Below, in pieces: positions 1 to 64,000 of a DNA stretch of 64,000 bases. A program made the position numbers and the translations under genes. Under the pieces are notes generated by a model that saw only the letters and a list, made by a program, of their open reading frames with translations, did no database searches and was not told where the DNA came from. Source of the DNA: an archaeon. Its GTDB lineage: Archaea > Nanobdellota > Nanobdellia > Woesearchaeales > UBA9642. Within the stretch, counting starts at the first letter, position 1, and every line of letters starts with the position of its first letter. Location: positions 96,001 to 160,000 of the forward strand of contig JAGVGF010000001.1 in the NCBI GenBank assembly GCA_020057295.1, in the 5' to 3' direction.

Positions 1-39
1 AGTAAGTAAGCTCATTCAATACTTTTTTTATAATTTACC

Positions 40-249
40 ATGGCAGATGAAGAAGAACTAGTTGATTGTGTAATGGCAGTCGATGAGACACTGTCGGAAG
101 TTGAGGAAGCTCTCGAAGAAAAAAATTATTCTACAGCGTTAAGAAAATTGCGCGAAGCTCGTGAAGCAATAAATGAATTAAGAAGTGATGATGAATCTGA
201 AGAGGATCATCAAGAAGCAGACATGAATGTTGCTAAAAAACTTACGTAA
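40..249 (+). CDS. small acidic helical hypothetical protein (paralog of 390..602)
   Basis: ORF with ATG; aligns by eye with the next ORF (DC...D..L.E.E.A....N...A..KLR..RE.I..LR..D). Confidence 0.7.
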   Translation: MADEEELVDCVMAVDETLSEVEEALEEKNYSTALRKLREAREAINELRSDDESEEDHQEADMNVAKKLT

Positions 250-389
250 GAAGTGAATTCTTAGGCACATGTTCATAACATTTATAAATATAATATACTT
301 TTCTTTATATTAATATACATAAACGTATACTAATATATTTTTATTGTATTTAATTTAGTTATATAAAAATAGAATATTTACAACAGATT

Positions 390-602
390 GTGAAATACAT
401 GAATAAAGAGAATATAATTGATTGCATACTAGAAATAGATGTAGCTCTAGCGGAAATTGAATCGGCGATATTACACCAAAATCATATTTTAGCAATACAC
501 AAATTAAGAAACGTTCGTGAAGTGATAGATGATCTGCGCCAAGAAGATTGTGCAATGGATGATAGAGAAATAGATATGCATATTATGCAAATAATAAGAT
601 AA
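390..602 (+). CDS. small helical hypothetical protein (paralog of 40..249); start probably ATG 399
   Basis: similarity to the upstream ORF. Confidence 0.65.
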   Translation: MKYMNKENIIDCILEIDVALAEIESAILHQNHILAIHKLRNVREVIDDLRQEDCAMDDREIDMHIMQIIR

Positions 603-689
603 TCAATAAACAAGATTAAATATATAAAAAAAGCGTTATTCAATAATTAAAATAATAATATTTTTAAACTCGTATTCTCATAAAGGGTT

Positions 690-842
690 ATGCCTAGCGA
701 TGATGATGATATGGGTATAGCATTAGATGACGATTCAGTAGATGACGAACCGATACCTGCAAGACGCGATACAAGGATATTTCATCGAAAAAAAGAAAAA
801 AACGACAAAGATGATGATTTTGACGAAGATATATTTGTATAA
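690..842 (+). CDS. 50-aa Asp-rich peptide, not in the ORF track
   Basis: read manually: MPSDDDDMGIALDDDSVDDEPIPARRDTRIFHRKKEKNDKDDDFDEDIFV*; less AT-rich than the flanks. Confidence 0.55.
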   Translation: MPSDDDDMGIALDDDSVDDEPIPARRDTRIFHRKKEKNDKDDDFDEDIFV

Positions 843-906
843 GTTCTATTTATAGTATTATAAGGTAATTTTATCTTTATGTGTGAATATTTTCTCGCTT
901 TATTAT

Positions 907-935
907 CACTTCTTCACAAATTATATAAAGAAGTG
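907..935. promoter_or_regulatory. 8-bp inverted repeat flanking a TATA box; putative operator of the trxA operon
   Basis: CACTTCTT-N13-AAGAAGTG with TTATATA inside the spacer. Confidence 0.4.
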
Positions 936-1017
936 TGTTATAACAATCACTAGTGTATGTTAATGCACAACTATTTTGTTATTATACTATTAAAAAGAAT
1001 ATTTTGGAGGGATTTAT

Positions 1018-1353
1018 ATGTTAATGATAGATGATAAAAATTTTAAGAGTGATGTACTAAACAGTAAGACACCTGTACTTGTAGATTTCTATGCAGACTG
1101 GTGTGGACCGTGTAGAATGTTAGGACCGGTATTAGAGGAACTATCTGAGGATAAAGATTTTAATGGTAAATTAAAATTTGCCAAATTAAATACTGAAGAA
1201 CATCCTGAATTAGCAGAACAGTTCAATGTTCAAGGAATACCTTGTTTAATATTTATACAAAATGGTAAAGAAGCTACTAGAGTAGTAGGATTTGCCCCGA
1301 AACCTGTAATGAAAGCTAAAATACAGTCAGCGTTGGACAGTATTAGTAAGTGA
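1018..1353 (+). CDS. trxA: thioredoxin
   Basis: VDFYADWCGPC motif; GGAGG SD. Confidence 0.97.
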   Translation: MLMIDDKNFKSDVLNSKTPVLVDFYADWCGPCRMLGPVLEELSEDKDFNGKLKFAKLNTEEHPELAEQFNVQGIPCLIFIQNGKEATRVVGFAPKPVMKAKIQSALDSISK

Positions 1354-1357
1354 AAAG

Positions 1358-1696
1358 ATGGAATTTGCATGTAAAAACATCGATGTACAAGATATTATAG
1401 CTTGTAGCTTGGGATTGAAAAAATCTGAATATAAAGTATTTGAATTATTGCTAGCAAGTAATCATGTAACAATTAAGGAATTATCAAAAAAATTAGGTCT
1501 TGATAGGACTACATTGCAAAAAGTTCTGAAGAATTTTGTATCTAATGATCTTGTGGATAGATATCAAGAAAATCTTGATAATGGCGGATATATATTTGTT
1601 TATAAAATTAGAGATAAAAGCATTCTTAAAAAAAGAATAAATTCTGCAATTGATAAATGGCATACAACAGCAAGACATGCAGTAGATAAATGGTAA
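1358..1696 (+). CDS. winged-helix transcriptional regulator (TrmB-like)
   Basis: TIKELSKKLGLDRTTLQKVLKNF HTH and GGYIFVY wing. Confidence 0.85.
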   Translation: MEFACKNIDVQDIIACSLGLKKSEYKVFELLLASNHVTIKELSKKLGLDRTTLQKVLKNFVSNDLVDRYQENLDNGGYIFVYKIRDKSILKKRINSAIDKWHTTARHAVDKW

Positions 1697-1749
1697 TAAA
1701 ATAGATTTATTAGAAATTTATGATTTGAAATGTATACTTTTTCGAAAAA

Positions 1750-2373
1750 TCAAATTTTCTTTTTTAACATTTTTCTTTGTTTATGTTCAACAAGATATTC
1801 TTTTTTAGACAATATCCATATCATCGCCACACTAGAACCTAAAAAATTAAAAACTAAATCAAAAGCATTATTCAAATAATCTCCTACACGATCTCCAGCA
1901 TTAAAAAACAATACTGCGCCTAGTTCCATTATCTCATTTATTGCGCCTATTCCTAAAACAATAAAGACCATCAATAAATATAAGACTATCTTATTATAAT
2001 GCATTTTTTCATGTAAATAATTCTTTACCATATCATAAACTGCTAATACTAATATAAAACTGGTTACAAAATGAACAAAATTATCATATTTTACTATATT
2101 TTCTATGAGCCAAGTGTCATAAAGTCTTATTCCATGAATGTATAGATTACCACCTAAGACATGTATCAATTGTGCGAAGCTTAAACCAACAAGGCTTGAG
2201 AATGATAATTGTAGAGTTTTATGATATCTTACTAAAAGTACAAATATAACTAGAACTATAATTCCGTAGTATACAAATTCTTTATTACCTTTAAATAAAC
2301 CATACAAAGCAAAGAATAATAAATATGCTCCGGTGAATATCAAAACAATGTTTAAGCTTTTATCTTTATTCAT
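1750..2373 (-). CDS. multi-pass membrane protein (DUF2238-like)
   Basis: YDNFVHF, GAINEIME and DLVFNFLG motifs; multiple TM helices. Confidence 0.65.
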   Translation of the reverse strand: MNKDKSLNIVLIFTGAYLLFFALYGLFKGNKEFVYYGIIVLVIFVLLVRYHKTLQLSFSSLVGLSFAQLIHVLGGNLYIHGIRLYDTWLIENIVKYDNFVHFVTSFILVLAVYDMVKNYLHEKMHYNKIVLYLLMVFIVLGIGAINEIMELGAVLFFNAGDRVGDYLNNAFDLVFNFLGSSVAMIWILSKKEYLVEHKQRKMLKKKI

Positions 2374-2458
2374 AATATATAATTTGATAAAGTATTTATA
2401 TAGTTAATTCTTTAAGAAAAAATATAAAATATATTTTTAAAATCATTTCAAAATAAAA

Positions 2459-5400
2459 TTATTTTTCTAAGAATTCTTGCGGCAATTCTTTCAAATCTAT
2501 TAGCCTCTGAAATAAGTACAAACGTAATTCTGGAGGCCAACTCTCATCAATTTCTTTCTTATAAGTTTTTAATGCCGCAATAAAATCTTCACGAACGTGT
2601 TTTTTTCCATCAATAATCTCTACAATATGTTCTCTTATCGGAAAAGGTACTCTCTTAAGATTCCAAGCCATAACTTTAAGATCTTCAGATTCTTGATTTT
2701 TTGATTCTTCACGATCCTTTTCTTGTTTTTTCCAAAAAGTATCATAAGTAAATACTGAATCATCTATTTTGGAACGTTCTTCCTTAGTGAACTTTTTACC
2801 TTGCTTTAATGAAATTTTTGCTTTAACCATATCATGCATTCTTCGTAAAAATGCTAATTTATCTTCCATTTTCATTATATCGGTATATCCCATAGTGATT
2901 ATATTAAATGCAAAAGGACTGGGCATGTCTGTATATGTTTCCGTAATGGCTATGCGTTTATGTTCTATAGCTTCTATGACTTTTTCAGAATTTTTGATAT
3001 CCATTAAATCCTCTAATATTTCTCTGCGTGCTTCCTTTAATATCGGAAAATCTTCACTAATCCTCCTAACACTACTAATTAATAATCTTGATGACAATTG
3101 TTGTCTACCAACACTTTTACGCTTACCCATATATGTTCTAAGAATCATCATAGCACGGGTTGCACAATGTCTAAATCTTCTACCTAAAACTTCAGATTTG
3201 TCTAATGACATTTCTGCTACACTACGCAAATCCTTAGCTTTAATAAGGTTAAATGCTCTGGCTGCTTGAATACTATCTTCAGTTAATATGTAAAATCCGT
3301 TATCATTAATATTTATTTCAACATCCTTATGTTGTACTCTAGAAATTACTAATCCTAAAACTCTTGATAATACATCGTTAACCCTTCGACCATATAATGT
3401 ATGAAATATTATATATTTCTTTTTATCTTCTGTAAAATATTCTATAGTAATTCTTTTGTCGTGTGGAATAATTGAATATTCATATTGTTGATGAAAATAT
3501 TCATATATTGCATTAGCACCATATTCATCTACATATAAATATTTATGAATAAAATCCATTAATTCCTCTTTACCAGAATTCTTCTCAAAATGTTCATTCA
3601 TTAATCTTCTAAACTTTTGTATCTCAAGTGATAAATCAAAGGATAATGGTAAAGTTTCTGAAGCCCAACTAGGAACAGTAGGAGGTCTATTAACACTAGT
3701 TTTAACAAACGCAGTCATACCTTGAGCATACATAAATTCATATGTATTTCCTCCTAATACAAACACATCTCCTCTTTTTAATCTTTCTAGAAAATTTTCA
3801 TCAATCTTTCCAATGAATTGTTCATCATCTTTAATACTTGCACCATGAAGTTTTACTTTAATGAATGATTCATCAGGAATTGTTCCTATATTAGTCATGT
3901 ACAGGACTCGAGCCATTTTTCCTTTCTTACCAATCATTCCATTACTTTCATCATACCAAATCTTTGCATAAACATTTCTATCTTCTAAAGAAACATATTG
4001 TCCTGTCAAATATCTTATTACTTCAATAAAATCTTTTCTTGGAAGTGTACGATAACAATAACTTCCTTTAACAATGCCATAAACTTCATCTAGACTTCTA
4101 GATTCTTCAACGGCCATCCCAAATATCTCTTGCGCAAGTACATCTAATGGATTTTCCGGAATATCTACCTTGTCAATCTTATGCTCTATAGCAGCTTTTA
4201 GTAATACTGAACATTCAACTAAATCATCTCTATCTAAAACTATTATTCTGCCTTTAGATATATCATGTAATTTATGTCCACTCCTGCCAATTCTTTGTAG
4301 GGCTCGAGCAACACTTTTGGGACTGCCGAGCAAGATCACTAAATCTATATAACCTATATCTATGCCTAATTCTAGACTTGTTGATGACACTACACATTTT
4401 AATTTTCCTTGTTTTAATCTATTTTCAATGTTTAATCTATGATCTTTGCTTAAACTTGAATGATGAGCACCAATAAATGATCGTGCATCAACGTCAAATT
4501 TTGCACCATCTAAATCTTCATTGCTGCTGCCTTCATCTAGTTTAACATAATTTTTAGGAAATCTATCCTTCAAATGATGTACTACACGTTCTGTAGCACT
4601 TCTAGTATTGGTAAATATTAATGTGGTCTTATGATCCTGAATAAGTTTATCTAATAACTCATACATTTTATCATGCGTAGTCTTAAAATCTGATTCTATA
4701 AGATTTGGCACAGGACTCAAAACTTTGAGATCCATTTTCTTAATATTTTGTACATCAATAATTTTACACGGCCGAAATTTTTCCAATTCAGCATTTTCCA
4801 TTCCAACAAGAAACTGTGCAATTTTTTCTAATGGAGAAACCGTTGCACTTAATCCTATTCGCGTGAACTCACTATTAGGATTTGCTTTTTTAACAAGAGC
4901 ATTTAATCTTTCCATACATACTGATAATTGTGTTCCACGCTTACTACTTGCAATAGCATGTATTTCATCTACTATGACCCATTCTACATTATTTAATTTT
5001 TCTCTGAATTTTGGACTAGTAAGCATTATTCCAAGACTTTCTGGAGTCGTAATAATAATATGAGGAGATTTTTTAAGCATTGAAGATTTTTCCGAAGCCG
5101 TAGTATCACCCGTTCTAATAGCTACCCTTATAGCATCTAATTTATCTGAAGCTCCCTTAACACTTTTTTCAGCAATTTCTCTTAATTCCTTTAACGGCAG
5201 ATTAAGATTCTTTTCAATATCATTAGCCAAAGCCTTTAATGGACTAATATATATACAATAAACTTTATTTTCAATCAAACCTTTACCAGCTAATTGAATT
5301 AATTCATTAAGTATGGCTGTAAACGCAGATAGTGTTTTTCCAGAACCAGTAGGACTACTAATAAGAGTGTTTTCTCTCCTATGAATATTCATTATAGAAA

Positions 5401-5554
5401 ATTTTTGTGGAGGACTAAATTCCTTAAATTTATCTTTAAACCAAGTTCTAACCAATGGACAGAGTACGTTAAATGTTTCATCATCCGAATACGGTTTTGA
5501 CATAAATTCAATCATAGAATCACGACGTGAAAGATATCCTTCTGAGTATATCAA
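2459..5554 (-). CDS. lhr: Lhr-family ATP-dependent SF2 helicase; start probably ATG 5515
   Basis: PTGSGKT, DEIH, SAT, TSLELGIDIG, QRIGRSGH and NIGTIPDE motifs. Confidence 0.93.
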   Translation of the reverse strand: MIYSEGYLSRRDSMIEFMSKPYSDDETFNVLCPLVRTWFKDKFKEFSPPQKFSIMNIHRRENTLISSPTGSGKTLSAFTAILNELIQLAGKGLIENKVYCIYISPLKALANDIEKNLNLPLKELREIAEKSVKGASDKLDAIRVAIRTGDTTASEKSSMLKKSPHIIITTPESLGIMLTSPKFREKLNNVEWVIVDEIHAIASSKRGTQLSVCMERLNALVKKANPNSEFTRIGLSATVSPLEKIAQFLVGMENAELEKFRPCKIIDVQNIKKMDLKVLSPVPNLIESDFKTTHDKMYELLDKLIQDHKTTLIFTNTRSATERVVHHLKDRFPKNYVKLDEGSSNEDLDGAKFDVDARSFIGAHHSSLSKDHRLNIENRLKQGKLKCVVSSTSLELGIDIGYIDLVILLGSPKSVARALQRIGRSGHKLHDISKGRIIVLDRDDLVECSVLLKAAIEHKIDKVDIPENPLDVLAQEIFGMAVEESRSLDEVYGIVKGSYCYRTLPRKDFIEVIRYLTGQYVSLEDRNVYAKIWYDESNGMIGKKGKMARVLYMTNIGTIPDESFIKVKLHGASIKDDEQFIGKIDENFLERLKRGDVFVLGGNTYEFMYAQGMTAFVKTSVNRPPTVPSWASETLPLSFDLSLEIQKFRRLMNEHFEKNSGKEELMDFIHKYLYVDEYGANAIYEYFHQQYEYSIIPHDKRITIEYFTEDKKKYIIFHTLYGRRVNDVLSRVLGLVISRVQHKDVEININDNGFYILTEDSIQAARAFNLIKAKDLRSVAEMSLDKSEVLGRRFRHCATRAMMILRTYMGKRKSVGRQQLSSRLLISSVRRISEDFPILKEARREILEDLMDIKNSEKVIEAIEHKRIAITETYTDMPSPFAFNIITMGYTDIMKMEDKLAFLRRMHDMVKAKISLKQGKKFTKEERSKIDDSVFTYDTFWKKQEKDREESKNQESEDLKVMAWNLKRVPFPIREHIVEIIDGKKHVREDFIAALKTYKKEIDESWPPELRLYLFQRLIDLKELPQEFLEK

Positions 5555-5600
5555 ATTAATTTAAAAGTGTTATGCAAGAATGTCTAGTGCTCAATCTATT

Positions 5601-6350
5601 TTATTTGTAAGATGCGTTTGTATGGATTTGGTTATTTTGCGTATATGCACTTTTTGTTGTTTGATCTACATCTAATTTTTCAAGAGGTGGTGGAGCAAGA
5701 TACCATAAAGTTATAGCTGTAGCCGCACATACGGTTATGAATCCATACGCCATTCTTTTTTTGTATGTTATAGATTTGTTGCTTAACCAATTCTCGAATT
5801 TTTCAAGTTTAGGTCTTAAACGCCTTTTTACTTCTATGTTTAGATATGGAATTTTCATATGTGTTTCTAAATTATTTCTCTTTCTTGATTCTTTGATGGA
5901 TTTTTTTCCAAAAACGTCTTTGAACACATCAACGACATAGAATCCTAACGGCGCGGCTACTAAACTTATGCCGCTGCTCCATAATACTGCAGTCCATATC
6001 TTGTCCGGATCATGCTCGCCTGAAGATAAATAAATACCTATCTTCATCAAAGGTCCAACTATAGCTCCATAAACCATATCAATTGGTATTTTGACATATG
6101 CGGGGCTAGTTGGTTTTTCTCCTAACGCTTTTCCAAAGTATTGCCTTCCTTCAGCTACGAAAGGTAATGTTAGATACAAAAATGCTGCATTTCTAAATCT
6201 AGAATTAAAGTATACTGTATCATTCATTCTTGCCAAATATTTTTCGACGTATGTTGCTGGAGCTATGAAAGAAGAGGTTATAGCTGTCGATTCTGGAATA
6301 TAATCTATTATTTCATCACAGATATATTTAGCTTTACTAAAAAAAGACAT
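5601..6350 (-). CDS. hypothetical membrane protein
   Basis: 249-aa ORF with hydrophobic segments; no recognised motif. Confidence 0.7.
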   Translation of the reverse strand: MSFFSKAKYICDEIIDYIPESTAITSSFIAPATYVEKYLARMNDTVYFNSRFRNAAFLYLTLPFVAEGRQYFGKALGEKPTSPAYVKIPIDMVYGAIVGPLMKIGIYLSSGEHDPDKIWTAVLWSSGISLVAAPLGFYVVDVFKDVFGKKSIKESRKRNNLETHMKIPYLNIEVKRRLRPKLEKFENWLSNKSITYKKRMAYGFITVCAATAITLWYLAPPPLEKLDVDQTTKSAYTQNNQIHTNASYK

Positions 6351-6455
6351 AACTATAGAGTAGTCAAAATATTTATAAAGTTATTGCCATTTGAGCCGCG
6401 AGAACAAATAGACATCATCACCACCTTTTTATATTGCATCAGATTTTTACATTCA

Positions 6456-7208
6456 ATGATAACTTTCTGGGGCATGGTAAATAGAGTAATTAATGATGCA
6501 GATATATTATTATTAGTTCTTGATTCTAGAATGGCTCAAGAAACTAGAAATTTAGAAATTGAAAATAAAGTCAAAGCTTCAGGCAAACCATTAATATATG
6601 TTTTAAACAAATGTGACTTGGTGGACAAACACGTTGTTGAACAGTATAAAAGAACTATTCCTAATTCAATATTTATTTCAGCAACTAAACATTTAGGAAC
6701 TGTAAAATTACGTGAAAAAATTCAAATTGCTGCGAGCAGATTAAAGCTTGACTCAAACGTGAAAGTAGGAGTATTAGGATATCCTAACGTTGGTAAATCC
6801 TCACTGATAAATTCTTTAAAAGGAAGAAGTGCGACAAAAACTAGCAGTATAAGTGGATACACTAAAGGAATACAAAAAGTTAGAACAAGCGGAATAATAT
6901 TATTAGACACTCCTGGAGTCATACCATATCTAGAAAAAGATCAGTTAAAACACAATATTATTGGAACAATAGATCACAATAAAGAAAAAGATCCAGATAT
7001 TGTAGCAATGAAGTTAATGACAGCATTTCCTGGAATTATAGAACAATACTATAATGTATATGTAACTGATGATTTAGAAAAAACACTAGAAAATATTGCA
7101 TTAAAAAGAAAAATGATTATTAAAGGTTCAAAACCAGACATTGAACGAGTATCCAAGATGATATTAAAAGATTGGCAAAGCGGAGATATAACAAGTAAAA
7201 AATATTAG
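6456..7208 (+). CDS. circularly permuted ribosome-biogenesis GTPase (YlqF/RbgA-like)
   Basis: G4 NKCD precedes G1 GYPNVGKSS and G3 DTPG. Confidence 0.92.
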   Translation: MITFWGMVNRVINDADILLLVLDSRMAQETRNLEIENKVKASGKPLIYVLNKCDLVDKHVVEQYKRTIPNSIFISATKHLGTVKLREKIQIAASRLKLDSNVKVGVLGYPNVGKSSLINSLKGRSATKTSSISGYTKGIQKVRTSGIILLDTPGVIPYLEKDQLKHNIIGTIDHNKEKDPDIVAMKLMTAFPGIIEQYYNVYVTDDLEKTLENIALKRKMIIKGSKPDIERVSKMILKDWQSGDITSKKY

Positions 7209-7255
7209 CCAAATTATAATTAATATAGTATAATAGAAGTTAATGGAAATAAATT

Positions 7256-8815
7256 TTATAATTCTAAACTTTCTATTATGATTTTTGAGTCAAATTCTTT
7301 GAGATCATCATAAGTTTGACCTGTTCCTAAATATAGTATTGGCCTTTTTAATATATAAGATACAGATATTGCTGCACCGCCTTTATCATCAACATCGGCT
7401 TTAGCAAGTATTATAGCGTCAATTCCAACTGCTTTATCAAACTCTTTAGCTTGTTCTACACAATCATTGCCTGTAATACTCTCTCCTACAAATATTTTAA
7501 TATCAGGTTTACATACTCTAATAACTTTCTCTAATTCTCTCATTAAATTAGTATTAGAATGTAATCTTCCTGCAGTATCTATCATTACAACATCAATATT
7601 TTTAGCTTCAGCATATTTTATCGCGTCAAATGCAACAGCTGCAGGATCAGAATTATAATCATGTTTAATCATCTTCACATTTAATTTGTTGGCATGCTCT
7701 TCTAATTGCTGTATGGCAGCAGCTCTAAAAGTATCCGAAGCAGCCCATACAACAGTCAATCCTTCTTTCTGGAATTTATGTGTTAATTTAGCAATACTGG
7801 TTGTTTTTCCTGCACCATTAACACCTATAATTGTAATTATATAAGGTTGCTTTGATTTACGTTTATCCTTAATTCTACTTATTAAATCAATTTTTTCAAC
7901 ATCAAATAATTCTATAACAGATTGTTTTAATGTAGATAATATTAATTCTTCAACACCTTTTCTAGAAACTTTACCATTCATTAATTCTTTTTTTAAATCT
8001 CTCTTAATTTTTTCAATAACTTCTACAGCAACATTATTTTCTAACATCACAACTTCTAAATCCCAAAATAATTCTTCAAACTTCTCTTCAGTAATATTTA
8101 TTTTAGTGAATGTTTCAGTGATTTTTGTAAAGAACCCTCTCTTTTCTTCTTCTGCAGGTTTGTCTACAGTTTTCTTTGAACGTTCCTCTTCAAGTATTTT
8201 ATATCTAGGAACAGCAACAACCGGTTCGATCTTTGGTTCTTTTTTAGTGATTTCTTGTGGTTTGACTTTACTTTCTAAAACATTTTCTTTAACTATGTGC
8301 AATTCCTCGCGTGGATGTTCATGAACGTGTTCTTCATGATGATGTTTGTGTAAATCATTATGCGTATGAGAATGCAAATTATCGTGACTGTGTTCATGAT
8401 CATTTATGTGAGAATGTTCATGACCTTGTGTGTGAGTGTGCGGTTCTGGTTTATACTCGGGAACTTCAATAACTTTATTTAATACGATTTTCTTAGAACT
8501 TTCAACAGGTTTAATTTTAGGTTTATGTTCAGATAGTTTAATAGTGTGTTCTGCACGGTCTAATAATTCCTCTTTATCCTCAATAATATCTTCTGTTTCT
8601 TTTTTGCCAAAAATTTTAGAAAAAAATCCTCTCTTTTCTTCTTTCTTATCTACAACCGGTATCTGTTCTTTTTTAATCTCTTTTCTCTTTTCCGAAATTA
8701 ATTCTGATTTCTTTTCTATTAAAACTTCTTTTTTTTCTATAACTGCATCTTTCTCAACTTCTTTAGTTAATTTTCCTAGTGCACCTTTTAATTTATCTTT
8801 TAGAAATCCGAACAT
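7256..8815 (-). CDS. ftsY: SRP receptor FtsY with a long His-rich N-terminal region
   Basis: GVNGAGKTT, DTFRAAA, DTAGR and KAD..DKGG motifs. Confidence 0.96.
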   Translation of the reverse strand: MFGFLKDKLKGALGKLTKEVEKDAVIEKKEVLIEKKSELISEKRKEIKKEQIPVVDKKEEKRGFFSKIFGKKETEDIIEDKEELLDRAEHTIKLSEHKPKIKPVESSKKIVLNKVIEVPEYKPEPHTHTQGHEHSHINDHEHSHDNLHSHTHNDLHKHHHEEHVHEHPREELHIVKENVLESKVKPQEITKKEPKIEPVVAVPRYKILEEERSKKTVDKPAEEEKRGFFTKITETFTKINITEEKFEELFWDLEVVMLENNVAVEVIEKIKRDLKKELMNGKVSRKGVEELILSTLKQSVIELFDVEKIDLISRIKDKRKSKQPYIITIIGVNGAGKTTSIAKLTHKFQKEGLTVVWAASDTFRAAAIQQLEEHANKLNVKMIKHDYNSDPAAVAFDAIKYAEAKNIDVVMIDTAGRLHSNTNLMRELEKVIRVCKPDIKIFVGESITGNDCVEQAKEFDKAVGIDAIILAKADVDDKGGAAISVSYILKRPILYLGTGQTYDDLKEFDSKIIIESLEL

Positions 8816-8827
8816 TTTAACTCATAC

Positions 8828-9199
8828 TTACTCCTGCAATCCTTGCGCTTTTTCAATGAATTTTTGTAATTGTGAAAGTACTTCTTCTTTATATTTCTCA
8901 ATATCTTTAGCTTGTACTTCCATCATAGTAATAGTATCTTTAATATTCTTTTCTACAGCCACATTGCTTCCAATATTTATTTTTAACGACTTATTATCAA
9001 CTAATTTGGCTTTAGCAAATATTCCACTAGCAATTGGAAATAATATTTCATCATTAGCTTTTAATTTGTCAAAATCTTTTAATGCGTCCACAGTATTATT
9101 TATCTCTAATAATTGATTATCTATACTTTCTATAACCTTCTGCAATTGTTTAATCTGATAATCTATCATTTGCATCTGTTGATATTTTTCTTGATCCAT
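8828..9199 (-). CDS. pfdA: prefoldin alpha subunit
   Basis: coiled coil - beta hairpins (ILFPIASGIF, INIGSNVAVEK) - coiled coil; adjacent to ftsY. Confidence 0.9.
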   Translation of the reverse strand: MDQEKYQQMQMIDYQIKQLQKVIESIDNQLLEINNTVDALKDFDKLKANDEILFPIASGIFAKAKLVDNKSLKINIGSNVAVEKNIKDTITMMEVQAKDIEKYKEEVLSQLQKFIEKAQGLQE

Positions 9200-9239
9200 A
9201 TTATCCTCCTAAAATATATTAAAATTAATTATAAATATA

Positions 9240-10163
9240 TTAATTAAATAGTGCGCTTACTGAACGATTATTATGAACATTATTTATTACATCTGATAAA
9301 AATCTTGCCATATTAATAACTTTAATTTTACTCAATGAACCCTTATAAGGAATCGTGTTACTTACAATTACCTCTTTAGCCATACTATTCTGTAATCTTT
9401 CGTCACATCCATTGCTAAATACGGGATGTGTAGCGCAAATATAAACTTCCTTAGCTGTTTTAGCTATAACATCAGCAGCATTGGCTATACTATTGCCTGT
9501 ATCTATAATATCATCAACAATTATTGCAGTTTTTCCATCTATGTCTCCAACAACATTAACAACTTCAGCTTCATTATGTCCTGTTCTTCTTTTATCAATA
9601 ATTGCTATAGGCATGTTTAATCTCTTAGCTAAAATTCTTGCACGTTTTACACCACCAGTATCTGGACTAACAACAACACCATCAACAATATTTTTGTTTT
9701 TAAAATATTCTGAAAATAATGGTATAGCACTTACTTCATCAACAGGAATATTAAAAAATCCTTGTATCTGCGGTGCATGTAAATCTATTGTTAATACCCT
9801 ATTTGCTCCGGCAATTGTTAACATATCAGCAACTAATTTAGAAGTGATTGGTTCTCTTGCTTCTGTTTTTCTGTCTTGTCTAGCATATCCATAATAAGTA
9901 ACTACAGCAGTAATTCTTCCAGCACTGGATCTTTTTAAGGCGTCAATCAATATTAATAATTCCATTAATGAATCATTAACACTGTGGCAAATGCTTTGAA
10001 TTACAAAAATATCGTCTCCTCTAACATTTTCTGAAACCTGAATATATATTTCTCCATCTTTAAATCTGGTAATTGTTCTCTTTGTTAATGGAATACCCAA
10101 ATGTTTAGAAATATCCTCCGCCAACGGAGTATTACTTGTACCTGATATCAATCGTAGCTTCAT
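9240..10163 (-). CDS. prs: ribose-phosphate pyrophosphokinase
   Basis: YARQDRK, DLHAPQIQGFF and VDDIIDTG motifs. Confidence 0.96.
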   Translation of the reverse strand: MKLRLISGTSNTPLAEDISKHLGIPLTKRTITRFKDGEIYIQVSENVRGDDIFVIQSICHSVNDSLMELLILIDALKRSSAGRITAVVTYYGYARQDRKTEAREPITSKLVADMLTIAGANRVLTIDLHAPQIQGFFNIPVDEVSAIPLFSEYFKNKNIVDGVVVSPDTGGVKRARILAKRLNMPIAIIDKRRTGHNEAEVVNVVGDIDGKTAIIVDDIIDTGNSIANAADVIAKTAKEVYICATHPVFSNGCDERLQNSMAKEVIVSNTIPYKGSLSKIKVINMARFLSDVINNVHNNRSVSALFN

Positions 10164-10212
10164 CGTTAAACCCCCGAATAATTGTTTCGATAAACTAATA
10201 TTAGTCTTATAA

Positions 10213-10908
10213 CTAATTGCCTATGAATCCTAAAGCTTCATCAGCATTAACTATTTCTGGACCACCACTTGCATCACCGATAATAAAACCTTTATTATTA
10301 CAGACTATTCCTGAACCAATAAAAGGAACACCCATGTTAACTGTTCCTGTAAATATTTCAACTTTTAATACTTTCTTTAATAATTCGGCTTCGTGTTCTA
10401 AAATTTCATGATGACATAATAATCCTTTTTTAGTATGGACAGCGAGACTTCCAAGAGTACTTAACTCGGCAATTTTTGCTCTTACAACATTTACTTTTAA
10501 CGAGTCTTTGAACATTTTTAATTCTCTTTCACCATAATCATCACTAACAACACAGCCCTTGTCGTTACAAATAATATTATTACCTAAACATGTTAGTTTT
10601 GTGTCAATGACTTTATATTTTATTTTGTGTTTATCTAACACTGCTAATTCTGTACTGAAAGCAATTTTTGGAATAAGCAAACAATTTTTATTACCACTTA
10701 AGAACACACCAAGCAGTGAAGTTCCAGCAACACTCATCGGAATTAATGGAACATCCAATACTTCTTCAATCTCCTTCAAAAGTTTTTCAGGAACATCATT
10801 ACCAAACAAACAATACTTATCATTAGCATAAATGTATAGTCCGACATTAGGATTGCTATTAAAATTAGTTACTAATACATGTTTTCTCTTACTTTTAGCT
10901 CGAACCAT
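10213..10908 (-). CDS. eif6: translation initiation factor aIF6
   Basis: NPNVGLY, LGNNIICNDKG and GTVNMGVPFIGSG pentein repeats. Confidence 0.93.
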   Translation of the reverse strand: MVRAKSKRKHVLVTNFNSNPNVGLYIYANDKYCLFGNDVPEKLLKEIEEVLDVPLIPMSVAGTSLLGVFLSGNKNCLLIPKIAFSTELAVLDKHKIKYKVIDTKLTCLGNNIICNDKGCVVSDDYGERELKMFKDSLKVNVVRAKIAELSTLGSLAVHTKKGLLCHHEILEHEAELLKKVLKVEIFTGTVNMGVPFIGSGIVCNNKGFIIGDASGGPEIVNADEALGFIGN

Positions 10909-10940
10909 ATCATATAAGAAAAAAGGATTGTTTATAAAGT

Positions 10941-11750
10941 TTATTGACTATTATCTTGCTCTGTTTTTCGCACAGCTAGTTTTACAGATATTTGATCAAA
11001 ATGCTTATCCTGTTCTAAATCTACTTTACGTAAAGTATCAAGATGTAATAATGGCACAAATGTTAAAACTTTATCTTGTTTAGAAGTACTCATGACTAAA
11101 TCTTCAAAAGTTAATATCTTATCTTTATTTTTTTTGCTTTTATAATGTGATTCTACTTTACCATACACCAATTCCATGCTTTTTCCTAAATCAAATTTTC
11201 TCTCAGGAAGTTTTATAGTAATCTTTTTCATGTTTGGCTTAAATTTATTTCTTCTATTCTCAACCTCTAATGCCTTCTCCAAGGCCTTTACAAGGTCAAA
11301 TACTGAAACTTTTCTCTTACGAGGTTGTGGAGTCCTAGGATAAAGTTGTGGCCTGCCACTAGAATCGTAAATAGGCCTACCTTGATCATCTAAGGGTAGA
11401 TTTTCTTCAATACCATTGATTGTATTATCAAAATTCGGAATATCTTCATCAATAAGTATATCTGATTTCATTTTTAGAAGTACAGCACTTGCTAAAACCA
11501 TTTTGCCTGAAATTCTAAAATCTAACTCTTTTAATTTTCTTAACATCTCTAGAAATTTTTGCGATAATTGAGTTATATCAATATCCCACGGATCCATATG
11601 TTCTTGATCTATAAGAGCATAAATCATATCTTTCCAAGATAATTCATCTTCAACAAATAATAAATTAAAAACACGTTCAGAAGTCTCTTTAACCTGTGCT
11701 ACTTTCTTTTCTTTTTCTAACTTATCCTCTTTGCTTAACTTACGAACCAT
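10941..11750 (-). CDS. scpA: segregation/condensation protein ScpA (kleisin)
   Basis: MDPWDIDI, ASAVLLKMKS and FVPLLHL motifs. Confidence 0.88.
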   Translation of the reverse strand: MVRKLSKEDKLEKEKKVAQVKETSERVFNLLFVEDELSWKDMIYALIDQEHMDPWDIDITQLSQKFLEMLRKLKELDFRISGKMVLASAVLLKMKSDILIDEDIPNFDNTINGIEENLPLDDQGRPIYDSSGRPQLYPRTPQPRKRKVSVFDLVKALEKALEVENRRNKFKPNMKKITIKLPERKFDLGKSMELVYGKVESHYKSKKNKDKILTFEDLVMSTSKQDKVLTFVPLLHLDTLRKVDLEQDKHFDQISVKLAVRKTEQDNSQ

Positions 11751-11812
11751 CTGTGTAATTACAGAAATAGAGTATATATAAAGATTATGGTAAAATAAAA
11801 AAATTAATTATT

Positions 11813-11917
11813 TTACTTTCTAGCGTTTCTCTTACGCTTCTCTTTCTTTATTCTCTTTCTCTGCCATTTCCAACGCATTTGGCCTTTCTTTTTCCATCGT
11901 CTTGAACTTCTCTTCAA
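11813..11917 (-). CDS. rpl41e: ribosomal protein eL41 (L41e), not in the ORF track
   Basis: read manually with TTG start: MKRSSRRWKKKGQMRWKWQRKRIKKEKRKRNARK*, matching the archaeal L41e pattern. Confidence 0.85.
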   Translation of the reverse strand: MKRSSRRWKKKGQMRWKWQRKRIKKEKRKRNARK

Positions 11918-11977
11918 TTTATTCTTCACGCAACATTTGTTGTGTTACATTAACCTCCAAATATTTTAATAATATTA

Positions 11978-12015
11978 TTAGATGAATGTAAAAATCTAAT
12001 TTTACACTCATCTAA
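11978..12015 (-). terminator. 16-bp RNA hairpin after tRNA-Glu; terminator or processing signal
   Basis: TTAGATGAGTGTAAAA-TTAGAT-TTTTACATTCATCTAA; fully paired (one G-U) only on the minus strand. Confidence 0.45.
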
Positions 12016-12024
12016 ATTTTTTAA

Positions 12025-12099
12025 TGCTCTGGCCGGGATTCGAACCCGGGTCACAGGATCGAAAATCCCGCATGATTGACCGGACTACACTACCAGAGC
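12025..12099 (-). tRNA. tRNA-Glu(UUC)
   Basis: cloverleaf GCTCTGG...CGGGA-TT-TTC-GA-TCCTG...GTTCGAATC...CCAGAGCA. Confidence 0.95.
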
Positions 12100-12141
12100 A
12101 AATAAGCTTTATGTTTTCAAGTTTTAACTTGACGTTTTTTG

Positions 12142-12186
12142 ATGCAACTTTTTTAAAAAGTTGCCCGTTGGCTCCACTACCAGAGC
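12142..12186 (-). pseudogene. 5' fragment of a tRNA-Glu-like gene with an inserted hairpin
   Basis: GCTCTGGTAGTG is identical to the tRNA-Glu 5' end; similarity continues through the D-loop; no T-arm. Confidence 0.5.
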
Positions 12187-12221
12187 GATTTTAATTTTTT
12201 TATATACTTACGAACTTAATA

Positions 12222-12328
12222 TGAGCCCGCCGAGATTTGAACTCGGGACCACTGGTGCACTTAGATATTGACAACTGCGTCAATAGGTCTTATAAGACCA
12301 GCGCTCCACCAGACTAAGCTACGGGCTC
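12222..12328 (-). tRNA. tRNA-Ile(UAU) with a 33-nt intron (12258..12290) at 37/38
   Basis: CTGGT-CT-TAT-A[intron]C-ACCAG; BHB with CTTA/TAAG helix and two 3-nt bulges. Confidence 0.9.
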
Positions 12329-12331
12329 GTA

Positions 12332-12402
12332 TGCGATCTGCGGGAATCGAACCCGCGACACAGCCTTGGCAAGGCCGAATTATACCATTTAACTAAGATC
12401 GC
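12332..12402 (-). tRNA. tRNA-Gly(GCC)
   Basis: GCGATCT acceptor; CGGCC-TT-GCC-AA-GGCTG. Confidence 0.95.
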
Positions 12403-12471
12403 AAGATTTTTACAAAAAATCTTGTAAAAAGTGATGAACATCACGAACTGCGTGAGTTCACCGATTACGAC

Positions 12472-12544
12472 TGGGCCCGGCCGGATTCGAACCGGCGACC
12501 TTCTCCGTGTAAGGGAGACGTCATAACCACTAAACCACGAGCCC
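12472..12544 (-). tRNA. tRNA-Val(UAC)
   Basis: TCTCC-CT-TAC-AC-GGAGA; canonical D and T arms. Confidence 0.95.
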
Positions 12545-12603
12545 ATAGGTATGACTGTTACTTTTAAACGAAACTTTAAACCATTTAAATATGTTATTGT
12601 TTT

Positions 12604-13074
12604 TTAAATAGAAATTTTATTTAAAGAACCATACGGTGGCTTTGCAATATGTTTACCAATTTTTTTGCTAGTATAGTCTATAACATTGAAATGCGTCACT
12701 ATCAATACACCATTAATTTTCATCTTGAGTAAATCTTTCAAAAAGGAATCTAAACGTTCTTTCTGTTTTTTAACCGATTCTCTGATAAGATGTTCTTGGC
12801 CGTATCCGGTCAATATATCCTCAACTTCACGTAACCTTTTATCATAAATTATAGATATATTTTTTGTGTTGTATTTCACTAAATAAGGTGCAATTGTTTG
12901 TTGAGTTCTTAATGCATCACTACATAAAATTAAATTAAAAGATTTGTTATTAAGTTTTTTTGCAAGAGATTTTGCATGCTCTTGACCTCTTATTGTTAAA
13001 GGGATATTTAGAAAATGCCCTTGATTATCTTTTTTATAGTCTGCTTCGCAATGTCTTAAAAAATATACATTCAT
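12604..13074 (-). CDS. histidine phosphatase family protein
   Basis: LRHCEA (RHG variant), SDALRTQQT, RLRE and LIVTH motifs. Confidence 0.85.
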   Translation of the reverse strand: MNVYFLRHCEADYKKDNQGHFLNIPLTIRGQEHAKSLAKKLNNKSFNLILCSDALRTQQTIAPYLVKYNTKNISIIYDKRLREVEDILTGYGQEHLIRESVKKQKERLDSFLKDLLKMKINGVLIVTHFNVIDYTSKKIGKHIAKPPYGSLNKISI

Positions 13075-13090
13075 AAGAACTACCCAGAAT

Positions 13091-13375
13091 TTATAACGCA
13101 TTATTTATGGCATCAACATGTTTAGCTATTTCTTCGCCTTTCTTTGTTAATTTTAAATATTTCAATCTACCAGTTTTTTCAAAACTTACAAGGCCAGCAT
13201 CTTCCATTTCTTGAAGAATTTTTACGACATGACTGTAAGTGCAGTCAACAGATTTTGCTAATGTAGAAGCGTAAACTTCAGTTGTAGAATTTAATAAAGT
13301 GACGAGCATCATGGCTGGTTTCTCTCTTATGAAAACATCAAAAATTTTTTTATTCTTAGCCATTTTATCACTCAA
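13091..13375 (-). CDS. winged-helix DNA-binding protein (MarR-like)
   Basis: YASTLAKSVDCTYSHVVKIL...GRLKYLKLTKKG. Confidence 0.85.
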   Translation of the reverse strand: MSDKMAKNKKIFDVFIREKPAMMLVTLLNSTTEVYASTLAKSVDCTYSHVVKILQEMEDAGLVSFEKTGRLKYLKLTKKGEEIAKHVDAINNAL

Positions 13376-13653
13376 AAATATATTTTATAAAGGTTATATT
13401 CCAAAAAATATTATTTAATATGTATTTTGGATATGTTGTTTCTTTATAAATTTTGTTTTTTACAAAATATATTTTCTAATTCACCCTCAAATCATATTAC
13501 CGTGTCTTTTATTTAAATAGTTTCTCAATTCTCGTTTTCAGAATACAAACAAAAAAACACTTTAGAAATAATGACGAGAAAAAGATTTAACAAAAAAAGC
13601 AAAAAAATAAAAATTAAAGCAAAACTAGCAAAGCAAATATTATAAAAAATAAC

Positions 13654-13771
13654 CGCCCCTTCCGAGGATCGAACTCGGATCTCAGGTTGTTTGCAAAGCA
13701 ATTGAAAATTTCGAAAATTTTTCAACTCTTTTTGCCGCAAACCCGTATTCTATCCATTATACTAAAGGGGC
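13654..13771 (-). tRNA. tRNA-Arg(GCG) with a 46-nt intron (13689..13734) at 37/38
   Basis: CGGGT-TT-GCG-G[intron]A-ACCTG; BHB helix TTGC/GCAA; AT-rich intron hairpin. Confidence 0.9.
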
Positions 13772-13807
13772 GTGTTAGTAAAAATCTGACATCGTTTTTA
13801 AATATTC

Positions 13808-14320
13808 CTAAACTAGGAATTCGAACACTATAAAGAATATGATTCCGACAATTAAATAGTATGAATATTTTGTCAATAAAATTTTTGCTATATTGATATA
13901 ATCTTTAAATTTTATATTTTCAGTATGTTTATATTTTTTAGTGTTATAGTAAGAATAACTCGTGGTTGTTCCTAAAGATATTCCTAGAATAAACAACAAT
14001 GTTGTTATTACGAATAAATTATTAAGTATTGATGATGCATAAAATATGCCGCCCATACTAGCATAAATTATATAATTATGAATTTTATCTATAAAAAAGA
14101 ATAATAACACTAATAATAATACTGAAGATATTGCAGCATAAACAGTTGATAAAGGATATATCGTCAAAAACACTATTAATGAGACAATTAACATATTAAA
14201 ATATGTAATATACTTAATAACATCTGATAACTCTTCAATAGCTATGTGACTGAGAATTAAGCCTATAATCAATCCTAAAAAACTCGATATTAACAATGCT
14301 ATGTAAATAAATAAATCCAT
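13808..14320 (-). CDS. hypothetical multi-pass membrane protein
   Basis: several hydrophobic segments. Confidence 0.7.
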   Translation of the reverse strand: MDLFIYIALLISSFLGLIIGLILSHIAIEELSDVIKYITYFNMLIVSLIVFLTIYPLSTVYAAISSVLLLVLLFFFIDKIHNYIIYASMGGIFYASSILNNLFVITTLLFILGISLGTTTSYSYYNTKKYKHTENIKFKDYINIAKILLTKYSYYLIVGIIFFIVFEFLV

Positions 14321-14382
14321 TTTATTAAAAGAATGTTCTAATATAAATACTTTTAGAATGTGATTTCTTATGCTTAATATTA

Positions 14383-14805
14383 TTAAGAAATTACGCTACC
14401 ACATGGTTTTCCATTGATAGAAAAGTTACCATCACCAAAACCTGTTCTCTGACCACCAGGAGTATCGACGCTAATAATATTACCATATTGATCGATAATG
14501 TATATACAAAAATCTCCGCGTATACCAAATTGTTGCTTAATAGATTTATAATCAGCATTGTATAACGTCTTAGCAGCAATCGGATCTACAGTTCCCTTGT
14601 TTATTATAGTTAATGTACTATTGACACCGTTGGCCGCGTCTAAATTGCTCACAACAGTATTTGATTCTAGAGTAACATCTCTGCCTTTATCTTTTGCATT
14701 GTTACCGAGCATTGCATAAAATATTCCTATTATTAATACAAATACCACGAATGCTAGAATAATATCCAATGACCATGATTGGCCTTGACCCCTCTTTTTG
14801 AACAT
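14383..14805 (-). CDS. class III signal peptide (pilin-like) protein
   Basis: KKRGQGQSWSLDIILAF followed by a hydrophobic helix. Confidence 0.7.
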   Translation of the reverse strand: MFKKRGQGQSWSLDIILAFVVFVLIIGIFYAMLGNNAKDKGRDVTLESNTVVSNLDAANGVNSTLTIINKGTVDPIAAKTLYNADYKSIKQQFGIRGDFCIYIIDQYGNIISVDTPGGQRTGFGDGNFSINGKPCGSVIS

Positions 14806-15032
14806 ATCAACAAACTAAGTAAACTTATATAAATAGTTTACTAAAATATTAGAATAAAGCGCTTTATGAAAAATATTATAAAATTTTAAAATTTAACTGA
14901 AAAATACACAAACTTTATAAATAATGAAAGCATTTTTTTATAAATCTAACTGAAATGCGGGGGTATTTTTAGTTGATTAAAACATTTAATCTGTAATCAT
15001 ACTTTAGCTTACGCTTTACGGGGGTCATTAGA

Positions 15033-15956
15033 ATGCAAGTCAAAAAATGTCCAGAATGTGGTGGAACTAATCTAGCATGGAACAAAGAAAAAGGAGAAGT
15101 CAGTTGCAGAGATTGCGGATTAGTTGTTGAAGAAAAATTAGTAGATTTCGATCAAGAATGGAGAGAGACAGATAGTGAAGCAGCAGCTCGTAAGAGAAGA
15201 ACTGGTGCTCCAATGTCATATACTCAATTCGACCAAGGATTAGGAACAGATGTTGGTAGAAAGGCTGATTTATACCAATTAGATGAAGCTGGCAAAAACA
15301 AATTCTTCAGATTAAGAAAATGGCAGAACAGGATAAGCACTGCTATTGAAAGAAATCTAAAATTAGCATTAGCAGAATTGAAAAGAGTAAGTTCATTTTT
15401 AAAACTTCCACAGTCAGTAGAAGAGGAAGGTTCAAGAATTTATACTTTAGCAGTTCGTAAGGGACTTGTTAGAGGTAGAAGCATGGAATCAGTAGTTGCA
15501 GGCGCGCTATATGCAGCATGTAGACGACATGATGTTCCAAGAACACTAGATGAATTATCAGAAGCATCAAATATTGAAAAGAAAGAAATCGGCAGAACAT
15601 ATAGATTTATAACAAGAGAACTTGGAATAACGATATTACCAAGTAATCCGTCGGATTATATCGCACGATTTGCATCAACATTAAAGCTTGGCCCAGAAAC
15701 ACAGAGCAAGGCTGTAGAAATCATAGAGTCAGCGCAAGGCATAGAATTAACATCGGGCAGAGGACCAACAGGAATAGCTGCCGCAGCATTGTATGTTGCA
15801 GCGTTAATGAACGGTGAAAAAAGAACACAGCGTGAAGTTGCAGATGTTGCAGGAGTTACAGAAGTAACCATAAGAAACAGATATAAGGAATTACTTGAAG
15901 AACTCGACTTAGAAAAAGAAATTAAGAAGAGTAAAAAGAAGAGAAAAGAGCTCTAA
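15033..15956 (+). CDS. tfb: transcription initiation factor IIB
   Basis: CPECG Zn ribbon, EWR B-reader and two cyclin repeats. Confidence 0.98.
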   Translation: MQVKKCPECGGTNLAWNKEKGEVSCRDCGLVVEEKLVDFDQEWRETDSEAAARKRRTGAPMSYTQFDQGLGTDVGRKADLYQLDEAGKNKFFRLRKWQNRISTAIERNLKLALAELKRVSSFLKLPQSVEEEGSRIYTLAVRKGLVRGRSMESVVAGALYAACRRHDVPRTLDELSEASNIEKKEIGRTYRFITRELGITILPSNPSDYIARFASTLKLGPETQSKAVEIIESAQGIELTSGRGPTGIAAAALYVAALMNGEKRTQREVADVAGVTEVTIRNRYKELLEELDLEKEIKKSKKKRKEL

Positions 15957-16133
15957 AAACACCCATTTATTTTTTGTTATCTCTTTTCAGTGGTTATGAT
16001 TCTTTAAAAATCATAAACTTTATAAAGTCTTCTCCCCAGGATTACATAGAACAGATTAATGTTGGGGCTTAAGAACTTCAGTTCTTAATTAGGATTTTGT
16101 GCGGTATAATTCGCGTGTAATACTATTCAGGAC

Positions 16134-16775
16134 ATGGCATATTTATCTCGTACAATGGCAAAAAAGGTTCAAAAAAAAACAGAGAAGAAGGTTAAAGTAG
16201 ATAAAGCTGTAAAAAACGATTCTAAAACAAAACCTGAATCCAAAATTAAATTTCAGAAGATTTCTAATGATCGCAAACAAGCTATTGAAGATGTAGTAAA
16301 GGAACTGGTTAATGAAGAAGCGATACCAATAGTGTTATACCTTATTGGAAGAACCAAAGTCTCAGAATTCGTTATTGCAGCAGATCTTAATTTAGAAATT
16401 CATAAAGCAAGAAATCTATTATACAAATTATTAGAACACAATATTCTATACTTTCATCGTAAAAAAGACAAGATTAAAGGATGGTATATATGCTATTGGG
16501 ACTTTAATGAAAAAATTATCCCATTCCAATTAGAAAAAATCAAGACACAGAAATTAATTAAATTAAAAGAAAGACTAGAAAAAGAATCATCATCAACATT
16601 CTATATGTGCAAAAACGCTTGTACTAGAATGGATTTCGAAAAATCAATGGAATTTAACTTCAAGTGCCCGGAATGTGGAGAATTAATGGACGAACAAAAC
16701 AACGTTAGAACGGTAGAATTCCTAAAAGAAAGAATAGCTGAATTGGATAGAGACTTAAAAGCTTACGGAAAATAA
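16134..16775 (+). CDS. tfe: transcription factor E alpha
   Basis: winged helix (KGWYICYW) and Zn ribbon (FKCPECG). Confidence 0.9.
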   Translation: MAYLSRTMAKKVQKKTEKKVKVDKAVKNDSKTKPESKIKFQKISNDRKQAIEDVVKELVNEEAIPIVLYLIGRTKVSEFVIAADLNLEIHKARNLLYKLLEHNILYFHRKKDKIKGWYICYWDFNEKIIPFQLEKIKTQKLIKLKERLEKESSSTFYMCKNACTRMDFEKSMEFNFKCPECGELMDEQNNVRTVEFLKERIAELDRDLKAYGK

Positions 16776-16826
16776 TTAAGAAAAATAAATAATAATACAT
16801 ATAAAGCTGTAATAATTCTATATCTC

Positions 16827-17549
16827 ATGGAGCTTTTAAAAAACATAATTGCTGAAGATTTATTCTTATATTTGTTAGAACATAAAACATTCATAGTTTC
16901 TGATATTCATATAGGATATGAAGAATCGTTAAATAGACGCGGAATATTAATACCTCGATATAATTATAATGACTTAATATTAAGAATGGAACGAGCCATA
17001 GAAAAAATTCGAAAGAAATATGTCATAGAAAAGATAATAATAAACGGAGATATAATTCACGAATTCGGAAAAATTAGTAAGAAAGAAAAAGATTTAACAA
17101 ACAAATTCATAAATTTCCTAAGTGAATACGGTCAGATTTTTATTATTGAAGGAAATCATGATAAAATATTAAAATATGTCATAAATAAAAACACCGAGAT
17201 AGTTAATAATATAGTTTTAGGAAAAATTTTAGTAATTCACGGAGATAAAATCATAAGCAAAGATTTGCTTAAAAAAGTAGAAACTATAATTATAGGTCAT
17301 GAACATCCAGCAGTCAGCATTCAATCAGGATCAAGAATTGAAAAATATAAATGTTTCTTAAAAGGTAAATATGAACATAAAAATTTAATTGTGACACCAT
17401 CATGTAACATACTTGTTGAGGGTACAGATATTCTTAGAGAAAGATTGTTAAGTCCATTATTAAAGAAAGTTAATTTAAAAAATTTTGAAGCATATATTGT
17501 AGAAGATAAAGTATATGATTTCGGTAAAATAAAAAATTTACCGCAATAA
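16827..17549 (+). CDS. calcineurin-like metallophosphoesterase (PdeM/MJ0037-like)
   Basis: SDIHIG, NGD, GNHD, HG and GHEHP motifs. Confidence 0.92.
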   Translation: MELLKNIIAEDLFLYLLEHKTFIVSDIHIGYEESLNRRGILIPRYNYNDLILRMERAIEKIRKKYVIEKIIINGDIIHEFGKISKKEKDLTNKFINFLSEYGQIFIIEGNHDKILKYVINKNTEIVNNIVLGKILVIHGDKIISKDLLKKVETIIIGHEHPAVSIQSGSRIEKYKCFLKGKYEHKNLIVTPSCNILVEGTDILRERLLSPLLKKVNLKNFEAYIVEDKVYDFGKIKNLPQ

Positions 17550-17586
17550 AAATAAATTTCTAAATATAGAATTTCTAAAAAATATT

Positions 17587-18156
17587 TTATTCTTCTATCT
17601 TTTTTGTAACTTTTAGTTTCTCTTTTATAGCCTTATCAGAGATTATTGCTGAATTACCTGTCGGATCTTCGATTATTAATTTTTGTTTTTCTTGACCCCA
17701 AATAACTTTATGAAGTTTCTTAATCATATTTTTAGCTTTCTTTCTTGATTCTTCCTCTTCTTCTGCGTTATCTCGAATTATTTCTAATTGCTTTACCATC
17801 CTATTTAATACACCCTCAACATTTGTTACATATCCGTTACTTGATGGTCCAGGAGTTATATCTCCTACATGAGGTATCTTGACTGTTGCAAAACTTGATT
17901 TTACTACACGTATCTTCATATCTTCTTCAGATGATAATTCTATAGTATATTTTGATGGTTCTCCTTGTTTTTCTGCTTCTATATCTGCTTTATGATATCC
18001 GCATCCTGAACAATCCATCGAGAATATAAATAATGCTCCAAAAAACGGAATCTCTTTTTTCATATCCATTAGTACTAATTTTTTTTCGTGACAGAATGGA
18101 CACATCTCTCCAGCCAATATTTCACTTTCCTCTTGTTGTTGTTTTTTCGTCGACAT
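17587..18156 (-). CDS. ZPR1 zinc-finger protein
   Basis: CPFC, IPFFG, CSGCGY, TNVEGVL and DPTGNSAI motifs. Confidence 0.93.
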   Translation of the reverse strand: MSTKKQQQEESEILAGEMCPFCHEKKLVLMDMKKEIPFFGALFIFSMDCSGCGYHKADIEAEKQGEPSKYTIELSSEEDMKIRVVKSSFATVKIPHVGDITPGPSSNGYVTNVEGVLNRMVKQLEIIRDNAEEEEESRKKAKNMIKKLHKVIWGQEKQKLIIEDPTGNSAIISDKAIKEKLKVTKKIEE

Positions 18157-18369
18157 TTTAATTGAAAACTCCTTATTTATTATTTACTGCATCTTGGCAT
18201 TTATATATATTATGGTTGTAGAAAATATATCTTAACCAATCAAAATATTATTGTAATCAAGAATTAAAGATTTTAATCAAAAGAATTTTTTATCCAATAA
18301 AAAATCAACTAAGTGAAAATGTATAATCACATCTAAGAAAAAAGTTATAAAAAAATAAAAATAATTTTA

Positions 18370-18792
18370 TTACTCTTCTTCTTCAGCTTCTGCAGTTTTT
18401 ATCTCTGCTGTTGTTCCTTTAGACCTATAAATCTCTGCAAAGCTTGGAGTTATAACAATATAATCATCACTAAAGCCAGCTACATCGCCTTCAATTGCAT
18501 CTGTAGTTTTCTTTAACTTGTTTATTGCACGTTTCAATTCTATTAAATCCTTTTCTTTTAAGGGTCTAATATTAACTAAACATATTGTGTTTCCTTCTCT
18601 CAATGCATCTAAGATAGGTTTTATGTCTGTGAAATCTTCTAGAACGAATGGTTTAACAATAATTTTTTGGCCACCCTCTGAACTTCTTGAAGTATCTAAC
18701 TCAACATATTCTTCTGTCTGATCTACTGCTTCGTCATCTTCAAAATCTTTGTTTTTGAATTGATTTTTTATCTTGGAAAAAAATCCGGCCAT
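18370..18792 (-). CDS. sepF: cell division protein SepF
   Basis: ILDALREGNTICLVNI...EGDVAG...IVITP with an N-terminal amphipathic helix. Confidence 0.88.
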   Translation of the reverse strand: MAGFFSKIKNQFKNKDFEDDEAVDQTEEYVELDTSRSSEGGQKIIVKPFVLEDFTDIKPILDALREGNTICLVNIRPLKEKDLIELKRAINKLKKTTDAIEGDVAGFSDDYIVITPSFAEIYRSKGTTAEIKTAEAEEEE

Positions 18793-18905
18793 TTCAATCT
18801 CCTCCCTACACCATGAATATCTTTTTTTTAACTCTAAAAGTTATTTTTCTTATAATATATAAATATTTCTATTTTCTAAGAATACATCTATATAAACTTT
18901 ACGTT

Positions 18906-19913
18906 TTATACACTATAATTCAAAGCATTTAATGCACCGTATAGACTGGTGTCTGTTTCTATAAGCACTATAACTGTTACCCTTTCAAGTATCTTACGCA
19001 TGCTTTCGATGTTGTGTTGTACAAATTCTTCAACAAACACATCTTGTAATACTGATAAAATTTTTGGAGCTATACCGCCAGCTAGCACTAATTCTGTGCT
19101 TAAAGTAGTTAATACGAGATTTCTGGATGCTCGCGCATAATACTTTATGAATAATTCAATAACTCTTAAACATAAAGTGTCCTTATCTTCTAAAGCGTAT
19201 TTAGTAATTAATGCAGGCTTATCTTCAAATCTTGCTTTTGATATTATCTTTTTTACATTAAGATTATGTTTAACCTTCTGTGTCTTTAGGAAATCGTAAA
19301 TATTTACTATTCCTCTACCAGATATAACATCTTCTGCATCCCTGTAAAGTTTCTTTTTTAGCATAAACGTTTGAAATTTTATATCTATAGGATCATTAGT
19401 TATAATTGATAAATCTACATGTCCGCCTTCTGAAGCTAATGGAATGTGTCTATCTGAAGAATAGGGTAGTATACTTACACCAAGTCCTGTACCTGCACCA
19501 ATAATTACTATATTACCATTCATATTACTACCATTATTTGTTAATTCAACATATTGAGTGTTTTTTAGTATATCAATACTAAAGCCTATAGCTTCAAAAT
19601 CGTTTAGTAATGTGATATATTTTATTTTAGTATGTTTAATTATTTCGTGTGCATCAACTGCCCATTCAAGATTTGTTAACTTAACAAATGTTCTATCAGA
19701 ATTTGGTGTACCAGCTACAGCTATTGATGCAGTATTAATATGGTATTGCTTACATTCACTTAGAAAATTTTTTATTATGTCTGTAAAATTTGTAATTTCA
19801 GAACTCGGATAAATTTTTTTTAATAATATATTATATTTGTCATCTATAACTGCTAATGCACTCTTAGTGCCTCCAACATCCGCAACAAGATAATGCTTAC
19901 TCTTAAAAAACAT
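18906..19913 (-). CDS. glk: bacterial-type ATP glucokinase
   Basis: ADVGGT, LTNL.W, NDFEA, GAGTGLG, SEGGH and GGIAPKI motifs. Confidence 0.93.
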   Translation of the reverse strand: MFFKSKHYLVADVGGTKSALAVIDDKYNILLKKIYPSSEITNFTDIIKNFLSECKQYHINTASIAVAGTPNSDRTFVKLTNLEWAVDAHEIIKHTKIKYITLLNDFEAIGFSIDILKNTQYVELTNNGSNMNGNIVIIGAGTGLGVSILPYSSDRHIPLASEGGHVDLSIITNDPIDIKFQTFMLKKKLYRDAEDVISGRGIVNIYDFLKTQKVKHNLNVKKIISKARFEDKPALITKYALEDKDTLCLRVIELFIKYYARASRNLVLTTLSTELVLAGGIAPKILSVLQDVFVEEFVQHNIESMRKILERVTVIVLIETDTSLYGALNALNYSV

Positions 19914-19948
19914 CTACTCACCTCAAAATATGTAATATTTGTATAACT

Positions 19949-20971
19949 TTAGATAAAAGGGCCCATCTCTTTCTTAAACTTTTCTATAACATCCACAGGC
20001 GTTGGATCTGTAGAATAATTTATTGCCAGATGATAAGATACTAAATCGCCAATATATATTGTGGTGAACATTTTAGTTAATATGCTATCTCCACGAATAG
20101 TAATCTCGGTAAATTTTACTGCATCATTAGTCATTTCCTTAACCAACTTTCTAGTAATTTCCATCCTTTTTATTACACGCCTATGATCATCTTCATTTTG
20201 TAATATTATTACGTGTATTGGAATGTTCAATTTGTTAAGGTTTAAGTATCCATTTAGCTCATTATGATTCAATTCTGGAAATTTATGACAAAACGCTGGA
20301 ATTTTAGTATTTTCGTTAATTTCACATTTCCATCTATAAGCTATAGCATAAAATGTATTTGATGAGTATATAATTGGTAGTTTACCATATAATTTTAATG
20401 CAATATCATATCCTATCCTGTCAAAGCTTGACTGATTTTTTTTAAGATTATCAATCAAATTCTTTACATCCTCACCATTATTACTTACTATGCCTGCGTT
20501 TTCTAAAACTCTTAACATCGGAAAGAATAAGTATGCAACAGCATTTCTAGGTTGATAACCTTTAGGAATGATAACGCAAGGCAATCTATTAATTCTAGAA
20601 TATTCTTCCAGCTTACCGCCAGTAGTTATTATTAATATATTTAAATTTTTCTTTAGAGCTTCTCTATAACAGGATATGCTTTCTTCAGTATTACCTGAGT
20701 ATGAAACAATAAATATTAATGAATTTTTATCAGCATATTCCGGTAAAGTATATCCTTGAACATTAAATATAGGTATCTTAATCTTCAACATTGCAAAGTA
20801 TGACTCTAATAATTGTCCGCTAATACTTGAACCACCCATACCACAAACAAATATTTTATCAGGTGTGCCTTTAAGATTAACATTTCTACCAAGATTATAT
20901 CCTTCTTTGATTTGTTCTGGTAGGCTGTTGATGACGCCTAACATGTTCTCTTTATCGTATATTCCCGGCAT
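19949..20971 (-). CDS. bifunctional phosphoglucose/phosphomannose isomerase
   Basis: GMGGS, SYSGNTEE, INENTK and PELNHNE motifs. Confidence 0.93.
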   Translation of the reverse strand: MPGIYDKENMLGVINSLPEQIKEGYNLGRNVNLKGTPDKIFVCGMGGSSISGQLLESYFAMLKIKIPIFNVQGYTLPEYADKNSLIFIVSYSGNTEESISCYREALKKNLNILIITTGGKLEEYSRINRLPCVIIPKGYQPRNAVAYLFFPMLRVLENAGIVSNNGEDVKNLIDNLKKNQSSFDRIGYDIALKLYGKLPIIYSSNTFYAIAYRWKCEINENTKIPAFCHKFPELNHNELNGYLNLNKLNIPIHVIILQNEDDHRRVIKRMEITRKLVKEMTNDAVKFTEITIRGDSILTKMFTTIYIGDLVSYHLAINYSTDPTPVDVIEKFKKEMGPFI

Positions 20972-21054
20972 AAATTATTACCGGAATTACGGATATTTAA
21001 ATGTTATTGATTGTTAATCATTAAATTTATAAGAATATATTTTTTCACAAGTTT

Positions 21055-22443
21055 ATGAGCAATAAATCAGTATTAATTAATAAAGTGTTATCTAAAAAAT
21101 CAAGTAAGACATTAGTTTGTATTAAGACATTTGGATGTTCTATTAATCATTCAGACTCTGAAGTTATGGCAGGATTATTACAAGAAGCAGGATATGATGT
21201 TATTAATTCTTATAGTGGAGAAGTTGAGAATAATGACACAATTTCTGATACTGCTGATGCAATTATAATTAATACATGTTCTGTTAAGAATTTGGCTGAA
21301 TCAAAATTTTTTCGTGAATTGCGTAAATGGCAAGATAAAGATGTTAAGATAATAGTTGCTGGATGTATACCTCAAGCCGAGCCAGAGTTATTGAACACGA
21401 AATTGAAAGATGTATCGGTGATTGGTACAAGACAATTAGTACATGTAGTGGATATATTAAAAGAGACTCTCAATGGAGAAATCATACATAATATTAATAA
21501 TGATAAAAATGATCGTTTAAACCTTCCTAAAATTCGAAAAACAGGAATAATAGAAATATTGCCTATATCTGAGGGTTGTCTTAGTAGCTGTACATATTGT
21601 AAAACCAAATTAGCTAGGGGAAACTTGTTATCTTATCCTAAAGAAAAGATAATTAAACAATTTAAAGCAGCATTAGCTGATGGTTGTAAAGAGTTCTGGA
21701 TAACAAGTCAAGATAATGGTTGTTACGGGTTTGATATTTATAGGAAAGAAAAATATTTCTTACCACAATTATTAAATGATTTGCTAAGCATTGATGGAGA
21801 ATTTCGTATAAGACTGGGGATGAGCAATCCTGATCATGTTGATAGAATAAAAAACGAGTTAGTTGAAACATTCAAACACGCTAAAATGTACAAATTCTTA
21901 CATATACCGATACAATCTGGCAACGACAGGGTTCTAAAGAGCATGAAAAGATGTTATACTGTGAAAGAATTCAATGGAATAATAGATTTATTTCGCAGGG
22001 AAATACCTGAAATAACTATAAGTACAGATATAATTGTTGGATTTCCAGATGAGGCAGACAGAGAGTTTGAAGATACTGTAAAATTAGTAAAACATGTTAA
22101 TTTTGATGTATTAAATCTTAGCAGATTTTGGTTAAGAAAGGGAACAGAAGCAGAAAGCATGAAACAACTATACAGTGCAGTCATAAAGAAACGAGCGGAA
22201 TATCTAAAAAAATTATTTGATGGATTGTCAGAAAATAATAATAAAAAATTTTTAAATAAAGAATTCACCGTATTAATTGATGAATTAGGAAGACATGATT
22301 CATTGATTGCTAGAGATGAATATTATAAACATATTGTTATAAAAAATTCAACACAAAATTATAAGATAGGTGATTTTGTTAAAGTAAAAATCTCGTCTAT
22401 CACGCGTTATGATTTAGTCGGAGAAGTAATAGAAAAAGTATGA
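21055..22443 (+). CDS. tRNA t6A37 methylthiotransferase (MtaB/CDKAL1-type radical SAM)
   Basis: TFGCSINHSDSE UPF0004 domain, GCLSSCTYCKTK radical SAM motif and C-terminal TRAM. Confidence 0.92.
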   Translation: MSNKSVLINKVLSKKSSKTLVCIKTFGCSINHSDSEVMAGLLQEAGYDVINSYSGEVENNDTISDTADAIIINTCSVKNLAESKFFRELRKWQDKDVKIIVAGCIPQAEPELLNTKLKDVSVIGTRQLVHVVDILKETLNGEIIHNINNDKNDRLNLPKIRKTGIIEILPISEGCLSSCTYCKTKLARGNLLSYPKEKIIKQFKAALADGCKEFWITSQDNGCYGFDIYRKEKYFLPQLLNDLLSIDGEFRIRLGMSNPDHVDRIKNELVETFKHAKMYKFLHIPIQSGNDRVLKSMKRCYTVKEFNGIIDLFRREIPEITISTDIIVGFPDEADREFEDTVKLVKHVNFDVLNLSRFWLRKGTEAESMKQLYSAVIKKRAEYLKKLFDGLSENNNKKFLNKEFTVLIDELGRHDSLIARDEYYKHIVIKNSTQNYKIGDFVKVKISSITRYDLVGEVIEKV

Positions 22444-22501
22444 TAATGTATGAAAAATAGTAATATTTAAATAGTAATCGCATAAAATTATTCTAGGGGT
22501 T

Positions 22502-23323
22502 GTGATGAAAGAGCGTATAACATTAACAATAGAAAGAGATATATTAGAGAAAATAGATAATAAAGTCGATGGCTCTATGGTGAAGAATAGAAGTCATGCT
22601 GTAGAGTTGTTATTATTGAAAGCGATGTCTTCTAACAGATTAAGAAAAGCCATATTATTAGCTGGCGGCGAAGGAGATAAACATAAAAAAGTTTCAGTGT
22701 TAGATAATGTTCATGAAAAAACGTTGCTTGAATGGAATATTAAATTATTAAAGAGATATGGTGTTAAAGAATTATTAATATGTATACCAAAAGGATATGA
22801 AAACATTAAAGAAAAATTTAATATGCACAGCATGGGAATGGATATTAAATATTTTGATGAGGAATATCTTATGGGAACTGCAGGTTCCTTAAAGGCTGTT
22901 AAAGATTTTATTACAGAAACGACTGCAGTATGTTACTCTGATGATTTAAAAAAAGTCGATCTAGATGACATGTATGAGTTTCATAAAAACAACAACAAAT
23001 TATGTACTATAGCATTAACAACAGTTGATGATCCATCAAATTTTGGTGTGGCATTAATGAATGGTAATAGAATAATAACATTTATAGAAAAACCGCCTAA
23101 AGAATCTGCACCATCAAAACTTATCAATGCAGGAGTCTTTATTATAGAACCAGAAATATTGAAATTTATACCTGAAGGTTTCTCAATGATCGAACAAGAT
23201 GTTTTTCCTAAATTAGCAAAACACGATAATCTAATAGGATATGTATTCAGCGGTCAATGGCTAAAAATTAAAACTGTAGAGGATTTGGAAAAAGCTAAAA
23301 AAGAATGGAAAGGAATAAAATAG
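22502..23323 (+). CDS. ribbon-helix-helix fused to a sugar-phosphate nucleotidyltransferase-like domain
   Basis: ERITLTIERDILEKID...NRSHAVELLL, then AILLAGG, GTAGSL, EKP and INAGVF. Confidence 0.85.
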   Translation: MMKERITLTIERDILEKIDNKVDGSMVKNRSHAVELLLLKAMSSNRLRKAILLAGGEGDKHKKVSVLDNVHEKTLLEWNIKLLKRYGVKELLICIPKGYENIKEKFNMHSMGMDIKYFDEEYLMGTAGSLKAVKDFITETTAVCYSDDLKKVDLDDMYEFHKNNNKLCTIALTTVDDPSNFGVALMNGNRIITFIEKPPKESAPSKLINAGVFIIEPEILKFIPEGFSMIEQDVFPKLAKHDNLIGYVFSGQWLKIKTVEDLEKAKKEWKGIK

Positions 23324-23327
23324 GTGT

Positions 23328-24713
23328 ATGATGGGATTATTCCACGAATATGATATACGCGGAATTTACGGTACAGAGTTAACTGAAGAATTTGCATATA
23401 AGCTAGGATATGCAGCAATAAATTATACACACGCTAAAAAAGTTGTTATAGGCTATGATTCTCGTAAGGGCAATATTAAACTTTTTTCTGCGTTAGCAAA
23501 ATCTTTAACCGAACAAGGAATAAATATTGTACATGCAGGACTAATTTCTAGGCCAATGCTTAATTGGATTGCATGGCATTATAAGTTTGATTTAGGAATA
23601 ATTATTACAGCATCACATAATCCTAAAGAGTACAACGGATTTAAATTTATACACAAAGGAAGATTATTAAATTATGACAATGGTTTAAATAAAGTTGAAG
23701 AAATTTTATCAAATAAAAAATTTAAATCAAAAAAATCTTCAAAGAAAGGAAAAATAATTTCTAAAGATTATATCGATGAGTATGTTAAATTTCTTTCAAA
23801 CCATTTATCTCCAGATTTTAAAAAATATAATAATAAAAAACATATAAGGATTGTTGCCGATGCATCTAACGGCGCAGCTGGAGAGATAATAAAAAGATTT
23901 ATGTTGTACAACGATATAAACTTTGATTTAATATTTTCTGATCCTGACGGAACATTCTATTGTCATAATCCGAATCCCTTAGATGATAATGCACTTGTTG
24001 TCTTATCAAAAAAGGTTGTTGAAACTAAAGCAAATCTTGGATTTGTTGTTGATCCTGATGCAGATAGAATACGTTTTGTAGATGAAAAAGGCATTATCGT
24101 CGAAAATAATTATTTGGATTGTATAATTGTTAAAGATTTATTGAAGAAATATAAGAAAGGGGTAATAGTTCATGATATCGTGTCTAGAAAAATATTGTCA
24201 GAAACAATTAGAAAACATAAAGGTATAAATATTGTTTCACAAGTTGGCACATCACATATCGTACAACACATGGTCAATAACAACGCAATCTTTGCTTGTG
24301 AAATGTCAGGACACAGATATTTTAGGGTAATGAATAATTTAGATTCTGGAATGATGATGTTTGTTTATACATTAAATAGTCTATATAATAAAGAGCATCG
24401 TGATAAAAAGTTTTCTAAATTATGGACTAAGTATAATAAATATTTGGATGTTGGTGAATTAAATTATCATTTAGATAATAATGATGTCAAAGATAAAGTT
24501 TTAAATAAAATTTATGAACATTATAAAAATTTCAAAAAGCAACACAAAGTAAAACACGAATATTTAATTGATGGAATTAGTGTTGTAACTAAAACTTATT
24601 GGTTCACAATAAGAAAAAGCAATACCGAGCCAACTTTACGTCTAAGAATTGAAGGTAAAAATAAGAAGGAATTATTAAAAGTTCAAAAACATTTAGAAAA
24701 ATTTATCAAATAA
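23328..24713 (+). CDS. phosphomannomutase/phosphoglucomutase
   Basis: YDIRG, TASHNP, DPDADR, EMSGH and SNTEP motifs. Confidence 0.95.
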   Translation: MMGLFHEYDIRGIYGTELTEEFAYKLGYAAINYTHAKKVVIGYDSRKGNIKLFSALAKSLTEQGINIVHAGLISRPMLNWIAWHYKFDLGIIITASHNPKEYNGFKFIHKGRLLNYDNGLNKVEEILSNKKFKSKKSSKKGKIISKDYIDEYVKFLSNHLSPDFKKYNNKKHIRIVADASNGAAGEIIKRFMLYNDINFDLIFSDPDGTFYCHNPNPLDDNALVVLSKKVVETKANLGFVVDPDADRIRFVDEKGIIVENNYLDCIIVKDLLKKYKKGVIVHDIVSRKILSETIRKHKGINIVSQVGTSHIVQHMVNNNAIFACEMSGHRYFRVMNNLDSGMMMFVYTLNSLYNKEHRDKKFSKLWTKYNKYLDVGELNYHLDNNDVKDKVLNKIYEHYKNFKKQHKVKHEYLIDGISVVTKTYWFTIRKSNTEPTLRLRIEGKNKKELLKVQKHLEKFIK

Positions 24714-24717
24714 TAAT

Positions 24718-25275
24718 TTATTCTTCCCAAACCAATTCGCTATCTCGATATTTTAAATTTGCAAATTTCGAATGTATCATTTGATGATGATTAGGACATA
24801 ACAAAACATAATCATGCATATTCTTTTTATTGTATGCTTTTAATATTTTTGAATTCGACTCTTTCTTATTGTCTAAACAATGTATTTCAGTGATTGCATT
24901 GAATTCGCAAATAAAACATTTATTGTCTAGGATTTCTTTGATTTTCTTTTCTATATTCTTCGTATATTTTGTCGATTTTTTTAAATAATACTTTCTTAAA
25001 CATTCATCACTACAAAACTTTTGTGTCTTCATTTTTTTGACTATAATTTTTCCGCAATGTAAACATTTTCTTTTTGATAAATCAAAATTTGCGAAAAGAT
25101 TAACTGCATTTTGCCAACTTCCAAAACGGTCCGCATAGGATTTAACGCTTGGATAACCTTCCTTTTTAGAAATATCTTCTTCTCTTGGAACCCTATTTAA
25201 TTCATCCATTAACTTCTTGAAATAGAATTCTAATTGTTCCCTAGTATATTTACGCTTGTGCATCAAACCCCACAA
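24718..25275 (-). CDS. HNH endonuclease-like protein with homing-endonuclease-associated repeat and Zn finger
   Basis: YPSVKSYADRFGSWQNA repeat, CLHC...FCSDEC and CFIC...EIH...LCPNHH. Confidence 0.75.
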   Translation of the reverse strand: MWGLMHKRKYTREQLEFYFKKLMDELNRVPREEDISKKEGYPSVKSYADRFGSWQNAVNLFANFDLSKRKCLHCGKIIVKKMKTQKFCSDECLRKYYLKKSTKYTKNIEKKIKEILDNKCFICEFNAITEIHCLDNKKESNSKILKAYNKKNMHDYVLLCPNHHQMIHSKFANLKYRDSELVWEE

Positions 25276-25305
25276 ACAGACTATATGTATAGAACTATAT
25301 AAATT

Positions 25306-26334
25306 TTATTCTTTCCAATTAACTTTAATATCGTCAGTTCTCTCGTATGGATTAATATGTGATGTTTCTATCTTTGTAATATTTCCTGCATTATACATTT
25401 TTATTCCTAATACTGCAATCATTCCAGCATTATCAACTAAGTATTGATTTTCGGGAATTATACATTTCGCGTTTCTATCCTTGCACATTTGCTGTGCCAT
25501 CTCTTTGAGTCTAGAATTACACGCGACTCCTCCGCCTAGGACTAATTCATTTTTTTCACAATGTGCCATTGCACGTTCAGAAACTTCTAATAACATTGCA
25601 AATACTGTTTCTTCTACTGAATAACATATATCTTCAATCTGTTCTTGTGTTTTTAATTCATTGTTACGAATCTTGTTTCTAAGTATTGTTTGTAATCCTG
25701 AAAATGATACGTCCATTCCTTTAACATTATATGGTAACTCGATATATTTAGCATTTCTTTCCTTTGCTTTTTGTGCCATTAAATCAATTTTTGGTCCTGC
25801 TGGAAATCCTAGTCCTAAATCTCTACCGAATGAATCTAGAAAATTTCCTATGCCCACATCTAATGTTTCTCCAAAAACTCTGTACTTTCCACCATCGTAT
25901 GCAATAATTTGAGTGTTTGCTCCTGATGCATATAATAATACAGGATCTGAACTATCATAAATAGTAGCAATTTCTAAATGTGCAACACAATGATTCACAC
26001 CGATTAATGGAATTTTTAATTGTAAAGAAAGAGATCTTGCAACTGCACTTCCTATTCTTAACGCATGTCCTATTCCTGGACCTTGAGAAAATGATATTAA
26101 TTGAATATCATCAAGAGATTTTTTTGAGATATTTAATGCTTCTTTTATTACTCGGTCAAAACATTCTACATGATGTTCTGATAACATAACAGGAACAAGT
26201 CCTCCTTTTTCTGTCTTATACATATCTCTAACATTAGATAAAACATTAAACTTATCTTTCTCATATAATACAACACTTGCACCAAACGTGTGTGCAGTTG
26301 TCTCTATCCCTAAACATAATAAAGATTTCTTCAT
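25306..26334 (-). CDS. kae1: KEOPS t6A synthase Kae1
   Basis: GIETTAHT, HCVAHLE, SGANTQ, GETLD and DNAGMIA motifs. Confidence 0.95.
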   Translation of the reverse strand: MKKSLLCLGIETTAHTFGASVVLYEKDKFNVLSNVRDMYKTEKGGLVPVMLSEHHVECFDRVIKEALNISKKSLDDIQLISFSQGPGIGHALRIGSAVARSLSLQLKIPLIGVNHCVAHLEIATIYDSSDPVLLYASGANTQIIAYDGGKYRVFGETLDVGIGNFLDSFGRDLGLGFPAGPKIDLMAQKAKERNAKYIELPYNVKGMDVSFSGLQTILRNKIRNNELKTQEQIEDICYSVEETVFAMLLEVSERAMAHCEKNELVLGGGVACNSRLKEMAQQMCKDRNAKCIIPENQYLVDNAGMIAVLGIKMYNAGNITKIETSHINPYERTDDIKVNWKE

Positions 26335-26374
26335 AGAATATAGAATAAATGTTATGTTTAAAAGGATTATGCTT

Positions 26375-26851
26375 CTAAAATTTTGTTTGTAGATATTCTG
26401 CAAATTTTTTTATTTCTGCTAGAGATTTTTGATTTTCTGGATTCTTATTATATGCAAATATTTTGCTGCCACGATGCTCTTTGGGAAAGTTATGAGGAAT
26501 AGGCACTATATGATAATGCAAATGATTAAAATTTTCTGCTTCTCCATAGAATAGATTGTATAATCTCTCGCATTTTAATTCCTGATATAATACTCTGCAT
26601 GTTTTTTCTAGTACTGCACCAAATTCTGCAAACTCTTCAGATGTTAATTCATGTGGTGAAATTATGTGTCTTTTTGCAGCAATAACGCTCCATCCATAAA
26701 TACTTGCAGGAACACTATGTTCAACTAGCCAATGTTCTGTTTGAAACATCGGCTCGTCTGTAGGACTGATTCTTCCGTTCTCTGTTCCAGGAAATCTACC
26801 TACATTAGATAGGCACGTATTACACGTTTCATCGATATGAACTTTATCCAT
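26375..26851 (-). CDS. HIT family hydrolase
   Basis: HLHYHIVP motif. Confidence 0.85.
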   Translation of the reverse strand: MDKVHIDETCNTCLSNVGRFPGTENGRISPTDEPMFQTEHWLVEHSVPASIYGWSVIAAKRHIISPHELTSEEFAEFGAVLEKTCRVLYQELKCERLYNLFYGEAENFNHLHYHIVPIPHNFPKEHRGSKIFAYNKNPENQKSLAEIKKFAEYLQTKF

Positions 26852-26951
26852 ACGATTAGTATATCGTGTAAATATATAAACGTTTTTATTTAATCACTAT
26901 TAAGTGACAAACAACCGTAAACTTTTTAAATACTTATTTATGCTAAAAATC

Positions 26952-27803
26952 ATGAGTGATTTCCCTTATGTTGAAACAATGTTCGGCTTAATGGCCGTAT
27001 ATGGAGCATATAAAATTCTTAGTTCTAAAAGTAAGACTACAAGACAATCTATTGAAACTACAACAAGTACATCAAGTGAAATAACATACAGAAAAAACAA
27101 ATCTCTTGAAGCACGTCTAGAATCTGAACCATTAAAAAATGGAACACATGATGACTTTGCCGTATTAATCAGTGGAATGACCGAAGAAAGACATGAAGAA
27201 AATATTAATTTAGCATATAATACATTAATTGGTTCTGGATACAAACCTGAAAATATTTACATACTTGATGATGATGGCAGATCTGATAGGAATTATCCTG
27301 TAGATGCTTCTGCAGAAAAATCCACTATAAAATTATTATTTGATCATCTAAAAAAAAGAGTCGATAATAAAGATTCATTATTTGTATACGTTACTAATCA
27401 TGGTGAAAAAGAAGATGATCAATCTTCAATATTATTATATGGTGAAGATGTTTATGAGAAAGATTTTGAAAAATATTTAACAGGAATTGAAGCAAAAATA
27501 GGAATATTAGTATTTGATCAATGTTATAGTGGAGGATTTGCCAAAAGATTAGGGAAAGGTAAATATGTTGCAATAGCAGCATGTCAACCTGATGAAAGTA
27601 GCAAGGAAAACACATTCCCACAAGCATTCTTCAAAGCATTCAAAGACACAATTGCAGATATTAATAAAGATGGCAGATTAAGTGTTGAAGAAGCATTCAT
27701 ATATGCTGCAAGTCACGATCGAAATGCCACACATGGTAATCAAAAACCAATGCTTATATCAGAATTAAATCCTAAAAAGATAATATTAGGATTATTTGAG
27801 TGA
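26952..27803 (+). CDS. clan CD cysteine peptidase (C13 legumain/caspase-like) with an N-terminal TM segment
   Basis: LFVYVTNHG and VFDQCYSGGF dyad; DINKDGRLSVEEAF. Confidence 0.85.
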   Translation: MSDFPYVETMFGLMAVYGAYKILSSKSKTTRQSIETTTSTSSEITYRKNKSLEARLESEPLKNGTHDDFAVLISGMTEERHEENINLAYNTLIGSGYKPENIYILDDDGRSDRNYPVDASAEKSTIKLLFDHLKKRVDNKDSLFVYVTNHGEKEDDQSSILLYGEDVYEKDFEKYLTGIEAKIGILVFDQCYSGGFAKRLGKGKYVAIAACQPDESSKENTFPQAFFKAFKDTIADINKDGRLSVEEAFIYAASHDRNATHGNQKPMLISELNPKKIILGLFE

Positions 27804-27809
27804 TAAAAT

Positions 27810-28559
27810 ATGATTAGAAAATTATGGTATAACATAACACAACCATTAGTTACACCTCCAGAGACAGTAACTGAAAGTATAACTATGAGATCAGTATATA
27901 CAGTTCCTAAAGAATTAAAAGATGCTATAAGACATATTGATAAAAGTTGTGATGATATTAAAGCATATGGATGGATGCCTGTAAGTATTAACTTATGGAA
28001 TTATATACGAAATGAAGAACATAATAGATTAATGATTCCAGGACAGAAAGTTCTTGAATTAGGATCAGGAAGTGGATGTGGACTATTAACATGGTCATAC
28101 AAAGGATATCCTGTAACAGGAATTGAATTAATCGCAGATTTAGAACAAAAATCACGCTCATTATTAGCAGAATATCCAGAACTAACAAAAGCACCAATAA
28201 CAATCTTACAAGGAAGTTATTATCCTAAAAGATATATTCTTGACAGAAACAAAGGATTACATAAAAAAGTTATACAATTAGAACAACAAGAAGTAAGAAA
28301 TTGGAGCGAAAGATATGTTAAGGAAACATTCCATCCAACATGTGGTGTTGACATTTATGAAAAGAACGGAATTTCAATAAAAGATTTCGATGTAATATAT
28401 GCATACTTATGGCAGTACCAATTCCCATCAGTTCTAGACATGTTCAAAAAACATGCACGAAAAGACTCCGTGTTTCTAGCCATCGGACCAAACCACAGAG
28501 AAATAGCACAATCATTAGGACTTCGAACGTACAAACATAGTCATGTAATAACGAAATAA
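27810..28559 (+). CDS. class I SAM-dependent methyltransferase
   Basis: VLELGSGSG, TGIE and FDVIYAY motifs. Confidence 0.8.
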   Translation: MIRKLWYNITQPLVTPPETVTESITMRSVYTVPKELKDAIRHIDKSCDDIKAYGWMPVSINLWNYIRNEEHNRLMIPGQKVLELGSGSGCGLLTWSYKGYPVTGIELIADLEQKSRSLLAEYPELTKAPITILQGSYYPKRYILDRNKGLHKKVIQLEQQEVRNWSERYVKETFHPTCGVDIYEKNGISIKDFDVIYAYLWQYQFPSVLDMFKKHARKDSVFLAIGPNHREIAQSLGLRTYKHSHVITK

Positions 28560-28688
28560 ATAATTCTACAGAAAAATAATATAATAATATTTCTAAAATA
28601 TAGCTCTCGCTATTCCTTAATTATTTTTATGAATTTCATAGCTAAAGCTATGTTCTATTAATACATTTTCTAGAAGAAAATGATGAAT

Positions 28689-28701
28689 AGACCGTGTATA
28701 G
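28689..28701 (-). other. 3' arm of the 23S processing stem (pairs with 31656..31668)
   Basis: 13-bp inverted repeat AGACCGTGTATAG/CTATACACGGTCT next to a 3-nt bulge and a GATG/CATC helix (BHB-like). Confidence 0.75.
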
Positions 28702-28721
28702 TTGTGGACCTGAATTAGATA

Positions 28722-31610
28722 TAACGGAATTGTTGGGTACTGCTGGCTGAATACCTCGTTACCTTGGTACTTACACCACAGTTCCATTAAACTCATCTTC
28801 TATGAGTATTCCTCACGTCTCTTTTCAAGGGGGGTTTCCGGCTTAGATGCTTTCAGCCGTTATCCCGTAACGCGTAGCTGCTCTGCATACCTTGTTAGAT
28901 AACAGATCGACCAGAGGCGTCGACCCATCGTTCCTCTCGTACTAAATGGATCTTCCTTTCAGACGTTATACATTCCCAGTAGTTATTAAACCAACTGCCT
29001 CACAGCGTTGTGAACCCAGCTAACATCCCTTTTAATGGGTGAACACCCCCACCCTTGGCCGCTTCTGCACGGCCAGGATAGGAAGAGCCGACAACGATGT
29101 AGCAAGCCGCGCCGTCGATGTGAACTCTCGGGCGCGACAACCCTGTTATCCCCGGAGTAACTTTTCGGTCAGCACTAGACCCCATCAAGGAGTCATAGTG
29201 GTTCGCTAGGCCCAAATTTCTTTACTGAGATCTATCTTATTAAGATATCAGTTAGGCTGGCTTTTGCCCTTGCACTCTACACCGGATTTCTGACCCGGTT
29301 GAGCCAACCATTGGGCACTCATGATATCCTTTCATGAGTATGCCGCCCCAGCTAAACTATCCACCTGCTACTGTTTCGATAAATCGATCAGCGGCGTAAA
29401 TCTCAAAGAGTGGTATTTCATCTTTCGCCTAAACACTACCTTGCAGCAGTGCCTCAAACAGCTTCCACCTATTCTACACATCAAGACTCGCGTCGCAATA
29501 ACAGGCTATAGTAAAGTTTCACGGGGTCTTCACGACCCACTGGAAATCTTCGGCCTTCACACCGAACAGAGTGTTCGGAAGGTTCTAGATAGGGACAGTG
29601 GACAACTCGTTACGCCATTCATGCACGTCGTCAATCAAACGACAAGGTATTTCGCTACCTTAAGAGAGTTATAGTTACCCCCGCTGTTTATCAGTCCTTA
29701 GCTCGATTGAAATCGAGTTTTAGATACTGACACTGAGCAGACGTCACCTACTATACAAGCCCTTACGGGTTAGCAGTAAGTTGTGTTTTTGTTAAACAGT
29801 CGGTCGTCCTTGATCTTTGCACCCTGTAATCGCACAAATACATGTACGAAAGCAGGGACCCCTTATCCCGAAGTTACGGGGCCATTTTGCCGAGTTCCCT
29901 TACCTAGATTATCCTTTCACACTTTAGGCTTCTCACCTAGGGGCACCAGTGCTGGTTCTTGGTACGAGTTATCAAGATTTATTCTAATTCTATTTTCATG
30001 GGCTCCAGGCATCAACCAGATACAACTTAAGTTATACTCATCAAAGCTTTAACCTGGTTCTCAATATAATATTACTCCCCAGGCTTATGCTTCTTAACAA
30101 TTATTCATTGCTGATCTAGCCCAAAACGTCTAAAATTAGACTTGCGTCACCGCACATACTTGACAAGTACAGGAATATTAACCTGTTTCCCTTTCCCGAA
30201 TATACTCGTTCTCCGAGCTCGGTTAGGATCGACTAACCCTTGGCTGATCTACATTGCCAAGGAACCCTTGCCCTTTCAGTGGCAGAGATTCTCACTCTGC
30301 TATGATCCTACTACCACCAGGATTTTTATTACAGGCAGATCCACAAATGCGTGTGCACTTGCTTCTGCTCTACCCATACACCGACCTACCACATTCATTA
30401 CTGAAGTCCATGGTATCGGTAGCTAATTTAGCCCCGTCCATTTTAGATGCTTACAATCTTGACGAGTAAGCTGTTACGCACTTTTTAAAGGGTTGCTGCT
30501 TCTAAGCAAACCTCCTCGCTGTCTATGATTGTAAACGATCTTCAACCCATAACACTTAAATAGCATTTAGGGACCTTAACCATGGTCTGGGTTGTTTCCC
30601 TCGAGGAGAACGAGTTTACCCCGCTCCCCCGTCTCCACACATCTACGACGTATTAGCATTCGGAGTTGGACAAGAAACCGAGTCCTTTCGAACCCTAAAT
30701 CTCTAATCCGTCTCTCTACCTCTAATACTATCTCCGTGCAGGTTTGACTGCGGCCAATTTCGATCGGAACCAGCTATCACCGGGTTCGATGGGCTTATCA
30801 CCCCTAATGTCATGTTACACAAACGCTTGCACACAGAACTGCTTCGGTCCTCCACCCCTTTTTACGGGGGCTTCAACCTACACAACATTAGATCACCCGG
30901 TTTCGGGTCGTATTCATGTGACTACATGGCACTTTAATACCATCCGCCTCATTGCTTGCGCGGAAATCGGTTTCCCTTCGCTTTCCTCCTTAACAGAGTT
31001 AAGCTTGCCACACAAATATACTCCCTGGCACGTTATTCAAAACGGACGATAGGCCTCCTAAGAGGACTATCATACTGTAACTATTAGGTTTCAAGGTCTT
31101 TGAACTCCCTGTTAGGGGTTCTTTTCAGCTTTCCCTCGCGGTACTTCTACGCTATCGGTCTCGAAACGTATTTAAGGTTAGAAGTTGATGACTCCCAGTT
31201 TCACGCCCCGTATCCAGGGAGCGCTACTCAGGATACACTCAAAATCCATTCATCTACTCTTACGGGACTATCACCCTTTACCGTCTGGCATTCCAGCCAA
31301 GTTCAGATCGAAGAATTAGGATAAAAGAATGTCCTACAACACCACATCTCTATTATATTACTATAACAGATTCAGTTTGCCTTATACTGCGTTCTCTCGC
31401 TGATACTAGCAGCATCTCTTTTGATTTCTTTTCCTGCGGGTACTAAGATGTTTCCATCCCCCGCGTTCGCCGTCCTTTAGGACTTATTGTGAAGTCACAT
31501 TCGGAAATCCTGGGTTCAAAGGTTACATGCACCTCGCCCAGGCTTATTGCAGCTTGTCGCATCCTTCATCACCGTATCGAGCCAAGCTATCCACCTAATA
31601 GTGTAATAGA
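28722..31610 (-). rRNA. rrl: 23S rRNA (ends approximate)
   Basis: GGTGGATAGCTTGGCTCG start, GGGATAACAGG PTC region and AGTACGAGAGGAAC sarcin-ricin loop; about 2.9 kb. Confidence 0.97.
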
Positions 31611-31915
31611 ATCTTATAAATTATTTTACGGATTCTTATCTAAGACAGATCTTTTCTATACACGGTCTCATCGAATATAATTTATGATAACTAGTCTTGT
31701 GTTATTCACGCGAATGAATAATTAGACTGAATATATTCTACACCAACCACCCGTTACATGTTATGTAACGAGTTTCTTTGCAAGAAACTTAACAAGCTTC
31801 CTGCATCCTAAAAATTTTTTCAAATCTTAGGGTCTCATGAAATAAATGAGTGTGAGTTATGATACTTTGTAAATTTTGTAATAAAAATAAAAATTTGGAA
31901 TGTGTGGAAACAAAA

Positions 31916-31989
31916 TGGACTGGTCGGGATTTGAACCCGAAGCCTCTCCCGTGCAAGGGGAGCGTTATACCAGGTTTAACTACCAGCCC
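31916..31989 (-). tRNA. tRNA-Ala(UGC) in the 16S-23S spacer
   Basis: CTCCC-CT-TGC-AC-GGGAG; G3:U70. Confidence 0.96.
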
Positions 31990-32172
31990 CCATGAATATA
32001 CACGGTAGCTTCCACAATTACCGTAATTGATTATGAAAACCACATGATCGCAAAAAGCGATTGTGGAATGAGATATGTAGGAATGTGTAATGCAGAATAA
32101 ATGTATTAATTATTATAATTTCTATATTGTGTACTATATGCACTGAATAGTATAATATAAAAAATAATTAAA

Positions 32173-33635
<1,463 letters not shown>

Positions 33636-33939
33636 TTACTTTACAATCCTTAATGTATATTCTAATAATTTAACTTAAATTTTATTCTAATTTAAATTTT
33701 AGAACTCATGCCGCTACATCTTTTTCTTATATTTGGGTCGCTTGACTTTATAGAAACTTAAATTAATCAAGGAAATCTATTATTTAATGTCATTATGCAT
33801 GACACATTCCTACATCATACTCGATTGTTATGTCAAGTACTCATTCAGTATGAATTTTTTTGAATATGTCTTACCGTTTACAGGATTTACAGACAGTTCA
33901 GAATGGAGGCGATTTGATAATAAAGGGAATTTTAGGTTA

Positions 33940-33954
33940 TTTATAAAAGTTTCG
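33940..33954 (-). promoter_or_regulatory. BRE/TATA promoter of the rRNA operon
   Basis: GCGAAAC-TTTTATAAA upstream of the 16S leader. Confidence 0.55.
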
Positions 33955-34217
33955 CTTGATTAAGCTCATCGTTTATAAATAAACAGTGATTATTTGAGAT
34001 TATAACAAAAAATACAGATAAAATAATAAAAACTTTAACCCACAACAAAATCCGACGTAAGTCGATAATTAAGGTAATGCTTTGTTCTATATAAACTTTA
34101 ATGAAACGTCGATAAACAACAATAAAAATCCTGTAGTAATAATTTATAGAAGAAAAAATATTCGTTAATAGAACTTAATAAGATAAAATATATAAAACAC
34201 TTAAAGAATTTCAATAT

Positions 34218-35165
34218 ATGAAAACAGTTTTAGTTACAGGCGGAGCAGGTTTTATTGGCAGTCATTTATGTAAATATTTACTTGATAAGAATTTTCACGT
34301 AATATGTATTGATAATTTTTTTACAGGAAGAAGAGAAAACATTCTGCCTCTTCTTGATAATCCTAATTTTGAATTAATACGTCATGATATTATTAATCCA
34401 ATACATTTGGAAGTTGATCAAATATATAATCTTGCATGTCCAGCATCTCCTCCTGCATATCAATATAATGCTATTAAAACAGTTAAAACTTCTACTGTTG
34501 GAATGATTAATATGTTAGGACTTGCAAAGAGAACAAAAGCAAGAATTTTACAAGCGTCAACTTCTGAAGTTTACGGTGATCCATTAATTCATCCTCAAAA
34601 AGAATCTTATTGGGGTAATGTAAATCCTATCGGTGTAAGAAGTTGCTATGATGAAGGCAAACGAATGGCAGAATGTTTATGTATGGATTATAATAGAATG
34701 AATAATGTTGATGTTAGAATTATTAGAATATTTAATACATATGGTCCAAACATGGATCCTAACGATGGACGAGTTGTTAGCAATTTTATAATGCAAGCTC
34801 TAAAAAACAAGGATATAACAATATACGGCAATGGTTCTCAAACAAGATCTTTCCAATATGTTACTGATTTAATTGACGGAATATATAAAATGATGAATCA
34901 AGATAATTTTATCGGTCCAGTAAATATAGGTAATCCGAACGAATTTACAATAAAAGAATTAGCAGAAAAAATAATAAAAATAACAGGAAGCAAATCAAAA
35001 ATAATTTACAAAGCTTTACCTTCCGACGATCCAAAACAGAGACAACCAGATATAAGTTTAGCAAAAGAAAAATTAGATTGGGAACCAAAAATTTCTTTAG
35101 ACGAAGGATTAGTAAAAACCATAGAATATTTCAAAAAAGAAATTGAAAGAAGTAATACAAAATAA
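34218..35165 (+). CDS. UDP-glucuronate decarboxylase (UDP-xylose synthase)
   Basis: [26 protein letters not shown] and CYDEGKR motifs. Confidence 0.95.
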
Positions 35166-35192
35166 TATTCTAAACTAAAAAATATATAACAA

Positions 35193-35516
35193 TTATTCTT
35201 TATCATCAACTGTAAATAATGTTGAATCATGTACATCAAATAATCCTATTCTTGCTCCTGCATCGAGCCAGCCATGCGCATAATTTAATGCACCAAATGC
35301 AAGAACGTAATCATTATGTTTCATAAAATGTCCTGCATCACTATAATATCTAGAAGCCATGTCAAAAAAATCTTTAGCTTCTTTATGTCTTTTTTTATCC
35401 ATTGCAATCTCGCACATTTTCAAAGCTTTGCCTGTTATTTCAAAATATCTTTCTAATTTATCTTTTGTAATTTTATCAATAATATTAGTATATTCACTAT
35501 CATCTATATCATACAT
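35193..35516 (-). CDS. DUF357 protein
   Basis: YYSDAGHF...YAHGWLDAGARIGLF. Confidence 0.88.
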   Translation of the reverse strand: MYDIDDSEYTNIIDKITKDKLERYFEITGKALKMCEIAMDKKRHKEAKDFFDMASRYYSDAGHFMKHNDYVLAFGALNYAHGWLDAGARIGLFDVHDSTLFTVDDKE

Positions 35517-35541
35517 CTGAACACCTCAATAACAAATAATA

Positions 35542-35892
35542 TTATACTCCTCTAATCAAATCTCGGCTTGTTAAGTATTCTTCAAATTTCACTTCATCGA
35601 GTTTTGTGTTTAAACTTTCAAATTCCTCTTTTTTTAAGGCAGTTTTCAAGTCTTTGCTTAAACCAATCATTTCCATGATACACTTATTAAATATACTTTT
35701 TATAGAGGATATATCACTCTTGAAATTTTTTAACTCAGTACTTAAATTATCAAAATCTGTTATGCGTTTTTTACCTAAATTATTTACTTGAGTTTCTATA
35801 TATGCAGCATCTTTTTCTAAACTTGTTATTCTCTTATCTATTCTGTAAAGAAAATCATATACAGGCGAATAGTCGATTGTTTGATCTGCCAT
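35542..35892 (-). CDS. hypothetical coiled-coil protein
   Basis: heptad-rich ORF. Confidence 0.7.
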   Translation of the reverse strand: MADQTIDYSPVYDFLYRIDKRITSLEKDAAYIETQVNNLGKKRITDFDNLSTELKNFKSDISSIKSIFNKCIMEMIGLSKDLKTALKKEEFESLNTKLDEVKFEEYLTSRDLIRGV

Positions 35893-36051
35893 AGTATTTT
35901 ATTTATACTCATATTTATAATTTTAACTAAATAAATAATATGAATCATAGTATAAACTAAATATTTTCTGTTTTAACTTTGCAGATAAAACAAAAGCTTT
36001 AAATAGTATAAATATCTAATCCTCAATAATAATGACAAAAAGGGGTGTGTT

Positions 36052-37965
36052 ATGCAGGATATAGAACCTCCAGAGGTTCCTATAGATGTAGTATCTACAG
36101 AGACTGTTGCTATTCAAGAGTCTAAGAAGGAAGGATTCTTTAAAAAATTATTTTCTAAAAAAGAATCTTCGCTCCAAGAAACACAAGGAATAGATTTACC
36201 TACAAACATTAGTAATACTACAAATACATCATCAGATTATAATACTCAAACATTAAATAATACAAATTTTTTAGATAACAATATGCCATCACTTCCTCCA
36301 TTAAATGAACAATTAAATAAAATAATTAATAACCCTTCTGAATCTAAAGATAAGAATTTAGGTAAATCAAGAGGAAAGAAAAAGAAAGGCACACAATCCA
36401 AAATGGATTCTGTAGATGTTAAGAATAAATTTAATTGGAGTACTCCAATTAAGAGTCAAGAAGAAATAATAATGGATAATGTTAAAAATATTGATATGAA
36501 GGTAACTGCTAAAAGCAAGGGTAAAAAAAAGAAAGGAGAAAATGTTTTATTAACACCTTTTGATGAATCAGGACAATTTGATTGGTCTAGAGAAGTTAGA
36601 CAACAAGAAATACTAGTTCATGATAATGCAAGATATAATCAAGATGTTTCTGTATTAATAAAACAAGCAGACACACACATAGAAAATAAAGAACAAGTTA
36701 CTAGCTCAAACACATTATTATCCGAACACCAAGATATAAATCCAAGTTTTGATCAGATAAGCATTCCAGAAACACACACTGAATTAAACAACATGATGAA
36801 TGCAGAATTACCACAGTCTACAACATTAACCATACCAGCGCAACAAATTCAAGAAAATCCTGTGCAGAACGCGCAAATAATCACAGACATGCCAATAATG
36901 AATTCAGAAGAACATAAAGAGTTCAAAAAAATTAGTGCTAGTCATCAAAAGTTAAGAAAAATTTTAGAGAAAGGATTAAATAATAAAAAATTCTTAGATA
37001 ACAAAGCAAGATTAAAAGAATTATTAAAAGCATACGATGAAAGTATAGAAAAGAAAATAGAAAATAAAGAAGGAGAACTAAGTTCAAAACATAACAAATT
37101 AGAAATATGGCATTCACAACTTACATTACAAGAATCTGGTGTGAAAAAATTACACACATACCTTAAAAATTTAGATAAAAAATTAAAATCTAGAGAAGAT
37201 AAAATTAATGAAATAATATCAACAACCGTCAATAAAGAATTATTAAGAAGAACTGTTGCTGAAAAGAAAATGTTAAAAGAAGAATTAAATAAAACTTCTA
37301 AATTAAATAATGAATTAAAATCCAAAGTAAAAATTATAGAAAAAGACAAGATTGTTTTTGAACATGAACATAAGAACATGATGGAGACTGAACGTAAAAA
37401 ATTATCAGGATTACAGACGATGTACGACAAGAAATTATTAGAATTGGAAAAAGATCGTAGAGAATTTGAAAGTCGAAGAAACAATGCATTGTCATTGTTA
37501 AGTCAGGCAGATAATGTATCCAGAGAGTTAGATGATGTAAAACGAATGAAAGAGTTTATAGAAAAGAACAGAAAAGTTATCAAGAAAGAATTAGATGAAG
37601 ATAAAGAGTTAAAAAGAGCTATTGATAGAGGAGAAATCACACTAAAGAGAGAAAAAGAGAATCTTGACAGTTTAGTGTTTTCGAAGTATCTTGAAAAAAA
37701 ATTGAAGGGAATAAAACCTGAACTCACTGATGAAAAAGGAGAATTAAAAATCGAGTTAGATAATAATCCATTATATCAGCAAGTCAAACAATGTAGTGTA
37801 ATGCTAACGCAAGGAAATATCGAAGGCGCAAAACAACTGTATAATAAAATTAAAAGATCGTTTGAATATTCTGGACTTCCAAAAAGAGAGAGAGAAATAT
37901 TACACACAGCAATTAGAGAGTTGTATAACGATATACAATTAAAGATTGTAGAAACAGAGTTATAA
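36052..37965 (+). CDS. large disordered/coiled-coil hypothetical protein
   Basis: 637 aa; low-complexity N half, long coiled coil and C-terminal helical bundle. Confidence 0.8.
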   Translation: MQDIEPPEVPIDVVSTETVAIQESKKEGFFKKLFSKKESSLQETQGIDLPTNISNTTNTSSDYNTQTLNNTNFLDNNMPSLPPLNEQLNKIINNPSESKDKNLGKSRGKKKKGTQSKMDSVDVKNKFNWSTPIKSQEEIIMDNVKNIDMKVTAKSKGKKKKGENVLLTPFDESGQFDWSREVRQQEILVHDNARYNQDVSVLIKQADTHIENKEQVTSSNTLLSEHQDINPSFDQISIPETHTELNNMMNAELPQSTTLTIPAQQIQENPVQNAQIITDMPIMNSEEHKEFKKISASHQKLRKILEKGLNNKKFLDNKARLKELLKAYDESIEKKIENKEGELSSKHNKLEIWHSQLTLQESGVKKLHTYLKNLDKKLKSREDKINEIISTTVNKELLRRTVAEKKMLKEELNKTSKLNNELKSKVKIIEKDKIVFEHEHKNMMETERKKLSGLQTMYDKKLLELEKDRREFESRRNNALSLLSQADNVSRELDDVKRMKEFIEKNRKVIKKELDEDKELKRAIDRGEITLKREKENLDSLVFSKYLEKKLKGIKPELTDEKGELKIELDNNPLYQQVKQCSVMLTQGNIEGAKQLYNKIKRSFEYSGLPKREREILHTAIRELYNDIQLKIVETEL

Positions 37966-38053
37966 ACATTATACTGTTGTCAAAATCACAATATTTATAA
38001 AACGTTTGTTGTTTCTAGGATAATAATTATTCGGTGCTAGTTAGGAGACCAAG

Positions 38054-38254
38054 ATGTACGAATTCGATGAAAATCCAAGTTTATTGACGAGGTTTAAGAG
38101 TTTTATACGTGAATGTGTTCGCGTATTTAAGATTACTAAAAAACCTACCCGTGAAGAGTATAAAACTATTAGTAAAATAGCAGGGTTAGGAATATTAGTT
38201 ATAGGATTACTGGGCTTTCTAGTGCATTTAGTTAAAGTGCTAGTATTTAGTTAA
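38054..38254 (+). CDS. secE: protein translocase SecE/Sec61 gamma
   Basis: RVFKITKKPTREEY followed by a TM helix. Confidence 0.94.
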   Translation: MYEFDENPSLLTRFKSFIRECVRVFKITKKPTREEYKTISKIAGLGILVIGLLGFLVHLVKVLVFS

Positions 38255-38264
38255 TGGTGTAAAA

Positions 38265-38750
38265 ATGGATGAATCTACTGAGACAAAAATCTATTGTTTA
38301 AGAACTACTGCTAATCGTGAAGATCAAGTTATGGACTTTGTTGTTAGCAACGCTGATAGGAAAAAGATTTCTATTAATGCTGTTATTAGACCACATGGTT
38401 TAAGAGGATACATTTTCATTGAAGCACCTAACAAAGCTACTGCCGAGCAAGCTGCTTTTGGTATTCCATATGCTAGAGGAATATTAGCTAGTGACATTAA
38501 ATATACTGAAATAGAACATATGCTTGAACAAGTCAAGAAAGAAATGAATATTCAGAAAAATGATATTGCTGAAATTATTTCAGGCGCATTCAAGAGAGAA
38601 AAATGTAAGATTACACGTGTAGATAAAGTTAAGGAAGAGGCTGTTGTAGAATTATTAGAAGCAGCTGTTCCAATTCCTATAACATTAAAACTTGATGCTT
38701 TAAAAGTTATTCGTAGAGAAGGCGAAGAGTCAGACGAGGATATTAATTAA
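38265..38750 (+). CDS. spt5: transcription elongation factor Spt5
   Basis: NGN (LRGYIFIEA) and KOW (IISGAFK) domains. Confidence 0.95.
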   Translation: MDESTETKIYCLRTTANREDQVMDFVVSNADRKKISINAVIRPHGLRGYIFIEAPNKATAEQAAFGIPYARGILASDIKYTEIEHMLEQVKKEMNIQKNDIAEIISGAFKREKCKITRVDKVKEEAVVELLEAAVPIPITLKLDALKVIRREGEESDEDIN

Positions 38751-38765
38751 TAATTGGGTGATTTT

Positions 38766-39509
38766 ATGGGTAAACAATCTGTTGATGCTTTAATAAACGG
38801 TGGCCAAGCTAGTGCAGCACCACCATTAGGACCTGCTTTAGGTCCATTAGGAGTAAATATTGGTCAAGTAATAGTTGAAATTAATAAAAAGACAGCATCA
38901 TTTAAGGGTATGCAAGTTCCAATCAAAGTTACTGTTGATACTGATACAAAAGCTTTTGAGATTAGTGTAGGAACTCCTCCAGCTTCTGGATTATTATTAA
39001 AAGAAGCAGGAATAGAAAAAGGTTCTGGTAAACCTCAGAAGGATAAAGTTGCTGATATCTTAATCGAGCAAATTATTAAAGTTGCTAAGATGAAAGAAGA
39101 TGCTTTACTTGGTAAAACATTAAAATCTAAAGTTAAAGAAGTCATTGGTACAGCTAATAGTTTAGGTATGCTAGTAGAAGGTATGAATGCTAAAGATGCT
39201 ATTAAAGCTGTTGATGCAGGAAAATTCGATGCTGAGATAAAAGCTGAAAAGACAGAATTGACTGCTGATGAAATGAAGAAACTTCAAGAAGAGAAGAAGA
39301 GATTACAAGAAGATATAGAAAAGAGACATGCTGACGAGTTGAAGAAGGCAACAGATATTGTTGAATCCTTAAAAGGAAAAGAGAAATCTGTTATTAAAGC
39401 TAAACTTCACGAAGCAGGTATCCCTGAAGATCTTATCAAGAAGTTATTGCCTGCCGATGTCGCTGCATCAGCTGGTGAAGCTAAGGGTAAGGCTCCAGCT
39501 AAGAAGTAA
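38766..39509 (+). CDS. rpl11: ribosomal protein uL11 with a C-terminal extension
   Basis: GGQASAAPPLGPALGPLG motif. Confidence 0.95.
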   Translation: MGKQSVDALINGGQASAAPPLGPALGPLGVNIGQVIVEINKKTASFKGMQVPIKVTVDTDTKAFEISVGTPPASGLLLKEAGIEKGSGKPQKDKVADILIEQIIKVAKMKEDALLGKTLKSKVKEVIGTANSLGMLVEGMNAKDAIKAVDAGKFDAEIKAEKTELTADEMKKLQEEKKRLQEDIEKRHADELKKATDIVESLKGKEKSVIKAKLHEAGIPEDLIKKLLPADVAASAGEAKGKAPAKK

Positions 39510-39742
39510 TCTTAGATTTTTTATTTTTTTATTAAATTTTTATTTTCTCATTAATATTTTCTAGAAGGAAATTTCAATTATATAAGAACATACGTGATTT
39601 AAAATAATAAAAAATACGATTTTTTGGGATTAAAAATTACAAAATAAACTCTTTATTTGACTTAAAATAATTTTTAATAATAAAAAGATTTATAAATATC
39701 AACATTCAGTATTCACGTATAATACTTTAAGAGGTGTGTATC

Positions 39743-40207
39743 ATGAATAAGAAAGGTTCTATGGAATTGAGTGTGAACTCAATCGTCATTCTTGTTATAG
39801 CAATTGTGATGTTAGGATTAATACTAGGATTTGTAAAATCAAAATTTTCAGATGTAGGAAAAGGTCTAGATTCTAAGGAACCAGACGCACCACAACCATC
39901 TGCATCAGAACCATTAACATTATCAAGAACTGAATTATTAGTAAGTCCTGGAGATACTGGTGCATTGAAAATAAGAATATTTAATCCGAGCGTTTCTCCC
40001 ACAGTTGGCACGTATCCAAATATAACTTGTACGGCTATGAGCAATGTTCTATATACTGCAAGAGATTTAAAGGCAGCTACTGAAGGTAATTATATTGTAA
40101 GTTTCGCAATTCCATCAAGTAAAGCTAAAAGTAGTTACTTGTGTCAAGTCAATGCTAGTAACATAGGAGAAGTAAATCCAGTAGATTTCGTCGTTAAGGT
40201 GCAATAG
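39743..40207 (+). CDS. class III signal peptide pilin-like protein
   Basis: KKG/SMELSVNSIVILVIA; GAGGTG SD. Confidence 0.85.
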   Translation: MNKKGSMELSVNSIVILVIAIVMLGLILGFVKSKFSDVGKGLDSKEPDAPQPSASEPLTLSRTELLVSPGDTGALKIRIFNPSVSPTVGTYPNITCTAMSNVLYTARDLKAATEGNYIVSFAIPSSKAKSSYLCQVNASNIGEVNPVDFVVKVQ

Positions 40208-40218
40208 AGGTGTTTATT

Positions 40219-40710
40219 ATGAATAAGAAAGGTTCTATGGAATTGAGTGTAAACTCAATCGTCATTCTAGTAATTGCTATAGTAATGTTAGGATTAATAC
40301 TAGGATTTGTAAGAACAAAATTTTCAGATGTAGGAAAGGGAATAAATTCTAAAGAACCAGATGCACCATCAGCATCTGCATCAGAACCAATCACCTTATC
40401 AAGAAATGAAATCTTAGCAAGTCCTGGAGATAGTATTGCATTGAAAGTTAACATTTTCAATCCTGATACTGGAAATTATAGTACTGTACAACCAATACTT
40501 GTCTGTAGTGGAACTGATCCAACAACTAACAAACAAACTAATAATAAAAGTATAACAGCAGCTAAACAAGGAACATACATACTAAATTTTAATATTCCTG
40601 CAAGTACTGTGAAAAGCAATTATTTGTGTACAGTTAAAGCATCTAACGATGGTGGTACAACAAGCATTATTAACATTTCACAGGCAGATGTAGTTATCAA
40701 GATTGAGTAA
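40219..40710 (+). CDS. class III signal peptide pilin-like protein (tandem paralog)
   Basis: N-terminus nearly identical to 39743..40207. Confidence 0.85.
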   Translation: MNKKGSMELSVNSIVILVIAIVMLGLILGFVRTKFSDVGKGINSKEPDAPSASASEPITLSRNEILASPGDSIALKVNIFNPDTGNYSTVQPILVCSGTDPTTNKQTNNKSITAAKQGTYILNFNIPASTVKSNYLCTVKASNDGGTTSIINISQADVVIKIE

Positions 40711-40723
40711 GGAGGAGATTTTC

Positions 40724-40945
40724 ATGAAAAGACATTTAACAAGACAAGAAGAATTTGACATTTTAAAAATAGTATTAGACAAATTTTTATTATTAGGAGT
40801 ATTCCTACTAGCTTACGGATTATATAAGATTATAGAATCCACCACAAGTATATTGATGGGTGTTGCTGTAATGCTTGGTGGAGTAGTACTACTAATATTA
40901 TTAACAGTATTATTAGTTAGAGAATACGAGTTCATCAAAAACTAA
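40724..40945 (+). CDS. small two-TM hypothetical protein
   Basis: GGAGGAG SD before ATG; two hydrophobic helices. Confidence 0.75.
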   Translation: MKRHLTRQEEFDILKIVLDKFLLLGVFLLAYGLYKIIESTTSILMGVAVMLGGVVLLILLTVLLVREYEFIKN

Positions 40946-41000
40946 TTTTGGTTTGAATAAAACCAAAACTTTTTATTCTATTATCTTTTTATTTTAAAAA

Positions 41001-41579
41001 ATGAACACTAAAGGCGCTATTGAACTTTCTGCAAACTTTATCGTTGTAATTATAATATCTATGGTAATACTTGCTGGGGGAATAGGAATATTCTTCAAGC
41101 TTAAGGCTAGTGCCCAAAGTTATGTCGATAAATTAGATGGTCAGACTCAAGACAGATTAAAGAGCATGATGCTTAGCAATAATTATAAAACAGCTATTTT
41201 TCCAAGTGATCCTGTAATTAAAAGAGGAGATTCACAATTAATAGGCATAGGAATAACAAATATTTATGATTATAAGAATACATTTTATATTAAAACAAGC
41301 AATAATCTTATGAAATATTATGCAGGACCTGACGCAACTGCTCAACTTGCAACTGCGGTTACTCCTTCTAGCATTCCTGCAGACTTTGTTAATCCTCTTA
41401 CCGGTACAACAATAGGCAGTATATCTATTAATCCGCATGATCAACAGAGTAAAGGCGTTCTATTAAAGATACCGAAGAATGCACCAAAAGGACAGTATAT
41501 ATACACATTTAATATAACTAATAGCAGTGTAAACGGTGCACAATACGGTATATTACAAGTTTATGTTAGTGTGCCTTAG
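41001..41579 (+). CDS. class III signal peptide pilin-like protein
   Basis: KG/AIELSANFIVVIII. Confidence 0.8.
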   Translation: MNTKGAIELSANFIVVIIISMVILAGGIGIFFKLKASAQSYVDKLDGQTQDRLKSMMLSNNYKTAIFPSDPVIKRGDSQLIGIGITNIYDYKNTFYIKTSNNLMKYYAGPDATAQLATAVTPSSIPADFVNPLTGTTIGSISINPHDQQSKGVLLKIPKNAPKGQYIYTFNITNSSVNGAQYGILQVYVSVP

Positions 41580-41601
41580 GATAATAAAAATATTTAAGAA
41601 T

Positions 41602-42312
41602 TTATTTTACATCTTTTAATAATTCTATTAAGAATTTTTCTGGATCGCGTGCTAATACATAATGTGATGATAACAGAACTCCTTTAGCTCCATCTCTTAA
41701 TGCAATCTTTAAATCATTATTATCTTTTATTCCCGCTCCTACTAGTACAGGAACATTTCCACACATCTTTACAGCTTTACGTATTATTTCAGGTTTACCT
41801 TGACTTACACTAACTTCTCCACCTATTAATTCTGGTGGTTCTACAGCTATGAATGTCGGTTTAATAAGTTTGAATCCTGAAACTTTTTTGGCTTCAGCAT
41901 AATCTTTAACACATACAATGCTTATCATATCTAATTCTTTTAATTTTATTACACTGCCTTCAATATCTTTAATTACTATGCGTTTTTCAGAATGATTAAG
42001 TAATGATCCTCTAACGTTAATATTTAGTAGATGTTCTGGAATGATATTCCCTGTGCTTTTACCAATTTCTGAATAATCAGAATGTTGAGCATATACTGGA
42101 ATTTTAACGCTTGATGCTACATCTTTCAAATCTATTGCTTGAACACAAACAATAATGTTTAATCCTGTTTGTTCCTGAACTTTCTCTGCTATTTGTGCAA
42201 GTTTTGTCGCATTCAGTCCTGTGCTTTCCTTGTAAGTTTTAAAATTTATTACAATAAAGGGTTTACTAAAATCTAGTTTCTTAGTTATGAATGGTTTTTT
42301 GTTAAATATCAT
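41602..42312 (-). CDS. tpiA: triosephosphate isomerase (archaeal type)
   Basis: INFKTY, NHSEKR, AVEPPELIG and GAGI motifs. Confidence 0.95.
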   Translation of the reverse strand: MIFNKKPFITKKLDFSKPFIVINFKTYKESTGLNATKLAQIAEKVQEQTGLNIIVCVQAIDLKDVASSVKIPVYAQHSDYSEIGKSTGNIIPEHLLNINVRGSLLNHSEKRIVIKDIEGSVIKLKELDMISIVCVKDYAEAKKVSGFKLIKPTFIAVEPPELIGGEVSVSQGKPEIIRKAVKMCGNVPVLVGAGIKDNNDLKIALRDGAKGVLLSSHYVLARDPEKFLIELLKDVK

Positions 42313-42430
42313 ACTACATAATAATAACTGGTATTTATAAGACTTATTACCCACTCTGATGGAGATACAATATATAAATTAAGATTATGTTCGCATAAAC
42401 CTTTATAAACAATATTCTAGTCTCTAAATA

Positions 42431-43096
42431 ATGAATGAAGTAAAATCATTTAATAATATCCCGAACATTCGAATAGTTAATAACAAAAAAGTTTTTAATT
42501 GTACACAATGTGGTGAATGTTGTCATATCAGAGAAAAAGATAAAAACATAAGCGATAAAGAAGAAGCTGATTATCGTCAATACATGTTTACTAATTTTGG
42601 GATAATATACTTAGCTAAACTTTCTGATATTACTATAAATGTATGGCCTGAAGAAGCCGAAGCCTTGAAAAAGGAAGCTAAAGATAAAAAAATAAATATA
42701 AAGATTTTACCAAAAAGAGCAGTATATGATTCTAAAAATCATGAATTAACAATTTTAGATTATTATATTGATCATGATGTTTGTCCGTTTTTTGATGCAA
42801 AAAATAGACTTTGCGGCGTATACATGCATAGACCTATAATTTGTCGATCATATCCGTTATTAACAACAAAAAACCTCGGCAAATGCGAATATAAATTATC
42901 TAATCCTAATGATTATGCTGATGAAAAGTTTGAAGCTGAAAAACTTGAAAAGATGGTAAATTTACAGAAAAGCATACTCAAAGATTTGGTGGATAAAGGA
43001 GAGATTGTTATTCCTGAAAGTATTAGCGTTGATGAAATGGAAAATATTATAACAACAGCCAAATTTAAAGAATTAAGGATAATGGATAAGATATAA
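42431..43096 (+). CDS. YkgJ-family cysteine-cluster protein
   Basis: CTQCGECC, CPFF and CGVYMHRPIICRSYP. Confidence 0.88.
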   Translation: MNEVKSFNNIPNIRIVNNKKVFNCTQCGECCHIREKDKNISDKEEADYRQYMFTNFGIIYLAKLSDITINVWPEEAEALKKEAKDKKINIKILPKRAVYDSKNHELTILDYYIDHDVCPFFDAKNRLCGVYMHRPIICRSYPLLTTKNLGKCEYKLSNPNDYADEKFEAEKLEKMVNLQKSILKDLVDKGEIVIPESISVDEMENIITTAKFKELRIMDKI

Positions 43097-43169
43097 AAAA
43101 TTTCTTAAGATAAAAAAGAATTTAATATAAAATTTAGAGAAAATGTATTAAAAAAAATAATATAAGAAT

Positions 43170-43493
43170 TTATAACTCAAATATTTTTGGATCCACTTGC
43201 TTCTTATTTGGCAAAGTTATCCTTTGTTGCTCTGCAACTTTTGGATCAAGTGATACATCAACATTTCTTATTGGTACTCTTGGTCTTGCTGGAGCATTTG
43301 ATTGCTGCGCTACAGGTGCTGGTGTTGATTGCTGCTTCTTTTGCCAACATTTTTCACAATACTTCTTGCCATTAGCAACAGTTAAACATTCTTCACATAT
43401 TGGTTTACCACACCATCCACAATTATATGTGCATTCTATTTGATGTTTCATACATCTTGGTCCAGATACAGTTTTAATAGCCATCTTAGTCAC
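43170..43493 (-). CDS. Zn-finger (B-box-like) hypothetical protein
   Basis: CMKH, CGWCGKPICEEC and YCEKC. Confidence 0.75.
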   Translation of the reverse strand: MTKMAIKTVSGPRCMKHQIECTYNCGWCGKPICEECLTVANGKKYCEKCWQKKQQSTPAPVAQQSNAPARPRVPIRNVDVSLDPKVAEQQRITLPNKKQVDPKIFEL

Positions 43494-43542
43494 CTTTGAA
43501 TAATATACTCACCACTTTATGATAGATTATACAATAACCCAT

Positions 43543-44349
43543 TTATATAGTTTTGGGTTTAATCTTCCATAGTTTCCATAGGAAAACACATGAGACTACA
43601 ATTATAACTAAACTTACCCATTGTCCAACGTTCAAACTTATGCCTAAGAATGTGTATAATAGTTCATCTCTATAGAATGTTACTATAAATCTTAAGATAC
43701 TATAAGTTAATACAAATGTCCAAAATATCGTACCTTTACGATAAGTTTTTCTGACTTTCTCATGATATATATAGTATGAGGATAAAATTCCAAACATTAC
43801 AAAATTTGCTATTGATTCATAAATTTGTGTAGGATGTCTGCAATAATCATCTATTCTTTTAAACACTACACACCATGGTGTAGACTGTGAGTCTGTTATT
43901 CTTCCATATAGTTCTGAATTAGTATAATTAGCTAATTTACCTATTACTAATGCAAATGCTGTAGGTATAACTAGTAAATCCGCTATATCATAGAAATGTA
44001 TCTTATATTTTTTGCAAAATAGTATAGTTACTATTATCGCGCCGATTAATCCGCCTTGAAATGCTAAACCTCCATTCCATATCATATATATCTGAGATAA
44101 ATCATTCGCATAATCAGGCCAACTGTAGATAAATATGTCAAATAACCTTGCCATTATTATAGAACCAATTATTAACCATAGAAAGTATGAGTCTAATTGA
44201 TCGTATGATAATTTAAGTTTCTTTTTACTGATATTATATCTTAAGAATAAATATCCTAGAATGAATCCTATAACGTACACTAGACCGTAATATCTTATGT
44301 CAAATGGTCCAATTCTAAGCAGTACAGGATTTATATTATTAATGAACAT
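43543..44349 (-). CDS. lgt: prolipoprotein diacylglyceryl transferase homolog
   Basis: IRYYGL, GARL-like MARL, WNGGLAFQGG, ANYTNSELYG, RHPTQIYE and YSILRF. Confidence 0.9.
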   Translation of the reverse strand: MFINNINPVLLRIGPFDIRYYGLVYVIGFILGYLFLRYNISKKKLKLSYDQLDSYFLWLIIGSIIMARLFDIFIYSWPDYANDLSQIYMIWNGGLAFQGGLIGAIIVTILFCKKYKIHFYDIADLLVIPTAFALVIGKLANYTNSELYGRITDSQSTPWCVVFKRIDDYCRHPTQIYESIANFVMFGILSSYYIYHEKVRKTYRKGTIFWTFVLTYSILRFIVTFYRDELLYTFLGISLNVGQWVSLVIIVVSCVFLWKLWKIKPKTI

Positions 44350-44433
44350 GATAAAACAAAAGCTTAGAAATATATAAATTTGATTATATTAACATGTTAT
44401 ACACAAAATATAAAAAAATATTCTAAAAAATGA

Positions 44434-44964
44434 TTATATTAGATACTTTCTATCTATTGGTGTGAAATCGTCTGCTACATCTAATAATTTTGAACTTGTT
44501 GTTTTTTCAAATCCTATAACTTCAACTCTACATCCTAAACCCTTAAGGTAAAGTACTAAATCTGCAAAATCTCCATCACCAGATACTAAAACTATTGTAT
44601 CGACTTTTGGAGCAAGTCTTATTGTGTCCATTGCTATTCCAACGTCCCAGTCTCCTTTCTTATGTCCTCCGACAAATATTTGTAAATCTTTACTTTTAAC
44701 TTCAAAACCTACATTTTTTAATGCTTCACGAAAATTGTTTTCATCAGGCATGTCTGCTTTGATTACATACGCTAATGCCCTGATTAATCTTCTGTTAGAT
44801 ACTGCTTTTTTTATTAACATTCCAAAATTTACTTTTCTATTGAATAAATTTTTTCCAGAGTAATACATATTTTGTACATCTACAAACACAGCTACTTTCT
44901 GATCTTTATGTTTTAACGAATCTTCATTTTTATTACTTGCTGTTATTCTATTAATCATTGCCAT
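44434..44964 (-). CDS. NYN/LabA-DUF88 PIN-fold nuclease
   Basis: FVDVQN, KGDWDV and SGDGDF motifs. Confidence 0.92.
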   Translation of the reverse strand: MAMINRITASNKNEDSLKHKDQKVAVFVDVQNMYYSGKNLFNRKVNFGMLIKKAVSNRRLIRALAYVIKADMPDENNFREALKNVGFEVKSKDLQIFVGGHKKGDWDVGIAMDTIRLAPKVDTIVLVSGDGDFADLVLYLKGLGCRVEVIGFEKTTSSKLLDVADDFTPIDRKYLI

Positions 44965-45006
44965 TGATTCACCTTGTTTATATTTTGTATAATTTATTGC
45001 ATTGCA

Positions 45007-45450
45007 CTATTCAATCATGCACTTGCATTTCTTATATTTCACTGTCCCGTCTAAGGATTTCAATATTATTTTATTCTCTTTCTTAATATTTTTTCCATAT
45101 GGACAGTTTGAAACATGTATAATATTAGATTTTTTTGATACATAATACTTTTTTGACTGTTTCAAGTCTTTAAGTATTTCCTGCTTTTTTTCAGATAAAA
45201 CTTTTTCTTTCACGGAATCTTGCACAATACTTATTTTGTCTTTATCGCTCGAGAATTTTTCTGCAACCTTTTCCTTTAATAAAGTGTTTATAGCATCTTT
45301 TGTTAATATCAAATCTTCCTTACGATATATTATATTACACTGTTTACAAAAATATAAGTACATATCGTTACCCTTAACGTCACTATGACATATAGGGCAT
45401 GCCTTTTCTAATGTTTCTATACTCTCTGACTTGTTCCTAAATAGCGCCAT
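45007..45450 (-). CDS. Zn-ribbon hypothetical protein with an Ada-like C-terminal metal site
   Basis: CPIC...CKQC and SKKSNIIHVSNC...YKKCKC. Confidence 0.7.
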   Translation of the reverse strand: MALFRNKSESIETLEKACPICHSDVKGNDMYLYFCKQCNIIYRKEDLILTKDAINTLLKEKVAEKFSSDKDKISIVQDSVKEKVLSEKKQEILKDLKQSKKYYVSKKSNIIHVSNCPYGKNIKKENKIILKSLDGTVKYKKCKCMIE

Positions 45451-45493
45451 TATTGGCTTAAGATTGTCTGATTTATATTTGTTACCATTTCAA

Positions 45494-45605
45494 TAAACTA
45501 TCAAAACTTCGTTTTGGGAGTTTCTCGGAAAACTTTCAGTTTTCCAGTAAACTGAAAAAACTTCGTTTTGAAGTTTTCTGGAAATCAAAGATTTCCAGTA
45601 AACTA
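45494..45605. repeat. tandem 54/51-nt double-hairpin repeat
   Basis: two units TAAACT..AAAACTTCGTTTT..AGTTT..GGAAA-loop-TTTCCAG plus a terminal TAAACT. Confidence 0.85.
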
Positions 45606-45635
45606 TTTAAATCACTCTCTAATCTTTGATTCTAG

Positions 45636-48600
45636 ATGAAATCTTATAATTTTAAGGAAGTTGAAGCTGAAATATTGAAGTTTTGGGAAGATAATGATAC
45701 TTATAAGAAAGTAAAGCATAAAAATCATGGTAAAGAAAAGTTTTATTGGCTTCAAGGTCCACCATATACTTCTGGTAGAATACATTTAGGAACAGCTTGG
45801 AATCATTTTCTTAAAGATCAAATGTTACGTTATAAGAGAATGCGTGGATTTGATGTGTGGGATCGTGGAGGATATGATATGCACGGTCTTCCTACAGAGA
45901 GTAAAGTTCAAAAAAAATTCAACTTGGATACTAAAAAGGATATTATAGCGTTTGGTTTAGAAAAATTTTCTCATGAATGTTTCAAATTTTCTGAAGAGAA
46001 TGCACATATAATGAGTCAAGACTTATGGAATATGGGTGTTTGGATGAATAACGAGAATGCGTACATGCCAATTCATAACTCATTTATGGAAGGAGAATGG
46101 TTCTTAATAAAAAAGGCACATGAAAAGAACAGATTATACAAGAGCGGAAAAGTTATGACATGGTGTAAATCATGTGAGACTGCATTAGCAAAACATGAGC
46201 TAGAATATAAGAATGTTAAGGATAAATCAATATTTGTAAAATTTAAAGTTTTAGGAAAGGAAGATGAATACTTAATTATTTGGACAACAACACCTTGGAC
46301 TATTCCATTTAATTTAGCTGTAATGGTTAATCCAGAATTAGATTATTTGAGAGCTAAAGTTTTAGTTGATGAAAAATCTAAAAAAAGTGAAACATGGATT
46401 GTTTCTAGTGTTCTTGCCGGAGTGTTTATTAATGGTGTTGCAAATCACAAGTTTGAAATAATTGAAGAATTTAAAGGAGATAAACTTCTAGGAGTTCAAT
46501 ATGAACATCCATTCCATAATGAAATTGCAGAATATAAAGAGTTAAAGAAAAATCATAAAAATGTACATTCAGTAATTCTATCCGAAGAATATGTAGATAT
46601 AAGTGCTGGAACCGGCCTTGTTCATTGCGCTCCAGGATGTGGTCCTGAAGATTTTGAAGTTGGTAAGAAATATAGTATTCCGCCATTCAATAGTATTGAC
46701 GAGTTGGGCGTATTTCCGGAATCTACAACAAGATTTTCTGGATTGATTGCAAAGGCTGATGATAACCTATTTATAGATATATTAAGAGAAAAAGGCGCAT
46801 TAATTGAGACAACATATGTTGAACACGAATATGCACATTGTAACAGATGCCATAATCCTGTAATCTTTAGACTGACTGAACAATGGTTCTTTAAGACTGA
46901 AGATATTAAGGATAGAATGTTAGAGTTTAATAAAGATATTAATTGGGTTCCAGAAACTGCAAAGAATGCATTTGATTCATGGTTAAGAAATTTGAAAGAT
47001 AACTCTATAACTAAACAGAGATATTGGGGAACTGCTGTTCCAATATGGATTTGTGATAATGATAAATGTAACAAGTATGAAGTTATTGGATCAATAAAAG
47101 AATTAAAAGAAAAAGCAATAACGCCCGTACCAGATAGTTTGCATAAGCCTTGGATTGATAATGTAAAATTAAAATGTTCATGCGGACATGACATGACTAG
47201 AATTCCAGATGTTTTAGATGTATGGATTGATGCAGGAACTTCATCATGGAACTGTCTAGATTATCCTCAACAGACTGAATTATTTGATAAATATTTCCCA
47301 GCAGACTTTATTGTAGAAGGTAAAGATCAAATCCGAGGATGGTTCAACTTATTAATGGTAGCGTCAACTCTAGCTTTTGATAAACCAGCATTCAAAAATG
47401 TTAGTATGCACGGATTCATTACTGATGTTGAAGGGGAGAAGATGTCTAAATCTTTAGGCAATATCATAGCACCATCAGAAGTAATGGATAAATATGGTTC
47501 AGACACGTTAAGATGTTATTCTGTAGATATAACTATTGGCGATGATATGAACTATTCATGGAATGAAGTTGCATTAAAATATAAGAATTTAATGATATTA
47601 TGGAATTTACACAATTTCTTAATAGACTTCCAAATTAATAATAATCTAAAATTATCACACACGCCAGTATTAGATGATGAAGAACATTACATGCTATCAA
47701 GATTACATTCAACCATTAAACAAGTTACGGAAAAACTAGATTCATATCATCTTGACAGTACACCACATTTAGTTGAAAAACTATATATGGATTTATCCAG
47801 AATATATATACAATTAGTTAGAGAAAAATCTGTAATAGGAACAGAACAAGAAAAAGAAGCAATATTATACACCATATATCATGTATTATTAGAATCACTA
47901 AAAATGTTAAGCATAGTATGTCCATTCATTACTGAAAAGATTTATCAAAATTTGAGGGAACATAAAATATTTGGTTTAGAAAAAGAATCAATACATGATT
48001 TTGACTGGACTGCAAGTAATAATAGTTTAATAAATACTGATTTAGAAGGTTCAATGGATCATGTACAAAATGTTATACAATCAATATTATCCTGTAGAGA
48101 TAAACTAAATTTAGGTGTAAGATGGCCATTATCAGAATGTATAATAGATACTAGCGATAAAGATGTTAATCACGCTGTTGAAATCTTAAAATCATTAATA
48201 GAAAAACAAGTTAATATTAAAAAGATAATATTAAAACCTATGGATGTTGAACTAAGTGTTAAGCCGAATTTTAAAACATTAGGAAAAGATTTCGGCCAGA
48301 AAACGCATACTGTTGTTAATTTAATTACTGAAAATGCTGGAAAAATTGCTGGACACATTAAAGAAAATAAATCTTACAATGTTGAAGGTTTCGAAATTAC
48401 AAGTAATCATGTTCAGATTGAAAAAATTTGTCCACCAGATTATATCATGTCAGATGTTACTGGAGGAACATTATATGTTAACAAGAACAGTACTCCAGAA
48501 TTAGAACTTGAAGGATATGCTAGAGAGATTGTTAGGAGAATACAACAATTAAGAAAAGATAGCAATCTAAATAAACGTGATGTTATAGAATTATATATTA

Positions 48601-48758
48601 TAACAGACCTAGAAATTAACAATTTTGAAGACATGATTAAAGAAAAATGCGGCGCTAGCAAGATAATATTCCAAGAAAATACATTCAACAAATTCGATGC
48701 AGAAATCACAGAAAAAATCAAGGGTAAAGAAGTAAAGATAATGTTTAATAAAGTGTAG
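45636..48758 (+). CDS. ileS: isoleucine-tRNA ligase
   Basis: GPPYTSG-HLGT, WTTTPWT, GTGLVH, EGKDQIRGWF and KMSKS motifs. Confidence 0.96.
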   Translation: MKSYNFKEVEAEILKFWEDNDTYKKVKHKNHGKEKFYWLQGPPYTSGRIHLGTAWNHFLKDQMLRYKRMRGFDVWDRGGYDMHGLPTESKVQKKFNLDTKKDIIAFGLEKFSHECFKFSEENAHIMSQDLWNMGVWMNNENAYMPIHNSFMEGEWFLIKKAHEKNRLYKSGKVMTWCKSCETALAKHELEYKNVKDKSIFVKFKVLGKEDEYLIIWTTTPWTIPFNLAVMVNPELDYLRAKVLVDEKSKKSETWIVSSVLAGVFINGVANHKFEIIEEFKGDKLLGVQYEHPFHNEIAEYKELKKNHKNVHSVILSEEYVDISAGTGLVHCAPGCGPEDFEVGKKYSIPPFNSIDELGVFPESTTRFSGLIAKADDNLFIDILREKGALIETTYVEHEYAHCNRCHNPVIFRLTEQWFFKTEDIKDRMLEFNKDINWVPETAKNAFDSWLRNLKDNSITKQRYWGTAVPIWICDNDKCNKYEVIGSIKELKEKAITPVPDSLHKPWIDNVKLKCSCGHDMTRIPDVLDVWIDAGTSSWNCLDYPQQTELFDKYFPADFIVEGKDQIRGWFNLLMVASTLAFDKPAFKNVSMHGFITDVEGEKMSKSLGNIIAPSEVMDKYGSDTLRCYSVDITIGDDMNYSWNEVALKYKNLMILWNLHNFLIDFQINNNLKLSHTPVLDDEEHYMLSRLHSTIKQVTEKLDSYHLDSTPHLVEKLYMDLSRIYIQLVREKSVIGTEQEKEAILYTIYHVLLESLKMLSIVCPFITEKIYQNLREHKIFGLEKESIHDFDWTASNNSLINTDLEGSMDHVQNVIQSILSCRDKLNLGVRWPLSECIIDTSDKDVNHAVEILKSLIEKQVNIKKIILKPMDVELSVKPNFKTLGKDFGQKTHTVVNLITENAGKIAGHIKENKSYNVEGFEITSNHVQIEKICPPDYIMSDVTGGTLYVNKNSTPELELEGYAREIVRRIQQLRKDSNLNKRDVIELYIITDLEINNFEDMIKEKCGASKIIFQENTFNKFDAEITEKIKGKEVKIMFNKV

Positions 48759-48861
48759 AGTAAATTTAAAAAATTCTACTTAAACCTTCTAATCAATTTT
48801 CACGATATTTTATCAAAACCTTTATATATTAGTTAAGCCCCTTATTCTCTATAACGTAGGG

Positions 48862-49332
48862 GTGCGTGGATTGAATAAGATTGCTATTGATAGATCGTTA
48901 GCAGAGATAACATTACGAAAATACGAGAAACCAGATTCTCTAAAAGATCGTGAACTCGTAAGAAAACTTTGCTTAAGTGTAGGATTATTACAACCAGGAG
49001 ATTCTAGAGATATTATTGTAGATATAATTTTTGTAATACTAAAGGCTCCAGGACCATTAACATCTATGGAAGTGGAAGAGAATGTTATTGCTTACAGAAA
49101 AGAAAACAATCTACAATTATTAGGAATTGCATCAAGCAACATTAGAAGACAATTATTAAGATTAAGAGAATTATTTATTGTTGAAAAAGTAAAGAACAGC
49201 TATATAATTAATGAAAACAGTAGACTTACTGAAATATTTGCTGAAAAGATTGAAAAATATTATCTAAATTCTATTGTTGAACGTGTTAAAGAATACGTTT
49301 TAGAAATTGATAAAAGATTTCCAAGACAATGA
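48862..49332 (+). CDS. hypothetical winged-helix-like protein
   Basis: ASSNIRRQLLRLRELFIVEK...Y pattern. Confidence 0.7.
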   Translation: MRGLNKIAIDRSLAEITLRKYEKPDSLKDRELVRKLCLSVGLLQPGDSRDIIVDIIFVILKAPGPLTSMEVEENVIAYRKENNLQLLGIASSNIRRQLLRLRELFIVEKVKNSYIINENSRLTEIFAEKIEKYYLNSIVERVKEYVLEIDKRFPRQ

Positions 49333-50429
49333 AATCAGAGCATAGTTCTACAGTATACGAGCCACAAGAGGATTCATTTCTATTGCAGAAGCAAGTTATA
49401 AAATATGCTAAAGGAAAAGTTTTAGATGTAGGAACGGGTTCAGGAATTCAAGGTAATACTGCGAAAAAAAATAAGAAAGTTACAAGTGTTACATACACAG
49501 ATATCAATCCTAAAGTTAAAAAAATTGTGAAAAATGCAATAATAACAGACCTTTTCAATGGAGTTAAAGGACGATTCAATACAATCATATTTAATCCACC
49601 ATATCTACCAAAAGATGAACTAGACAATGAAGAGTTAATAACAACAGGCGGAAAGGAAGGATATGAGATAATTGAAAAATTTCTAAGGGGAGCAAAAAGC
49701 CATCTGGAACCTGAAGGAATAATTCTACTCTTATTTAGCTCATTAACAAAAAAGAGCAAAATCGATAAAATAATAAAAGACTTAAAGTTTAAGAAACTTC
49801 AAGTTGCCAAACAAGGACTTTTTATGGAACAACTATATGTATACGTAATTAAGAGTTCTAATGATTTAATGCATGGACAAAGAGGAATAGTAGAAATTAA
49901 AAAAATAAAAAATAAATTAGTAGCGATAAAAAGGAAAAAGAACGATTCGTACAATCCTACAATTGAAGCAAATTTTTTGAAAATACTAAATAGGTGGGGA
50001 ATTGGACCAAAACTTATAAGTTATGATAATTCATCAATAACAATTGAATATATCGAGGGAGAAAGAATAATTGATTATTTTGAAAGCCATAATAAAAAAG
50101 AAATATTAAATGTGATAAAATTAATGCTTAATCAAGTAATACTCTTAGATAAATTAAACATAAATAAGTTAGAATTAACCAATCCATACAAACATATAAT
50201 CGTAAAAAATAATATCCCATATCAAATTGATTTCGAAAGATGTAATTATACTAATAAAACAAAAAACGTAAATCAATTTGTCCAATTTCTAGTTTCAGGA
50301 AGATTAAAACACATATTTGAATCAAAAGAAGTAAAAATAGATAAAGAAAAGATTTTAGACTCGGCAAAAAAATATAAAGAAAATTATGATGAAAAATATT
50401 TCAATATGATTATAGAATGTATAAAATAA
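49329..50429 (+). CDS. HemK2/PrmC-like methyltransferase fused to a RIO/Bud32-like kinase domain
   Basis: VYEPQEDS, LDVGTGSG, FNPPYLP; then VAIK, EANFL, EYIEG and IDFE. Confidence 0.85.
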   Translation: MKSEHSSTVYEPQEDSFLLQKQVIKYAKGKVLDVGTGSGIQGNTAKKNKKVTSVTYTDINPKVKKIVKNAIITDLFNGVKGRFNTIIFNPPYLPKDELDNEELITTGGKEGYEIIEKFLRGAKSHLEPEGIILLLFSSLTKKSKIDKIIKDLKFKKLQVAKQGLFMEQLYVYVIKSSNDLMHGQRGIVEIKKIKNKLVAIKRKKNDSYNPTIEANFLKILNRWGIGPKLISYDNSSITIEYIEGERIIDYFESHNKKEILNVIKLMLNQVILLDKLNINKLELTNPYKHIIVKNNIPYQIDFERCNYTNKTKNVNQFVQFLVSGRLKHIFESKEVKIDKEKILDSAKKYKENYDEKYFNMIIECIK

Positions 50430-50434
50430 AAAAA

Positions 50435-51133
50435 TTATTTAAGATAATATTCTCTAGTTTCTCTACGATTACTAAATTTTAATCCCTTAGATTCCATTGT
50501 CTTTCTAGAATATTTGCTTAATGTTGATGATGATATATGCATACCATATTTTTTCTCTAGATACAATGATGCCTCTTTTAAACTCATTTCTGATCTAGTG
50601 TATAATTTTACCATTTCATTCCTCATATCTTTTGGCGCGATTCTTGAATCATAATACATTGGTTTTAATGTAGCATATTCAGGGTCAATAGTCTTTTTCA
50701 CCATTACATCTCTTAACAACGATTCAATACTATCGATTTTTGATCCTGTCTCTTCATTAATCACTTCCTGAACTCTTTCTAGACTAGAATTTTTATATCT
50801 ATTTGTTATATCTATTATCTTGTTTAAAGTTTTTTTAGATAGATTGTTGTATGAATTGCGTGTAAATCTTTGTGATTCGTTTCTTAAAATACTATCTAAA
50901 CTGTTAAAATCTTCTTTAATATTATACATTTTTTTTACAATATTATTTCTATCAATAATTAAATCTCTATACACTCCCACCAGACCATTACTTTGATATG
51001 CTAGTCTATTAAATGAATTGTTTGCATAAGTGAATAATTCTTTGAAGTCTGTAAATATTCTTGTCTTTATATCTTTAAATGCGTAATATCCATCAATTAG
51101 TTTGTTTAGTATCATTTTATTTAATATTTCCAA
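50435..51133 (-). CDS. hypothetical protein with a C-terminal HTH
   Basis: MSLKEASLYLEKKYGMHISSSTLSKY. Confidence 0.7.
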   Translation of the reverse strand: MEILNKMILNKLIDGYYAFKDIKTRIFTDFKELFTYANNSFNRLAYQSNGLVGVYRDLIIDRNNIVKKMYNIKEDFNSLDSILRNESQRFTRNSYNNLSKKTLNKIIDITNRYKNSSLERVQEVINEETGSKIDSIESLLRDVMVKKTIDPEYATLKPMYYDSRIAPKDMRNEMVKLYTRSEMSLKEASLYLEKKYGMHISSSTLSKYSRKTMESKGLKFSNRRETREYYLK

Positions 51134-51695
51134 ATCTATCCATAGTTCTTCTTACACCATTGACATAAACTGTGAAAATTTCTTCTGCTTGATTTTCTTT
51201 ATTAGTCTGCAAAGAATATGCCTCCGAAATCTGCGGTCGTATTTTTGATGGTTTAATAACTTGAGAATCTTTTTTTACTTCTGATAATTGTTTCAACTGG
51301 GCATCATATTGTGCTTCGTTAATCTTTTTCTCTAGCTCCTTTGTTGGTTCATCTAATTTTTTAAAGTAATTTCCTTCAACAGGCCATTTTCCTTCGCGTA
51401 TCAATTCCCTATTTATAGTCTTATCTAATGAGTCTTTTTGCCATTCTAGATGTAATTTATCTCTTTCATACAATTGCTCCTGTACGGTTTTTTGTTTCAA
51501 TATTTCTATACTTGCAGGTACGATTTCTTTATTACACGTATATACGCTGGATAATAATGCAAATCCTCCAATTACTCCAAACGTCATTTTTCTATTGATA
51601 TATCTATTTTTGGCTATCCAGTGCCCTAATGCTCCACTGCCTATTAGCAAGGCGCCATAACCTATTTTTTTACCTAATTCCGCCATTTGTATCAC
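51117..51695 (-). CDS. hypothetical membrane-anchored protein
   Basis: two N-terminal hydrophobic segments; translationally coupled. Confidence 0.7.
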   Translation of the reverse strand: MIQMAELGKKIGYGALLIGSGALGHWIAKNRYINRKMTFGVIGGFALLSSVYTCNKEIVPASIEILKQKTVQEQLYERDKLHLEWQKDSLDKTINRELIREGKWPVEGNYFKKLDEPTKELEKKINEAQYDAQLKQLSEVKKDSQVIKPSKIRPQISEAYSLQTNKENQAEEIFTVYVNGVRRTMDRFGNIK

Positions 51696-51949
51696 CTATT
51701 ATAATCTATAATATTATGATAAATTTTTATAACTGTATTAAGTGCTGGTTTTCCAAAAGTGTTTTCGATATAGTATGACGCAATATTATTATCTAAAGCT
51801 CTGGGATCTTTAGATGCAATATTCTTAACTACTGTTGTAACTCCATTTACTGTCCTAGAAATGTTATCCAAGAAATCAATTCCTTGAACAACATCGTCTA
51901 TGAATTTAGTTTGTATTTTCTCTTTCCAACTAATAGTTTGTTCAGTCAT
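51692..51949 (-). CDS. hypothetical protein
   Basis: coupled to both neighbours (TAA-A-ATG and GTGA overlap). Confidence 0.65.
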   Translation of the reverse strand: MTEQTISWKEKIQTKFIDDVVQGIDFLDNISRTVNGVTTVVKNIASKDPRALDNNIASYYIENTFGKPALNTVIKIYHNIIDYNR

Positions 51950-51950
51950 T

Positions 51951-52232
51951 TTATTCCTTAGTTTCTATTTCCTTCTTTGCCTTGTAACTCTTGAATAATT
52001 TATATCCAGAGAATGCTGCTGCTACAACACTTAATGTTCCTAGAATTCCTAAACCTGCATTCTGATATTTTGCTTTTACTTCTTCAGATTTTGATTCATA
52101 CTTCGCTTTTAGTTCTGGACCAAAATATGATGCTACCGTTGCTGCTCCAGGTCCTGCCATAAATTTTGCTCTGTCTACAACAGTTACTTTTTTCTCTAAA
52201 TTTTCTTTACTTGTTTGTGCTGCTTGATTCAT
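51951..52232 (-). CDS. small single-TM hypothetical protein
   Basis: AGGTGA SD; C-terminal hydrophobic helix. Confidence 0.7.
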   Translation of the reverse strand: MNQAAQTSKENLEKKVTVVDRAKFMAGPGAATVASYFGPELKAKYESKSEEVKAKYQNAGLGILGTLSVVAAAFSGYKLFKSYKAKKEIETKE

Positions 52233-52311
52233 TTCATCACCTTTCTAATTGAATTATATAAACAAATAATCGGAAGTGCTTAATAAGAATATTCTAAGAA
52301 AACCCGCAACA

Positions 52312-52331
52312 TTTCCGTATATTTACGGAAA
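52312..52331. promoter_or_regulatory. palindromic operator-like site
   Basis: TTTCCGTA-TATT-TACGGAAA perfect 8-4-8 inverted repeat. Confidence 0.55.
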
Positions 52332-52335
52332 GAAT

Positions 52336-52848
52336 TCATCTCATATAATTTCTAATCTGTTGATCCATAGACAATAATCTCGTACCAACATATTTCATTG
52401 CATTGCCTATTCCATCAGTATTTAATGTTTCAAAGAATCTGAATGAAATTATTGCTAAACGCCATCCTGACTTTCTTAATTGTTCAAGTCTTTGCAGTTC
52501 ATCTCTGTCAATTAATCTTATGTTCGCTTCTTTTGCTCTTAACTTAACTTTTTCATCAAAATATCTGTTAGTAACCATTTCACCAAGATATGTTGGAATG
52601 TTAAAAGTTTTTAATGTAGTTTCAAATTTAGAATAATCATCAAACGTCACATTACTATGAGAACGATATTTACATTCAACATATTTTCTTAATATTGGAT
52701 CTTTATATGTTACATCTATCTGTCCATTAGCTGATTCTTCACCATTAGTCTTTTTAACTCTATGATCTATCTTTACATCCCTATATCCTAAATCCTTATA
52801 TAATTCCGATACAAATATTTCAAGTCCTGAACCCTTATTTTTAATCAT
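52336..52848 (-). CDS. Mrr-like PD-(D/E)xK restriction endonuclease domain protein
   Basis: LEIFVSELYKDLGY, QIDV, VECKY, MVTNRYF and IRLIDRDEL. Confidence 0.85.
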   Translation of the reverse strand: MIKNKGSGLEIFVSELYKDLGYRDVKIDHRVKKTNGEESANGQIDVTYKDPILRKYVECKYRSHSNVTFDDYSKFETTLKTFNIPTYLGEMVTNRYFDEKVKLRAKEANIRLIDRDELQRLEQLRKSGWRLAIISFRFFETLNTDGIGNAMKYVGTRLLSMDQQIRNYMR

Positions 52849-52849
52849 A

Positions 52850-53107
52850 TTACTCCATAAAATGTTTAGATAAGAAAGATTCGTAAAGTACTGAATGTGA
52901 TTCAATATCTTTTACATGTAACTTACGTGCATAATCTATTATACTATTATATTCCTTGTTTTTTTCATAAACTAACTCTATAAAGAATCCATGCGGAATA
53001 ACATATAAAGAATTCACAAAGATATTATGTTTCAAATACTCCTTTAACGTATCATAATCAAAATCTTCATTATCAATAGTTATTATAACAAAAGCCTTCT
53101 TCACCAT
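52850..53107 (-). CDS. small protein, possibly an Lrp/AsnC RAM-like domain
   Basis: KAFVIITI start and ferredoxin-like beta/alpha pattern; coupled to the nuclease gene. Confidence 0.5.
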   Translation of the reverse strand: MVKKAFVIITIDNEDFDYDTLKEYLKHNIFVNSLYVIPHGFFIELVYEKNKEYNSIIDYARKLHVKDIESHSVLYESFLSKHFME

Positions 53108-53153
53108 AAATTACATACTAGACTAACACATTAATAAGATTTTACTAGAAAAA

Positions 53154-53172
53154 TACGGAAAGCTTACGGAAA
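53154..53172. promoter_or_regulatory. direct repeat of the same operator half-site
   Basis: TACGGAAA-GCT-TACGGAAA in the divergent promoter. Confidence 0.5.
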
Positions 53173-53199
53173 AAAGGAAAGTTTAAATAGGAAAGTATT

Positions 53200-53766
53200 A
53201 TGAAGTATACTGTGACTAAGGATAAATGTTCTAATTGTGGAAAAATAAGATCTAAAAAATTCTGGACTTTTAAAGATAAAACACGGTTATGCGATGATTG
53301 TCATTGGCGATACGGCGAGTTATGGCAGAAAGATATTGATACAAAAGAAACACATCCAACGTATAAAGAAAAAATAGGACAAGAACTAAAAGGTTTGGGG
53401 GGATGGTTAATAATTCCAGTAAGCATAATGTTTGTTCTTATAATTTCCGCTATTTTTAGCTTTATAATTAGTTTAGTAGCTTCAATTTCTAAAACAGGAT
53501 GGAGCTTATTTTTTGTTTTTATTTATTTAGGATTATTAGCATTATACATAACTACTCTTGTTTTTATTTTTCAAAAATCATTATTAGGGAAAAAATTAAT
53601 GATTGCCTCTTTTTATGCTAATCTAATAAATACTGCTATTGCTGATATGCTTTTGTATTCAGACCCAGAAGAATATATTGCTACAGGTATTACTTTTTTT
53701 ATTACATGGATTTTAATAAAATATCTTAATAATTCAGAAAGAGTTAAAAATACTTTTACAAAATAA
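53200..53766 (+). CDS. Zn-ribbon plus DUF2569-like membrane protein
   Basis: CSNC...CDDC; GLGGWLII...YLNNSERVKNTF. Confidence 0.75.
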   Translation: MKYTVTKDKCSNCGKIRSKKFWTFKDKTRLCDDCHWRYGELWQKDIDTKETHPTYKEKIGQELKGLGGWLIIPVSIMFVLIISAIFSFIISLVASISKTGWSLFFVFIYLGLLALYITTLVFIFQKSLLGKKLMIASFYANLINTAIADMLLYSDPEEYIATGITFFITWILIKYLNNSERVKNTFTK

Positions 53767-53783
53767 TAACTAAAGGCTATATT

Positions 53784-54197
53784 ATGTTGAAACTTATTAA
53801 GGAACATTGGAGAAAATCGAAAAATTTTCATTCTAGTTTTATTGCATGTTTGTTCGTAAATGTCTTATTCGGAATTTATTTGACACAACTTTTAAATCAA
53901 ACTCAATTACCTATATGGAATGATAATATCATAGGAAACATTACTCTTACAATTTTCTTAGTTATATTGCTTGGTGTGGGTTATAAATGGGGCATATCTA
54001 ACTGTGACGATATTAAAGATACACAAACTTTTTATGATAATTTTTTTATGAGTGTTATGATTGTGATTATATCTACAGTGCTGATTGTATATAATCCTTT
54101 TCTAAAAGTAAAATTTAATTGGATATTAGGTCTAATGAGTATTTTAATAATTTATTTTCCTTTAAACTGGTCATATATTAAATTACGACCTAAATAA
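53784..54197 (+). CDS. hypothetical four-TM protein
   Basis: hydrophobic segments. Confidence 0.65.
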   Translation: MLKLIKEHWRKSKNFHSSFIACLFVNVLFGIYLTQLLNQTQLPIWNDNIIGNITLTIFLVILLGVGYKWGISNCDDIKDTQTFYDNFFMSVMIVIISTVLIVYNPFLKVKFNWILGLMSILIIYFPLNWSYIKLRPK

Positions 54198-54239
54198 ACA
54201 AGTATAGTGCTACGGAGACTATTCGATAACGCATAAAAA

Positions 54240-54280
54240 TTTCTTAAAATTAAAATATGAGCGCGTGAGGATTTGAACCC
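54240..54280. repeat. left copy of a 41-bp imperfect direct repeat (right copy 54987..55027)
   Basis: 35/41 identical by manual alignment. Confidence 0.8.
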
Positions 54281-54292
54281 CACTTCTCTCAC
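54258..54292 (-). pseudogene. orphan tRNA 3' half (T-arm and acceptor 3' strand)
   Basis: GTGAG-AGAAG-TGGGG-TTCAAAT-CCTCA-CGCGCTC-A; no 5' half adjacent. Confidence 0.7.
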
Positions 54293-54357
54293 TGGACATT
54301 TGCTCGTGAAGCATATAAATGAAATCATCCAACCATTTAGTGTGAGATGATTTATTT

Positions 54358-55023
54358 ATGAAAGCTTCACATATCAACAATGTCAAAATTGATGAAGACA
54401 TCGCATATCTAATTGGTGTTCTACAATCTGACGGATGCATTTATGAATTCTATGATAAGAAACGAAATAGATTGCACATAAGATTAAATTTAGGCGTAGG
54501 GAAAAATTCTTTACCAATGTCTGAAAAATTTAAACAGACACTTAAAAAATCGCTAAACATCACCGTTAATATTAGAAAAGCTCCTTCAGCTAAGAATGCG
54601 TATGTAATACAAACATCAATCAATAGAACAGCAGAAATATTTAGAGAATGGAAGAAAGAAGAGTTAAATAACGAGATAAGTCAAAATATAAAATTATTTG
54701 GCGCATACTTAGCAGGTTTAATAGATGGTGACGGACATATAAAAGTAAAACACAATAATGATCGTAAAATTCCACAATGCATTATAAAAATAGCAGAAGA
54801 TAGGCCTATGAAGACTTTGCAACAACTTTTATATAAGTTCTTTAATTGTAAATCATATTTCGAGAAACATAACAATAGTAAATGCGTAGAAACATGCTTC
54901 TATATATCAAAGAAAAACATCGATACATTCTATAAATATGTTTACCCGCATGTTACTATTAAACATAAAGTAGAAAGATTAGATTGTTTCTTAAAATTAA
55001 AAAGTGAGCACTGCAGGATTTGA
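54358..55023 (+). CDS. two-motif LAGLIDADG homing endonuclease, free-standing
   Basis: AYLIGVLQSDG and AYLAGLIDGDG; no intein splice motifs. Confidence 0.92.
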   Translation: MKASHINNVKIDEDIAYLIGVLQSDGCIYEFYDKKRNRLHIRLNLGVGKNSLPMSEKFKQTLKKSLNITVNIRKAPSAKNAYVIQTSINRTAEIFREWKKEELNNEISQNIKLFGAYLAGLIDGDGHIKVKHNNDRKIPQCIIKIAEDRPMKTLQQLLYKFFNCKSYFEKHNNSKCVETCFYISKKNIDTFYKYVYPHVTIKHKVERLDCFLKLKSEHCRI

Positions 55024-55079
55024 ACCCGCGGTCTCCCGGTCCGAAGCCGGGCGTTTTATCCAAACTAAACTAAGTGCCC
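55005..55079 (-). tRNA. tRNA-Arg(UCG)
   Basis: GGGCACT...CCCGG-CT-TCG-GA-CCGGG...GCGGG-TTCAAAT-CCTGC-AGTGCTC-A. Confidence 0.95.
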
Positions 55080-55137
55080 ATTCTAACAATATAGATATAT
55101 CTATAGTTTAAATAATTGTTGTTTCCAAAGAAAAAAC

Positions 55138-55449
55138 TTAGTTTACTTTTTCTAAGATTATTTCTATTGTTGAAACTCGTACGTCTCGTCCTTCCTTATT
55201 TTTGAAATCTTCAGAATTTGTTTTGATTTCTCTTACACGTACGCTTCCTTTCAAAAATCTTTTAGTTGTTACTTCAGCAATATCTACTGCTTTACTTATA
55301 AATTTTCCACGAGCTTTTAAGAATACTTCATCTGCTCCTTTGGTTGTGAACTGCATTACTAGACTTGTTACATAGTTCATGAATGGTTTTGTTCCTACAA
55401 ATACTGTATTATCCTTACCATCATTAATGTCCATGCTGTCGTCTTCCAT
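55138..55449 (-). CDS. albA: DNA/RNA-binding protein Alba
   Basis: VFVGTKPFMNYV, KARGKFISKAVD and VSTIEI motifs. Confidence 0.95.
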   Translation of the reverse strand: MEDDSMDINDGKDNTVFVGTKPFMNYVTSLVMQFTTKGADEVFLKARGKFISKAVDIAEVTTKRFLKGSVRVREIKTNSEDFKNKEGRDVRVSTIEIILEKVN

Positions 55450-55456
55450 TTGGAAA

Positions 55457-55645
55457 TCACCTGCCAGTTTTCTTTAATCTAGTAGCATAACCAGCGATAA
55501 TATTACGCATCTTTTTAGAACTAATTTGTGCCTTAGTGCCTAATATACGTTTATTATCGTCAAAAGTAGTGGTAAATTCGTCACCGTACTTCTCCATTAA
55601 TTCTTCTGTAGTTCTCTTGATCAACATAGTTTTAATTCTGCCCAT
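55457..55645 (-). CDS. rps17e: ribosomal protein eS17
   Basis: MGRIKT...SKKMRNIIAGY. Confidence 0.95.
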   Translation of the reverse strand: MGRIKTMLIKRTTEELMEKYGDEFTTTFDDNKRILGTKAQISSKKMRNIIAGYATRLKKTGR

Positions 55646-55806
55646 AATAAATACCTCAAATAGGAGGAACAAAATGTCATTTATAAATGTTACGCCGTAG
55701 GGTAATAGAAGGTTATTTACGCATATATCTTCTTTGGCGATAATGGCCGGTATGTTACTTTATAGTTAATATAAAGCCTTTTAAAGCCTTTATTCTCTCT
55801 AGTATT

Positions 55807-57105
55807 ATGTATCAATATATATCTACAGAAGACGTTCTTGGCATTATAATGGCTGCTGGCGATGGTAAAAGATTAATGCCATTAACAAAAGATAGAGCCA
55901 AACCTGCTGTTCCTATAGCTGGAAATTTAAGAATTATAGATTTTGTACTTACAAATTTTATAAGATCAGGCATTAAAAATATCTATATCACTGTATATTA
56001 CAAATTCGATTCTTTAGCAGATCATATATACAAATATTGGAATTTTTTACCTAACGAATTAGATGAATTTATAAAAATTATTCCTCCACAAAAACGCTTA
56101 GATGAAGATAAAAGTTATATTGCAACAGGAGTATCTATCCATCAAAATACACATTTAATACGCAAACATAAACCTAAACTTGTGGCAGTATTTGCGGGAG
56201 ATCACGTATACTATATGGACATAAGACATATGATTACATATCATCAGGATAAAAATTCTGAAGCAACAATTGCTGCAATTCCAATAAAGATTAGCGAAGC
56301 GCCAAGAGAACTTGATGGAAGATTATCTTACGGTGTTATTGTAACTAATGAGCATGGCAAAGTAATTGATTTCCAAGAAAAACCATTCACACCAATAGAA
56401 ATTCCTAATAAGTCAGGATATTTTTGGGCATCAATGGGTAATTACATATTCAATAGCCAAACATTAATAGATGCTGTTGATAAAGATCAAACTATAGAAA
56501 ATTCTAGTAATGATTTTGGCAAAGACATACTTCCTAGAATGGTTAAGGAAGGTAAACAAGTTTATATGTATGATTTTTCTAATAATGAAATTCCTGAAAT
56601 GACGGAAGAAGAAAAAGCCAATAATAAAGGATTCTGGATGGACATAGGAGATGTTGATAAATATTATGAAGCTAATATGATGCTTAGAAGTACATTACCA
56701 AAATTAAATTTATACAGTCACTGGTCTATACGCAAAGGTCCTACAAAAACAGTATTTTCTGATGAGTTAGAAGAAGATATTGAACATTTAAGGAGTATAA
56801 GAAGAGGAGAAGCTACTGATTCAATAATTGCTTTAGGCACAATAATTAGTGGCGGAACGGTGTTAAGATCTGTACTTGGTTCTAATATTAAAATTCATAG
56901 TTATACCTCTGTTATTGATTCTGTAATATTTGATAACGTAAATATTGAAAGACATTGTAGAATTAAAAACACTATTATTGATAAGGATGTTATTATACCA
57001 CCAAATACAGACATAGGATATGATTCAAAGAAAGATCAGGATAGAGGATTTTTTGTATCACCTAAAGGAATAGTGGTCGTGCCTAAAGGATACATCTTCC
57101 AATAA
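55807..57105 (+). CDS. glgC: glucose-1-phosphate adenylyltransferase
   Basis: G.GKRLMPLTKDRAKPAVP, GDHVYYMD, FQEKP, ASMGNYIF, DFGKDILP and a beta-helix C-terminus. Confidence 0.92.
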   Translation: MYQYISTEDVLGIIMAAGDGKRLMPLTKDRAKPAVPIAGNLRIIDFVLTNFIRSGIKNIYITVYYKFDSLADHIYKYWNFLPNELDEFIKIIPPQKRLDEDKSYIATGVSIHQNTHLIRKHKPKLVAVFAGDHVYYMDIRHMITYHQDKNSEATIAAIPIKISEAPRELDGRLSYGVIVTNEHGKVIDFQEKPFTPIEIPNKSGYFWASMGNYIFNSQTLIDAVDKDQTIENSSNDFGKDILPRMVKEGKQVYMYDFSNNEIPEMTEEEKANNKGFWMDIGDVDKYYEANMMLRSTLPKLNLYSHWSIRKGPTKTVFSDELEEDIEHLRSIRRGEATDSIIALGTIISGGTVLRSVLGSNIKIHSYTSVIDSVIFDNVNIERHCRIKNTIIDKDVIIPPNTDIGYDSKKDQDRGFFVSPKGIVVVPKGYIFQ

Positions 57106-57136
57106 AAATTCAGAATAAAAGTATAAAAATAAAAAA

Positions 57137-58396
57137 TTACCATTTAGCATATTTTATGCCATTTTCTTCTATACGCAACAACTGATTATACTTAGCGACT
57201 CGTTCTGTTCTGCATGGCGCTCCAAGTTTTATGTGCCCACATCCTAAACCTACAGCCAAATCAGCTATGAATGTATCTTCAGTCTCTCCACTTCTATGAC
57301 TAACCATGACAATCCATCCAGCCTTATATGCCATTTTTGCAGCATTAATTGCTTCAGTTACTGTACCGATTTGATTTACTTTTAACAATAATGCGGAACA
57401 TAATTTTTTGTCTACAGCCATTTGTATACGTTCAGTATTACTTACAGTTAAATCGTCACCAATAACTCTTACCTTAGATTTTGATGCTTTCTCTGTAAAT
57501 TTAGCCCAACTATCAAAATCATCCTGATCAAATACATCTTCAACAGTTACTATAGAATAAGTTTTTAATAATCTTAAATAATATGCTATCATCTCATCTT
57601 TAGTATACTGCTTATCCATTACATAATATCCTTCCTTGTAGAATTCTGATGCTGCAGCATCTATTGCTATTTTTACCTTTCCTGAATATCCTGCCTTCTT
57701 TATTGCATCTGTTAATAAATCTAAAGCTTGCTCTGGAGTGCTTAATTGTGGTGCGAATCCCCCTTCATCACCAACATTTGTCGCGCTTTTTCCGTATTTT
57801 TCTTCGATTAATTTTTTTAATGTTTGATAAACTTCAGCACACATTTGTACTGCTTCCTTAAAATTTTTAGCATATACTGGTGTAATCATAAATTCTTGAA
57901 TTTTCAAGCTTGAACCAGCATGTTTACCACCATTAATAATATTAGAAAATGGTACTGGAATTGTGAATTTTTTAGGATCAGTTCCTGTTATCTCTCCAAT
58001 ATATTCGTATAATTGTTTTTGTTTAACTTGGGCTGCAAGTCTACATACAGCCATGCTTACACCAAGGATTGCATTAGCTCCTAATTTTGATTTGTTCTTT
58101 GTTCCATCTAAAGCTATGAGTGTATCATCAACGGCTTTTTGATCTAAAAACTCCATCCCAACAATTTTTTTGGCAATGACTTTGTTAACATTATCTACTG
58201 CTTTCATCACGGACTTTCCAAGATATTCTTTCTTTCCATCACGTAATTCTAATGCTTCATACTTTCCCGTGCTAGCACCACTTGGAACTATAGCTACAGT
58301 CTTTACAGAATTAAAGTATGCTTCAACTTCTATTGTAGGATTGCCCCTAGAATCTAAAACCTGTCTAGCGCACAATTTAGTAACCTTCATATTCAC
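57137..58396 (-). CDS. eno: enolase
   Basis: DSRGNPT, GDEGGFAP, LLKVNQIG and SHRSGET motifs. Confidence 0.98.
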   Translation of the reverse strand: MNMKVTKLCARQVLDSRGNPTIEVEAYFNSVKTVAIVPSGASTGKYEALELRDGKKEYLGKSVMKAVDNVNKVIAKKIVGMEFLDQKAVDDTLIALDGTKNKSKLGANAILGVSMAVCRLAAQVKQKQLYEYIGEITGTDPKKFTIPVPFSNIINGGKHAGSSLKIQEFMITPVYAKNFKEAVQMCAEVYQTLKKLIEEKYGKSATNVGDEGGFAPQLSTPEQALDLLTDAIKKAGYSGKVKIAIDAAASEFYKEGYYVMDKQYTKDEMIAYYLRLLKTYSIVTVEDVFDQDDFDSWAKFTEKASKSKVRVIGDDLTVSNTERIQMAVDKKLCSALLLKVNQIGTVTEAINAAKMAYKAGWIVMVSHRSGETEDTFIADLAVGLGCGHIKLGAPCRTERVAKYNQLLRIEENGIKYAKW

Positions 58397-58440
58397 ACCT
58401 CAGTTATAATATAAAAAGAAATTTAAAAAAGATAAAAAAT

Positions 58441-58950
58441 TTATTTGTTAGATTTTCCAGTTACTGATATAATTACCTGTTCTGCTAATCTGCTTTGATC
58501 ATTCATATAGGATAATTTTATTTCTCCTTTAACAACTTGAACATTAGCAAATGCTGAACAATTAGTTAATCTTATAGTAATACCAGAACCATCGGATATT
58601 GTTTGCGTGGCACTAGTACAAGTGACATCTCCTTGAGGACAAATATATCTTCCAGTACAATTGTTTAATGGCGCTGTTAGTGTCATGTTAGCTGTATCAT
58701 TGTATACATTTACAGGATATCCTAATCCATTAACTAAAGAAAACATTGCACTATTTGAAGTAAATATTGGTTTACCAGGACATGCAAAACCGCTAGATGC
58801 TAAACACGTGTCTGGCGTAAATTTACTCGGGTTTAAAATACCGAAGTATGATAATGCTCCGATTGCAGCAAGAACAACTAAGATTGCCCAACCATAAGTC
58901 ATCATAAACTCTAAAGCAGCTTGACCTTTAAAACTATTTTTCCTCATCAA
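58441..58950 (-). CDS. class III signal peptide pilin-like protein
   Basis: KG/QAALEFMMTYGWAILVV. Confidence 0.88.
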   Translation of the reverse strand: MMRKNSFKGQAALEFMMTYGWAILVVLAAIGALSYFGILNPSKFTPDTCLASSGFACPGKPIFTSNSAMFSLVNGLGYPVNVYNDTANMTLTAPLNNCTGRYICPQGDVTCTSATQTISDGSGITIRLTNCSAFANVQVVKGEIKLSYMNDQSRLAEQVIISVTGKSNK

Positions 58951-58975
58951 AATTCACCTCAAATAATATTATAAT

Positions 58976-59512
58976 TTATTTTGCTTTACCTGTTACTGAA
59001 ACAATTAAAGTTTCTACTAAACCACTTTGTGTATTAGTATAATTAAATAATACTTCTCCCTTAACAACTTGAACCTTACTAAAATCACAAGCAGTTAAGT
59101 ATGTAGTAATACCAGAACCATCATTAACAGCTTTAGTAGTAACAGTACTATTAGTACAACTAGCACCAGATGTAAAACCTTGATCACACATAATAGCATT
59201 ACAATTAGTTAAAGTTTTATAAGCAATTTTTGTAGTATCTAAAGTTATTTGATAACCAAGACCATTAACGACAGAAAAAGCTATAGTACCAGAGTTTTGA
59301 ACAGTTGCTGAACCACCCATTATTGGTTTACCTGGACATGCAAAACCAGCACTTGCCAAACAAGTATCTGGAGTAAATCTTGAAGGATTTAAAACACCGA
59401 AGTATGATAATGCTCCGATTGCAGCAAGAACAACTAAGATTGCCCAACCATAAGTCATCATAAACTCTAAAGCAGCTTGGCCTTTACTAGATTTATACAT
59501 CATAAACAACAC
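58976..59512 (-). CDS. class III signal peptide pilin-like protein (tandem paralog)
   Basis: same N-terminal motif as 58441..58950. Confidence 0.88.
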   Translation of the reverse strand: MLFMMYKSSKGQAALEFMMTYGWAILVVLAAIGALSYFGVLNPSRFTPDTCLASAGFACPGKPIMGGSATVQNSGTIAFSVVNGLGYQITLDTTKIAYKTLTNCNAIMCDQGFTSGASCTNSTVTTKAVNDGSGITTYLTACDFSKVQVVKGEVLFNYTNTQSGLVETLIVSVTGKAK

Positions 59513-59628
59513 CTCTGAAAGTTAATAGAACACATCTTGGTAAAGACATTTATAAATATTTCGATTTTACGCATAAAAAACTCTATTAACGATTATCACT
59601 AAAAAATTAGAAAATTTGTTCTTTAAAA

Positions 59629-59982
59629 CTATTTCTTAGAAAAAAAGATTTTTTCACCGAGTTTCATATTATATTTTCGTATTGTTCCAGATTCTAACTC
59701 GACGAATTTTTTGACACTATGTTTTGAAGTATAATTTCTAAAAGGTTTTAAACCAATAACAGTCTCTACTATTGCATTTTCTTCATCTAAGAACATTATA
59801 TCTATAGGATAAAATACAAATAACATTGTTACCGGTATTCTCATAGGCAGATTGAATTCAAAAATCCGAGCAGTATCTTTTACAGCATCTCGTGTGCGAA
59901 ATGTTAATCCTGTGCCTTGACTCCAAATATTTCTGCAATAAACAATTTTAGAAGCTATAATCTTTTTATTATATATTAACAT
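59629..59982 (-). CDS. DUF192 protein
   Basis: GLTFR, MLFVFYPIDIMFLD and VELESG motifs. Confidence 0.85.
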   Translation of the reverse strand: MLIYNKKIIASKIVYCRNIWSQGTGLTFRTRDAVKDTARIFEFNLPMRIPVTMLFVFYPIDIMFLDEENAIVETVIGLKPFRNYTSKHSVKKFVELESGTIRKYNMKLGEKIFFSKK

Positions 59983-59983
59983 T

Positions 59984-60823
59984 TTATCCTATATAGTTTA
60001 CATCTGAATATTTTTTGTATTTCGCTGAATCTTTATCACTGCCTGAATCTGTGTTTTGATTTTCTCCAGGATTATCTACTTTCTTTATTTCTTTATCTAA
60101 CTTGTCTAGATTAATATTCAATTTATAATACTTATTTAGTATATATAATATATTCTTTGATCCTTTCAATCCTACGTATACTGGATGTCCAAATGTTTCT
60201 GCAAGTAAACAATATGCTTTAAGATTTTGTTTTCTTGCCATTCCTAATAATAATCCTGATATACCCATTATTGGACCGACCATTCCATAAATTTTCGGTT
60301 CATAAACAAACTTCTGTTTTGTAAATGATTTTGTTATTTCTTGAACAAAATTTTTATCATTACCCGTAATATATATTTTAGGAGTTTCTGGAACAGTACT
60401 TAATCCTATCCCTCCAAGTGTAACTAAATGTTTTGTGTTAAATTCTTTTAATAATTGAATAATCATTTCACAAAAATTGTATGATGCATGCTCATTAACA
60501 GGCTGTACATCTCCTGTAAGAAATAAGTAATCCTGAGTTCCTATATGTTTATAGTATAATTCCATTTTTGGTAAATCTACTAAATTTTCTTCATTAACAA
60601 AAACGGAATTTGGAAGATTTTTTGAAAAGAACGACATTAGAAGTTTTGCCTTTGTTTCCTCAATCAATATATCCATTGATATTTTGCCTACATTGCCAAT
60701 ACCAGGCATTCCCTCGATAATTATAGGATTAATAATTTTTTGGTTAGAATATTTAGTTATTTCCCATTCATTGATGTGAATTATATTAACAGTTTTTGGT
60801 ATAGAATTATTTTTCATCTTCAA
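59984..60823 (-). CDS. proteasome assembly chaperone (PAC2 family)
   Basis: IEGMPGIGNVGK, GDVQP and TLGG motifs; conserved position after nop10. Confidence 0.9.
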   Translation of the reverse strand: MKMKNNSIPKTVNIIHINEWEITKYSNQKIINPIIIEGMPGIGNVGKISMDILIEETKAKLLMSFFSKNLPNSVFVNEENLVDLPKMELYYKHIGTQDYLFLTGDVQPVNEHASYNFCEMIIQLLKEFNTKHLVTLGGIGLSTVPETPKIYITGNDKNFVQEITKSFTKQKFVYEPKIYGMVGPIMGISGLLLGMARKQNLKAYCLLAETFGHPVYVGLKGSKNILYILNKYYKLNINLDKLDKEIKKVDNPGENQNTDSGSDKDSAKYKKYSDVNYIG

Positions 60824-60971
60824 TCATCTTCTTAGCTTCTCTACGATATTTGCCGTATTTGTCTTCTGGAGAATACTTTGGTGGTTTAGGTTCTATCCTA
60901 TTTTGGCCGCAATCACACTGCTCTTTCATACTGTAACTTCCACATTTAGGGCATTTAAGAATATGTTTCAT
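60807..60971 (-). CDS. nop10: H/ACA RNP protein Nop10, not in the ORF track
   Basis: read manually: MKHILKCPKCGSYSMKEQCDCG...PPKYSPEDKYGKYRR. Confidence 0.92.
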   Translation of the reverse strand: MKHILKCPKCGSYSMKEQCDCGQNRIEPKPPKYSPEDKYGKYRREAKKMIEDEK

Positions 60972-61038
60972 GATACTTAGGAATTAATTAAATATATAAA
61001 ATTTTTGTAAATATGATGGTATAAGAGTTATTCTAAAA

Positions 61039-61830
61039 TTAACTTGCTGTATCTACAGCAATGTTTTTTACACGCTCATATTCAACTTGAGCTTTATGTT
61101 TCTTCATATATGCTGCAATACTGTCTGATGCATCTTTTAACATTTTTTCTACTGTTTTATAATCCGTACCCTTAACCATTATTCTATAACGTCCGCCACC
61201 AAGATATGATATTGTCATTCTATCTTTTATTACACTAGTAAGAGCGGTTCTTATGTCTTCAACACCATTTTCTTCCCAACTAGATATAGTAACATCTCCT
61301 GCTACAATTATTTCTTTTGGCTTAATTTTTTCTCTAATAGTTTTTTCTAATGCTTCAGCAATATTTTTATCAAAATAGTCTGATAATGTAATATTATTAT
61401 TTAAGAAGTCATCAAATGCTTGATGTATATAAAAATAATTTTCAAGTAATGGAACTGAGACTTTATCATATAATATTTTAGCGTCAATCTTTAATAAATG
61501 TGCTGTCATTTCTATAATCTTTTCAGATTTTAATTCTTGTTTTACTTCATCATTTTTTTGTCTACGTTGACCCTCACTTACTCTTCGTAATGATAAGTCA
61601 ATATATCCACGTTCTTGATTAACGTATAATACTTTACATACAATAACTTTTCCTTCAACAACATAATCTCTAATATTTCTTATTCTACCAGGAGCTACTT
61701 CAGAAATTGTAATCATACCCTGTTTATCGTATTCTTGAATATTTACAAATATAGAATTGTGCTGAATGTTAACTACATTACACATTACTAAGTCCGATTC
61801 TTCAGGAAATCCTGAACGTTTAATAAGCAT
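61039..61830 (-). CDS. eif2a: translation initiation factor aIF2 alpha
   Basis: S1 domain ISEVAPGRIRNIRD and GYIDLSLRRV. Confidence 0.95.
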   Translation of the reverse strand: MLIKRSGFPEESDLVMCNVVNIQHNSIFVNIQEYDKQGMITISEVAPGRIRNIRDYVVEGKVIVCKVLYVNQERGYIDLSLRRVSEGQRRQKNDEVKQELKSEKIIEMTAHLLKIDAKILYDKVSVPLLENYFYIHQAFDDFLNNNITLSDYFDKNIAEALEKTIREKIKPKEIIVAGDVTISSWEENGVEDIRTALTSVIKDRMTISYLGGGRYRIMVKGTDYKTVEKMLKDASDSIAAYMKKHKAQVEYERVKNIAVDTAS

Positions 61831-61844
61831 GTTGTTACCAGAAT

Positions 61845-62030
61845 TTACTCTAGAACTTCTAATACTCTAGCTTTAATCTTTGCCTTTCCACCTGTTGGAC
61901 TAGCAATTGTTCGACCACAAACTAGACAGTTAACTTCTGATGTTGCCTTACCAAATATTATCTGTTCATTCTTACATTTAGGACATCTGACTTTGATGAA
62001 CTTTGACACTGGCTCTCTAATAGCGACCAT
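61845..62030 (-). CDS. rps27e: ribosomal protein eS27
   Basis: VRCPKCKNEQIIF...CLVCG...PTGGKA. Confidence 0.96.
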   Translation of the reverse strand: MVAIREPVSKFIKVRCPKCKNEQIIFGKATSEVNCLVCGRTIASPTGGKAKIKARVLEVLE

Positions 62031-62085
62031 TTTTTTTACCTCTCAAACATAAATTAATATTTTAAAGTGATATATTCTAATTTAT

Positions 62086-62403
62086 CTAGATTATTTCTAC
62101 CTTTTTAGCTCTCTTACCTTGACTCTGAGTATGCTGCTTTCCGCAAGCTTTACAAGTATACCTGAAATCTGTCTTCTTAGTTAATTTCTTACCCGACATC
62201 TTTCTAGAACCAACGGGTGGTCTTGAAAATCTACCTTGGTTACCTGAACCTCTCCATGCTCCTCTTAATCTTAGTCTAGTATATGATGATCTGCTCTGCG
62301 TATGTACAGAACCGACACCCTTCTTTTTAGCCTGACTAACAGTATGTTCGGCATGTTTGTTACAATGTGGACAATGTCTCTTAATAGTCTTTGGAACTTT
62401 CAT
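62086..62403 (-). CDS. rpl44e: ribosomal protein eL42 (L44e)
   Basis: MKVPK...CPHCNKH...KLTKK...CKACGK. Confidence 0.93.
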   Translation of the reverse strand: MKVPKTIKRHCPHCNKHAEHTVSQAKKKGVGSVHTQSRSSYTRLRLRGAWRGSGNQGRFSRPPVGSRKMSGKKLTKKTDFRYTCKACGKQHTQSQGKRAKKVEII

Positions 62404-62566
62404 ATTACCCTCACAATAATAAAGATTATATCGAATATAAGGAATTTTAGGGTATTTATAAATATTTCTATATGTTTTTTTAAATATCAATCTAAAAATT
62501 AGCACGATTTGAGCTAATGTATAATAAAGTATTTAAATCGTTAAATTACCCTTCAATTAGAGCTTT

Positions 62567-63667
62567 ATGGATAAAATTAATTATAAGTCAAGAATTATTT
62601 CTTCAGAGCAGGCTAGGGAACATATTAAAGATGGCTATTTTGCTCTTGATCCTCATTGCCACACATCATATTCGTATGACGTGCCTGATGCTGTACAAAC
62701 TAATCCTGAAAATGTTATCAAAGTACAAAAAAATATTGGTTTAAGACCATTAGTATCAGATCATGATACATTGAATGGATATAATTATTTGAAACGTAAA
62801 GGATATTCTAAAATCATACCGGCTGTAGAATTAACATTTAGACCTAAAATTGCTAGGAAAGTAAATTTTAATGGCCCAATGCATACATTACACATAAATA
62901 TTTTTGGATTAAATAATAATGATTTAGTATCATTAAAAGATATTGCACATAGAGGAGATTTAGACGAGTTAGTAAGATATCTAAAACATAATGATTTAGA
63001 CTGGATGTATAATCATCCGTTCTGGCATGAAAAACATGAGCATTTGAATTGGCGTGTAATACCAGGACTTGCAAAAAATTATTTTGATATTATAGAGTTA
63101 AATGGCACATTTTCTAGGAGTATGAATGATATAGCGTTAAGGATGGCTCAAAATTTGAATAAGGGAGTAATAGCCAGCAGCGATAGTCATACAGGAAAGC
63201 CAGGTATAGGATATGTTATCGCTGAAGGTAAAAATTTTAAGGAATTTTGGGAAAATGTTAAGAATAAAAAAATGTATGTTATGAGACGTGACATGGGTAC
63301 ATTAGATATTGTTAGAGAAGGATCATTAATGATTAGTCAGGCAGTTAATGCAAAAATCCGTCCTATAAATGAAAAAAAATTCACTCCATCAACAGATTTT
63401 AAACCATTCAATACTCTGATGCGATCATTGACTAGCGGTAGTTTAAAAAATAAATTAATCATAAAAAAAGTTATTCAAATGGTAATACAAAGTATAAATT
63501 ATACGGCTGGACCGATATTGATTTGGAAATTTTACGTTAGTAAAGATGATAAGAATGCAGAATATATTAGAAGAAGAATTGCATTATTAACACATAAAAC
63601 TAATTTATCAAAATTAAATCATAAAAAGTATTCTACAAAAATAAGAAAAGATAATACTATATTATAA
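62567..63667 (+). CDS. PHP-domain metal-dependent phosphoesterase
   Basis: DPHCHT, SDHDT, NHPF and SSDSH motifs. Confidence 0.88.
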   Translation: MDKINYKSRIISSEQAREHIKDGYFALDPHCHTSYSYDVPDAVQTNPENVIKVQKNIGLRPLVSDHDTLNGYNYLKRKGYSKIIPAVELTFRPKIARKVNFNGPMHTLHINIFGLNNNDLVSLKDIAHRGDLDELVRYLKHNDLDWMYNHPFWHEKHEHLNWRVIPGLAKNYFDIIELNGTFSRSMNDIALRMAQNLNKGVIASSDSHTGKPGIGYVIAEGKNFKEFWENVKNKKMYVMRRDMGTLDIVREGSLMISQAVNAKIRPINEKKFTPSTDFKPFNTLMRSLTSGSLKNKLIIKKVIQMVIQSINYTAGPILIWKFYVSKDDKNAEYIRRRIALLTHKTNLSKLNHKKYSTKIRKDNTIL

Positions 63668-63705
63668 CAATATAGTAAAAAGAATAATAATGTTATTAGA
63701 AATAA

Positions 63706-64000
63706 CTAATTTACACGCATTTCTTCTGCACGATCCTTTTTAATGAGAATGTTAGCAATTTTTGAAGGCAGAGATGCTATGTCGTTCTCGTCGAATGGAC
63801 CGTAAGTTTCTAATTCTGAACCTAAAAATTTAGGCACTGGTTTAATAAACCGTACAGATTTTATACCATTATCATCTAAAATTTTATCTTCGGATTTACC
63901 GTTTATAGATTTTATTTCTAAAGTATCATATGCGGTTTTATTATCCATTACAGGCATTTTACCGGAATTAATATTAGTAATTATTGCAGAACGATATTTA
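63706..64000 (-). CDS. GINS subunit (Gins51) C-terminal domain; gene runs off the window
   Basis: VRFIKPVPKFLG...YGPF...LPSKIANILIKK; frame open to the window end; usual neighbour of rpl44e. Confidence 0.8.
   Translation of the reverse strand, partial: KYRSAIITNINSGKMPVMDNKTAYDTLEIKSINGKSEDKILDDNGIKSVRFIKPVPKFLGSELETYGPFDENDIASLPSKIANILIKKDRAEEMRVN

Follow-up and report, generated by a model that had tools for sequence, protein, structure and literature searches.

The LAGLIDADG endonuclease gene described here is probably a free-standing homing cassette, of the kind that replaces the end of its host gene, living at the tRNA-Arg(UCG) gene. The window (the whole stretch of 64,000 nucleotides that was analysed) encodes a working tRNA-Arg(UCG), an endonuclease open reading frame (ORF) that runs into it from the opposite strand and, beyond the promoter-like signals of the endonuclease, an orphan tRNA 3' end. 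The features of the locus are as follows.

54240-54280 and 54987-55027: direct repeat of 41 nt (35/41 identical, 85%) that flanks the endonuclease ORF
54240-54257, minus strand: flank part of the left repeat copy, with 16 bases identical to the antisense FLKLK codons
54258-54285, minus strand: displaced tRNA-Arg(UCG) 3' fragment, comprising the variable-loop end, T-arm, acceptor 3' strand and discriminator
54290-54298, plus strand: conserved motif CACTGGACA, some 14 nt ahead of the endonuclease TATA-like box
54313-54320, plus strand: TATA-like box of the endonuclease gene (putative promoter, from reading the sequence), with its position kept in related loci
54358-55023, plus strand: LAGLIDADG endonuclease ORF, 221 aa (ORF list and Pfam)
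54987-55027, minus strand: right repeat copy, comprising the oligo-T flank and the working tRNA 3' end
55004-55079, minus strand: tRNA-Arg(UCG), working copy (ARAGORN: tRNA-Arg(tcg))
55106-55114, minus strand: TATA-like box (putative tRNA promoter, on the host side) some 30 nt upstream of the gene, with similar boxes in related loci

The tRNA, the ORF and the 41-nt repeat of the original prediction were all recovered at these coordinates using ARAGORN, Rfam, Pfam and a repeat search. The tRNA gene covers the full Rfam tRNA model (65.5 bits, 55005-55079, minus strand) and is the single tRNA-Arg(UCG) gene in the 1.2-Mb genome, which belongs to a tiny DPANN archaeon. It is uninterrupted, and no intron family was identified at threshold by Rfam in the window locus. 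The endonuclease ORF is free-standing, with a start codon and promoter-like signals of its own, and lies outside the tRNA and antisense to it. Its C-terminal residues are ...FLKLKSEHCRI, and it ends antisense inside the T-arm. Conservation across the family extends to about residue 215, and the final codons plus the stop derive from the antisense tRNA. The ORF tails cover the antisense T-loop, and each of the three reading frames is used. Thus, the overlap of ORF and tRNA is positional, not coding. The interval between the repeats holds the endonuclease and its promoter and nothing else, and no integrase or recombinase was identified among 15 neighbouring ORFs scanned (43.5 to 55.4 kb). The predicted free-standing, integrase-free unit at a tRNA 3' end is thus borne out.

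The direct repeat is the top repeat family within 2.3 kb, and across the 1.2-Mb genome its copies match only each other beyond T-loop hits of 12-13 nt. Clustering of the six mismatches in the central 12 bp, as originally described, was also confirmed (positions 17, 18, 24, 26, 27 and 28, a span of 12 nt). They split evenly between the sequence immediately beyond the tRNA end, the 3' strand of the acceptor and the 3' strand of the T-stem, with two in each. In the flank, the 16 identical bases double as the oligo-T tract right behind the tRNA, and a string matching the flank of the left copy also directly follows the working tRNA, both in the window and in G008. Homing in one simple step would not account for this 16-nt flank identity.

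In the left copy, the tRNA-like part exceeds the repeat by 5 nt and retains its own compensating T-stem 5' strand. It matches the working tRNA-Arg gene of G009, a congener without the endonuclease, at positions 47-74 (28/28 identical, E = 2.3e-8), and it is therefore a displaced native-type 3' end rather than a recoded decoy. The original prediction, in which the left copy is a recoded tRNA end, is thus reversed: the left copy is the old native-type end, and the differing version sits in the working tRNA. Comparison with eight congeners that lack the endonuclease shows that the T-stem and acceptor pairs of the working tRNA are unlike the native type and that the changes are compensated; its variable loop differs as well. 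The 5' part of the working tRNA also departs from the native type and resembles the L062 tRNA; thus, a breakpoint inside the tRNA cannot be placed.

Remnants of displaced ends are present in only 5 of the 23 clade loci with enough sequence (the window, G004, L066, L073 and L025), and the other loci show none; gene-end replacement thus has support in a minority of the clade. The flanking repeats that had been predicted are real in the window; as a constant feature of the family they do not hold. Remnant junctions occur at tRNA positions of about 46-58. The G004 remnant is of a different native type that resembles the G006 tRNA end. In G009, which has no endonuclease, 19 nt of the tRNA end recur exactly at a distance of 71 nt downstream, and this is possibly a scar. 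We also considered, and rejected, the orphan as a second, split, permuted or intron-bearing tRNA. The genome contains no 5' acceptor half that would match it, nothing was called at the orphan by ARAGORN (introns allowed) or Rfam, and the hairpin upstream of it is not kept in G004 or G008.

The protein matches Pfam LAGLIDADG_3 (1.2e-11) and LAGLIDADG_1 (9e-8). The catalytic residues Asp25 and Asp125, one acidic residue per LAGLIDADG helix, are invariant across 26 aligned sequences. The AlphaFold model (pLDDT 92.3, pTM 0.90) has E-DreI (3e-10), PI-PfuI and I-DmoI as its best Foldseek matches, and the enzyme is predicted to be a single-chain, two-motif LAGLIDADG protein with a pseudo-dimeric alpha-beta-beta-alpha-beta-beta-alpha fold. 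Values of dN/dS are 0.06-0.13, with synonymous sites near saturation; the gene is under purifying selection.

Among 66 distinct proteins, 24 relatives form a clade (SH-aLRT 99 in a quick IQ-TREE tree), and all 24 are encoded beside tRNA-Arg(UCG). This link was established for 22 of them by a pattern test (background of 16 hits in 251,546 nt) and judged by reading for the other two. Convergent orientation is seen in 22/24; measured from residue 215, the 3' end of the tRNA that the gene abuts lies at about -4 to +7 nt. For some linked tRNAs, ARAGORN returned Pro, Leu, Ser or SeC. These calls were discarded as miscalls caused by introns; the anticodon loop reads Arg(UCG). No integrase was found near clade members in the stretches read. 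Collecting and tabulating homologs thus reveals a strong enrichment at tRNA genes, as anticipated. Homing at tRNA ends in general, as first proposed, is too broad a description: the clade is specific to Arg(UCG), and distant branches of the family are at other tRNAs.

The endonuclease gene is patchily distributed. It occurs in 3/13 genomes of the genus (G000, G004 and G008), each time at the Alba-tRNA-Arg locus, and in 8/61 relatives (E <= 0.001). The Alba gene is present in 12/13 genus genomes, and tRNA-Arg(tcg) adjoins it in 11 of these 12 loci. The filled metagenome locus L062 and the empty site of G007 have both flanking genes in common. Orthologous sites thus occur with and without the gene, which supports the original prediction. 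Among the sequencing runs listed as matching the locus, none was of RNA. Metagenomic DNA from groundwater (four runs, which hold at most 0.10 of the query words) yielded fragments of relatives, including one 477-nt contig of a relative that joins 54285 to 55036. This contig is the sole read-level joint and is too weak to serve as an empty allele of the host organism.

Divergence at the DNA level among endonuclease copies (68-77%) and in the Alba flank (76-85%) ranks similarly, so phylogenetic incongruence gives no verdict on transfer. With divergence roughly following the flanks and synonymous positions almost saturated, long vertical inheritance combined with repeated loss accounts for the patchiness about as well as recent transfer does. 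One rival view takes the gene as a long-standing inhabitant of the tRNA-Arg locus that is passed on vertically, may have been domesticated (e.g., as a DNA- or RNA-binding helper for this tRNA gene) and has disappeared from most lineages, with the repeat resulting from local duplication or gene conversion rather than from invasion. The strong purifying selection over saturated synonymous divergence fits such a history, as do the divergence roughly parallel to the host flanks, the position fixed beside one tRNA through a deep clade and a promoter of host regulon type. Nonetheless, we regard it as unlikely. The presence of the gene in only 3/13 congeners and 8/61 relatives indicates that it is not essential, and both catalytic Asp residues are invariant. 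Further, the orphan is of a type unlike the working tRNA yet identical to the gene of a congener, which local duplication of the resident gene does not yield, and the G004 remnant is of yet another type.

The homing cassette reading also draws on the linked tRNA genes themselves, many of which have non-canonical insertions in the variable-loop/T-arm zone, newly seen here. An insertion between the variable loop and the T-loop is present in 10/22 linked and 0/23 unlinked tRNA genes, and the discriminator is G in 15/22 linked and 2/23 unlinked genes; sampling of taxa is uneven between the two sets, and related genomes do not count as independent. The window tRNA-Arg has no insertion. RNA folding indicates that the L025 and L027 insertions can form a 4-bp helix and a 3-nt bulge beside the T-stem. 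Similarity of the T-arm insertions to the left end of the cassette, compared by eye, is too weak for them to be leftovers of it. Deviation from an NGGGG/CCTCN T-stem distinguishes 2/3 linked from 0/8 unlinked genes of the genus, a small contrast. T-stem diversity marks linked alleles in the genus only, and T-stems of unlinked genes at the order level vary too; thus, we do not use it as strong evidence.

This T-stem variety in unlinked genes would fit an endonuclease that homes to a target other than the tRNA body, with the spot after the terminator serving as a safe harbour and the tRNA differences representing ordinary divergence. The position of the junction beyond the tRNA, in flanking sequence at a distance of about 0-7 nt (at most 16-18 nt), is also compatible with this. 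However, a safe harbour would not favour one isoacceptor across a 24-member clade, orphan T-arm fragments are not expected from it, and the insertions in the variable-loop/T-arm zone (10/22 linked versus 0/23 unlinked) are left unexplained, so we judge it improbable. It is highly improbable that the repeats bound a decayed element of the integrase type (SSV or pNOB8 style) at the tRNA-Arg 3' end, with the endonuclease as its left-over cargo: direct duplication of a tRNA 3' end together with its flank is the classic signature of such integration (PMC3293823), and G009 has a short tRNA-end repeat with no gene between its copies, but the copies in the window differ at six clustered positions rather than sharing an identical att core, there is no third repeat copy in the genome and no integrase or recombinase in the 15 scanned ORFs, the interval encodes the endonuclease and its promoter only, and the minimal gene-tRNA pair recurs in 24/24 clade members with no integrase in the stretches read.

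The promoter of the cassette has an upstream motif, CACTGGACA, that is exact in 14/23 clade loci and present with at most one mismatch in 17/23. The host genome contains five copies, all linked to TATA boxes, and the composite element has 61 matches across 13/13 genus genomes (none for the reversed control). The motif also occurs at the promoters of RadA, Hef and primase, an observation that is new here. We rejected the motif as a tRNA remnant or homing half-site because it occurs at other promoters, both in the genome and across the genus.

For the homing cassette at tRNA-Arg(UCG), we propose the following route. The endonuclease would be expressed from its own promoter, with an upstream element common to host recombination and repair genes. 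Its targets would be cassette-free tRNA-Arg(UCG) genes, with cleavage most likely within the variable-loop/T-arm segment. The break may then be repaired by recombination off a cassette-bearing copy, with the endonuclease gene and the adjoining 3' part of the tRNA copied in. The far side of the repair in the window lineage may have been joined illegitimately, at a 5-nt AAGTG overlap, and the recipient's own tRNA 3' end would have become the orphan fragment beyond the endonuclease promoter. The working tRNA would stay whole, and compensated changes in its variable loop, T-stem and acceptor would protect it from cleavage. Its oligo-T terminator would be encoded antisense by the Lys-rich tail of the endonuclease.

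A bolder reading, which we put forward as a tentative whole, has three parts. Endonuclease attack on the variable-loop/T-arm segment may shape the architecture of tRNA-Arg(UCG) in DPANN archaea, selecting for compensated stem swaps, discriminator changes and non-canonical introns placed exactly in the target zone, with orphan ends as debris. Target-zone introns may hitch-hike with the endonuclease, in a version of collaborative homing that involves protein-spliced introns. Unrelated LAGLIDADG cassettes may be plugged into a host recombination and repair regulon (RadA, Hef, primase and a Cas4-like nuclease) via a common ORB-like element upstream of the TATA box. If so, the nuclease would be made together with the repair machinery that it needs.

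Archaeal tRNA genes are often interrupted or fragmented and have oddly placed introns, a long-standing puzzle for which integrating viruses and plasmids are the usual suspects. A family of free-standing homing endonucleases that dwells at one tRNA gene would be a concrete and testable agent of tRNA disruption. Displaced tRNA ends are found beside some of its members, and insertions in the linked tRNA genes fall exactly where the remnant junctions fall. The endonucleases would also represent new long-site nucleases with a defined and highly conserved natural target, and the common promoter element would offer a starting point for the study of a DNA-repair regulon in DPANN archaea that are uncultured.

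The endonuclease resembles archaeal single-chain LAGLIDADG enzymes such as I-DmoI and the endonuclease domain of PI-PfuI in its two-domain fold (TM 0.6-0.74) and in having one acidic residue per LAGLIDADG helix. Unlike these enzymes, which are found in rRNA introns and inteins, it is free-standing beside a tRNA, and sequence identity is just 15-22%. A search of titles and the first parts of abstracts turned up no description of a free-standing LAGLIDADG gene located at a tRNA gene in archaea. The model described for disruption of tRNA-Thr in Caldiarchaeum involves an inserted element that displaces a tRNA fragment, with the reconstituted tRNA adjoining it, as a route to disrupted tRNAs (PMC3293823). 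The element in that model encodes a recombinase, whereas the locus described here has no integrase and its repeats are not identical; the word LAGLIDADG is absent from that paper.

Collaborative homing has been described for F-CphI, encoded beside an intron-containing psbA gene in cyanophage S-PM2, where the intron blocks self-cleavage and can travel along (PMC6083498). Here, too, a free-standing enzyme is encoded beside its putative target, and the insertions in 10/22 linked tRNA-Arg genes may parallel the blocking intron. In contrast to that system, the window tRNA has no intron, and the insertions in relatives would be spliced by proteins, as in archaea, rather than being group I introns. 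SegB of phage T4 is a free-standing GIY-YIG endonuclease encoded among tRNA genes, with a 27-bp site that holds a conserved T-stem-loop motif (PMC2330249). The likeness lies in an endonuclease gene located among tRNA genes and inherited with neighbouring tRNA sequence. SegB differs in nuclease family and phage context, it cuts several tRNA genes rather than one isoacceptor, and its abstract describes no duplicated tRNA end (PMC2330249).

Together with SegB, the mORFs of fungal mitochondria are close precedents, and the original view of the cassette as an undescribed kind of system is thus not upheld. The mORFs are described from atp6 of Allomyces macrogynus and from atp6, atp9, cox2 and nad3 of Glomus (PMC3630166). 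A foreign 3' gene end comes in with the ORF and is fused to the gene body, and the native end persists downstream of the ORF as unexpressed sequence; the native end clusters with relatives, unlike the inserted one (PMC3630166). The cassette shares with these elements a free-standing LAGLIDADG gene (mORFs may also be of the GIY-YIG family) and a displaced native end beyond the ORF. It differs in that its host is an archaeal chromosomal tRNA gene rather than a mitochondrial protein-coding gene, the ORF runs on the strand opposite to its host gene, synonymous recoding is replaced by compensated stem changes, and the orphan end is found in a minority of the family.

The tRNA-Arg(UCG) gene of this genome (G000; 1.2 Mb, 31% G+C, six contigs, with the window part of contig C4) is the only one of its kind among 42 ARAGORN tRNA calls. 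Convergent with it lies a single-copy LAGLIDADG endonuclease gene that, with its promoter, forms what we term the cassette. The features of the locus, in window positions, are:

54240-54280 and 54987-55027, direct: 41-nt repeat, 35/41 identical, the top family in the repeat search
54290-54298: promoter motif CACTGGACA, 14 nt upstream of the TATA-like box
54313-54320: TATA-like box of the endonuclease gene, upstream of the ORF
54358-55023, forward: LAGLIDADG ORF, 221 aa (LAGLIDADG_3, 1.2e-11; LAGLIDADG_1, 9e-8)
55004-55079, reverse: tRNA-Arg(tcg), called by ARAGORN and matched by Rfam at 65.5 bits over the whole model

The final 20 nt of the endonuclease ORF overlap the tRNA in antisense, placing the stop codon within the T-loop. 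The six repeat mismatches fall at repeat positions 17, 18, 24, 26, 27 and 28, and the two copies are each other's sole match across the whole genome. The original prediction had described this ORF ending antisense in tRNA-Arg(UCG), and the imperfect repeat, at these same coordinates and without intron or integrase. All of this is confirmed: no intron family was matched at the tRNA-Arg locus in an Rfam scan, and a domain scan found no integrase among the 15 neighbouring ORFs. These encode Alba, a DUF2569 protein, an Mrr-like nuclease, IleRS, LGT, a NYN protein, a methyltransferase and products without assignment. Amid small unassigned ORFs, 1.3 kb from the cassette, is a 189-aa Mrr_cat/Card1-like protein of restriction-endonuclease fold (52336-52905, reverse strand). 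Genome-wide, ARAGORN reported no Arg(GCG/ACG), Ser(GCT), Gly(CCC), Pro(GGG/CGG), Gln(CTG) or Thr(GGT/CGT) tRNA and made several doubtful intron calls; some genes were probably missed owing to non-canonical introns.

A word-indexed search identified 45 homologs, and a profile-based search against 1.84 billion representatives returned 115 at E<=1e-30, 180 at <=1e-10 and 2123 at <=1e-3. Loci were retrieved from genomes (39) and metagenomes (66); the 80 with near-full matches were analysed, and 25 were left out as short or weak (L060, L099, L105-L126 and similar). Including the window, the dataset comprises 66 distinct proteins. In a quick IQ-TREE tree the window protein sits in a clade of 24 rows (SH-aLRT 99). 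Tabulated against tRNA genes, homologs are enriched there, in line with the earlier proposal of a unit that homes at tRNA 3' ends: tRNA-Arg(UCG) adjoins all 24 rows. The tRNA was called in 22 by a pattern combining anticodon loop and T-loop, at no more than 300 nt (background, 16 matches in 251,546 nt outside the tested zones) and, less certainly, in L026 and L076 by reading intron-split versions. Endonuclease and tRNA genes converge in 22 of the 24, where the distance between the tRNA 3' end and the codon matching residue 215 in the alignment is about -4 to +7 nt; in the other two the tRNA lies downstream on the same strand. In a neighbouring group of eight Micrarchaeota rows, tRNA-Arg(UCG) is divergent and on the opposite side, and more distant rows abut tRNA-His (six rows), Val, Leu, Gly or Phe, or no tRNA was seen. 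Antisense T-loop sequence is read by the family's ORF tails in each of the three frames (...RI stop, GFEP, DSNP), which indicates that the overlap is positional rather than coding. The conserved protein tail F-L/F-x-L/M-K is the antisense of an oligo-T run just after the tRNA.

Presence of the gene is patchy among relatives. Alba was detected in 12 of the 13 genus genomes and tRNA-Arg(tcg) adjoins it in 11 of these 12 loci; synteny among congeners is absent in the stretch downstream of tRNA-Arg. The endonuclease was detected in 8/61 relatives at E<=0.001. Strong matches are limited to G008 (68% identity) and G004 (59%), both convergent with and abutting tRNA-Arg(tcg) beside Alba, so that 3/13 genus genomes carry the gene. 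A filled and an empty site of the kind that the original prediction had looked for in relatives were found: metagenome locus L062 (filled; protein 75% identical) and the endonuclease-free congener G007 have both flanks in common. Their Alba sides are 76% identical over 1581 nt, and on the other side an orthologous 438-aa gene begins, in G007, 54 nt past the tRNA and, in L062, about 90 nt past the cassette. Locus L061 has the same flanks plus one additional 159-aa ORF.

One candidate reading of the left repeat copy (54240-54280), as half of a tRNA that is split, permuted or interrupted by an intron, is rejected as the genome has no acceptor-matching 5' half; neither ARAGORN with introns nor Rfam called a tRNA gene there. 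With the tRNA-Arg of the endonuclease-free congener G009 as query, BLAST gave two matches in the window: the working tRNA-Arg at 82% over 64 nt, and 54258-54285 (reverse strand), identical to G009 tRNA positions 47-74 (100%, 28/28, E 2.3e-8). The G007 tRNA end differs from this orphan fragment by one base. On the strength of this comparison with congeners, the left copy is the displaced 3' end of the tRNA type found in endonuclease-free relatives. It retains its T-stem 5' strand, which pairs with the fragment's own 3' strand. The original prediction had the unit carry a recoded tRNA end; it is the working gene and not the left copy that deviates, with every stem change compensated by the partner base in the Rfam alignment. 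G000 and G009 share about 76% identity in their flanks, and a neutral 28-mer displaced before these genomes split would, roughly, have remained unchanged with a chance of ~0.88^28 = 0.03. Since this is improbable, displacement may have been fairly recent, or the fragment refreshed by conversion.

Comparable debris occurs elsewhere. In G004, a remnant of a tRNA end lies past the endonuclease promoter; it is of a type unlike the window's, and its final 13 nt match the tRNA end of congener G006 and not G004's own working tRNA; G008 has merely a degenerate stretch at this position. In G009 (locus L012, ~1983-2075) an exact 19-nt repeat of the tRNA-Arg 3' end lies 71 nt downstream, with no ORF between, and may be a scar of cassette loss.

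The cut zone probably lies at about tRNA positions 46-60, because three independent features agree: remnant junctions, insertions and the discriminator base. In the window, the remnant junction falls where variable loop and T-stem meet, and native tRNA and promoter-side sequence overlap there by 5 nt (AAGTG). The G004 junction is within the 5' strand of the T-stem, L066, L025 and L073 have theirs at the start of the T-loop, and the G009 repeat begins inside the T-loop. Among 22 linked (endonuclease-adjoining) convergent tRNA-Arg genes, five, the window's included, have no insertion, six have solely an anticodon-loop intron, one has a D-loop intron, six are interrupted at the variable-loop/T-stem border and four inside the T-arm. 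Thus, 10/22 linked genes have an insertion in this zone versus 0/23 unlinked tRNA-Arg(UCG) genes of relatives, and 15/22 versus 2/23 have discriminator G, in sets that differ in taxon sampling and include kin that are not independent. Introns occur in 2/23 unlinked genes (one canonical, one D-loop). The T-stem varies in unlinked genes too at order level; within the genus it is NGGGG/CCTCN in 8/8 unlinked genes, and the second pair is swapped in 2/3 linked ones (window and G008). The tRNA-Arg(UCG) genes of L024-L027, with T-arm insertions (at the T-stem 5' strand/T-loop boundary or inside the T-loop) plus other introns, were wholly undetected by ARAGORN.

The predicted endonuclease looks active. 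Asp25 and Asp125, one per LAGLIDADG helix, are invariant in a 26-sequence alignment, from which a structure model was obtained (pLDDT 92.3, pTM 0.90). Its best solved-structure matches are E-DreI (3e-10), PI-PfuI and I-DmoI (TM up to 0.74 on target). Values of dN/dS against the copies of L062, L061 and G004 are 0.06-0.13, rough because synonymous sites are near saturation.

We propose that the endonuclease would cut tRNA-Arg(UCG) genes that lack the cassette, within the variable-loop/T-arm zone. RadA-dependent repair off the filled allele would copy the endonuclease gene and adjoining tRNA sequence; in cases where the far side lacks homology, it would be closed by microhomology joining, leaving the recipient's 3' end as an orphan fragment. 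The resident allele would escape via compensated changes and, in relatives, possibly via insertions in the zone (compare collaborative homing, as outlined in PMC6083498). The mechanism does not account for the orphan fragment's 16-nt flank, which is identical to the endonuclease's last codons. The G007 flank resembles the last codons of the L062 gene over 11-14 nt, and these likenesses suggest earlier rounds of gain and loss, although low-complexity T-runs could mislead. Vertical descent with losses, or domestication, is an unlikely alternative reading of the parallel between endonuclease divergence (68-77% DNA identity) and flank divergence (76-85%), as it leaves foreign-type orphan ends unexplained. 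That tRNA genes are mere safe harbours for insertion is more doubtful still, explaining neither the isoacceptor specificity nor the T-arm debris. A decayed integrase element is very improbable, as no integrase was found among the 15 neighbouring ORFs, nor any identical repeats or larger element.

The cassette's promoter is of a recurrent type. An SD-like stretch also precedes the ORF, and CACTGGACA is exact in 14/23 and within one mismatch in 17/23 clade loci having at least 100 nt upstream. The 9-mer complement of CACTGGACA has five copies in G000, all about 14 nt from a TATA-like box, which precede the endonuclease, a second, unrelated LAGLIDADG gene (C2:65175-65816) abutting tRNA-Trp, PriS-PriL primase, a Hef-like helicase-nuclease, and a 100-aa gene followed by RadA. 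The second LAGLIDADG gene (locus C2:65175-65893, outside the window; 213 aa, PF14528 at 32.5 bits, CACTGGACA-TATA promoter) is convergent with tRNA-Trp(cca), 3 nt from the tRNA 3' end; inspection showed no tRNA remnant next to this gene. A composite pattern, combining a TATA-like box with TGTCCAGTG ~14-15 nt away on the other strand, has 61 matches across 13/13 genus genomes versus none for a reversed control, with sites at G000 C1:17792-17821, C5:11548-11577 and C5:73774-73803, window 54290-54320 and loci L157-L186. Inspection of 30 of the 61, with Pfam run on 10 proteins, identified a PD-(D/E)XK Cas4/Dna2-like nuclease, a DEAD helicase, Bro-N and ORF6N proteins, a radical-SAM protein with helix-hairpin-helix motifs, Rad51/RadA and another LAGLIDADG protein; several LAGLIDADG genes are preceded by the pattern. 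In some loci the motif extends as ...CCAGTGGAAA, resembling a Pyrococcus mini-ORB instance, 'TTCCAGTGGAACT', given in PMC1904270; as the TTCC core is not preserved, this likeness is no more than a lead. The signature, which is faintly ORB-like, is a candidate element of a DNA-repair regulon, and we infer that the cassette would be expressed alongside host recombination and repair genes. In congener G003 the signature has 17 copies, several with nearly identical 30-mers, and a 1101-aa open frame contains a weak LAGLIDADG match; cassettes, or another element with the same promoter, may have expanded in this genome.

Literature searches at listing level turned up no account of a cassette like this at an archaeal tRNA gene. 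In architecture the cassette is a tRNA counterpart of fungal mitochondrial mORFs, described in PMC3630166 as a LAGLIDADG or GIY-YIG ORF inserted with a gene end, the native end remaining downstream. In its presumed target choice it is similar to T4 SegB, a free-standing endonuclease encoded within a tRNA cluster, for which PMC2330249 gives a 27-bp recognition sequence including a conserved T-stem-loop motif. The cassette may also bear on the origin of disrupted archaeal tRNA genes: the Caldiarchaeum tRNA-disruption model invokes a recombinase, with no mention of LAGLIDADG (PMC3293823), whereas the window's cassette has no recombinase and encodes a LAGLIDADG endonuclease instead.
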